DNA of 51,697 nt, counting the filler, from Catajapyx aquilonaris (Eukaryota), in the NCBI GenBank assembly GCA_000934665.2. It is 2 parts of 2 records of this genome, joined end to end, with 100 filler letters (N's around TTAATTAATTAA, not from the genome) between each part and the next. Parts side by side here need not be neighbours in the genome. Positions count along the whole stretch, not along the records: positions 23,679 to 51,697 come from KZ539393.1; 1 more part is not named here. The stretch is one strand, 5' to 3'. Position 1 is the first letter of the stretch; the number at the start of each line of letters is the position of its first letter. Below the pieces are notes generated by a model. It ran no database searches. It saw nothing but the letters and a program-made list of their open reading frames with translations, and was not told the DNA's origin. Positions 1 to 51,697 of this stretch are shown here, in pieces. Position numbers and translations under genes: made by a program.

Positions 1-3000
1 CTTCAATAATAATTAAATTCCGAATACCTGAGCTATCCGAGCAGAGCTCTTCATGATGGGAATTTGTGTTCCCAATGAGTGCAGACAGTTGAATATTATT
101 GTTGGCAGTGTGCCCAGACCAGTTGAGTGACCCAGAGAATATTTACCTCAAAAGCTTAAAGCAAGGGAAAAAATGACGTGTAGAGGCGTACCTCAGTAAG
201 TACAGGTGAGGTGTATACCAATTTAGGACTAAGGTGGGAAAAGACATATGATATGATATACCCGAGCTAGGAAAACAAGTGAATGTGCCAGACAATATTG
301 TGTACCTACACGGATCCGACAAGCACCTGACCTCTTATTGTGTCAGCGGTTAGAGCAGAGGTTAAAATATTGTTTGGTGTGTCTACCTGAGCAATGATAT
401 TTTGTTCGTGATGACCAGAGGGCGGGTGCCACTCCATACCTGAGCAGACCATTTCAGAATAATAACCATTATTATCTCAGGTGAGAATAAAATCTTGGTA
501 GATCCGGATAATAGTAGCATAGTGGAACAATAATTGTGTGGATCATGATTTTTGCAAGACATAGCGGATGAAAATACCAGCCTGTGATATAATGGTCTGG
601 CTGACGGTTGCAGTAATTAATGTAAAGTGGAGTTAATTGATGAGCAAGCGTGTGTGCTATGTGGCATCCGCCGTTTAACCAAGAGGAGTGTAAAAATATG
701 AAGGTGATCAGTAATTTCTGTCTATGATGGAGGGCATCTGACCTAATGACAGTCCATTGTGAGAGGATGGTGTCGATAATATTTTTCAGACCCGCATGAA
801 GGTCATGGTATAGGAAAGAGACAATCTTTTACATAATTACGATGACGTCAGTGGAAGAATCTCAAGGCAATGCTAGTGCAAGATAGGTAAGCAAAATCAA
901 TAGACATATAGACAGATTTTAAAATCCCCAGAAGTAGCCAGGTGTCCCCATTACACTAATCAAGTAAGTGTAGATGCAGAAATAACCGCTAGTCACATAA
1001 TACTTGAGCAGGGCATCAAATCCTCATGACAGGATTTTTTTTGCTCTGGATGACTACAGACGGTTGAATTTTTTTTGCTGGCAATGTCCCAATCCATTAC
1101 GCTAATAATAATAATAATCAGAGAATAACCGGCAAGCTACACAAGCGGGTGGCAATGTGGCAAAATGAGCAGGGTCAACCATATGCATACAGGTGATGTG
1201 TTGCCGAGTGGGGCTACCTGCACAGGAGTGATCATCTTATTCTTGCTAAAGCAGTGAAAAAAAGTTTTAAAAACATCTTATTCTGGAAATAGTTTGCACA
1301 AACTGTATAGGGAGTCTCACATAATTAAGACAATTAAAGTCAAGTGGTGACATCATACACAACAGCTAGTGTTATGTGTAGGACTCATGGAGGTAAACAA
1401 ATATTGAAAGCATCGGTGGTCATGATAAGACTCTCATGAAGTGTTGTTAATATAAGGTAGTGGTTTTTTGGGTGTGATATAGGTGTAACAGAAGCGGGGG
1501 AAAAAAAAGGTAGTAATATTTTTCAAAGGAGTCTCAAAGAAGCAGTTGAAGACAGCTCGTGCCAGCTGAGCGATAATTAGAGCAGCTGTGATAATGATCA
1601 TGGGTTAGAGAAACCAGTCCAAATGTACACATAAAATATGAATGTCATGTGACTATCGAATAAAATGTAATATATCGATAGCTGTGCCTTTCATTCCTGA
1701 ATTTTGAACAGTTTCTTATATTTGTGGAAAAATTCGTAGTAAGAGTGATATAATGAAAAACAATATGCTTCAATATTTATCATTTTTACTCATGGTGGTC
1801 CTTTGGAATGTAAAAAAATGCCGAAAACATTCACCTACAGGGTGTTCCAGAATTTTTAAATACAAGTAGCCGAAAAACATTCACCTACAGGGTGTTCCAG
1901 AATTTTTAAATACAATTAACTTTAAATGCTATTAAATTATGATGAGAATACCCGAGCAGTGCATGAAGATAATATTTGAAATAACCACCATATTTTGTGC
2001 TCCAGATAACATGCAAACAAGAGCATTGGGTCAGACCAGTGACGTAGGCGGTGAGTTACCAGATAATATATTTATTTTACCTCAAATCAGAAATGTTGTA
2101 ACCTTAAATAGAGCGAAGCGAAGGAAAATGTCGACAACAGGGTGAGAGGAAAAGTCTGTAATAACCGGGACATGTATCGATAAGTGTGTCTCAATGATGA
2201 ATATCGAATTGCATGACACCTGTGACATAGGTGACACATATAATTCGAATCATCAATCAATCAACCCAAGTATGCGAAGAAAATGTAAAAATATAAAGGC
2301 AAACAGAAAATTCTGTCTGTGATAGAATGGAGGTCATTATGGAGACCAGTGAAGAAATAAAATTGTTACAGTTGAGGACTGTGTGAGAGTAATTATGTAA
2401 ATTGAGGCTAATAGGCGAGCAAGTGCAAGGCATGAAACTCAACCAAAGTGAACAGAAAATTCTTTGGTGGATGGCACCGCTTAGAATTTTCCAGACACTG
2501 CGCAACTATACAGAAGCATCCCGATCGAAATAAGTCATTGAATAAATTACGAGGAAATATAATGATTCTTTATGTTAGAGTAATTATAACAAGTAGTGGG
2601 ACACGTGGCGCATCATACATCCGAGCAAGGGAAAATTAGTGCAAATATTCGGTGCGGAGAGACTTTGGAGTGTAAAAATTCACTTCCCCGAGCTGGATGG
2701 AGGGAGAGGATGTTAGCAATAATAGTTTTCCAAGCACATCGTGAAGGTCATGTAATATCACATCTGAGGAAATAAACCATCTAGTCGATGACTCCAATAG
2801 TATGAATGTCAAGGCAGTGCTATTGTGGGTGTGTGGAAGGTAAGCAAATCATATGTCTTTCTATTATTGCAATATATCCAGACGTACCTCTAATATGTGT
2901 AATATTTTGCGAATGATAGCATTAAAAAAAATCGTACTATCTGAAGGACGACTCGATGCATATTGTCAAATGAAGATAAAATTAACATTGTATATTCAGT

Positions 3001-3520
3001 ATGATATTATTACTTGTAAACAATTCTTTGATTTTCAAGACTGTTAGGCATCATTTCCATGAACTCAAATGTTTCCATATGACTATGTGCCCCAATGGAG
3101 AGGTCAGGTCTTGAGTGTAAAATAAAAAGGTAGGAATCCAAATATGGACAGAAAATTCACCTTTTATTCACCCTGAGCTGTGATTGGGCAACTCATTGAC
3201 TGTGATAGGCAGACAGTCCAACGACTGTAGCTCATGGATGGAGGGGCCAATCAATGGACACCCAACCTGTCTATAAAGGTGAATATTATGAATTGTGCTC
3301 AAGCTGAATTGCCAGAGGACAGTAATATTTTTGTCTCCTGATGACAGGGTGAGTGAGTCATGCAGATTTTTATATTGCATTTGAAAGCACTGGTAGACAT
3401 AGGGACCAAATTCACTTCCCCGAGCTTGATTAACCCAAGGACTCGAAGCCATCACGATGGAGGGGTTAATTGTTCGCTCTAGCAACGCACATCTGTAATG
3501 GTAGATATTTTAGGTTGTGA
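1..3520. repeat. Highly degenerate repetitive region (old satellite or segmental duplication)
   Basis: Recurrent ACC(T/C)GAGC-like words. Block ~795-900 (gaaggtcatg...gatgac...tcaaggca.tgcta...ggtaagcaaa) recurs at ~2740-2850, and aattcacttccccgagct occurs at ~2677 and ~3409. No credible ORF. Confidence 0.35.
1743..1938 (+). repeat. Interspersed repeat copy (other copy 11861-12003) with an internal 49-bp tandem duplication at 1820-1915
   Basis: gagtgatat(t)aatgaaaaacaatatgct...ggtgttccaga...aattaa is shared with 11861-12003. gccgaaaacattcacctacagggtgttccagaatttttaaatacaa occurs twice in tandem. Confidence 0.75.
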
Positions 3521-3798
3521 GATTTAAAAAATATATGTGCAAGGATATTATCAATGATCTAATTTGTATTAAGCAATGCATATACCTGAATTATCGAACC
3601 TGATGACTTATGCAACCACTAATAAACCAGATCTGAAAAGCTAATGTTAGCCCAATTTATTCCATCGGAGGTGATGCGAAAATAAATATATTATAGTTTG
3701 AAGTGAAGGTCATATGCTAAATAAAATAAACTATAGTATGTTCACTGAGGGGGTTGTCTACTCCATCACCAACAAACAAGCCATGTGATGATTTGTGC

Positions 3799-4185
3799 AG
3801 CGCTAAATACATTCATTTAAACGGTATTTACGTTGCCTTGAAACGCTGAAGCGAACGTTATTAGCGTTATTAGCGTTATTTTAAACATTCACATCATTCA
3901 CTCATATGGAACGGTATTTGACGTATTTAAAGCGCTAAATACGTTCATTTAAACGGTATTTACGTTGCCTTGAAACGCTGAAGCGAACGTTATTAGCGTT
4001 ATTAGCGTTATTTTAAACATTCACATCATTCACTCATATGGAACGGTATTTGACGTATTTAAAGCGCTAAATACGTTCATTTAAACGGTATTTACGTTGC
4101 CTTGAAACGCTGAAGCGAACGTTATTAGCGTTATTTTAAACATTCACATCATTCACTCATATGGAACGGTATTTGACGTATTTAA
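3799..4185 (+). repeat. 132-bp tandem repeat, 3 near-identical copies
   Basis: Units start agcgctaaatac at 3799, 3931 and 4063. The third unit lacks one 9-bp attagcgtt sub-repeat. Confidence 0.92.
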
Positions 4186-4363
4186 ATCATTAAATTCGTT
4201 TTAATTGAGATGGTATTTACGTTTAATGGAGACGCTAAATCGAATGTATTGAACCGTTACTTGGTGAGAGTAAGAAAAAAGATATAATATTAATTTGTAT
4301 TTTTCATTAAAAAATTAATTTGAAATGGAAATGAATATTTGTTTCAGAGTAATACTCTATTAA

Positions 4364-5210
4364 AGTGAGCGTTACACGCGACCGTTAGATCCATTAAATG
4401 AGCGTTCGAAATTAATTACCACTGAGGTCATTAGGCGTATTAGGCAATTCAGGAATCTGACTTCCTGGGTTGTTTGGATGATCGACAAATCAGGTGCCAC
4501 GCCCCCTGAAGTAAGTGCGCATGCGCCCTGCCTGACTTCCCAAGCTCAGGAACTTAGTGTACTCCTGACCTGACTTACTTGCTGAGAAACAATTAACAAA
4601 CAAATTATCGTTATGGATGCGACAGTGTTGCCAATGCAAAATGCCCCAAAAAACCCGCGAGAGGACCTGAAAATACCCGATTTTACCCGCGTTTTCATTT
4701 TACCCGCACCGTTACCCGCAAGCATCCGAAATACGGCACTGAAATACCCGAACATTGGCATATCACTGGGATGCAGCACAGGCGGGTAGGGGGGTCTCTC
4801 AGTTCGGCCGTTCGGCAATAATCTTCTGAGGGGCAAGGCTAACAACTCAGATATCACGTGACGCATCTCAGAATAATCTGAATTGCTGAATACACCTATT
4901 AAGTGACCGTTACATGTGACCATTTATTATTGTTAAGTGGTAACAATTAAGCAGACATTAAGTGAAATTAATTACTGTTAAGTAATAACAATTAAGCGAT
5001 TTGATATGACGAGTGAGCGTTACGCGCAACCGTTAGATCCATTAAATGAACGTTCGAAATTAATTACCAGTGAGGTCATTAAGTGATCGAGTTGAAAAGT
5101 GACCGTTACATGTGACAATTTATTACTGTTAAGTGATAACAATTAAGCGGCCGTTAAGTGAACTTAATTACTGATGAGTAATAACAATTAAGCGATTTGA
5201 TATGACGTGT
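4364..5210 (+). repeat. Interleaved direct repeats (~70 bp and ~110 bp units)
   Basis: agtgagcgttac.cgc.accgttagatccattaaatga.cgttcgaaattaattacca.tgaggtcatta at ~4364 and ~5012. aagtgaccgttacatgtgac...aacaattaagcgatttgatatgacg at ~4901 and ~5097. Confidence 0.8.
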
Positions 5211-5937
5211 CGTACTCCTCTATGTGATCGCGGCTCATTGAGAGTCACCTGTACGTATCTGACAGGTAAGAATGGAGGCGTCACTATGCAATTAAAACGA
5301 GCGTCATTAGCGTTTATTGAGATCATTGGAATGCCACTAATTAACATGGCTATGACATATGTCCATATGATAATCATCTCAGTTGTCAGCTACTCACATC
5401 CTCAACAATGACACGGAGATATTGTAGATAATAGGAAAACAGAAGGAGAACATGAGTACAGTTTTCATAATTATTTACTAAAAGCAGTGTTATTACCAGT
5501 AATATAGTTATTATTATTTATTATTGACTAATCGAGTAGATGAGATCCAAAACACACGTAAATGAATGTCTGAAAGCGAGGAAGTCAGGTACCTACTCAC
5601 AGGTCAATACTTGACACACATATTCACACGTCTTATAGCAATTACTCCAGGTAAGTGTAAATGGGCAAATAATAGGTGAGAAGGATACTTGACACTACTT
5701 AACACACATATTTGTACGTCTGAGAGCATCTAATATTGTGTACAATTAATATTATTAACACTGAACACACCTGTACACAGGAGCCAACAATATTGCAGGT
5801 GAGAATCCAACGTGTATACAATAAGGCCCTACACCTGTATAGCCCCTATACGTGTATGACTTATTGACAACAAATCACGGTTCTTCACTGCCCAATTAAA
5901 ATCAATTACTCGTCTACGTACACGTACCAAAATCAAT

Positions 5938-6019
5938 CAATCACTAATCGGCGGCTTAGGTTAGGTTATGTAGGGTTGGTTAGGGTAGGTTAGAGTAATG
6001 CGCCGCCGATTAGTGATTG
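5938..6019. repeat. 18-bp perfect hairpin enclosing degenerate TTAGG repeats
   Basis: caatcactaatcggcggc (5938-5955) pairs with gccgccgattagtgattg (6002-6019). The loop contains ttaggttaggttatgtagggttggttagggtaggttag. Confidence 0.8.
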
Positions 6020-7020
6020 TACCAAAAAGTCGCCATGAAATTTAAGAACTTCTAGAAAAAACACTGTTAGTAGGTGAAAATAACATTTCTGGATGCTTTC
6101 GCGGTCCTAATTTTGATTTTTAGGTTATTTTGAACTAGGACATACAGGGTGTACCATAAAAGACCACCGAATTTAAGAACTTGTAGAATCTACATTATAA
6201 GTACCGATAGGTGAAAAAAATATTTTCCAATGTGTTGGGGAACACTGATTTTGATTTTTAAGCTATATTGAAACCGGACCTACACCCTGTATCAAAAACA
6301 CCATCAAATTTGAGAGCTCATGGAATAAATAGTGGAATTAGTTGAAAATGATGTTTCTGCACAAAATTGCGATTGCTGTTTAAATTATGTAGTTTTATGT
6401 TATGTAGGCACTCAAAACTTTAGAAAGCACACTGTGCTTCTGAAAAATGTAGAAGTTATTAATTAATGATCTTTGAAATTCAGTTTAGGACATAAATTGA
6501 ACCTCTCTCGCATGCACCTCTCAGGTGTTTTCATTTCTAAAATTACGGCTAGCAGGTATTAGCAGCTGGATTATGATTTTCTAGTTACAGCACATCCTGA
6601 AGGTCGCCATAACAGCAATTTCATGATGTCGTCGCGTGTCACGCCTTTTTCAGGATAGGATTTATCAAACGAACACCAAAAAAATGAAGCTATTTTAAAA
6701 AATTTATTTTATAAAAATTAAAAATAATTAGTAAATAAATAAATGATTTAATTCTGTTTGTAACCCTCTCATTTTATTAAGAACATTATTTATCCTATAC
6801 AAGTTATTACATTCGACAGTGTTTTCGGTACACCCTGTAGGTCTTGGTTCAAAATAACCTTGAAATCAAAATCAGTGACGTCGAAAGCATCGGGAATTGT
6901 TACTTACACCTACTTATAGAACACCTACTTTCTAGAAGTTCTTGAATTTCATGGCGACTTTTTGGTACACCCTGTATGTTCTGGTTCAAAATAACCTGAA
7001 AATTGAAATCAGCGACCCCT
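6019..7020. mobile_element. Foldback-type element with long diverged inverted arms built from ~135-bp subrepeats
   Basis: gtaccaaaaagtcgccatgaaatttaagaacttctagaaa (6019) is inverted at ~6929-6968. The unit containing ttttgatttt..g.tat.ttgaa...gga..taca is repeated in the left arm and inverted in the right arm. Confidence 0.6.
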
Positions 7021-7477
7021 AAAACATGGGGAGACAGGTTTTTTACGTACTTGGACGGTTTTGTTGAGGAGCTATCATTTTAGATAGTGGTTTTTCTGAT
7101 ATCAAATACTGTGCGACAGGCCGTCACATTCAGCCCTGCTTCAACCCATCTCATGGCTCCAACCATGTTCCAGAGTATCTCTGCAAGCACACTACTGCAC
7201 ATGGTCAGAAAAGACAGCTGGTGTGACGTCAGATGGTTCTCTCGTTTAAAGGACTGTGCGTTGAGAGGTTTCCATAATAAGATTGAGTTATACGAGAACT
7301 ATTTTTAAATTAAGGTCTGATGAGCTGTGAAATAAAAAAAACAAGAGTAATCCAAAATATTTTAATACTCGCAAAAGTGATGGTCATTATTCTGCTACTT
7401 CTCCACATACAGTTGGGGCAAGCTGACCGCAGAGATTTGGGCGTGGATTGTGTCCTGTCAATCAAAATTAGCCCCGC

Positions 7478-7848
7478 ACCCCTACCAGTCGACCCAGCCC
7501 CCGGACACTCCCCGCCATTTTGTGTAAGCTTAGCTCTGCTCCCCCACCGAGAGGGGTTTGCCACATGCGGTACTGGGATCAGGAGCCAAGATAGCTGCGC
7601 CGCCACAAGCGGGAAATTGTGAACCATATGGGTAGACTCCAATAGGCTGGAGTAGTTAAGGCCTCCTACACTACCCAAGCCAATTGGAGTCGACCCATAT
7701 GGTTCACAATTTTCCCCTAGTGGCGGTGGCTCCTGATCCCAGGGCCGCTCGTGGCAAACCCCTCTCGGTGGGGGAGCAGAGCTAAGCTCACAGGGGGAGC
7801 TATGTATAAGGTATACCAGTGTCCTGGAGTTCGGTCGACCAGTCGGGG
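7478..7848. mobile_element. Foldback/MITE-like palindrome
   Basis: agcttagctctgctcccccaccgagaggggtttgccac (7527) is inverted at ~7751-7788. Inner arms aattgtgaaccatatgggt.gactccaat are also inverted, and outer arms read gtcgacc...ggacact / agtgtcc...ggtcgac. Confidence 0.8.
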
Positions 7849-8268
7849 TTCGATAGGTTGGAAATAGGATCACGTTTTGCAGATAAGAAACTATCGGGAA
7901 TGTGGCACACATTTGATGAATTGCTTGTCTGTTGCTCATGCCGAGTTCCAGTTGGGAGTTATGTCACAGAAATAAATTGTTGCGCACTGGTGGCAGGTAA
8001 TGAAGGACTTAGTCTAAATTCCCTTACCAAAAAAAAACTCGGCAGAGAGGTGAGCTGAACAACACTTCTATTCTCTGATGTCAATCAATCAATCAATCAA
8101 TCAATCAATTGCTTTATTTCCCAGATGCAGCTATTCTCTGATGTTAGCTTGTGCCTACTAACTCTCATAACTCTCAGAAGATTGTTAACTAATACGAAAT
8201 TCGATTTCGGGGATGTGAATCTATTTTAACATGCTTTAAGTTGGTTGGACACTTATCTTACATAATTA

Positions 8269-8813
8269 CAGGGCGTTTCAGAGTCACGGGTCAAGCAAGC
8301 GCGAGGGGGTGGGGGAAAATCTTAGGTCGGTTTTATAAAACAATTAGAAATACAGCAGTAATCAATTTATTTATTACGGCCGAACGGCGTGACGTCACAT
8401 CCTTTCAGTTCGAATCGAGTGGCGTGGACTGGCAGGTTGAACCTGGTTGAGTAGCTTTTTTGCCTTTTTAGCCTTGCGGGTTACACTGAAAAAGGCGCTC
8501 TCATGCTACATCGGCAGGGTACTGAACACACCACTGTACAGTAGTACACTACTTTGTACAGTACCCTGCCGGTAAGAGCACCTTTTCTTGTGACACCCGC
8601 AAGGCTAAAAAGCCGTTCAACCAGGTTCAACCTGCCAGTCCGTGCCACTCAATTCGAACAGAAAGAATGTGACGGCACACCGTACAGGCGTAATAAATAA
8701 ATTGATTACTGCCGTATTTCTAATTGCTTCATAAAGCTGACCGGGGTTATCACCACCAACGATTTTTCCCCACCCCCTCGCGCGCGCTTGACCCATGACT
8801 CTGAAACACCCTG
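8269..8813. mobile_element. Tc1/mariner-type MITE, 545 bp, almost fully self-complementary
   Basis: TA|CAGGGCGTTTCAGAGTCA ... TGACTCTGAAACACCCTG|TA. The two arms give the near-identical 'ORFs' 8241+ and 8617-. Confidence 0.9.
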
Positions 8814-8933
8814 TATAATGTGTTACTGGCAAGGTGTGAAATTCCGGCATTGTAGAGAATGCCTGGCGTTTTTAGGGAAAGTACGAAATGTCTGTGTTGT
8901 TACATACTTCAATAGAATGCCTAAAGACAAAGC

Positions 8934-9411
8934 GGCAAAGTATAGAAAACTGCCGCCAATGATGCTTGGGTCCTTGTTTGGCGGTGGCCAACCACGACAA
9001 CTGGCCAAAGGTCAATCCACTGCCGTGTCATTTCATTGCGGTCAAATTGGTTGCTGCCGTTTGGTTTCTGCAGCAACCAAATGGCAGCATCCAATTTGAC
9101 CGGAGCACTGTGGCGCCACAAGACGGGCTGTAATGTTGCGGATACACAACCCACAATAAGCGCCCAGCTCACTAACACTCACAATTAAGCTAAATATCAT
9201 CACTCAATGTGATGTACTGTGCCTGGCAGGGCCACAAGACAGACAGGACTAGTGCCGGTCACCCCAAAGCCATACAGATGACAAACACAATGGGCACACA
9301 ACACAAAGTTACCGCAACTAAATGACTAGGCAGCGAATTGACCTTTGTCATGCTTGGCCACCGCCGAACAAGGACCCAAGCATCACTGGCAGAAGTAGTC
9401 TATACTTTGCC
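8934..9411. mobile_element. Non-autonomous TIR element (~65-bp TIRs)
   Basis: ggcaaagtatag...tgatgcttgggtccttgtttggcggtggccaa is inverted at ~9352-9411. Confidence 0.8.
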
Positions 9412-9828
9412 ATTAGGCTTTTAGTATTTCGGACATTGCTGCTAACATGCGATATCAAGCACACAGTTTGTAATATACAATTATTTTAAATGGCAGCACA
9501 AATGTTCATTTCTTTATTGCTAAAATATCGTCAATCCAAAAAATTATTTCAACAGCTCTTAAATGATGCTGCCAATGTTTTCGAGACATTTCCGTAAAAT
9601 ATAGAGAGAGTACACTATTGTGATATAAGAAAGGCAGGGGGTGAAGGGGAAGAGACCAAACAATCCTTGTTGGGGTTGCTTAGGCCGCTCATTCTGTGAT
9701 AAACAATTCACTACCAGGTGCAGGTGTAGATTTGGAATAGGGCCAGCCCACTTGCGAGGCGCACACATAGGGTGGGACCTGGTCTGGTTGGGGTTGGCGT
9801 GACACTGGACTTGTGTTCCTTCTTCCAG

Positions 9829-10329
9829 GGAGATGCACAACAGTTGAAGAGCAGGACAAAGGAGAGACCCTTCCCAGCCATGGACATGCTCAAATTGGGA
9901 ATATTCCCTTGTCCCCACTGCCCCAACGTCTTCAGAAAGAAGCTTGATTTGGTGGCACACAACACGACCCATTCAAAGTGGGACAGGGTGAAGGTGGAGG
10001 TCAAGGAGGAGGAGCCAGTGGGGGTCACGTTCAACAAGGATGAGGTGGAGGCCATGGGAGGTTGGAAAGGAAGAGGTGCCCTGAGGGTCAAGGAGGAGCC
10101 AGGGGAGGAGGAGGGCAACAGCAGCCAGGAAATGAGTGTCTCTGGTGCAGAAGAAGAGGAGGAGGAGCCAGGGGAGGAGGAGGGCAACATCAGCCATGAA
10201 ATAAGTGACCCTGGTGCAGAAGAAGAGGAGGAGGGCAGAAGGAGGGATCAGGATGACACTGATCATCCAGCCAGAGAGGTGGAGGAGACTGGGGGTAGAA
10301 GTGACGGAGACGGAGGAAGGCAAGAGCAG
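9829..10329 (+). CDS. C2H2 zinc-finger gene, exon A: one finger, VKxE motifs and a Glu-rich region
   Basis: Phase-0 acceptor tcttccag|GGA at 9829, or a Kozak-context gccATGg at 9880. Encodes FPCPHCPNVFRKKLDLVAHNTTH, then VKVE, VKEE, VKEE. Has a 69-bp in-frame duplication (10093-10161, 10162-10230). Phase-0 donor CAG|gtgag after 10329. Confidence 0.8.
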
Positions 10330-10460
10330 GTGAGAAAGCAGATATTGGGCATGTTCGCATAATGGAGTGAAAAGTGGGGTGCCAAAAGTGATCTAAAAAA
10401 CCTACAGTTTTAACCAACTTAAAGGATCTCCTCAAGGGTTGACTTGTCTCATGACTGTAA

Positions 10461-10463
<3 letters not shown>

Positions 10464-10540
<77 letters not shown>
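10464..10540. repeat. (AAT)n microsatellite
   Basis: Pure trinucleotide run. It is the source of the spurious poly-Leu ORF. Confidence 0.97.
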
Positions 10541-10541
<1 letters not shown>

Positions 10542-10629
10542 CTGGGTAATGCTTTGGGGTATATCGCACAGATCTTGATTATTATGCAGTGTACACTATT
10601 ATACAGTGTACAGTACACTGTACAGATGG

Positions 10630-10888
10630 AAACTTTCTATGAAGTGCCCTGGTCCGGGGCAGGGTGACTGGGAAGGGATAATGTGCAAGGTACTGTGCCA
10701 TGTTGTTGCTATGGTCATTTGGTGAACTCCCCCGGGTGGTTAGTTAGCAGAAATCCCACCTGAGAGGAAGCCAGAGATGACCCCGAACTCTGCATGAGAT
10801 GAAGGGGAGAATGCCTGGGCTTGGGATCGAACCAGGGACCGTTACATCCGTGGGCGCATACGCTACCGCAGCACCACTCCGCCTCCCC
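10630..10888 (-). mobile_element. tRNA-derived SINE (3' limit uncertain)
   Basis: The minus strand begins ggggaggcggagTGGTGCTGCGGtagcg...cctGGTTCGATCCCaag, giving Pol III A and B boxes, followed by a non-tRNA body. Confidence 0.6.
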
Positions 10889-11011
10889 ATTCACGACTAA
10901 ATTGCCTGTTGGTTGACCTTCATCTAAAATAGGTCAGGTTCAATTAGACAGAGTTAATGATGGCTGGTGAGGCAAACCAAGTGGTACTTTCTGCACTGGT
11001 TGCTCATTAAC

Positions 11012-11211
11012 TGAAGGGCTCTCTGCAATAACCAGGTATGTGCACTTAGGTATTTTTTTCCTGAGATTTAAAGTGAAAACAGGTAGGTCCAGAATCATAC
11101 CTGGTTATTGCAGAAGAACCTTTTTCTGCAATCTGGGCAATGTGGACTTACTTTAGGCTTTTCACTTTAAACCTCAGTTGCGCATACCTTGTTATTGCAG
11201 AGAGCCCTTCA
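11012..11211. mobile_element. MITE with PIF/Harbinger-like termini
   Basis: tgaagggctctctgcaataac ... gttattgcagagagcccttca, with internal copies of the gttattgcag motif. Confidence 0.75.
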
Positions 11212-11262
11212 ATTGTTAATAATTAAATTACATCAAGTCAATTTCTCACGTTCTCATTGCAG

Positions 11263-11385
11263 GGATTGGAACCCTTCATCCTGCTGTATCAGCTTCTCTA
11301 CTGTGATCATTGCAACAGTGCATTTGCCACAAAGAGGGACCTGGAGAGGCACATGCTGAAGAAGCACATCAATCCTCAGCTTCAG
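11263..11385 (+). CDS. C2H2 zinc-finger gene, exon B (single finger; absent from the ORF track)
   Basis: ttctcattgcag|GGA...CAG|gtaaat, 123 nt, phase 0-0. Encodes GLEPFILLYQLLYCDHCNSAFATKRDLERHMLKKHINPQLQ. Confidence 0.85.
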
Positions 11386-11506
11386 GTAAATTAATAAATC
11401 TAATTATAAATTTTAGTTAGGGCTTCCTATGTAGAGGGATTTCCATTAACCCTTTGACCCCTGATTTTTTTGGGCCTTTTTCTTCTTTTTTTGACCAAAA
11501 TTTGTA

Positions 11507-11842
11507 CAGTGCTGGACATAATAGCCGTCGCTGAATGTTTTTTTTCCGGCGGAGGCGGCGTTACCTGGCAACCCTGTCCGGCGGGCAAATTCAAACATCT
11601 GCCCATGGAGATCGCTTCCATTGTTGCCACTGTTTACAAATCGAACGAGTGACGCGGACGACCCAGCGACGGGTCTCTTCTGCCTGCGCACTCACTCACT
11701 CGATTTGTAAACAGTGGCAACAATGGAAGCAGTCTCCATGGGCAGATGTTTGAATTTGTCCGCCGGACAGGGTTGCCAGGTAATGCCGCCGCCGTCGCCG
11801 CCGGAAAAAAACATTCAGCGACGGCTATTATGTCCAGCACTG
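11507..11842. mobile_element. Tc1/mariner-type MITE, 336 bp
   Basis: TA|CAGTGCTGGACATAATAGCCGTCG ... CGACGGCTATTATGTCCAGCACTG|TA, with ~145-bp inverted arms. Confidence 0.92.
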
Positions 11843-12004
11843 TACAGTACTGGATAGTAGGAGTGATATTAATGAAAAACAATATGCTCAAATATTTATC
11901 TTTTTACTAATGTTGGTCTCTTTGAAAGTAAATTGCTGACAAAATTCAATTACATGGTGTTCCAGATTTTTTTAATGCTATTAACTTCAAACGTAATTAA
12001 ATTT

Positions 12005-13452
12005 AATATATCATATTAAAATCCTTGCGTACTTTGACGGAGGCCTCTGATTGTTCCGCCCCCACATGATGACCCAACATGGCCGCCGGCGGCCATGTTG
12101 GGTCATCATGTAGCCCTCCCCTTTCGTACCTATAGGCTCCGTACGCACTGCTAGGCGGCAGCACCTCTGGCCATCTGTCGGTCAAAATCCTCACAGGCGG
12201 TGGGAGAAGGAACCGGGTAGCAATGGCTGGTATTGCTATTTACTGCGGATTCGGTCCTATTAATGAGGCCGAAAAGTGGTTTCGGCCGAGTGTTTGGGAG
12301 TCCGGAAAGGCTCTCTGGCTTTCCGGACACATGGACAAAAAGACCGTGGTGGAGGTACGGGACTGCAACAATGCTTTCCGGGTCTTGGAGAGTCCAGTAA
12401 CTTTAGGTTTTTTCTTCGGACTAATTTATACCCAAGGTTTTGTTTCACCCAGAGCTTTGTTATGTCATTCTAAGTAAAACCTCAAAATTCCCCGACTCTC
12501 CCCTGTACGCGTCATGTGTTATTGGCTCAAGAAGTACATAAGTGACACTTGCCGTGGAATTGGCTATAATATGTAATCTACTCGTCCGATTTTGCTCGGA
12601 TTGCTCTTAAAATGTTCCCTCGTGGATGTAGAACGTGACTATCCGGTCATCATACCGCCTGCAGGTCAAGGTCACCGTGAAAACGCCCGCCAAGTTTGAA
12701 TTTTCTTCTTGCTCTTTTGAAAACATGAAAATAATCCGTTACGCACAGCAGAATCGACAATATGTGTAGGACGAGAAATGTTTCCGCGCATTCTCATCTT
12801 TAAAACGATATCCCTGTCATATTTGTGCGATCATCTGTTAAAAAACTGTCGAAATATTTGGTAGCGCGGTGCCATCGTGCTAGTCTAAGCGGTACACTAG
12901 GAAAAACGGTAAAATGCTGCAAACTCTTGCAGAAACCAAACCACTTTGCACGTATACGTTCCATAGACTAACACGATCAATTTGACCCGCAGCACCCTCA
13001 CCCTTGACCTTGTGGGGTCAAAATGGTGGCCCTTTTGGAAAAAATATCATATATTGTTTAAAAATTCCAAATTGCGTCTCCATGGCAATGTTGGTGTCAT
13101 TTCCGCGTAATTCGAGGTCGCTAAGACGATTGGTAACATGCAGGAGGTCATCATAGGTCACTAGTTTGTGACCTATGACCCCCGTTTCCTATGGAAAACC
13201 TCAAAAGTCCTCGACATTCGGCTACTCGCTTCCCGCCTCTTTGGGGGGTACGGAGGGGGTGAATCGTGTGTGACATTATGCTAGACTTCAGGTCACCAGT
13301 GCTGGTGTCCCTGTCGCACACGAGTTGTGGAATGTGCACCAAACACGAGACCAAACACCACCTCACCTATGTTTGGCCAGGGTTTGGCTGCTTTCCGTCT
13401 CCCCCAGCCCTTGACAAAACTGACCGCTACGCGGCGCTTCAGGTCACCCGAG
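12005..13452 (+). mobile_element. Non-autonomous Helitron with degenerate ends
   Basis: The 5' end atattaaaatccttgcg...ctctgatt.gtccgccccca matches the Helitron 5' end at 23498(-). The 3' end has a GC-rich hairpin tgaccgctacgcggcgcttcaggtca followed by CGAG|T, a likely CTAG variant. Confidence 0.55.
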
Positions 13453-13457
13453 TTACG

Positions 13458-14002
13458 ACCTTAGACCATATATACCAGTAGACGCTCCCCTCCCGTTTAC
13501 GAGCAAGCGCAGAAGTGAAGCCTGCCGTTCTGAGGGGGGGATCACGTGACTTAGGGCAAAAGGGAGGCGGGAAGGCGAAATTAACATGGCGCCTTATGGG
13601 GATTCCGACTATCTTTGCGCCGTCACTGTCAGGCGCCTATTGGGACTAAAAATATGCAATGGGTACCACATGATAGCTCCACTCATGCCCCGTTTCATGC
13701 CGTGCATCTCCATCCGAGAGGTTGAGCGGGGAAGGACATAGAAAATCCTACACTTTGTCATTGTTTCTCGCCGTAAGTGCAGTTTGTGTCACTACATCAC
13801 TCAAACAACCACATTAAAATGTTCCAAATTTTAATATGTTGTACAGACAATCTTCCTCTGCATATTTCACCAACTCGGGGTCGATTATAGAGGTTGATTT
13901 TATTATTCGAAAATAAAAAAAGTGATATCGGAACTTAGGGCAGCTTCAGTTAGGTACTGATTGATCAAAGTCTGTGCAAAACATATAATAATAATAATAA
14001 CA

Positions 14003-14044
<42 letters not shown>

Positions 14045-14088
14045 GGCACAATTATTATTATTACTGCTACTATTGCTGCTGCTACTGC

Positions 14089-14168
<80 letters not shown>

Positions 14169-14665
14169 GTTTTGCACAGACTTTGACATGAATCTGCCCT
14201 AAGTTCCGATATCACTTTTATTTTCGAATAATAAAATCAACCTCTATAATCGACCCCGAGTTGGTGAAATATGCAGAGGAAGATTGTCTGTACAACATAT
14301 TAAAATTTGGAACATTTTAATGTGGTTGTTTGAGTGATGTAGTGACACAAACTGCACTTACGGCGAGAAACAATGACAAAGTGTAGGATTTTCTATGTCC
14401 TTCCCCGCTCAACCTCTCGGATGGAGATGCACGGCATGAGACGGGGCATGAGTGGAGCTATCATTTGGCATGCATTGCATATTTTTAGTCCCAATGGGCG
14501 CCTGACAGTGACGGCGCAAAGACAGTCGGAATCCCCATAAGGCGCCATGTTAATTTCGCCTTCCCGCCTCCCTTTTGCCCTAAGTCACGTGATCCCCCCC
14601 TCAGAACGGCAGGTTTCACTTTTGAGAGGGAGAGGGAGCGTCTACTGGTATATATGGTCTAAGGT
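13458..14665. repeat. ~1.2-kb near-perfect palindrome with an (AAT)n/(ATT)n core
   Basis: accttagaccatatataccagtagacgctccc (13458) is inverted ending at 14665. The arms match over ~480 bp up to tcaaagtctgtgcaaaacatataata and continue into the microsatellites, with scattered SNPs and indels between arms. Confidence 0.93.
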
Positions 14666-15279
14666 TACAACCGCGCGGAGGTTATAAAGTTCAGCCTTAG
14701 TCCTGTAGGGTCGCCACTTACTCTGGCTCCGAAATGTCTCATCGCGCTCTCAGGTGAGCGCCCGCTGAAAACCCCCTCGGCAGGTGATAAGCCCAGAAGA
14801 TAGGGGTAGTGTCCGTGGCACGGTCTTAGAAGGAGAGGTCGGGAAACTCCCCGCCATCTTGCGATCTGTTACTCAATCCCGCCGTGGCGCTGACTGGAGG
14901 TGGCCATGATGTGAACATCTCCATATTGCGGCCATCTTGGTATATGCTATTGGTAGTAATCGGGAGGGTTGGGTTGTACCGACAGGGTCGCTAGTTGTTA
15001 TGGCGAATGAACGACACGCACAGCGAGATTCCATTGTTTTTACTAGCGCCGCTGCGGGAAGGAATAACGGATCGGCCTTTTCTATTGCGCTGGGATAGAA
15101 GTGTCCAGGGGCTGGTCCGTGGGCTGGTGTCGAGTATGGTACCATTTTAAAGGCCAAATCTTTGCCCGCGTTTTTCGAGCTTAACATTTCGCGATAAAAA
15201 AATTAAATTTCGCACGAAATTAGTTATCATATTTTTACTACGCCCCCTTCATCCCGGGTATTCCCCCTGCACATCCGAC

Positions 15280-16054
15280 CAGAACTTCGTCAATTATTAT
15301 ATCCACCTTTAAATTTATCTTTCAATGTGCAGAACAAATCAATGAGCTCCTCTCGTTCATAAGTATACAGTTTTTCCCTTGTAAACTCACTGAAGAAATT
15401 TCGAACCTATTGGACCTTTGCAATGTCAATATCACCGAAATATTTCTCGAAACCCTCCTTTAGTATAATTTATAAATGTGGGGATGTGACTCGCTCTTGA
15501 AATTTGCGCCACTGCCCTCGACGATGAAACATTTCAAATGAAGATTGCTCCACTTTTTTCTGCCAGCCAGAGTTGGAGTTTTAATTAAAATGTACTTATT
15601 TTTTCATGCGATATAAAAATGTTCCATAATTATTTTGACCCCTTTCCTTGCAGAGAAGTGTTGAGCACATTCAGCTCCTCAAACATATCCGCAAAACATA
15701 CCAGTTATCACAAAGTGATTTTTAATATTTGCATCTGTTTCTCCTGTATAGCTTTTTTCCTTCAAACTAATGTAAGTTGTAGTGCAGCTTAATTGGCTCC
15801 GTAGCGTAGCGAGGTCGGTAAAGGGGCTTCCGCTGATAGAGGAGAGCGCGAGGGCGAACGTTGCTAAATTTCTCTCGTCGAACTATGGCTCAAACCATGC
15901 AAGAGCTGCTCAAACATTAAACTCGTACACAGTGTTCACCAATTTTTTTTATTTTGGGATTATTCATTATTGCGCATAAATTTTAAAAAAAGTGGAACCT
16001 AGGCCCGCAACCCCGCTGGGGGTCGCGACCCACCGTACCGGTTGGAAACCACGG
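15280..16054 (-). pseudogene. Internally deleted hAT (Charlie/SPIN/Buster-type) transposon with transposase relic
   Basis: Minus-strand fragments LVCFADMFEELNVLNTSLQGKG, HEKISTF, LQLW, FEMF, FEKYF, *VRNFF and EELIDL follow the order of Charlie-family motifs LAYLADIFxxLNxLNxSLQG...KLxLW...WIRNPF...ELIDL. There is a hAT-like terminus ccgtggtttccaaccgg...tgggtcgcgacccc at 16054. Stops and frameshifts are present. Confidence 0.8.
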
Positions 16055-16072
16055 TGTTACTTAAAAAAAAAA

Positions 16073-16699
16073 AAGGTTTACTCAACACGCGATCTCGTGC
16101 CCAGCGACCGATTCGGTGCCCCGTCGCTGTCGCCGGAGCGTTCACGTATGCACGACGCGGTGCCCCCAGCGACGGAGTTCCCGTCCAGCGACCGATTTGG
16201 TGCCCATCGCCAGGATCTGCTAGATCCAGATACCTGCGACGGAAGACACACGGTCGCTGGCGACAAAAGTCACGTGTCTTGTGCCAGGCCTTGCATCATC
16301 CTTGCATGGGCCGGCTTGGGCTCTGTAGTTGGGTCATTGGACCGCCATCTTTGATATAGGCTCCATTATTTTAAAAACTTAAATTATTTTACCATTACAA
16401 ACGTCCATGGAATTGGCCTCTGACCATATCAGATGGATGGTTGCAAATTTGTTTCGGAAATATGCCTTCCAAGCCTGTACTTGAGGGATAAGGCCGGAGG
16501 CCAGCGGAGGCCAGCGGACCCGCCATGTTTTTTTTCGGGCATAAGATCGTGGCGTCGGCTTACGTGAATGCTGTCACGACGCCGTGCCCGAAACAGCGCT
16601 GCGACAATGCCCCCAGCAGCTGGGCGACACCATGCCCGCGACGTCGCTCGGGCACGGGGTCGTGGTCGCAGTCGCAATCGCGGATATGTGAATGCACCT
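16073..16699. mobile_element. Possible degenerate PIF/Harbinger-type MITE
   Basis: Right end tgtgaatgcacct|TAA. cgtgcccagcgac (~16096) is approximately inverted by gtcgctcgggcacg (~16643). Confidence 0.35.
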
Positions 16700-17190
16700 T
16701 AATACGAGAAAGCCAAAGTCACCCCAAAGTGCACTCCTTCGACAACTCCTGCGTGCTATCCAATTGATGATTATTTATCAGTGTAGGCCGGCCATATAAT
16801 GCAACCTTATCTGTCCGGTCCCTCCCATACCTCTCACAGTCAGTCCAAAATGCTGCAGAGGTGTAAATGGCGTGGGAGAAATGTCACGGGGGCCAGAAGA
16901 CCGCCGGGGTCGAAACGCCGGGGGCCAGATGTCCGAGACCCCACATAATATTGCATGTAATATTTAAAATAATTTAATTGTTATTGAAGCACCAGGAACC
17001 AAGCTCAGTCAGATTATGCTCAATCGGGGCCCCACTTCCGTGAGGTAAACGGAACTCTATGTTAGGCCCCCCATTCGCTCTAGGATAATCGCCCGATTGC
17101 ACATGGCAATGTCCCAGTAGTATATTATCTTGTATGATTTTAAAACCATGTCCCAACATCTCCCAGTATTTACATCTGCATTTATTTCAG

Positions 17191-17610
17191 GGAAAAGTTG
17201 CCAAAGAGCACATTCAGAATGGTACCCAGCAAGACATCCACAAAGGAAGACACTTGCCGGGGAAGGTTTGTCAGATTTGCAAGAAAACGTTTAGTGAATT
17301 AGGATATTTGAAAAAGCACATGAAAACTCACACAGGGGAGAAGCCATTCAGTTGCAAGGTTTGCAAGAAAAGGTTTCGTCAGTCATGCGAGTTGAATACA
17401 CACATGAGAACCCACACCGGGGAGAAGCCATTCTGTTGCAAGGTTTGCAAGAAAAGGTTTCGTCAGTCAGAACATTTGAATAGGCATGTGAGGACTCACA
17501 CAGGGGAGAAGCCATTCCGTTGCATGATTTGCAAGAGAAAGTTTAGTGAGTCAGGAGCTTTGAATAGGCACATGAGAACCCACACAGGGGAGAAGCCATT
17601 CAGTTGCTAA
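17191..17610 (+). CDS. C2H2 zinc-finger gene, exon C: 4 intact tandem fingers ending at an in-frame TAA
   Basis: Phase-0 acceptor tttatttcag|GGA. CxxC-x12-HxxxH fingers with TGEKP linkers start at 17269. TAA at 17608-17610 lies between the two Cys of finger 5. Confidence 0.88.
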   Translation, partial: GKVAKEHIQNGTQQDIHKGRHLPGKVCQICKKTFSELGYLKKHMKTHTGEKPFSCKVCKKRFRQSCELNTHMRTHTGEKPFCCKVCKKRFRQSEHLNRHVRTHTGEKPFRCMICKRKFSESGALNRHMRTHTGEKPFSC

Positions 17611-18265
17611 GTTTGCAAGAGAAAGTTTCGTGAGTCAGGGCATTTGAATGTCCACATGAGAACCCACACAGGGGAGAAGCCATTCAGTTGCTCAATTTGC
17701 AAGAGAAAGTTTAGTGAGCCAGGAACTTTGAATAAGCACATGAGAACCCACACAGGGGAGAAGCCATTCAGTTGCTCAATTTGCAAGAGAAAGTTTAGTG
17801 CGTCAGGAAATTTGAATGTCCACATGAGGACCCACACAGGGGAGAAGCCATTCAGTTGCAAAGTTTGCAAGAGAAAGTTAAGTCGATCAAGAAGTTTGAA
17901 GGATCACATGAGGACCCACACAGGGGAGAAGCCATTCAGTTGCGACGTTTGTGAGAGAAAGTTTAGTGTGTCAGGACATTTGAATAGACACATGAGAACC
18001 CACACATAGGAGAAGCCATTCAGTTGCGAGATTTGGAAGAAGAGGTTTAGTCATTCAGGAAATTTGAATAGGCATATGAGGAGCCACACATGGGAGAAGC
18101 CATTCAGTGGCGTGGTTTGTGAGAGAAAGTTTATTGACTCAGGAACTTTGAAAAAACACATGATGGTTCGCACAGGGGAGAAGCCATTCTGTTGTCAAGA
18201 GAGAGTTTGCTCGCTCGGGAAATTTGAAAGATCATATTGTTAGGGGGCACAAAGGAGAAAAGTGA
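17611..18265 (+). pseudogene. Continuation of the zinc-finger array beyond the stop (fingers 5-12), progressively degenerate
   Basis: Same frame and 84-bp period. Fingers 6-9 are intact, TAG at 18007 lies in a linker, finger 10 has C>W, finger 11 has C>G and H>R, and finger 12 is frameshifted and ends ...HKGEK* at 18265. Confidence 0.85.
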
Positions 18266-20430
18266 TTTTTGGTCAAGGCCCCATTCACCCAGGTGCTGCA
18301 TTAAGGCTGTGTATCAGCCCCCGAGTAGGAATAGCCGAATCCCATGTAACTTATTGCCCTGTTTTCTCCTATACTTCGCGTAATTTTGTCAGCTATATAT
18401 TTAATGATTGAGCATGAGTAGGAAATTATGATGGGTGGATTAGATTTTGCAAATTATTTATAATAATCAACATTTAGGGTGCCNAAAAAAAAAAAAAAAA
18501 ATCCTTCTAATCATCTCACTTTCACAGTCTTTCGGTGCAAGTTGCCGTTTGCTTGAATGAAATCGAGTGGTTTATAGTGGATATAATAGGGCGATAAGTT
18601 GATGGTGCAAACCGGATCTGATTCAGCCATTCCGGGGGTAAAGAATGCCGATTTTTCTCCTTGAGAGCGCTGCAGTGGACGCGCTCTTCAATTCGAAGCG
18701 CAAGCTTCTATTTGCACCTCGACTGTGGGCGTGCATTTTGGGTTACGGCCACGATACGTTTTGCATCATGTAGCGAAGGGGTCAACGCTGTTAGTGGACC
18801 CGGTCCCGTTCCTCTACGACGAAAACCTACTGTACTACGGCGAGAAACATCTCTGTATCGTCCGGACACAACAACGTTTTACCTGGTGCGGCTATCAAAA
18901 TGGGGGCAAAACGATTCGGTGCCCACACCTTTCCGCGGTTCTCCCTCAGAGTGACAATATCCCAAGGTAAAGCATTCGTCCGGGGCAATTAAAAAACAGA
19001 GGGCAATACGATACCGTATAATTATTGTGACCTTAGGTCGATCATAGCTCAAAATCTGATGTTTATTTCTTCAAATTAAAAACCTCCAAAATTCATTTAA
19101 AAATAAGGACGCTTTTTTTACATGGGTTTGCAAAATGTATGCTAGGACCCCATTGAGCATGACGGACAATTTATTTCAAGTGGTGTTCTTGTGCATATCA
19201 CATCAGTAAACGGGAATGAAATGAGGAACATTGTGATAGCAATAGTTGTAACCTAAAGCGCAAAATAAAATTGCTAACAAATTGTTGTGCTGTGCTGATT
19301 CATAGCATTTTTGCACTCGAGGTGAAAATACTGCCAAGCCGAAATGTTCCTTGCTTCATTTCCGTTCATTTGATACAAGTTAGGCGGACACCAAAATTTA
19401 AGTTGATGTGACTGTGTGCATGGAATAGTTTTTCCCCCATTTTGATAGCAGCACCCTATAAAAAGTTGTTGTGTGCGTATGATACAGAGATGTTTCTCGT
19501 GATAGTGCTATAAGTTTTTTTCATAGTGGAACGGGACCTGGTCCATTAACAGCAGGTTCAGGATTATGAGATGGGGAAAAAAGGAGTGAGGATTGAATGA
19601 CCAGGGTGTGAAATTTGATCCGTGTGCTTCAGTATCACACTAGAGGACAGACTTGGGCTAGTTTTAATTAGCATGATTGTTCCTAGTATCATAACATTTA
19701 ATAATGCATAAAGTAAATAGACAGCCTTCTGAGGCTTGTTTTTTTGAGGGTAAGGTGGAGTGACACACATTGATGTGCTTTCTACTCAGGTTATAGTGAG
19801 TGACAGCACCAAAAATAATATTCCGTGAGTAATGTATGAGACCTTACAAGCTGAAATCTTCATGTTCTGCAGATGTTCAGGATTCGAGGAAAATGGTCAA
19901 TGGAAAGTTCCAAGATTGATCTTGCTCCATGATTTAATATTATCTTGTAGATGTTGCCCTATTTACGTACATTGCATGCAAAAGAGAATGTAATATTCGG
20001 GTTTGTTGTGTTAGTTCTGGTTGCACCCAGGCCAGAAGACTTTTTGACTGGAAAATGTGACCAAAATTTAATCTTCCACTTTTTGGGAGCAATGGCAATA
20101 TCCTGTCACATTTTCATCCAAAAAGGTGTTAGTGCAGGAGGACTTGAGTTGTAAAACTCGGGGCTTGAAGTTCACTAATTCGATTTGTAGAAAATTCTGC
20201 TTATAGAGCTGTGCACATTGCTTTCAAAAATAGTTATAAAATAAGTTGATGTGATTGCTACAAATGTGTTGAATCTCTAAGTAGGATATTACGTACAATA
20301 AGGTAAGGTACATGTTCATATCGGTACTCTCCCTTTCACCTTTGCCATGCAATTAAACTTTGAAAATGGAGTCTGTCTTGTTCTTTCTGTTCACATATGA
20401 AAAGTGTAAAATTGCTACTTCTCGACATTT

Positions 20431-20640
20431 GGTGTGGGTTCTAACCCGGATCTTTCCTTCAGATGGGTGGTAAAGCCGTCGGTCCCGTGTGCTTGTGACA
20501 TTGCGCGAGTGCACGTTAAAGATCCCCAGAGTGGCCAAATTTCCAGGAGGAGAACCACCCCCTGGCGTCGGTGTTGAGCCTTAGCAGCAGAAATAGGCCG
20601 ACGTCAGGCCCCACTGAACAGTGTTACGTTCACCTCAAAC
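20431..20640 (+). mobile_element. SINE fragment with a Deu/Nin-type core domain
   Basis: B-box-like gggttctaaccc, then ccttcagatg...taaagccgtcggtcccg...gcacgttaaagatccc, which resembles the Deu/Nin-SINE core as recalled. Confidence 0.55.
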
Positions 20641-20890
20641 AATATTGGTTACTTCGCTTGTCAAATCGCTCAGATTTAAACGCGTTGTTTACACACCCTG
20701 AGTTGAAGGAAATGGTTAATTCTTCTGAAGTGCTCAGGGGACATCTGTTATGGATATGTGGTATGCCTGTTCAGGAATTCGTGATTATGGGGTGGGGAAA
20801 AGGAGTGTGAGATTTGATCTGTGTGTTTCAGTATCACACTATAGAGGAGAGTCTTGGGCAAGTATTAATTATCATGATTGTCCCCCTAAA

Positions 20891-21166
20891 AACCGAAGTA
20901 GTTTGGAGTAGGGGATATGGTGTCGGACTGCTAATCGGGAAGTCCTGGGATCTAATCCCGGGGCCGGCAACTCTGACCGTGGTTTTCTGTGGTTTCCCAC
21001 GGTCCTTCCAGGGAAATTCCGGAGTTGTTTCCGTAATTAATAGGCCACAGCCGCTTCCTTCCGTCCCTATCCTATCCCCAAAAGTGCAGTAAAATGAAAG
21101 CAAAAGAGTTCCAGGCAAAACAAAACTTCCCCCCTAAAGAGCCGATAGGCTGATAACGGGGTATGA

Positions 21167-21247
<81 letters not shown>
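20891..21247 (+). mobile_element. Full-length tRNA-derived SINE with (ATT)n tail and 14-bp TSD
   Basis: TSD ATTGTCCCCCTAAA at 20877-20890 and 21248-21261. tRNA-like head with A box, gactgctaatc anticodon arm and B box gggatctaatccc. The 3' end is cccctaaagagccgataggctgataacggggtat plus (ATT)n. Confidence 0.9.
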
Positions 21248-21250
<3 letters not shown>

Positions 21251-22288
21251 GTCCCCCTAAAGGAGCTCCACCAAGGGTAAGGTGACACACAGAGACGGGC
21301 TTTCTACTCAGGTTATAGTGGGTGAGATCACCTATAAAACAATTCCATGAGTAATGTAGGAGACCTTACCAGCTGAGAGTATGTTCAACAAATGTTCAGT
21401 AAATTCGATGGAAATGGTCAATGGAAAGGTTCTGTTCCAATATTGATTTTGCTGCATTATTTAGTTATATTTTGTAGATGTTGCCTTATTTACGTACATT
21501 GCATGGAAAAGAAAAGAGGTAGTACAGTATAATATTATGATGTTTGTTGGGTTAGGTCTGGTTGCACCCAGGCCAGAACACTACGCATTGTTAAATTTTA
21601 GCAGAAGTTGTCCATATACTAGGTCAATATTTTTAAAGATGAAACTAGAAAAACCCTCGCTCCGTTCGAATTTTTGTATGGCACAGGCGTAGAAAACCGC
21701 TCGCTTCGCTCACGTTTTTCTACGCCTGCGGTGGACACCGCATTTTAAATCGCTTCCGACTTATAGCCAGTGATGATGCCCATCCCCCAATCATATGATT
21801 GTGTACTCCCAACCCCACCCCTTCCTCCGTCCGTGATTCTGAACTGTTATCCACGATTCCGTACTACCTTGCGAACCGTCTGAAATCCCATCTTTGCATT
21901 GCATTGGTTGGGAAATACTCTGCATGCATTTGGACACCTCAACATACCAATTCCTTTTGAATTTTTAAAAACCCCAATAAATTATTGTACGAACAGAAAG
22001 TCACAACCTCTACCGCCTCTACTCGCATGCACTCATCGCACACATGTATCTAAATTATATTATGCACACTTTCCGACCAGGTTTTGTAACTGCTCATAAT
22101 CATAACTCCCCTTTATTATAAACATCCATGTAACTCTGCAGAAAGACGATCAAGTACTGATTTCATTATTCTTCCCGACAATTTCTTTTGATATTCTCGA
22201 CCTATTCCCGGGTTCAGTGTTGAATATCGCAGCCAATCTTGCTTACAAACTCTCCCTGCGGTGTTGGCAGGAGGTTGACCTTCTTTAA

Positions 22289-22757
22289 CCCTTTGACGAC
22301 TACGGACATCATAATTATGATGTCCGAGCTTACATTGCTGCAGGGCCTACGGACATCATAATTATGATGTCTTGAGATTTGCCCTGACAACTTGGGACAT
22401 TTTTCAACTCGTAAAACTCCGACCTCACCGATTTTCTTGAAATTCGGTGCATTGGTAGTCCACACCAAGGGATGAAAACGCACCTATTACCTGCTCGAAA
22501 TTGACCCACATTGGAGGGGGGCATATGTCAATGCTGCACCGAATTTCAAGAAAATCGGTGAGGTCGGGATTTTATGACTTGACCTCTGCCCCCCTCAAAA
22601 ATTGGTCACATGGTCATTTTGATCAGGTAACGATAGGCAATCCGGGCAGTCCGCGGATTATTATTCATTAAAAATATCACTCTTCATCCCGGAAAGGGGG
22701 AAAAAGAACTCAGGCCCTGGGGTAAGGCAATGGCTCAAAAACTCCGCCGTCAAAGGG
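22289..22757. mobile_element. piggyBac-type MITE nested in the Helitron
   Basis: TTAA|CCCTTTGACG ... CGTCAAAGGG|TTAA, with internal ggacatcataattatgatgtc palindromes. Confidence 0.8.
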
Positions 22758-22779
22758 TTAAAAAACTGAAATTATTTTT

Positions 22780-23008
22780 AGTCCGGGTGCTAAGGGGTTG
22801 AACTTTGCATTTCGTGACAAAAGTATGAAACTCGGTACACTTGTTCTTTGGACACTTCTGATCATATCTGGACGTGGAGCCACGATGACCCACCCCGGTG
22901 GAGGTCCACTTCGCAGGGTTGCCAGGCAGGGTTTCAGGCAAATGATTAAAGTAGGGGTTTTCAAAAGATGATCCCCTAAGAGGCCCAAGGGGCCTATCAC
23001 GGGGTATC

Positions 23009-23078
<70 letters not shown>

Positions 23079-23080
23079 GT
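22780..23080 (+). mobile_element. (TAT)n-tailed insertion flanked by ~40-bp direct repeats
   Basis: aactccg.cgtcaaa.ggttaaaaaactgaaattatttt at ~22740 and ~23082. The 3' end is caaaagatgatcccctaagaggcccaaggggcctatcacggggtatc plus (TAT)n. Confidence 0.65.
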
Positions 23081-23578
23081 TAACTCCGTCGTCAAAAGGT
23101 TAAAAAACTGAAATTATTTTGCTTTACAAACGTCCACGGAGTTGGCAGTTTGGCACCACTGCACTGATAAACAACATCCCGACCGTACATAGTCCAATGT
23201 TCGGCTTGTTTACGGCTTCCATTTCCCCTTCCCCTGTTGTGAGGTCACCGTGAAGACATGGGTGGAGGATGGTGGAAGGGTACGGGAGAGGAGAATGGTG
23301 TGTCCTCATTGACGTCCAGCAAGCGACTGTGGCGTTCTCCCACCCATTGCGCATGCTCGGAACGGGGGTCAATTGGAGGCGCCATGGTAACAATACGTCG
23401 TAGTAACGGGGGCCAATAGAAAGCGGTGGCGGCAACAATATGGGGGCGGACCAATCAGAGGGCTCGGCCAACGCCCGCAAGGATTTTAATATTATAGATC
23501 GTTGTTTTTCAGTTTTCGCAGTGTATTTCCAGGACTGCGTAAGGGTTTTCCCCGCAGCACAGCCCGAACCAATGATAT

Positions 23579-23678
23579 NNNNNNNNNNNNNNNNNNNNNN
23601 NNNNNNNNNNNNNNNNNNNNNNTTAATTAATTAANNNNNNNNNNNNNNNNNNNNNNNNNNNNNNNNNNNNNNNNNNNN
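23579..23678. other. Artificial scaffold gap/linker
   Basis: Exactly 100 bp: 44 N + TTAATTAATTAA (stop in all six frames) + 44 N. Confidence 0.95.
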
Positions 23679-24039
23679 ATCATCCGCGTGCTTGAGTAAC
23701 TCCCAAACACTAAATTCACGCTAATCCAAACATAAATTATTGTTGACCATGAATTTCGCGATTTTGCCCACTGTGCACTGGTTGGAATATTGAATTTTTT
23801 CAAACTTCACATGGCCATAGCATAGGACCATAGGTGGATGGAACGTCATCATTGTCACCCTTTCAAAAATATTTCATTCTAATTGTAGGCATAGGTATTA
23901 TACTCAAACCTGTACAAAACATCATCTATGATGACCACAAATGGCGAGTGGAGATGTCCAGAGCAGAAAATTTCACTGTTAGGATACCCTCAAATACAAC
24001 ACTGGTAACTCAATAGACACGTCACAGAGAAACTTCGTA

Positions 24040-24200
24040 CAGTGTTCGACATTAATCAAGGCATACTGCCAGCGACATTTTCCAAAGCGGCAGAAGAAGT
24101 AACCTTGCTCGCCTGGCTTGCAGTATCCTATCTTCGATTCCTTCTTCTGCCGCTTCGGAAAATGTCGCTAGCAATATGCCTCGATTAATGTCCAACACTG
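24040..24200. mobile_element. Tc1/mariner-type MITE, 161 bp
   Basis: TA|CAGTGTTCGACATTAATC ... GATTAATGTCCAACACTG|TA. The termini resemble those of the 11507 MITE. Confidence 0.85.
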
Positions 24201-24423
24201 TACATGACATTTTATGTGAAACACAAAGTGCAGATTCAGAAAATGGTGTTGCTTAAATAATTATTCCCCATTAGAAATGCTAATCCAACACATGAGCTTT
24301 TTGCATATTTCCATATTTGGAGTTTCTTGTTGGCTTAATATGATAGCTTGTTACCATAACCAAATAGCCATAATTTTATGATGAAATTATCTTGAGCAAC
24401 TTCTGGACACAAACACCAAGTTA

Positions 24424-25084
24424 CAAAGGACCTGTTCAAAGTTATCCTGGCAAAGAAAGGCCACCCACATGGCTCAATGATTCGTGTCATTAAGATTGGA
24501 GCAGATCACTGAAACTTGGCAACGCAGGGGAGTTGGATCAAAATGTTGCTGTCCAGCCACTCTAATATATGTCATTCAATGGAAGAATGCTTCTAAAGGG
24601 TGACCTTCATCAGTTTGGAGAAAGAGTTCGCCCGTGCTTTGCCAACGAACGCCATCATGAATTCCGCCAGCTCCGCCTCTCTCTTTCCTCTCTCTCTTTT
24701 AGGGGAGAGTGAGAGAGAGAGGAGAGGGAGTGAGGGAGAGATACGCGATAGGGCAAACGCGTGATATCTCGATGGGGCTTGCATTTCGCATATTGTTTCC
24801 CTGACTCGGCATTTGTCTCACACGAATATTCTTACAACATTTTTACAGGGTAAAAACAACACGAGTTTTCCTAGGTCTAAATCAACTAATAAAACAGTTC
24901 ACCACGTGACAACATGTTTTGAATCTTACCAAGGCCGCTAGGTAGCAACCCCTACCACATCAAAGATACAGTCAGTGGCGAACACAGCGGCCTTTAGCGT
25001 AAAACTAGGTGCATAGATTATACACTACAAGATGCGCAAGATGGTTGCCGTTTAGGTAGCGGGGCAACTTGAACAGGTCCTTTG
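24424..25084. mobile_element. Non-autonomous TIR element (16-bp TIR)
   Basis: CAAAGGACCTGTTCAA ... TTGAACAGGTCCTTTG. No clear TSD. Confidence 0.6.
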
Positions 25085-25311
25085 CAATTTGCAGCCTACA
25101 TTTTGCAGTTGGGAAGCTAATTACAAAGAAACTGAATTTTATTTTTTCATCTGATGATAGTGGGAACAGACTCACTAAATGCTAGTGCAATACCTTCTTA
25201 AACCAACCCTTGCATGCATTCTTTCTAACTGTTCCCAAATATAACAACAGAACTACTTGCAATTACATGTAGCTAAACCAAAAAGGAATCCTAGTAGGAA
25301 CATATCAATAC

Positions 25312-25377
25312 CTGCAAGTTCTTGTTGGCAGTGAAGTAGTGGACGCTGCATGTTGACATTGTTATCTGCTACACCTT
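25312..25377 (-). CDS. TNFR-like receptor, cytoplasmic exon 2
   Basis: ttcttattag|AAG...GCAG|gtattg, 66 nt, phase 1-1. Encodes EGVADNNVNMQRPLLHCQQELA. Confidence 0.6.
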
Positions 25378-25442
25378 CTAATAAGAATATGAAAAATGTT
25401 CTTGATTAAAATCCTGCAAACAAAATATTTCATTTCCTTTAC

Positions 25443-25520
25443 CTTCTGCATGAACCAGTAATGAACTTCTGCCATCTTCTTCATTATATGGTGGAGGTGC
25501 TCCTTCATATGATCTGGTAC
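25443..25520 (-). CDS. TNFR-like receptor, cytoplasmic exon with PPxY motif
   Basis: tcttttatag|GTA...GAAG|gtaaag, 78 nt, phase 1-1. Encodes GTRSYEGAPPPYNEEDGRSSLLVHAE. Confidence 0.72.
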
Positions 25521-26635
25521 CTATAAAAGAGGGGAATGTTTATTTGCCTCAAAAAAAATTGATCCACAGAATCTGTAGCTTTATCAGTTACGATATGAGC
25601 AAAAGGATAAATCATATAGGAAACTTCGAACACCCCTCAACTACTCCTTGACATTGGCTTATTTATGCAGGAGGCAAAATAGTAAGCTTTATAAGATAAT
25701 AAGTAGGTCCTATTTATCAACGGCTGTACCCAAAAGACGGTAACATAATTTGACAAGTGACACCTTCGGGCCAGTTCCATGATTGAGGGTGAATTCAGTA
25801 CAAATTGTTTTGTAAATTTTATTTATACAGTATAACATCAAGTGTACTGCATGGTGGATCCCTCAGTCCCATTCTACTTCTACAGAATTTGTACTGTATA
25901 TGGTGGATGTAAATGAAACATTTAACAATAAAGATCTTCATGGCATAAACTTATGGGACTCAACAACTACAATAAGCCAATGATAGAGTACTACTAGCAA
26001 ACAATATACCATATTCTCAGAACCTAATAAAATAATTGGTATTTAAAACAATATTGTTATTATTCTCTTCATTTCTACATCACTAATCTAATCTTCAAAT
26101 TATTCGTAAAATTTATTTGGGCATGTTTACATTAGGTCTGCTAGATGACCACTTATTCCACATATGGGATGGACTGAAACAGTGTGGAGTAGTTGAACTC
26201 TCATTTTATTAAGCAAGGTTAATTTATTACTGAATGAGGCAAGTTGTCTCATTTTGCAGGATAAGATAAAACATATAGGAGAGAAAATCCATTAATTGAA
26301 TGAAAAAACTCCTCTATTTGCACTTACAGGCCTAAAGAGAAGTTCACATACTACATCAGGATCACATATCATGTTTCTCATGGTCACACATGAATGGCTT
26401 GCTTTTAAAAATGATATTCTTGAGTAACAAAAAATTACTTCGGTGTCCAAAATACCAATCACTCCTCTATCTGGCACTGAGAATCACACTAGCATGGATC
26501 ATAGTGGTGGGAGGTAATGAGAGGGCCCATATGAGAGGAGTCACGAATCCTGATGCCAAGTACTTCTTTGGTTATTAGCTTTGTTTCAACCTGCCCCACT
26601 CTTGCCTACATAAACAGGAGTGAGAAGCACAATAC

Positions 26636-26779
26636 CTTGAGCTGGACGATTTCTTCTTTTCATAACGACAGCTGTAATAATAGCTGTGCCAATAGCCACT
26701 GCTATGAGTATAGGTGGATAGATGTAGTGAGAAACTACACCACTGCTTGCAGCCTTCTTCCTTCCAGTACCATTTTTTC
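26636..26779 (-). CDS. TNFR-like receptor, transmembrane exon
   Basis: atatgcag|GAA...CAAG|gtattg, 144 nt, phase 1-1. Encodes GKNGTGRKKAASSGVVSHYIYPPILIAVAIGTAIITAVVMKRRNRPAQ: a hydrophobic helix followed by a basic stop-transfer signal. Confidence 0.8.
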
Positions 26780-26837
26780 CTGCATATTTAACATAAAGTC
26801 AAACAATGCCTAAACAAACATAGGGCTTGTGACTTAC

Positions 26838-26914
26838 CGTCCATTGATCTTTGAGAAATGGCTACAGCTGGTGGTTCCACTTCACATGCTGGTGTGAGTT
26901 TTGCAGGAACATGA
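26838..26914 (-). CDS. TNFR-like receptor, stalk exon
   Basis: ctctctttccag|TCAT...GACG|gtaagt, 77 nt, phase 2-1, matching both neighbours. Encodes HVPAKLTPACEVEPPAVAISQRSMD. Confidence 0.8.
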
Positions 26915-26995
26915 CTGGAAAGAGAGTTTATTATGTATTGCAGACTCATCTTATCTTGTATATTCACATTCTATGAATGAAATTATAAACCTCAC

Positions 26996-27147
26996 CCTGG
27001 TAAACATTGTCCACATTCAAAGGGAGTTTTGGCACATTTCGTTTGACCTTCTTCTCTATTGTAATAGTAGCATGACTGACATGGTTGACACATGCCTGTT
27101 TTTAGGTTGCAGAAGTTCTTCCATGTACACTCATGGTCAGCTTTACA
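26996..27147 (-). CDS. TNFR-like receptor, Cys-rich ectodomain exon
   Basis: ctcttccag|TGT...CCAGG|gtgagg, 152 nt. Encodes CKADHECTWKNFCNLKTGMCQPCQSCYYYNREEGQTKCAKTPFECGQCLPG. The CxPCxxC...NR...C...CGxCLPG pattern resembles TNFRSF19/EDA2R Cys-rich domains as recalled. Confidence 0.8.
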
Positions 27148-27209
27148 CTGGAAGAGCAAATCATTAGAAAAGAGGCACCCCAATACAGTATACAATATAT
27201 ACTGATATA

Positions 27210-27432
27210 CAGGATCTGGATGTTTCAACTTTTTTGTCCGAACAGTTATTGGAAATATTGCACTAAGCTGCTACTTTGTAAGCCACTTGTAAGTGTATGC
27301 CACTTCAACCTAAGATTCGCAGGGAATATTCCCCATTCCTCCGACAAACCGGTTGCAAGTCGCTGCTTACAGAGTAGCAGCTTAGTGCAATATTTCTGAT
27401 AACTGTTCGAACAAAAAAGTTGAAACACCCTG
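27210..27432. mobile_element. Tc1/mariner-type MITE (intronic)
   Basis: tgtttcaactttttt.gt.cgaacagttat..gaaatattgcactaagctgctact is inverted at ~27373-27427, with right end AAACACCCTG|TA. Confidence 0.85.
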
Positions 27433-28130
27433 TATACTGATAAACATTATTGTACCAGTGCTCGCACACTAACTGTCATGTGACACATGCCCTTTATAGG
27501 TGACTAAACATCCTATCATTGACCCAAACATCAGTATATGATCCAGTTGATTTGTGTGACGTCAAAAGGTCATTTTCAGCGTGCAAAAATGTATTGTCAG
27601 ACAGGCATCACCGAATAACTGCAATTAACCAACAAAAATATGGAACAACTGCTAGTTTGTTACTGTGCCGCAAAATTTCATGGCCAAGTGATAGTGTAGA
27701 AATTAAAATAAATTAGGGCCTGCTTGATTTTTACAGCTTATTAAGACCCTATTTTGACTGTTTTCAGGGCCAAAATGCCTACCTATTTCAGGGTTTTTTA
27801 GAACCTAAAAATCTGTTCCTTACTTATATCTTTATGTGTTAGAAATCAATAGTCAAAAGTTAAATGTTATTTAGGGTATGCTCTCACACTTGGAGGTCAC
27901 AAAGTCTATCCCGATGCAACTTTTGAACAATTATGAGAGACAGTTGCAATGCAACTAATCAGGACCAAAAGGTGTCTGGTTAATTTAAAACAAGAAAGCT
28001 GGGAGTAGAGGGTGTAGGAGTGGAAAAAATTCTATGTTACAGGAAGTTGACAAAATGCCTGTAGCAGTTACTGGGAAAATACTGGGAAAAATGTCTGCAT
28101 ACACAACACAATTCCATAAGCAATGGTAAA

Positions 28131-28440
28131 TATAAGCAGGCCACACTAACTTGCCATTGACGTCATCGTTTTGTTTACCAATTCCTAGTCAATGGAAATC
28201 TGCCGAACACACCGCTGGAACCTCCCACTTTTCAAGTTTTCCATGGAGATGCCCTCACACAACAATATGAGTAAACAGTGTTAACAAAAAAGAACAGTTT
28301 ACTCCCATTGTTGCATGAGAGCATCTCTATGGTTCCAAACTTGAAAAGTGGGAGGTTCCAGCGGTGTGTTCGGCAGATTTCCATTGACTAGGAATTGGTA
28401 AACAAAATGATGGCGTCAATGGCAAGTCAGCCTGCCTATA
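28131..28440. mobile_element. MITE with ~90-bp near-perfect inverted arms
   Basis: acttgccattgacg.cat..ttttgtttaccaattcctagtcaatggaaatctgccgaacacaccgctggaacctcccacttttcaagttt (28149) is inverted ending at 28427. Confidence 0.85.
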
Positions 28441-28511
28441 ACACTGCATGGAAGTCCACCTAATAGGTACCATAATGAAAGTACAGATACCAATACTTAA
28501 ACAAAACTCGC

Positions 28512-28595
28512 CTGTTCCTTGGTGCACAATTTGTGGCGAGATGGATTGGGTGGGGAGCTGCACCTTGCAGATGATGACATAAAAGAAGTCCAGCT
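28512..28595 (-). CDS. Candidate N-terminal exon of the TNFR-like gene with a GC donor
   Basis: tttttag|AGC...CAG|gcgagt, 84 nt, open in phase 0-0 (SWTSFMSSSARCSSPPNPSRHKLCTKEQ). Speculative. Confidence 0.3.
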
Positions 28596-29012
28596 CTAAA
28601 AATCTTCAATGTAAAGGATATTTTAAAGGGGGAATATGCCACAGAGTCAAAACATTGCAGCTCTTTTTCAAGATGCTTTTGTGGCACATATCCCTTCAAA
28701 ATACCTCACCCAGTAGGTTTTCACAGGTTGTTAGATCTGGACTTCCTGTCATCACCCAAAAGATAATTATGTGAGGCAGATCATGGTATTGTATTTGTCA
28801 ACATGCCAACTGCGAAGTAGTTATATATGATCATATAAAAATGTACACAGTGACCATGCAATATGTACCATATTTCAAAACCCCATGATCATTACTCGTT
28901 TACATGTCCATTAGTTACATAAGGGAGGGCGCAGGTGGAGGGGGACTCTAGTTTTGGTTATAATGCTAGAAGGGCATGTATAGTCCCTACGATGGACCTG
29001 TGACCTACTACA

Positions 29013-29080
<68 letters not shown>

Positions 29081-29859
29081 TATTAATTAATTAATTTAAT
29101 ACCCCATTATCAGCCAACCGGCTTTTCTAGGGGGGGATTACTCCCAATTTTTTGTCTGGAACTCTTCCATTTTTTACTACCTTTTCATCGGAATTAACCC
29201 TTAACTACGTAGGTGGAGCCTGAGAGGCTCCAAGCACTATTTAAACGCATGTAACTTTTTCTTCGAATTTTATTTTCCCCTGTCCTTCCGTGACTTTGTC
29301 AGACAAACCTTCTTAAGCATGAAAAGGAAATTTTTTTTTTTTTTTGTCCCTATTGTTTGGTTTAAAAAAATTCGTAACGAGGAACAGGTCCCTCCTGGAC
29401 TCTATACTGGCTCTACCTGTGCAGGTGAAGCCTGAGCGGCTCAAGCATGACGTAACCTTTTAATTAAGAATTTTTCCCTGTCGGAATATGCTGACTCAGC
29501 GTGTGATTTTTACGTTATCGGAAGCCTAATGATCTGAACTGCACTTTCTGTATGTGAAAAGTCCAATATAACAATTTAGTTGATAAGCAGAAATTTAAAT
29601 ATACCGTTGGAGCCTGTCAGGCTCCACCTACGTAGTTAAAGGTGTTTCACCCACCTACGTAGTTAAGGGTTAAGCAGGGATAGGGAAGGAAGGAAGCGGC
29701 TGTGGCCTATAATTACGGTAACGACCCCGGAATTGTCCTGCGAGGACCATGGGAAACCACAGAAAACCATGGTCAGGGTCGCCGGCCTCCGGGATTCGAA
29801 CCCAGGACCTCCCGATTAGCAGTCAGACACCTTATCCACTCCACCACTACTGCTTCGGT

Positions 29860-29860
<1 letters not shown>
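29013..29860 (-). mobile_element. Second copy of the tRNA-derived SINE, split by a MITE and embedded in (AAT)n
   Basis: The head 29860-29674 aligns with 20891-21078 and has an intact B box gggttcgaatccc. The 3' part resumes at 29193 (gagttccag...cccctagaaaagccggttggctgataatggggtat plus (ATT)n). (AAT)n also lies upstream at 29861-29921. Confidence 0.88.
29198..29669. mobile_element. piggyBac-type MITE inserted in the SINE
   Basis: TTAA|CCCTTAACTACGTAGGTGG ... CCACCTACGTAGTTAAGGG|TTAA. The right terminus is locally duplicated. Confidence 0.88.
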
Positions 29861-29922
<62 letters not shown>

Positions 29923-31274
29923 TGGCTAATAATAATGGTTATAATATATCCACCATGAGTTTCTTTATTTAAATGACACAGCCCAGGAATATTATGTTTA
30001 TACAATGTACAATACAGGCCTACATTCTCTACAACTATATGGTACGGACAATGTAATTAAAAGGCTCCAGCTTGTGAACTGATGTGCATAAGGGTTTTAC
30101 TTCCGCACCTACGTTCGCAAGGGCACAATGGGCAAACTAAATACAAATATCAAATAAATAATATCAACATTCTGACAGTTTGAACGAGTACACGATCAAC
30201 TCAACATATGTGCACAGCAACCAAAATTTATATCCCAAATTAAAATGAAATAAAATAAAATGTCCTCACATTGTGACACACGCCAGTAGGCCTAGCTACC
30301 ACTGCTGTGCAAACCTTTTTCTCTCGAAGTTCCTTCCACGTGTGGTTTATGCACATTTTCACAATTTTTAGTAAACTACAGCTCCGATACTATCGTTGAC
30401 AGGTCATGAGCACGGCCTTGGCCGTGAGAAAAGGCCATGCAATTCCCGTAATTCCAACTTAATTTTATTAATATTAATTAACCTAATCCAATCGAGCTCA
30501 TATCCCCATTAGACCTAAATTAATCACTATTTTGCATTTCATCTGGAACTTATGTTGACATCACGTTGACAGCACTTAATCACCATGTAGCCTGATGTGC
30601 GCCTCTTTTCAGCGCCAATAGTACCCTAGTTCAGGATCACCCCACGGAATCACCCGACTTTTCCGGATGGCGGGAATGGGTGAAACCGCGCCACACAAAA
30701 TGATTCATTCAGCCTTGCCCTAGATGCCCCTAGATGTTTACAACTGCAACACTTGACTGCAAACTTACAACACAGCATCACTTCCGATCCGATTCATTTT
30801 ACACCGCGTTTTGCTCGGGTTTTGCTGGAACCAATTAACGGCATAAAACTGGTACTTTCTGTAATAATACGGTACTAACAGGAAGAGCACTGGATATACG
30901 TACGAACTTGCACTTTGAAGTGCTTGAGAGATAAGGAGTCACGGGGCTTCACCTGACCACACCAATGCCGCAATTTTTTCTAAACCCCCCGATGTCACAT
31001 GAGGCACATGCGGCACATGACAAATTGATAGGAGCCGAATTATGTGCAATCATCTTACCTGACCCTGAGGATAGGCTTCTGAGTAGCGTATTATCACGCC
31101 CAAAATCTGTAAGGGAAAAGGAACCGTCAACAACTAGTATGCGGTACAGTGAGGCGCCTTGTCTGCCTGCAAACATGTATACTTCATATTGTACACACCA
31201 TTAGTTAGGTGTAGGCTCAAGTTATATTGCACACTGCCAAACAGTCACGAGACTTCCGTTATGTAGGCATTTAA

Positions 31275-31363
31275 AAGAAGAAGAAGAAGAAGAAGAAGAA
31301 GAAGAAGAAGAAGAAGAAGAAGAAGAAGAAGAAGAAGAAGAAGAAGAAGAAGAAGAAGAAGAG
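31275..31363. repeat. (GAA)n microsatellite
   Basis: Pure run. It is the source of a spurious poly-Ser ORF. Confidence 0.97.
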
Positions 31364-31624
31364 GTCCATGAGGGTACAATCTCTAAAAACGGAAGTCGTG
31401 ACATTTCGTCAGTTCGCTCATTTCTCGTTACAAGTGAACCATGCAGTTATTATCACTTTCTGAGGCAATTTCCAGCTAAATGGTACGTTACAATAAACAG
31501 GAAGTGGATATCGCTCTGTACTCTCGTAACTTGTTCGTTCCTTTTGTTATTACCATCCTAATGATAGCCCACTACTCTATCGAGGCTACTGAAAATTTAT
31601 GCGATATATGGATATATAACTTAC

Positions 31625-31648
31625 CAGGGCGATTGTTGCTAGTCGCAT
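31625..31648 (-). CDS. Candidate start exon (exon 31667-31625, coding MRLATIAL) of the TNFR-like gene
   Basis: Strong acceptor ctctttttcag and donor CTG|gtaagt. An in-frame ATG gives a signal-peptide-like start in phase 0, compatible with the Cys-rich exon. Another gtaagt donor at 32636 may close a non-coding first exon. Confidence 0.4.
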
Positions 31649-31735
31649 AATGATGCGAGGGTTCCCTCTGAAAAAGAGTGCGAAATTTAGTGATTGCACC
31701 ACAGGCTTAGATTAGACGTCAGACAACACCGCATA

Positions 31736-32002
31736 CAGTGGCGGATCTATGGGGGGGGGGGGGGGGGTTNNNNNNNNNNNNNNNNNNNNNNNNNNNNNNN
31801 NNNNNNNNNNNNNNNNNNNNNNNNNNNNNNNNNNNNNNNNNNNNNNNNNNNNNNNNNNNNNNNNNNNNNNNNNNNNNNNNNNNNNNNNNNNNNNNNNNNN
31901 NNNNNNNNNNNNNNNNNNNNNNNNNNNNNNNNNNNNNNNNNNNNNNNNNNGGGGGGGGGGGGGGATCACCACCCCCAACAACGAGGTCTAGATCCGCCCC
32001 TG
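31736..32002. mobile_element. hAT-type MITE spanning a poly-G-flanked assembly gap (N 31770-31950)
   Basis: CAGTGGCGGATCTA ... TAGATCCGCCCCTG, with imperfect 8-bp flanks accgcata/actacata. Confidence 0.75.
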
Positions 32003-33685
32003 ACTACATAGAACCGGATCTAAACAAGACGTCCCTAAAATCATATCACGTCATAAAAATAATCACGCGCATATTTCTGGATACCCCAACCCCCCTTCTC
32101 AACCTCATCCCCTGTAGACTACTATTCACAAGCGGAAATGACGGAAGTTGAATGAAACCACATCATACTAAATCAATCCATCCTGTAATAAATCCGGTGC
32201 ATATAGCCTATATCAAACTGGAAAGCAGCGTATATTTTTGCATACAAAACTCGCTTTAAAACGGTTGCACCTAAAATCGCGCCAATTCGGTTGCGCAAAT
32301 GTGCAAAATTCATAGACTCTATATGTGCATTACTTTTTTTTCACAAAAATATAACCGGATGTTTCGCGCTCATAAGAAATTTGCATATGTTCACAAAGTC
32401 CTGGTCGTTAGGTCGTATGAATACAAACGGCAACAATGGTGTCAACTTCCAAACACAGATCGACAGGAAATTCCTCCCGATCGCCATACTAGAATGGACA
32501 ATGCTGACGCAATCGCCTCCCACTTTTTAGTAACCGGTCAGCGCCATTAAATTCTCGTAAGAAGACACTCCATACACCTGTGTCGGTCACTGCACTCACG
32601 TACGTAATATCACACGTCCCACACATCACAACTTACTTGAAGTGGACACTACGATGGTTATGGCGGCGGATTGTGGTTAGCTCCTTGACACCCATATCTC
32701 CGCCGGTACTTGGGCATATGCACTGGCGTTGACAGTACGGAGAACGTACACTATACGTCCTGCCTGGTGGAAGCCCAAAGGGGGAATGAACCGGGGTAAG
32801 GAAAGGGAAGGGAAACTGGGAAGCGAGAGGAATGGGCAGGGGTGGGGGTGGGGGGGCGGTCGGGTGATAATCGCCCTAGGGATGACTTATTTTCTAAGTA
32901 TTCCGCAGGGTGTATGCCCCGACATTGTTATCCAAATTATTCCAAATATTTTGTAATCAACCAAATTTGCGCTGATCGTGGAAAAACTATTCTAATAAGG
33001 TGTGACACTATTATCTATTTCCCACAGGTGAATAACATGTCTAGCGGTACCGGCATGGAATGAGTCATCCTGGCTCTCCCCCTGACCTTCCTATCCCCCC
33101 ATCCCCGCCTTTCTTTCATGAGGCCGATGGGCATCGGCAACAAGCAAGGTGAAGCCCCACCCCTTCCAGACAAGTTTGAACTTGTTGAACGGTGGCAGCC
33201 TTGGGGAGCCTGCCTGCTCAAGACGTATACAGAACGTCTGTTTCCTTCCAGAAGTTTCCAGCCAGATGGCCAATCAGGTGTAGGGAAAGAGTAGGTCAGG
33301 GGATCAGCTGATAGAACTGCTGATTTTGTCACTACGCCATTGAATACCGCCTAGCCAGACGCGCGCCAAAACTGTCACTGATTTATGATAAGTGATAAGT
33401 GCTTGTGTACATAAATAGATACAAGCTGGTACTAATTAACAGCAGTGGCGGCTTTTGACAATGCTACGCGACAACAGCGGCGATTTTCATTTTTCAGCCG
33501 GATAACTGATACATCGTTATTGGGTAATTTATGGCACGGAATTAGTGATACGGAGTTTTGGCCGAACTTTACAGCTGTCATAATATTATACTGTCAATGA
33601 GCGATACTTTTTAATTCGTTACGGTACGGGGGGGGGGGGGGNGGGAGAGGGGGGGGATGCACATAACAACAATGAAGAACCGAAA

Positions 33686-33956
33686 AAATTATCTGCGGTA
33701 AATCCCTGAGTCCTAGGGGAATTACTCTGGGCAGTGGGCACAGATCTAACCTTCGGGGTCAGCTATCTCAATGATTGTTGACATAAAAATTAGAATGGGG
33801 CCAGGTACTTATAACAAGGTGTATCTTAATAGCCATATCTTCAGGCCGTTTGACAAATTATCTGCGGTGAATCCCTGAGACCTAGGGGAATTACTCTGGG
33901 CAGTAGGCACAGATCTAACCTTCGGGCTCAGCTATCTCTATGATAGTTGACATAAG
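33686..33956 (+). repeat. ~100-bp direct repeat pair, 169-bp spacing
   Basis: aaattatctgcggt.aatccctgag.cctaggggaattactctgggcagt.ggcacagatctaaccttcggg.tcagctatctc.atgat.gttgacataa at 33686 and 33855. Confidence 0.9.
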
Positions 33957-35857
33957 AATAGCTACCATATGACTAAGTGGCATATACTGGCATGATAATA
34001 CTGATGCAATCGAGCGTATAGTCTAACGGTATACGGTATTTCCTTCCGAAACCTTAATTATTATTTTTACCGGCATTGTAGGGTAAACCGTACACCCTAT
34101 CATAACGGGCACTTCTACATAATTATGATTACAGTAATTATCCATTGCATCACAAATTTTTTATAAACATAGCAGCACTTATCTATCTCTTTTTGCCGAT
34201 CATTCAGCCACCATTGACATCACATGGCGACGGAAGCCTTTATTGCCGCCGATTGCGTCATGCGGGGCCAGCCACCCGGTGACCTTGAGAATTACTCCCC
34301 CCCACGCACAACTTTTAAACTGGTAAAAATGCCAAGCATTCCATTACTGGATCATTTTCAGAACGGTCTTGCGGCGGTACTTTTTAATGACAATTATCCA
34401 TAAGGGATCGGTAATGAAATAATGTCATCTCATTTATCAGACATTCCATAATGTTTCCCGCTGCCTATGCATGCCAACAACTTTGTTGTTGTTGTTTGAA
34501 AGTAAAACTGAGTTTGTTTTTCATTGTTGAAAACCTTGACAACAATGTTTTCAACACAGCAGGAAGGGTTCTAAAAATTATCATCAACAATCTTTTCAGC
34601 AATGAGTAACATCAAGGTAACATCGAATGGCCATGTCTACTCAAGCTGACACGTACGAAAAAATAAGTGCATTTTGTGTAAGTGAACATACAAGGCCACC
34701 CCAAAAATTATGCTCTCACGTAATGCAGGAATTGTAATTGTTGTGAGAAAAATATGACCCCATAATGGTAAACTCAACCAAAATAGAAAATGCCACAATA
34801 AGCCAACTCATATGGTTCAAAAGGACTACGCGAAAATTTAGTTTGGCAGGACCTATGGGACCAAGGGCTCACCTGAGATAATAGGTCCCAAAGGTGAAAG
34901 TTCTACCAAAAAAGGACCAGGCCAAAACGGACAGCGCCTTTTCAAAATGAATAGGTGAGTCACAACTGTTTACGGCTAACGCCGCATTTTTTTTGGAATA
35001 CTTTTCAGCTGGGAGAAGGGGAAGGATTGCATGGAAAAAGGTCGAAACTAGAGCCAAACCTTTGCCAAGCACCCCTGTGGAAGGCAACATCTCTTTTTCT
35101 TCATTGTTCCATTGAGGCGTTGCCAAGTCGGAATGACCTATTGCAACACGTGACGATTGAAATAATTTTATACTTAAGTAAAGTAAGGATTTCTGACTGT
35201 AAACCTAGATTTTTTTAAAATTGATTGGATAGTGGCCAAGAGTGGTGCTGCCCTATCGCATGTAAAATAAGTATTGAAATGTGACCTACAGTAATATCAG
35301 CTAATACTTTTGATAATTATTAAAATCAAATGCAAAATAACTGCTATAAAATAAGCAGCTTAATGCCAACAAATACCCATACAAGTATTTTGGATCGCCC
35401 TTTATTGGCTGTGTTCATATCATGAAGGGTACAGGTAATTTACATAGCACTAAGGAATATGGGCCCACTATTTGGCTGCAAGCACAAGCAGGAACATAAA
35501 CTGACCTGATCTTAGATGCCAATACTATGCCTGTGACAACCAAAATAATGGACCAACTCGTCATCCCCCTTCAGCCCTTCTACACATGATTGACCTGAAT
35601 GTTCCACCACGTGATGAAGGCATCTTATTAGGGTAGGTAGCCAATTTCAGTGCAGTTTGTAGTAGGCCTGTTGGGACTACTTGGGAGACAATAGTTTTTA
35701 AAAAGGTTGTTAATTTTAGTTTACAAATAATGATCATCAACCTCTCTGCAACATTTTATTAGCCATAATTCAGTTCAGATTCAGTTCGTAAAAATAATGG
35801 CTACACAAAAATACTCTCTGCACGTTGAAAGGGTGTAGTCCAAATTTAACTTCAATG

Positions 35858-36020
35858 CACAGAGCAAGGGGGTAACCACTTCGGTACTCCGGTGTACACC
35901 TGCGAGTGGTACTCCCTGGTACTCCTCAGGTACCTCACTCTTTATTACTCCTTGGTACTCCTTGAATTTGGTACTCCAGTGTACACTTTTCAGTCGAGTG
36001 ATTACCCCCTTGGCACAGAG
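35858..36020. mobile_element. Small TIR element with reiterated ggtactcc motifs
   Basis: caagggggtaa ... ttacccccttg inverted ends, with five ggtactcc copies inside. Confidence 0.5.
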
Positions 36021-37094
36021 AGCTTGTTTCGTACATGTGTGTAGGTATGGAGATAACGTACATATAATATGTGACTCATTTTGCATGCTAGGTGCACAAG
36101 CTGCCTGAGGAAGCGCATAAAAAAATTGCCGTAACAATATTTGCACATGTAACTTACTAAGAAATAACAGTGCAGAATAGTTACATACGATCATCACTGT
36201 GCACATGTATATGCAGATCTGGAGGCCGCGGGGTGAGTGAGAAAGAGTGTGTGTCCGGTACGGAGTATCTTCGATGATGTGCCCTGGGGTGCTCTGCCAA
36301 GGAATTTACCCTGAAAATCAGAGCTCTCTTTTTATTGGTAATATCTAATATCCAAGGCAAGGGCGGACACCTGCCAAGACGCTATAGGCTCTGCAGCTGG
36401 ATGCACTAGTAAAGGCAAGCAGTATTGCACAAGGTTACGCAGCTGGATGCACTTTTGAGTGCATCCTCTACTTCGTACATTAGAGACTGGGATTGGCACG
36501 TGTGGAACAAGGTCACGATCATAATATCCAATCCTATATAGTGAAGCCACGTTATATTTCAGCATCTTTCATTTCGAATCGACTTCAAAAGCATATTTAT
36601 ATTAAGTAATGTGTTGTTACGTCCGTGCCTTTCCAATAACGTCTGTAACGCCGGCATAACGTCCGTATGCCAATTGTTGGCGAACTTGCGAACTATGGCT
36701 GAAATTGTTCTACTAGTCAATTCGTTATGTAATAGTATGAACACACTGTTATTCCAGTGGACCCTGTATAATAAAGTGTCACAACCTCATAGCTCCACCT
36801 TCAATGTTTGTCTGAACAATGATGAAACACCCTGTATACTTACCACCATTCAAACCACAACCGGAGGTGGTTGTGGTTTGAATGGTGGTAAGTATACCAC
36901 CAGTCATCCTCTACAGGGGTATTCAATCTGATTTTTTTAATGGAGCACTATTTTTAGTTTTTTACTGAAGACAAGTGCCATTTCCTTACGTTATCGTGTA
37001 ATCAAGCTGTGCAATTAGCTCGTGATTCCGCAGTGGTCAACAGCGAGATTAATTTATTAACTCTAATAGCTTGAGCAGCGTTCATAGGGGCGCN

Positions 37095-37164
<70 letters not shown>
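37095..37164. repeat. (TA)n microsatellite
   Basis: Pure dinucleotide run next to a single N. Confidence 0.95.
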
Positions 37165-37167
<3 letters not shown>

Positions 37168-38582
37168 GAGTGCCAAAATATACAGGGTGTTTCAGAAAGA
37201 TACCGACTTTTACGGTAACTGTTGGATGTTTATCGATCTGAATATCACATATTTCCGCCTTGGGACTATTATAGGGCGTCATTGCTGACTTTTTTCATTG
37301 TTAAACTTAAATAGGGGAAACTATACCCTAGCTAAGGCATTGAACCTTTAATGACGATTAATAATTTATAATGGTGGATTACGGTACATATGCAGTACAT
37401 TTTGACCTGTAGAAACAAAGTCCATTGCCTACCACCCTGAGTTGCCCTCTAATGCGGACTTGTGTGCGACTGTAATCAATATGCATAATTCGTAAGTAAC
37501 CTACTCGTAAAACTTGTGAGTTAGATCAACAGTCACCCGAATTATTTAATAAAAAAACTCAATTAGTTTTTCAAATTGAACCGTTTTCTGAAATTTAACG
37601 ACATCTGTTTAATGAAGGCAATTTGCAATAACTACGTTACAATGGGTATTATTCCTGTGCGTGCCAAGTAGTGTGAAATTCTCTCACTAGATGGTTCCCG
37701 CGTTCATCTCAGCCCATTCAGACTTCGCTCATTTGGCTACAGGAATCTACCGGAAATATAGCGGACATACAAATGTTATATTATACAAAAGCTACACCGG
37801 ACTTTCGTACCGGTACCTACATTAGTTTAAAAACTTACGCAGTAATTTTATGCATTTTGACACATTTGAGGGTCATGAGGAAGTTGCATGTAATGGGTAT
37901 GTCCTCGGGTACCGGTACTTAACAAATTAAACGGCGATAAGTGTTTAGCCCCTACATCATTTTTCATGTTAGAGTGACGGTAATGACATTCAGTTTATCG
38001 GATTCGGAATGGACATGACAATGCGACACAGCGTTATTGTGACAAGGAATAGCTTGCAGACTTCGGTCTGTATCATTTCTGTATAATGCATCTCACCTTT
38101 ATCAGACTGACACCAGAGTAATATTGATTTTCCTGGAGCAGTCGGATTCACCTTCAAGTAAAGATGTCTTAAAAATATACTTCTAGGTCTACTCATGCAA
38201 AGCACTGATTTCACGTAATGTCAGTATTCTTGACGTTCATCAGTACAAATACCGAGTGGCAAGTAATGCGTCAATGCCAAGGTTAAGCTAGGATAATGTT
38301 AGAGCGCAGCAGTATGTACAGTATTTTTTTTTTTTGAAAGGTCATGGGCCAATCGATGTTGTGGGGCATGTTTAGAGCATACCTACAGTATACTGTATTC
38401 AGTCACAATTGCGGCGAAAAGTTGAATTTACAGAGAGCGATACGAAAGTTTGTTTCCCACAGGAAGGGGATATAATTATATCGGGAGTTTATTATTCTTT
38501 TTTACCTGTTTTGCTCATAGTTATTGCTATTGGATTTTTAGTATAGCATCAGGCTTTGGGAGGAAAGTGTTAAGATTTTACA

Positions 38583-38965
38583 CTAGCTGCGGCACCCGGC
38601 GCGGCGTTGCCCGGGAAGAAATGAATGAAGGGAAAACACCTGCCAGTACCCCCGTCAACTGTCTGTCTTTCTGTGTGTCCGGCAACCAATACCATCTGTG
38701 GTCCTGCTACTCCAATACCTTGAGCCTCTCTCGCCTGTATAACGGCAACCGTCATTTGCCTGCCATCTGTAGTCAACCTCCAACCCCTCCATCCTCTCCC
38801 GGCCTGGGGGTGGAGCACAGATGGCAGGCAAATGACGGTTGCTGGCGAAAGTAAGTAAACACATTTCGCTTTCGATTATATCGTCGGGATACAAGTGAAA
38901 CAAACCAAGTCCAATTTTAGATAGTCCAAAGTAAACAGGTTTCACCCTATATTAATAAAAGTGGA
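38583..38965 (-). mobile_element. Short non-autonomous Helitron (~383 bp)
   Basis: Minus-strand A|TCcacttttattaatatag at 38965. The 3' hairpin cccgggcaacgccgcgccggg lies just before CTAG|T at 38583. There is an internal 22-bp inverted repeat aaccgtcatttgcctgccatct. Confidence 0.82.
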
Positions 38966-39431
38966 TCAAGTTCAGCTCACTTCATTCAAGTAGGTTAATG
39001 TCAAATGATGATCGTCAGAGGAAAACGTTGTAAAATTTGTCATTTCGTCGACAAATTGAAGGAAAATTACAAAATCAGATAATGCTTCATGCTTTTTATT
39101 ATTGACAGTGTGGAGTCCGTTGATGAAGTCCATTAGGTTATAAAGTTTTTATAACGTATCCAAACTGTTGCTGACATGTTTATCTCCACTTATTGTGTTC
39201 TGGATTATTCATCGGTTACTGCCAGTCTACATAGGTTTATTGCTGGACGTGTGATCTCATCAAGAGAGCGTTATTTCAACAATACGAAGATAATATGAAC
39301 TGACACATTCAGTTCATTGGATGTGATGTGATGGACAAAAATGGCAATTTAGCAACTTTCAAATATTTCACCATGAAAATAGTGCAATTTCATGATCATA
39401 CAGTATTTCATAATCTTTCCTAGATAATTTT

Positions 39432-39972
39432 TCTGTCATTACAGTAACGACCAATTAAAAATGTTCGCATATGTTACAACATTACTTTTTTATTGGACGA
39501 ATGTTATAAGCATAGTTCCCACACCTTCACAATGTACGAGTAAAATTTCCATCTCCATAATATTTTACACACTTGCAAGTTGTGCCACTAGAAATGTCGT
39601 TGTAATTGGAACACGAGATATCATTGTGCCAATACCAACATGCGAGGGTCATATGTATTCAAATTGACAAAGGACTTATTTGAATAGGATAATTATATTT
39701 ATACACGAGGGACACTAAAGTGATACCAGATGGGATATGGGACTATTTCCGATGCTGCATCATTTCTGTACTGTATCCATAATGTAGAAAATAATATTGT
39801 GAACCAGTAATTTGGGGCCAAATTTTATGATTAACTTCCTTACTTGCAAGTGTGTAATTTTATTCCCACATTGTGAAGGTGTGGGCATACGGTATAACAT
39901 TATTTTGGCTAATAAAAAGTTGTAACACATGCAAAAAAAAATGGTCTAATTTATTGTTACGGTAATGACAGA
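39432..39972. repeat. Diverged ~140-bp inverted repeat pair (old TIR element)
   Basis: tctgtcattac...cccacaccttcacaatgt...ttacacacttgcaagt versus acttgcaagtgtgtaa...acattgtgaaggtgtggg...gtaatgacaga. Confidence 0.7.
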
Positions 39973-40880
39973 TATAAGGTTATCTGGTAAAATTTGTGAT
40001 GAAATGTCACGACATTACAGTGTATTAATTCACGTAGTCGGAAAAGGCAAAAAATAAAATTATGATTAGAAAATAACAACATTCATCCTGACTGGTATGC
40101 ACAATAATGGTGTATGGCTGTATGCGGCTGTATGGCATACTTAGCCGATATAAGTTCAAATTGTGACTACTTAATCGCATAACGTGTTTTCATACTAAGC
40201 AAGTCTGATAACTTGATAAAATGGTACATTTTGCTGAATGGAATGTAATAACACTCCCTTATAGTGTCATGTACGTAGGCTATACCATAACTCAGCAGAA
40301 GTCAGCCAATTAAGAAGGTTAGTGACTGGTTCAGTGACGCTGCGTTCTTTCCTTATAACGAGCTCGAGATATCATATAATGCTATTAACCCCAGATAAAA
40401 ATGATTTATTTGGAATATTATGGTCTACGAGCGATTTGGAATGCATAATGTCCTTGCCATGAACAGCAGACAATAGGAACTGATAAGGAGCTAGTATTTG
40501 GTCTTGTGCCCTTCTCGTTTCATTAGCAACTCGACCATCGTCCCATCTGCATTCACACCACTCCCAGCCAACAATGTCTTATTCTGGACTTAGGAATGTA
40601 CGGGTATGGATGCCTTACTGCATCTTCCTAGCCGCCATTTTGGTCATGGGGATACAGGCTCAGTTGTGCAAGCTGGCAGGAAGTGAGGTATGTTTTGTTA
40701 CGAATGTAATCCTATTATCTCCACTGGATGAGAGTAACTAAAGGTGGCTCTTTTTCAGTGCGAATGGAAGAGTGATTGTTGCTCCAACTGTTGCCGACTC
40801 ACTTTAGCTAAAGAGGGACTGAAGTACGTCTGCATGAACTGTATGATGTGCTACTCATGTCAGAAGTGATGGACAACACA

Positions 40881-40949
40881 GAAGAAGAAGAAGAAGAAGA
40901 AGAAGAAGAAGAAGAAGAAGAAGAAGAAGAAGAAGAAGAAGAAGAAGAA
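40881..40949. repeat. (GAA)n microsatellite
   Basis: Pure run. Confidence 0.97.
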
Positions 40950-41276
40950 ACACTGCTGCTTGAATGTGGCCATAACTTGGGAAGTGTCAGTGGTTCTATC
41001 CATTTGTACTGCTGAACTGATATTAAATATGTCGCTTCAATTGCGTGTATGATTACGTCATCCAACTTCCTTGTAATCCTTCTGAAACGTAGATGATAAG
41101 GTAATATCAGTATTTTGAGGAAACGTGAATGTCTGGAATTTTGTTTGCCTTTTACTTGTACAATCTACCGCGTTTGCGCAATGTACAATCTGTTGATGAT
41201 CATACATAGTTTAGCACGAGATTCGCCACTAGCAACATAAATAGTTAAAATGATTGCAACTTACACCATAACAATG

Positions 41277-41325
41277 GATACCCCGTGATATGCCTCCTTG
41301 GGCCTCTTAGGGGATCATCTTTTGC
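41277..41325 (-). mobile_element. Solo 3' end of the (TAT)n-tailed retroposon seen at 22962-23008
   Basis: The reverse complement caaaagatgatcccctaagaggcccaaggaggcatatcacggggtatcc is nearly identical to 22962-23008. Confidence 0.8.
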
Positions 41326-43026
41326 TTGACTGACTTTGCTGTGATTGACATTTTAAAGTGGTGCATAAAAATATTAAAATGCAGTTACACCCAGCGGATT
41401 ATAACATTTTGAAGATGAATAAAACGTACAGGTTTATCCTCTTAACATATTCAGCGCATTTAGAGTAACAAAATTATTACCCATTGGTGATCACAGTATT
41501 GACTTTCATTTTTTTTTCTCCAAAGGAAAGTAGTGAAATGTAAAGATATGGCCAAATTCAAGCCCACAGTTGTAGTATTTGCATAAACTGATTGTGCACC
41601 CAACTCTTCAATATGTTTCATTTGAATACAACATACTCTTGGTTAGATTTTGGCATTGACTACAGGGACACCAATTGGTACCATGGCATTGCAATACAGT
41701 ATATTGCAGCCTTTGGAGGCCCTAATCCTACTCTGTATACCCCCTTCTGCTCTGAGTGTCATGGCTTCACTCCTAGCCCCATGGGACAGATTCCACCCGA
41801 CCAAACTCAGCTGGCTTCAAAATCTGCTCTGAATATACTGTAGCTGAAGGACCAAAATGTGCAGGTGTTGCTTAGTGAACGTTCGCTTTTGATCAAGTGG
41901 TGGAAGGAAAATCCCTTGAAGAAGTTAGGTAAAATGTTGCAGTAATCACGTTTTAACATGGATGCTGAATTTTGAAGCCAAAAAATATTACAGGGGGTTA
42001 CCAGAATATATTTCAGGTGATTTAAAAAGGCCTGAATATTTAATGCTTTATAATGTCTCCAACATGAAGTTTAGAGACACGTACAAACAATATGAGATTT
42101 GCTCATTAATATGGGTTGATGCAACAGGCATTTAGTCCTTTCGTATGTGCAGAAGAATGTTGAAACCAGCAGAAAATACGTATTTTTACACAAATATATT
42201 TTTTCCTCACAAATTTTAATCATAAGATATTCTGAATGCTGCAATAAAATCAACGGTATGATTTATACATGAAAAGAGTCTGAACTAAAAATTTATGCGC
42301 AATTTTCTTCCTTGTACTGTACAAGGCCTTGACTAGAAAATCGGGTTTTCCTCTATTCTAGCATACAGTACTTCTATATGAGTACAGGATGTCTTATTTT
42401 CTTTAATATTGATTCGGTGAGAGCTAGAGTGAAAATGGACCGCTCTTTGACATGAATATTTTTACTGCTCCATAATAGAATTAACTGTAGGTTGTAAAAC
42501 ACAAATTATTATTATAATTTCATAAAAATATTATTTTAGCTGTTGGTTATTTTGATATTATTGCATTTGATACATTTTTTTTTTCTTTGAACGCCACTAA
42601 TGAATAATGTTCCTTAAAGTGGGGCAGGCACGTATAAAGGTCCTCCTTCATCGCTACTCATGTCAAACAAGCAGAAATGGACAGGTTCCATGTTCATATA
42701 GCCATGGCTCTTCTAGCTTGCCGAGTATTTGTAGTGTACTCTTGTGGGTGTTGCATAAACTAGTACGTCAGTGGTGGCTTGTAATATTAAGGGCCGCTAC
42801 ACACAAGTCGATTTTGTAGTGCAACTTGGTGCCAGGACGCAAAGTCTACTAGTGTGTACATGGTCACTTTATGCCCTTTCTCCTCTCGGGCACAAGTCCA
42901 ACTGTTTACCCCCAGCTAAAACTCTCTTCCAAAAAAGCTGCTGACGTTACTATATCCAAAGTGGCGAAAACTGTTTTGAACTGCAAACATTTCGTCTTTT
43001 TATCCAATTTTTTTGTCCAGCAGGTA

Positions 43027-43315
43027 CACTCTTAACCATTTACCTTCTCTAGAGAGGGTAAGAAAGTGGCCATTTTTTACCTTACATTGTAGGGTAAATA
43101 TTCTTGGGTAAATTGATTCTAAGGTTAATTTTGCATGTATTACCTTAGAAAATAGAGGGTAAAAAGAGGCCCTTTTTTACCCTCTATTTTCTAAGGTAAT
43201 ATTCTTGGGTAAATTTACCTTAGAATCAATTTACCCAAGAATATTTACCCTACAATGTAAGGTAAAAAATGGCCACTTTCTTACCCTCTCTAGAGAAGGT
43301 AAATGGTTAAGAGTG
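43027..43315. mobile_element. Palindromic MITE with CACT termini (CMC/EnSpm-like), TA flanks
   Basis: TA|CACTCTTAACC ... GGTTAAGAGTG|TA, with ~95-bp perfect arms plus an inner hairpin. Built from TTACC/GGTAA subrepeats. Confidence 0.88.
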
Positions 43316-43399
43316 TACCGTACCGTTGAATTGTGATACTGTCACATGTGCTATAGCTACATTTACACAAACCATATACTGATGTATTGTACAGTACAA

Positions 43400-45100
43400 G
43401 ATACAGCTGTGTTGTGGTTTTCCTCAAAGTATATACAGAGGATGAGGACCACAAACGGTACAGTAATCGAACCCATGTTTCTGACAGGCTACCAAAGAAA
43501 CCAAGATAATAGCAATCAAAAGATGCCCAGAGAAGCACAGAAAAATACTCATTAAGGTCCTCACAACAAAAGGTCATACAAGGCCATCTTCTTCGAATTG
43601 TTTGTAACTGTACATTATTGATTCCGTCATTTACTCGGAATTCTGAGGCACGGCACCAACCGTCTCTATTCATTACTTCCAGTCGGAGGAGACAGTACGA
43701 CAGCCCCCCACCCCCACCCCCCCCAAAAAAAAGAATGTTGTTGACGATATTTTTCACGCAGATAACAGACCATTGTTATTCTCTTTCCCCGCACACACGA
43801 GACATAGCACTTGTCACATACATTCCACGAGAATTTTGGCTCGCCATTCGGAGCCGCCCACAGGAATTTATGAGACCAAACCTATCTTGAACCCCCCCTC
43901 TCCCCCCTCCCAAAAAAAACACAATCGCCTATTTTGGAAAATGGTATGAGACGTAAAAATTACCGACATTTTCATTCCTTTCATCTCATAACAAACATCT
44001 CCCTCCTTCTCCACCCCTCCTTCCTTCCAGCCCAATTCCACACGAGTCTACGTCTTCGTGTAAATTGATAGCCGGAGCAAACTTCCTCTTCAGCGCATTG
44101 AAACTTGGACCTCCGGTTATATTGATGGTGAAAGCAGAGCAGCAAACAAACAGGAGTTGCAGCTCCCTAGAGTAGAAGGAAATGGGAATGAATTTGCGAC
44201 TTTTGGCCTTCTTCGTACTGTTGCTGATTCCATTTGCTTTGAGTGTGGTTCGGATTGAGAAGTATTGCCGATTAGAGCGAAGTCTGGTGAGTAATTTGTA
44301 TACTATAGGTTGGTCATGTGATGAACGTTTGGTTTCGATAGTGTTTGGACAACGAGCGGTGCTGTACCGGGTGTTGTGCCAGTGTTGAAGGGTTGTTTGG
44401 GTACAAGTGGTGTGCTCACTGCAGTCGGTGTGGTAACTGTCAGGAGGTGATTCCTTATAAGCGGAAACAATGAAGTGGTTAGCTGTGCTGATGCTGATCC
44501 TTTTCATCAGACTGGCTTGCTTGGTCGACCCTGTCTGTCTGGGCACTAAAGAGTTTGTAAGTGAATTTGTTTTATAGATAGGACCAGGTCTTGATTCGAT
44601 TTTAACTTTTTCAGTGTATTTCGGATATTGACTGCTGTAGCAACTGCTGTAATCCGTGAGTAGATACTATTGTGTGGTGGGTTTTGGACCTTATTGTTTC
44701 TTTCTTTGGCAGGTACGTTGGATTCTACGGGTACAGCCTATGCGACGAATGCCATGTGTGCGGACGCTGCAAAGTTGCCAACAATGGAACTGAAAATTAT
44801 CCTCCGAATGTTTGATTTAAGCAACGGTTTTATGTAGGGTTGTGGGGTTAATAATAAACACGTTGTGCTTTACGATGTTTCTTTATCAAAATCTAAATGG
44901 TAGAGCCGATGTCTGGAGAGGGCCATCGCTGAGAAGAACGGTTCCTGGTGATAGCTTTCGAAGGTGTGGTGAAGGCTAAATCTGAAGCTACAGGCCATCC
45001 GTAGAAATGATACTGCATGCATCCGCAGCTGATGTATCCGTACGCCCAATCGCAACACCGGCTGCAGCACTCCTTCGGTGATGAGCACTGAAAAGTGTCA
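43400..45100 (-). pseudogene. Very degenerate Penelope-like retroelement relic
   Basis: Minus-strand fragments YHQ..SAMALS, FIVSAYK, IRTTLKANGI, IPISFY and DGINNVQ occur in the order expected for the RT AMGSPLS motif, the SVYRKPT / LxxNGY / LPY thumb-linker motifs and the GIY motif. Many stops. Confidence 0.4.
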
Positions 45101-48100
45101 TGAGGATGTTTTTATTTCAGACAACGACGTGTCATGGTAATGCGTACAATTTGTGTAACAACCTTGCATATTAATGTCATTTATTGTGAGATATTAGGTG
45201 GGAGAGTAGAGCATAGAAGATTGATAGCAGGAGTCAATTTGAGTTAGGCATACGTTAGCTCGGCAGTTCATCGCAGGTCAGGCTGGGCGAGGACGCCGAG
45301 GAGAAAAGGTATTAAATATTTTGAGACATTTGATACCCATAGGGCCATATCAACACTATCCATCACTTTTTTAACAGTCGCGCCTCTCCGAAAGCTTGTC
45401 AGATGGCATGTAATATTAGTTAGGGTACAGGTATACTACTTATACAGGGTTCATGCTTACTCTAAATGTTTTTGTGAAAATATGTACAATATTTTAAACT
45501 TTTCCTGTAATATTTTGCGATTTTAAATACTATAACTAGAATTCCCTAATACTGATATCACTTAATGATAGTTTCTGAAAGAGAATCTTTATAATTAAAA
45601 GGGGGCCATTTCCTTCTTAACTGTGGAAAAACCAGCGGCATGAATAAATATTAGTCTTAAAATTGAATAATATTGAAGCCACTGAATTAGCGAAAAGTGT
45701 AACTTTTTAAAATCCAAACTGAGGCAGATACTTTCATATNCCCCCCCCCCCCCCCCAAAAAAAAAGCCTTATGCATCATGCGTGATAGGGGGCCGAGCAA
45801 AGGTTTTATTTGTCCTAGTTCAACATATGAGAAACAAGTGTGACTGATTACCCTGGAAATGTCAAGTAATAATGTCGGAAAAACGAGAGAACGATCTGAC
45901 GTCATTGTTTCTTCCATTGTTGCTTTTTTGTTGACACTGTTTACTCATATTGTTCTCTGATGGTATTTCCATGGAAACCTTGATGATGTCAGATCGTTCT
46001 CTCATTTTCCGTACATTAGTATGTTATTCAGGCAAGGTAATTGGTATTAACAAAAAATCGGCATTAGTTTTGTCACAAATCTTGCTGATTTTGGGGATTT
46101 CGTCCATTTAAATACTAGGCTGAAACATCATGCTGGTTATGCCATCCACCAGTAACCCTGGGGTAGTGGAGTGATCTAACCAGCAGGATGTTCCCAAACA
46201 TTCATTGTTGCGGAAACATGAAAATTAGCACGCGATTTACTTTGCAATGAGCAGAAATTGCCAAAACCAGCTCGAGTAATTTGCACCATATAAAATTTGA
46301 AAGACCTTTCTCCACCATCCTGTATTTATAACCTACTCTGAAATAGAGAAACAACGACAAATTAATATACAGTGTGACTGGGAAAAACACCGACAAACTT
46401 GGTGGGGTGATATAGGGTACCCAGAGGGACAATTTTAGATAATGAACCCGTGGTCGGAAATGCTTCCTGTCGAAGCTATAGAAGGGTACCCTCTATCACT
46501 CCCACCAAGTTTCACCTGTATAATAAAATTATTGCGCAAATGCGTTTGACATTTCAGATTGAAGGCACTATAATCTCAATGGTTTTTTTTTCTTAAATAA
46601 CCAACAATTTTAATATTCAGTTTTTGACAATGGGACTTGCTTTTAGATGTAGCAACAACGCCCGAGTAGTTTAAATATAAAAAAATGATTTCGACTTTTT
46701 CAAGACATCAAGCGCAAAAATCCGCCTTTCCACAGGTATGCTCAAATAAATAACCATGCAGGCTCAACCGATCCAACAGGGTATGACAAATTGCCAGATA
46801 CCGTGAGACCGCAGTGACACTTCTTTGTGATCCTTCTATGATTAAAGAAGCGTTGGAAGACTCACGAAAAGGCCATCCTTGACACAACCGTCGGTGACAC
46901 TGGTATCCAAAACTTGAGACGGATATGACACAACCACCCATGTCTGCAAAATGATGACTAGGACTAGAGTCCGCACCCAAGTACTCATGATTTTTTGAAC
47001 GAACATTCCCCTTTTCCCCCCAGTCCTTTTATATTACATCAACTTGGCCACAAAAATGTATCCGCATGTAAAATATACTCCACAACAACTGATACATTGA
47101 GAAGTGAAAATAATAAACATTTGCATTGTTACATGTCCAATGGCCTTTTGCGTGACCGATAGTGCGGACGTCACGTAGGAATTAGTCAGTACCTATATCT
47201 AGCCATCGGTGCATTCCTGACACCAATGGTATCCTCGAAGTCCGTCAATTTTCTCACAGCAATTAGAGCAGCACTCTTCGTCCTTCCGGCACTGAAACCA
47301 AAGCGTAGTGTCCATTTCCGAAAATTATATATCAAATTGTGACTTACATATGTACCGGGCAGTCGACACTCGTTGGAAAAAAATCCGTAGATCAGTAAAG
47401 CAACGAAACACACGACAACTTTCAGCCAATGCACGGATGCCATTGTAACACGCCTGTCTTTTCTCGGCGACTGTCCGGGATAATGTTTTTGCGGCATCAG
47501 TATCGGGCCACCTTATTGTTCCATTGTCTCCAAGATAATATAAGAAAAAGAAGGAAAGGAAAAGATCGACGAATTACGAAATCTAAAAAAGCATCTCTTC
47601 GAAGCCTTTTCACTAAGGGTTTCGCACAAATGCGATACCTTTCTTCTAATGCAGTCTTTTAAGAGGTCTATTCAGACGTATAGTGACTGATGACAAGAAT
47701 ATCCTCAAACTATAACCGTACCATTAATCTTTCAGGCCAATGCGCCATAATTCTGAGAAGACATGTTCCAGTCTAAACGTCGTATTTATTCCTGAAAACA
47801 TCCTTTCATGTGCAGAAAATATGGAGTAGTTTATATATTCGGGCTGAAAATAAAAGGGGATTAGGAAGGAAAAATTGGGTGAAAGAGCTTCTTTGTGAAG
47901 CCTTTCAGTCGTTTATAGGGTGGCCTAGAAGAGAAGTTAAATGACGCGCCCAACGTTAAAAAATTACTGTAGTTCTGGATCACCCCATTACGATAGTCCT
48001 AGTTGTTCAACTATTTCTGAAAATATGAACTGACAGATATTAATAATGTTTTTGTAGTACTATTGACTGATCGGAAGGCATATAAGATAACCAGTTATTT

Positions 48101-48664
48101 TAAAACACCGATGATTACAAAACAGTGATAACATATGAGCGTATTGTAGAATTTTGTTTTCTAAGGCCGATGTCCGTAAAACTCGTAAAAGACATTTCGG
48201 ACGTAAGCAGATTCGACGCATACAAATATTTAATAATTTGGCCACATTGTTTCAACATTCCGCCCCCAAAATATTTTGTTTGCTCTATTCTTGCAGAACA
48301 ATGTACCGGAATTCTTTCTGAGACACGCATCATTTGTCCGCAGATGCCACTCTGGGTACGGGCATGCTAAAATTGCCATATCCGTAAAACTATGCGATCA
48401 CGTCATCCGAGGCACATACAATGCACAATCGCCAGGAGACAACCCATGTCACATTCCAGTAGCCCTATAAATCAAGCACTGTTTCGAACTGGCCAACGTT
48501 ATTCCAAGTAAACGAAGTGACCGGACCGGACCTTAGCACACCGCAACATGACATTACGAATCTTCCTTGTCCTGCTGGTGCTCATTGCGTCAATCCGCAC
48601 ATGTTCCAGTATCTCGCATGACGGGTGCTATCCTGACAGCCATATTGTAAGTACCGCTCAGCCC

Positions 48665-49023
48665 CCGGACACTCATACTACCTTCTGCTGATATCACCTG
48701 CCGACGCGTTTTGCCGAAGATGCTCACTTGAGAGCGCCATGAGACATTTCAGTCTCCCGTCAAGTGGCGACCCTACCGGACTAGGCTGAACTTTATAGGT
48801 ACAAAGCTAACAAAAGGGAAGCGCTACATGCGGGCACAAAATGGCCGCCGGCGCACATGTTGGGTCCACCAATGTAGCGCTTCCCTTTTGTTAGTTTTGT
48901 ACCTATAAAGTTCAGCCTAGTCCGGTAGGGTCGCCACTTGACCGGAGACTGAAATGTCTCATGGCGCTCTCAAGTGAGCAACTTCTGCAAAACACGTCGG
49001 CAGGGGGTGGGCGGGAGTGTCCA
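48665..49023. repeat. Palindrome with ~133-bp near-perfect arms (48697-48829 / 48872-49004)
   Basis: ctcacttgagagcgccatgagacatttcagtctcc.gtcaagtggcgaccctaccggactaggctgaactttataggtacaaa.ctaacaaaagggaagcgctacat and its reverse complement. The arm sequence also occurs at 14683-14815. Confidence 0.9.
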
Positions 49024-49149
49024 GACCTTATCTTCTATGGCCGTGGTACCGCTGTATACAGGTGGTGCCACCTGTACAACACCATTAACCCATCGTTTCT
49101 CAACAGTGTCGTACCAACGGTGACTGCTGTTCCGACTGCTGCATCCGTC

Positions 49150-50450
49150 TGAACTCACGTCATCCACCCCGATGCTTCGATTGGTGTTTTCCACGCCCTA
49201 ACCCCACCGGAATATCCGTAGACTGATCTTTCCTGTATGCAATTATTGTACAAGAGAGCACTGGTGTTAATACTGATAATGCTTCCTTTATAGGCCATGT
49301 TTGACGATTAGCCGACAAGGAGTTAGAGACACTTTCAAGAGGATTTCTGCGCAATGTTGGAGATTTGTAATCAGAAATAAAAACTTATCGCAATGGGAAA
49401 AAGTGGAGCTTGATTCATCCGGATTATCCTAGAAGACGGTCGTCTTGAGGGGGCTCAGGTTGAAAGGGGACCAGGTGTGTGGGTGGGTTTCGAAACGAGC
49501 AAATATACTGGGAGATAATAAGAGAAATGCTGTTCCATAAGGTATCGACCTAGTTCGTGGGTGCATTCACAAGATTGTGACACTTTTGAAATCTGTGCTC
49601 TGGTGACTCATTCAAGGTACACATTTAAACACGTGCCATCCGAATTAGAAGGTTCGTGTCTTTTCTTTTAGGTGCAATGTGCCATTCTAATGTTTGTTGC
49701 TATTTTTGTGAATAACTCATCAGTAATGTTCCCGGATGTCATGCACTTAGTGTATCACACACTTGATTCAATTGTTGACAATCCTGATATACTCGCCAGC
49801 ACACGACTCTATCACTCCCTATCAGATTCAAAGCGGGCGTTCTATTTGTACTTAGCTATACGTCAGGACACTTCATAAAGGTATAACAGCCAGTTAGTCA
49901 TTACAGGTACACTGAATTATCTGGATCATCCCCCCTCCATAAAAAGATGTCCGCGCAGTGTTTACATTGAAGGTTGTTGTGGTAACCAGAAATGCGTAGA
50001 ATCAGACGGCCCACCTGTTATTAGAAATCCGACAGGGGAAGTTAATGCTCCTATTGTTCGGTAAGAAAACTCGAGACGATTTGACGTATTAATAGAGAGT
50101 GCTTGGAGTTCCTACCTGCACACACGACTGTAGGATGGTCCAGGCTCCACACCGCTGAGTCTGGGAGCTTCATATTTTTTCTCAAGGATAAAGTTATAGG
50201 TCTCTTATCTCCAATTTACCAATCGTGCCTTGAAATAAGCCCTAACAGGTGTTGTACGAGATGCTGAGCCGATCCAGAAGATGCCTCCTGGTACTTCTAG
50301 TGCTACTTTTGTCCCTACATGCCCGATCGTCATCAAGGAGTCCGTGTGAGTATTCATATGTGTTTTCAATGTAAATAAGTTAATTGATAGTGTAGAAATG
50401 GCCGGTGGTCTCTCTGATGTGATGCCATGAATACTGGACATGCAGAGAAG
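49150..50450 (-). pseudogene. Degenerate Penelope-like retroelement relic
   Basis: Minus-strand fragments NRLEF, ADIFLW, FISDYKSPNI and TIIAYRKDQSTDIPV resemble PLE motifs NxFEF, DDIFxxW, FVxTYxPxLPNI and PIIAYRRxxNLxDxLV. Heavily disrupted. Confidence 0.4.
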
Positions 50451-50545
50451 TTTTCGTTCAGGTTTTCGTCTCGTTGCTAAGGAGTGGAAAATCGGTGGTT
50501 GTTTGTGTCAAGAACTGGCGATTGTGCAGTCTGGGAAGGTTGTGG

Positions 50546-51300
50546 GATGATTGGCCGCTTATTTCTATAGAATGTGGCTGTGATCAAAAGGAATTACGAC
50601 GCAGAAGTGTAGTCGGGTAGAGGATAAGAGCTCGTTATGGCAGTGATGTATACAGTATATTGGCTACAGACTATTTCTTCGTCATCGTCCTCATCGTTTT
50701 TCATTGATTTGATGCAAATTGATATAAATACAGTAGTGATTTGTCCCAATCTCAAAGTTTAGAATTCGGGAGATGACCACGGGTTTTCTTGATCTTCGTC
50801 GCCCTTCCCAGACACATTTCCGCAAAAAAAACCAAAACAATTAAACCAAATGAAGATTTGAATACTTTAATGCAGTGTCGCGACGTCTACAAAATGCGTC
50901 AGTTTAATTGGTAACAGCGAAAGTAATGTGATACAGTGAAACATGTACAGTACATGGCGGAATCCGGCGGAATCGCTCCTGTCCAATAAATATTTCCGAA
51001 CAGACAAAAGTTACCACTATGTCGGACAATACTAAACTACGGAAAATAACTTACTTTAAGGAAAATTAAAAAGTCAGCGCGCTTTTTGAACGCCTAATTT
51101 GTGGAATCCGCCGACTTATTGTGCACCCTTAATGATGCGGGCTGATTGGCGGCTTATGTCTGTAGAGTACAGTATTTTCGGGATCAAAAGGAACTGGGAC
51201 ACGGTTGGGTATAGGCTGAGAGCTCGTTAGGGCACTCAAGAGCATAGAGTATCTATACATCAGTATATCATCACCCCCACCGTCATCATGATCATCGTCA
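50546..51300 (+). repeat. Diverged ~150-bp direct repeats (~50546-50698 and ~51141-51300)
   Basis: tgattggc.gcttat.tct.taga...gatcaaaaggaa...gagctcgtta.ggca...cgtcatc occurs in both. Confidence 0.65.
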
Positions 51301-51697
51301 TTATTATTTCCTCATATTTCCATATTAAATAGTATCATGGAAGTTAATATTAATACTGACGCCGCGCTATAGGTTTAGGCAGTAAATTCCAATTACTTTT
51401 CATTTCAACCCAAATTCGTTACAGGATGGTTTACTCCTACTCAAATTAATTATCAATATAATCTGACGTATTATTAGTAGGGGTTCAGTAAATTAAATTC
51501 ATGCATGGTTACATGCATGATTACATGCTTTTCCTTGATGAAAGTAACGCACTCTATACCTGAATTACTTTCATTGGAATTTCTGCGAATCTGGGACGAG
51601 ACATGGGTCATTCCATGTCAATTCACCGAGCCCCCTGACCCTTGGGTTGTCAGATTTTGACGAAAATCGGCGAATCGCTTTAATTACGTCTTTCAAA

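Follow-up and report, generated by a model that had tools for sequence, protein, structure and literature searches.

The window analysed here is a stretch of 51,697 nucleotides of Catajapyx aquilonaris DNA, and between positions 27147 and 25312 its minus strand carries five GT-AG exons. Each is preceded by an AG acceptor and followed by a GT donor, and together they give a single open frame, 172 codons long with 1 base over. A five-exon open frame with such borders is far above chance. Read on this strand, the frame contains everything that the original prediction described, namely a 10-Cys ectodomain, a stalk with an NGT sequon, a transmembrane (TM) helix, a KRRNR segment and a cytoplasmic tail. 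The exon that begins at 27147 is likewise real, although it is the third coding exon rather than the first, since two more (31648-31625 and 31106-31059) lie upstream. The coding exons found in the window are as follows.

31625..31648, minus strand: exon 1, coding part; ATG and 7 codons (MRLATIAL), start of the predicted signal peptide, with a GTAAGT donor next
31059..31106, minus strand: exon 2; 48 nt (ILGVIIRYSEAYPQGQ), remainder of the predicted signal peptide and the mature N-terminus
26996..27147, minus strand: exon 3 (previously taken as the first, "exon A"); 152 nt, Cys-rich domain with 9 Cys, ending in CGQCLPG
26838..26914, minus strand: exon 4; 77 nt, with the 10th Cys, which closes C-x12-C after CGQC, and then the first part of the stalk
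26636..26779, minus strand: exon 5; 144 nt, NGT sequon, basic and Ser-rich stalk, TM helix, KRRNR stop-transfer segment and the start of PAQGT
25443..25520, minus strand: exon 6; 78 nt, cytoplasmic, with PPPY
25312..25377, minus strand: exon 7; 66 nt, cytoplasmic, with a phase-1 GT donor at its end

The splicing is seen in a contig of the public run X1 (record 4; 1424 letters, depth 12.6), which spans all four introns of the five-exon frame at their predicted borders. Its joints are 25377 to 25443, 25517 to 26633 (cut +3), 26778 to 26837 (cut +1), 26914 to 26996, and 27147 to 31059, and all of them read CT..AC on the plus strand, that is, GT..AG on the minus strand. Because the contig joins across introns, the run, whose type is listed as "?", is taken to be RNA- or cDNA-derived. 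The two pieces listed for record 4 hold 0 other letters, and the depth of 3.32 in the bin 25185-25435 equals that of the 66 nt of exon 7 at depth 12.6. The joint from 27147 to 31059 connects exon 3 to exon 2 and is the only upstream border directly seen in the contig. The junction between exons 1 and 2 we infer from the GT-AG borders, the phase (0) and the length, with the 197 contig letters upstream of the 26996..27147 exon divided into 48 + 149. Exon 2 is flanked by an acceptor (...cttacag) and a donor (gtaaga), and a stop codon lies in frame upstream of the ATG of exon 1 (31648).

At the other end, exon 7 is not the last exon, since its 3' border is a GT donor in phase 1. The gene is expressed and has at least 8 exons, with two coding exons upstream of 27147. 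About 710 further letters of record 4, past 25312, were not located within 23679-25311, and a search for 3' exons on the minus strand below 25312, by phase-correct acceptors, ORFs and poly(A) signals, returned 125 candidates, none of them convincing. No second copy of the gene was found by tblastn and a Cys-pattern scan of the whole window; Rfam gave 0 matches over the same stretch and ARAGORN 0 genes on 27100-31200.

The protein and its relatives

The arthropod gene is real: it is spliced, it is expressed, and it encodes a small membrane protein with a single membrane pass, of which 196 residues are known. The leader (MRLATIALILGVII...), supplied by exons 1 and 2, is predicted to be a signal peptide. 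The ectodomain has 10 Cys, 9 of them from exon 3 and one from exon 4, and the single NGT sequon lies at residue 103 of the known part. There is one hydrophobic stretch (PILIAVAIGTAIITAVVM), with the Kyte-Doolittle 19-mer peak at residues 119-142, and KRRNR follows it. With the predicted signal peptide, one extracellular Cys-rich domain and one TM helix, the protein has a type I topology. Its cytoplasmic tail carries PPPY, and PAQGT lies next to the membrane. Beyond the four-Cys module there is an extra C-x2-C...C piece (CGQCLPG...C), which resembles the A1 module that would open a second TNFR domain, i.e., a half-domain.

Relatives of this protein are few. A phmmer search against 1.84 billion cluster representatives gave 5 matches at E<=0.001, of which 2 were discarded: P0002 (1655 aa) and P0006 (1897 aa) are LRR-repeat proteins that match on short Cys stretches only. 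Altogether only four relatives were found (P0003, P0004, P0005 and P0007), all of them unnamed ORF fragments, with 44-50% identity to the exon 3 domain. Over the five sequences of the family (the window protein and the four relatives), 17 of 50 columns are invariant, including all 9 Cys of exon 3; a Thr of the hairpin and a Tyr and an Arg in the loop after CxxCxxC are also invariant. In all four relatives the similarity ends at the donor border of exon 3.

No full-length counterpart is present in the protein collections searched, the 1.84 billion cluster representatives included. A word-index search for longer proteins gave 0 candidates with the window protein and 203 with profile A1 (none at E<=10), and the ESM Atlas held no usable match for the window protein or for residues 31-109 of P0007. 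A metagenome scan with profile A3 returned 31 pattern matches and one locus confirmed by tblastn (L001), which was rejected as a family member, being an off-frame match of 11 residues on a high-GC bacterial contig.

Which known domain does the Cys-rich domain resemble?

The original prediction called this a TNF-receptor-like gene. Both the multi-exon gene, coding for a type I membrane protein, and its TNFR-like Cys-rich domain stand, while the Pfam model TNFR_c6 has no match at E<=10 in any of the five family sequences. We compare the domain with known structures by searching the PDB (177,635 distinct sequences per search) with three family profiles, A1, A2 and A3, the last of them the clean domain profile. 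Grindelwald (Grnd; PDB accession code: 6zsy) is the top or sole match for 3 of the 3 profiles, with E values from 0.045 to 0.17. It is the sole sequence at E<=10 for A1 (E 0.045, 17.2-17.3 bits, with a high composition-bias term of 9.0 bits) and for A3 (E 0.089), and for A2 it shares the top place with EDAR (E 0.17). With none of the three profiles (E 0.045, 0.17 and 0.089 for A1, A2 and A3) does the similarity to Grnd reach significance. When single sequences are the queries, Grnd comes out on top for one of the five family members (P0004, E 0.63).

The likeness extends to individual residues. The register of Grnd, as given in the structural account in PMC8024323, is C35-x4-C40-x6-C47-x6-C54-x2-C57-x3-C61-x11-C73-x3-C77, and that of the window protein is C-x5-C-x5-C-x6-C-x2-C-x2-C-x11-C-x6-C. 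The spacings are 5,5,6,2,2,11,6 in the window protein versus 4,6,6,2,3,11,3 in Grnd; all eight Cys can be aligned, with the same span from the first to the fourth (19) and the same x11 loop in both. The Grnd signature CxxCxxxC itself is absent, the window protein having CxxCxxC (CQPCQSC) in its place. According to the same account (PMC8024323), the substitutions F46A, in the core, and T51A, in the hairpin, each abolish the binding of Egr to Grnd. The column of Phe46 holds F or Y in 5 of 5 family members and that of Thr51 holds Thr in all five, and the CAKE of Grnd aligns with the CAKT, CAKE, CAKG or CSKE of the family.

The claim that the domain is closer to TROY and XEDAR than to the fly receptors gains no support from these searches. 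Grnd recurs with the family profiles, and the EDAR/XEDAR/TROY (EXT) group, compared through EDAR only, provides a single tie at E 0.17. In that alignment of EDAR (7x9g_C) with profile A2, ECGPCLPGYY is set against the family's ECGDCLPG(YV); only 5 of the 9 Cys are kept in it, most of the match comes from ECG.CLPG, and EDAR is absent at E<=10 with profiles A1 and A3. The tie nevertheless bears on another explanation, in which the protein descends from the EXT lineage, is now reduced to about 1.5 domains and would bind an EDA-like or Eiger-like TNF ligand. The CxxCxxC of the window protein, which has the canonical TNFR spacing, unlike Grnd, argues for it, and TROY has a comparable stretch, CxPCxxC...NR...CGDCLPG. 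TNFR A1 modules in general open with C-x2-C-x2-G, however, so CG.CLPG is not diagnostic of the EXT lineage, and the protein has one full domain, unmatched by TNFR_c6, versus the three of EXT receptors. A preprint (10.1101/2021.12.26.474206) does report EXT-type receptors in protostomes, including a horseshoe crab. Weighing these points, we regard descent from the EXT lineage as quite improbable.

Structure prediction and comparison by AlphaFold and Foldseek, as had been proposed, give a divided result: a hairpin appears in both AF2 runs (residues 11-14/19-22, block pLDDT 84-89), while Foldseek finds no match at E<=0.001 for either model. Each run yields one confident model of 5 (81.4 versus 41.6-45.6, and 73.7 versus 40.3-43.8), and the two best models differ on the second module, given as a beta-hairpin by one and as loop/helix by the other, where the Grnd fold has a helical C2 module after its X2 hairpin. 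Draxin ranks first in Foldseek with both models, by way of its Dickkopf-like domain (prob 0.80 and 0.92, over 22 to 33 columns). For model 2, Grnd stands at ranks 2 and 6 (E 2.4-5.7 for Foldseek to Grnd), and chains of the TNFR superfamily (Grnd, 4-1BB, GITR, BCMA) make up 9 of the 23 matches listed. A wide VIA-align search over 48,161 chains had 0 at Z>=2.

Another alternative is that the protein is not a TNF receptor but a Cys-rich adaptor, small and single-pass, with a PPPY that recruits Nedd4-type ubiquitin ligases to other membrane proteins and an ectodomain that is a Dickkopf/colipase-like finger. Pei and Grishin are said to have described, in 2012, Shisa/WBP1/VOPP1-like proteins as PPPY adaptors that bring Nedd4-type ligases to other membrane proteins, and PPPY is indeed present in the tail. 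Dickkopf_N (PF04706) is also the most frequent weak Pfam match of the family, found in four of the five sequences, at best with E 0.0099; Opy2 is matched weakly in 3 of 5. All Dickkopf_N scores nevertheless lie under the 25-bit gathering cutoff (14.5 bits for the window protein, at positions 2-28 of a 51-position model) and concern only the first 25 residues, i.e., the hairpin; the match does not span all 8 Cys as the Grnd register does. Neither exon 3 nor the TM exon has a Pfam match to Shisa, WBP-1 or CYYR1, and the CC doublets that Shisa-like domains carry are absent from the window protein. We consider an adaptor of this kind unlikely.

Orthology with Wengen (Wgn), the other arthropod TNF receptor, is a further explanation: the window protein has a single domain with CxxCxxC, and Wgn, which was found via homology to human TNFR domains, is described in PMC8024323 as fitting the canonical TNFRs better than Grnd does. 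The family, on the other hand, lacks a TNFR_c6 match and has a four-Cys hairpin of the X2 type of Grnd and BAFF-R. On this comparison with published descriptions of Wgn we hold orthology with Wengen to be very improbable indeed.

The evidence for a TNF-receptor domain is thus convergent yet weak, with no similarity statistically significant. We read the protein as a probable divergent form of a known receptor type, the one closest to it being Grindelwald, rather than as a receptor of the TROY/XEDAR type.

Proposed function and comparison with known systems

We put at roughly 0.55 the probability that the gene encodes a small type I TNF receptor, in which a Grnd-like domain and a half-domain, a stalk, a TM helix and a short tail would serve to bind Eiger/TNF and to recruit adaptors. 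Grindelwald-type receptors bind Eiger trimers with 3:3 stoichiometry, and their tail binds Traf2 and Veli. In the window protein an N-terminal two-disulfide beta-hairpin (an X2-type module) would be followed by a four-Cys module, and three copies of the receptor would sit in the grooves of an Eiger/TNF ligand trimer. Contact with the ligand may be made through the rigid hairpin, with its invariant Thr and conserved aromatic core, and through the loop after CxxCxxC, with its invariant Tyr and Arg. Clustering of the receptor would then bring adaptors to the tail, which offers two candidate motifs: PAQGT, next to the membrane, fits the TRAF-type PxQxT, and PPPY could be bound by WW-domain/Nedd4-type ligases that would act in endocytosis or turnover.

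The usual account of TNF signalling in arthropods has one ligand (Eiger) and two receptors (Wengen and Grindelwald). The origin of Grindelwald is unsettled: one preprint (PITA; 10.1101/2021.12.26.474206) presents Grnd as derived by duplication from Wengen, within insects and crustaceans, and another traces grnd-like genes back to Cnidaria. A transcribed hexapod receptor that aligns with Grnd residue by residue, yet retains the canonical CxxCxxC in its core, followed by the remnant of a second domain, is a sequence on which such models can be tested. In a more speculative reading, which we think has little chance of being right, the family is a surviving intermediate between Grnd and the multi-domain TNFRs, with the Grnd hairpin, a CxxCxxC module and a leftover EXT-type CG.CLPG module. 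If so, Grnd would have arisen by truncation of an EXT-like receptor and not by duplication of Wengen, and early-branching hexapods would keep a receptor type that is lost or unrecognised in insects. Small, fast-evolving, multi-exon receptors escape annotation, and since no full-length relative occurs among the 1.84 billion cluster representatives, tables of the presence and absence of arthropod TNF receptors may undercount small ones.

Among known systems, Dickkopf_N is matched weakly by the first 25 residues of the window protein (C-x2-D-x2-C...C...C-x2-C), and its hairpin superposes on Draxin over 22 columns with an rmsd of 0.4; Dickkopf and Draxin, however, are secreted and have no TM helix. 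The EXT receptors share the ECG.CLPG junction between modules and the CxxCxxC core, and the known part of the window protein's tail contains no death domain; they differ in having about three canonical domains recognised by TNFR_c6 versus one atypical domain and a half. BAFF-R, BCMA, TACI (domain 2) and Fn14 are alike in binding their ligand with one small domain, and BCMA chains occur among the weak Foldseek rows, although none of the four has a sequence match to the window protein. The X2 hairpin type is common to Grnd and BAFF-R, and the DxL motif at the hairpin tip of BAFF-R-type receptors is described as missing in Grnd (both as given in PMC8024323); no DxL motif is seen at the hairpin tip of the window protein. 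Grnd itself (PDB accession codes: 6ZSY, 6ZSZ, 6ZT0) shares the overall plan of the window protein: both are small type I proteins in which a signal peptide precedes a single Cys-rich domain, and a glycosylated stalk leads to a single TM helix and a short tail, the comparison covering the partial tail known here. The window protein differs in its CxxCxxC, in three more residues before the eighth Cys, in two further Cys (CG.CLPG...C, an apparent extra A1 module), in having no sequon at the position of Asn63, and in having Arg-Glu where Grnd contacts Egr through His66-Asn67. The two nonetheless have eight Cys in nearly the same register, and share the aromatic residue before the third Cys, the hairpin Thr, C-x-P-C and C-A-K-E.

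Gene model and transcript evidence

We begin with the putative receptor gene, for which the original prediction proposed five GT-AG exons encoding a 10-Cys ectodomain, a stalk with an NGT sequon, a transmembrane (TM) helix, KRRNR and a cytoplasmic tail. Joined by script, these exons give a single open frame of 172 codons plus 1 base, and all five blocks have a pyrimidine-rich tract and AG before them and GT after; frame and content are as claimed.

Coding exons of the receptor gene, 5' to 3'
ATG at 31648, minus strand: coding part of exon 1, MRLATIAL, then a GTAAGT donor at 31624
31106-31059, minus strand: exon upstream of exon A, ILGVIIRYSEAYPQGQ, reached via the fifth joint of the contig from X1, a public sequencing run
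27147-26996, minus strand: exon A, the Cys-rich exon, 9 Cys, CKADHEC...CGQCLP
26914-26838, minus strand: exon after A, holding the 10th Cys
26779-26636, minus strand: TM exon, with the NGT sequon, the hydrophobic stretch PILIAVAIGTAIITAVVM and KRRNR
25520-25443, minus strand: first tail exon, with GT-AG borders
25377-25312, minus strand: second tail exon, ending in phase 1 at a GT donor

X1 is the single public run that matches the stretch (0.62 of sampled words); its kind is absent from the record, and it is compared over 23679-31200. Its record 4, a minus-strand contig of 1424 letters at depth 12.6, has joints at 25377|25443, 25517|26633 (cut +3), 26778|26837 (cut +1), 26914|26996 and 27147|31059, each with CT..AC on the plus strand (GT..AG read along the gene), and both of its listed pieces carry 0 other letters. 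The four introns of the five-exon model are confirmed to the base by this contig, and the last joint adds a fifth intron, upstream of exon A. With the kind of run off record, a retrocopy could in principle yield the contig equally, but the introns spanned by the joints lack cover and depth differs hugely between repeats and exons, both of which fit RNA.

At the 5' end, an in-frame stop lies upstream of the ATG at 31648, and the MRLATIAL exon and the exon at 31106-31059 together encode a typical signal peptide, although the junction between exons 1 and 2 is one that we infer. The contig has 197 letters before exon A; as 197 = 48 + 149, this puts the start of the transcript at the gap in the assembly whose Ns begin at 31770. 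The presumed 5' UTR holds a 15-codon uORF (31687-31734, minus strand, ATG at 31734) that does not share the frame of the main ATG. At the other end, the bin depth at the 25312 exon is 3.32, exactly what 66 nt would give at depth 12.6; the match of contig to genome therefore ends at 25312. Its remaining ~710 letters find no place in 23679-25311, and none of the 125 candidates from a scan for terminal exons in the right phase is convincing; the next 3' exon may be hidden by the two 44-N gaps at 23579-23678. The gene is bracketed by these gaps (44+44 N) and by that at 31770-31950 (181 N), which adjoins a poly-C run at the transcript 5' end.

As far as it is known, the protein spans 196 residues: a leader at its start, Cys at positions 25, 31, 37, 44, 47, 50, 62, 69, 72 and 85, NGT at residue 103, a TM segment at ~122-140 and a tail of 56 residues or more. 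The two tail exons are hydrophilic and have PPPY within, presumably a ligand of WW domains, e.g. of Nedd4-type ligases, and the tail carries a juxtamembrane PAQGT, which we take to be the PxQxT form of TRAF-binding motifs. Judged from the sequence, these candidate motifs suggest adaptor recruitment and regulated endocytosis.

Repeats lie in the introns of the gene. A MITE-like 66-nt inverted repeat (27218-27283/27365-27430, 92% complementary, 81 nt apart) is located directly upstream of the Cys-rich exon; there X1 shows "opposite strands" joints (27255/27382, 27295/27348) and higher depth. The 3.9-kb intron holds a high-copy element (29150-29860, X1 depth up to ~8900) between two (AAT)n tracts (29017-29078, 29862-29922), with a GGATTCGAACCC-type box within 29790-29850 resembling a tRNA-derived SINE head on the minus strand; ARAGORN finds no tRNA and Rfam no match. 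Intron 1 has a long (TTC)n microsatellite (31277-31360, minus strand).

Elsewhere in the window, two adjacent plus-strand open frames at 17089-18009 (173 and 132 aa) form a long C2H2 zinc-finger array with HTGEKPF linkers, a separate gene on the opposite strand to the receptor gene and downstream of it. A plus-strand ORF at 9730-10362 has a single C2H2-like finger (CPHCPNVFRKK...H), then long acidic Glu-rich repeats.

Relatives of the Cys-rich exon

Exon A was searched with HMMER against all 1.84 billion cluster representatives and returns 5 proteins at E<=0.001, of which P0003 (73 aa), P0004 (70 aa) and P0005 (106 aa) are true relatives with identity of 47-50%. We reject P0002 and P0006, long proteins with LRR repeats whose match is confined to short stretches of Cys. 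A profile search adds P0007 (144 aa). The four relatives stem from raw assemblies as unnamed clusters with one member each, and their ORFs (4/4) end or become nonsense directly after CG.CLPG or CG.CMEG. In tblastn, the match of these sequences to the window stops at 26995-26998, the exon A donor, so the intron position there seems to be conserved across the relatives. In the clean domain alignment (A3), 17 of 50 columns are invariant: all 9 Cys plus D4, L15, T17, Y29, R31, K40, P42 and G46.

The window has 1 copy of the gene, and the protein collections searched hold no full-length or named relative; as had been suspected, annotation there has missed it. A metagenome locus (L001) is discarded, being a chance 11-residue match (CAKTPFDCGTC at 478-510) that lies off frame within an ABC-transporter gene on high-GC bacterial DNA; it shows that CAK..P..CG by itself is too unspecific a pattern.

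Domain searches and predicted fold

Pfam TNFR_c6 has no match at E<=10 in the window or in any of the 5 family members. Dickkopf_N matches 4 of 5 members weakly (best E 0.0099; the window scores 14.5 bits against a cutoff of 25, over the first 25 residues only), and Opy2 matches 3 of 5 weakly.

Each PDB sequence search covers 177,635 distinct sequences, listed at E<=10. Profile A1 returns only Grindelwald (Grnd, 6zsy; E 0.045, 17.3 bits), as does A3 (E 0.089). Profile A2, which includes untrimmed flanks, ties Grnd with EDAR (7x9g_C) at E 0.17, followed by 10 complement factor D rows, regarded as noise. As single queries, P0004 has Grnd on top (E 0.63), P0001 (the family member from the window) and P0003 give unrelated proteins, and P0005 and P0007 give no match. 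Taken singly, no match here reaches significance, and the bias term of the scores is high; the weight we give to Grnd comes from the Cys register.

Structure prediction with alignments of 4 and 5 sequences gives best models of pLDDT 81.4 (other four 41.6-45.6) and 73.7 (other four 40.3-43.8). Both best models have a hairpin at residues 11-14/19-22 and differ in the second half. Foldseek gives no match at E<=0.001 for either, with Draxin (Dickkopf-like) on top both times. Grnd stands 18th for model 1; for model 2 it stands 2nd and 6th, and TNFR-superfamily chains make up 9 of the 23 rows listed; VIA-align gives no match at Z>=2. Of the proposed TNFR-like fold, the hairpin stands in both best models and a significant Foldseek match is missing; the predicted fold is compatible with a TNFR-type hairpin module.

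Comparison with known TNF receptors

The original prediction placed the domain nearer to TROY/XEDAR than to the fly receptors. With profile A2, EDAR aligns through its ECGPCLPGYY at the junction motif of the family, retaining 5 of 9 Cys, and the alignment is gone with profiles A1 and A3. On the sequences compared, those of EDAR and Grnd, resemblance to the EDAR/XEDAR/TROY (EXT) group appears limited to this motif and Grnd appears the nearer relative; they do not support that placement.

The available text of one preprint counts 115 homologues of grnd among 148 invertebrate proteomes and reports that at least 77 of the 118 arthropod species have one, with ligand-binding domains commonly carrying CxxCxxC or CxxCxxxC (10.1101/2024.07.27.603686); that of another preprint derives Grnd from Wengen in the insect and crustacean ancestor and gives protostomes EXT-type receptors (10.1101/2021.12.26.474206). 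The portions available of both leave springtails unmentioned, and our search found no literature on a Grindelwald receptor in Collembola.

As a type I receptor, the protein would bind the Eiger-type TNF of the same organism, three copies sitting in the grooves of the ligand trimer as shown for Eiger (Egr):Grnd (PMC8024323). The rigid hairpin would contact the ligand, as would the loop that follows CxxCxxC, with its family-invariant Tyr and Arg.

In the available account of Grnd, Cys are at 35, 40, 47, 54, 57, 61, 73 and 77, and an X2 hairpin with two intercalated disulfides precedes a C2 module, with Phe46 packed between the two. Egr binding is lost in the T51A and F46A mutants, and Egr is contacted by H66/N67 (PMC8024323). 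The first eight Cys are spaced 5,5,6,2,2,11,6 in the window versus 4,6,6,2,3,11,3 in Grnd, with identical C1-to-C4 span (19) and 11-residue loop. In the HMMER alignment, Phe46 falls on a family column that is F or Y in 5/5 members, Thr51 on the invariant Thr, H-P-C on x-P-C, and CAKE on CAKT, CAKE, CAKG or CSKE; counting from Cys61/Cys26 puts His66 at the position of the invariant Arg. The window core is CxxCxxC, like canonical TNFRs, whereas that of Grnd is CxxCxxxC. After the eighth Cys, the window continues with G-x-C-L-P-G, 12 residues and a Cys, without counterpart in the crystallised Grnd fragment; this stretch resembles an A1 module with which another TNFR domain would begin. We regard the receptor as Grnd-like, with canonical core spacing and an extra half-domain.
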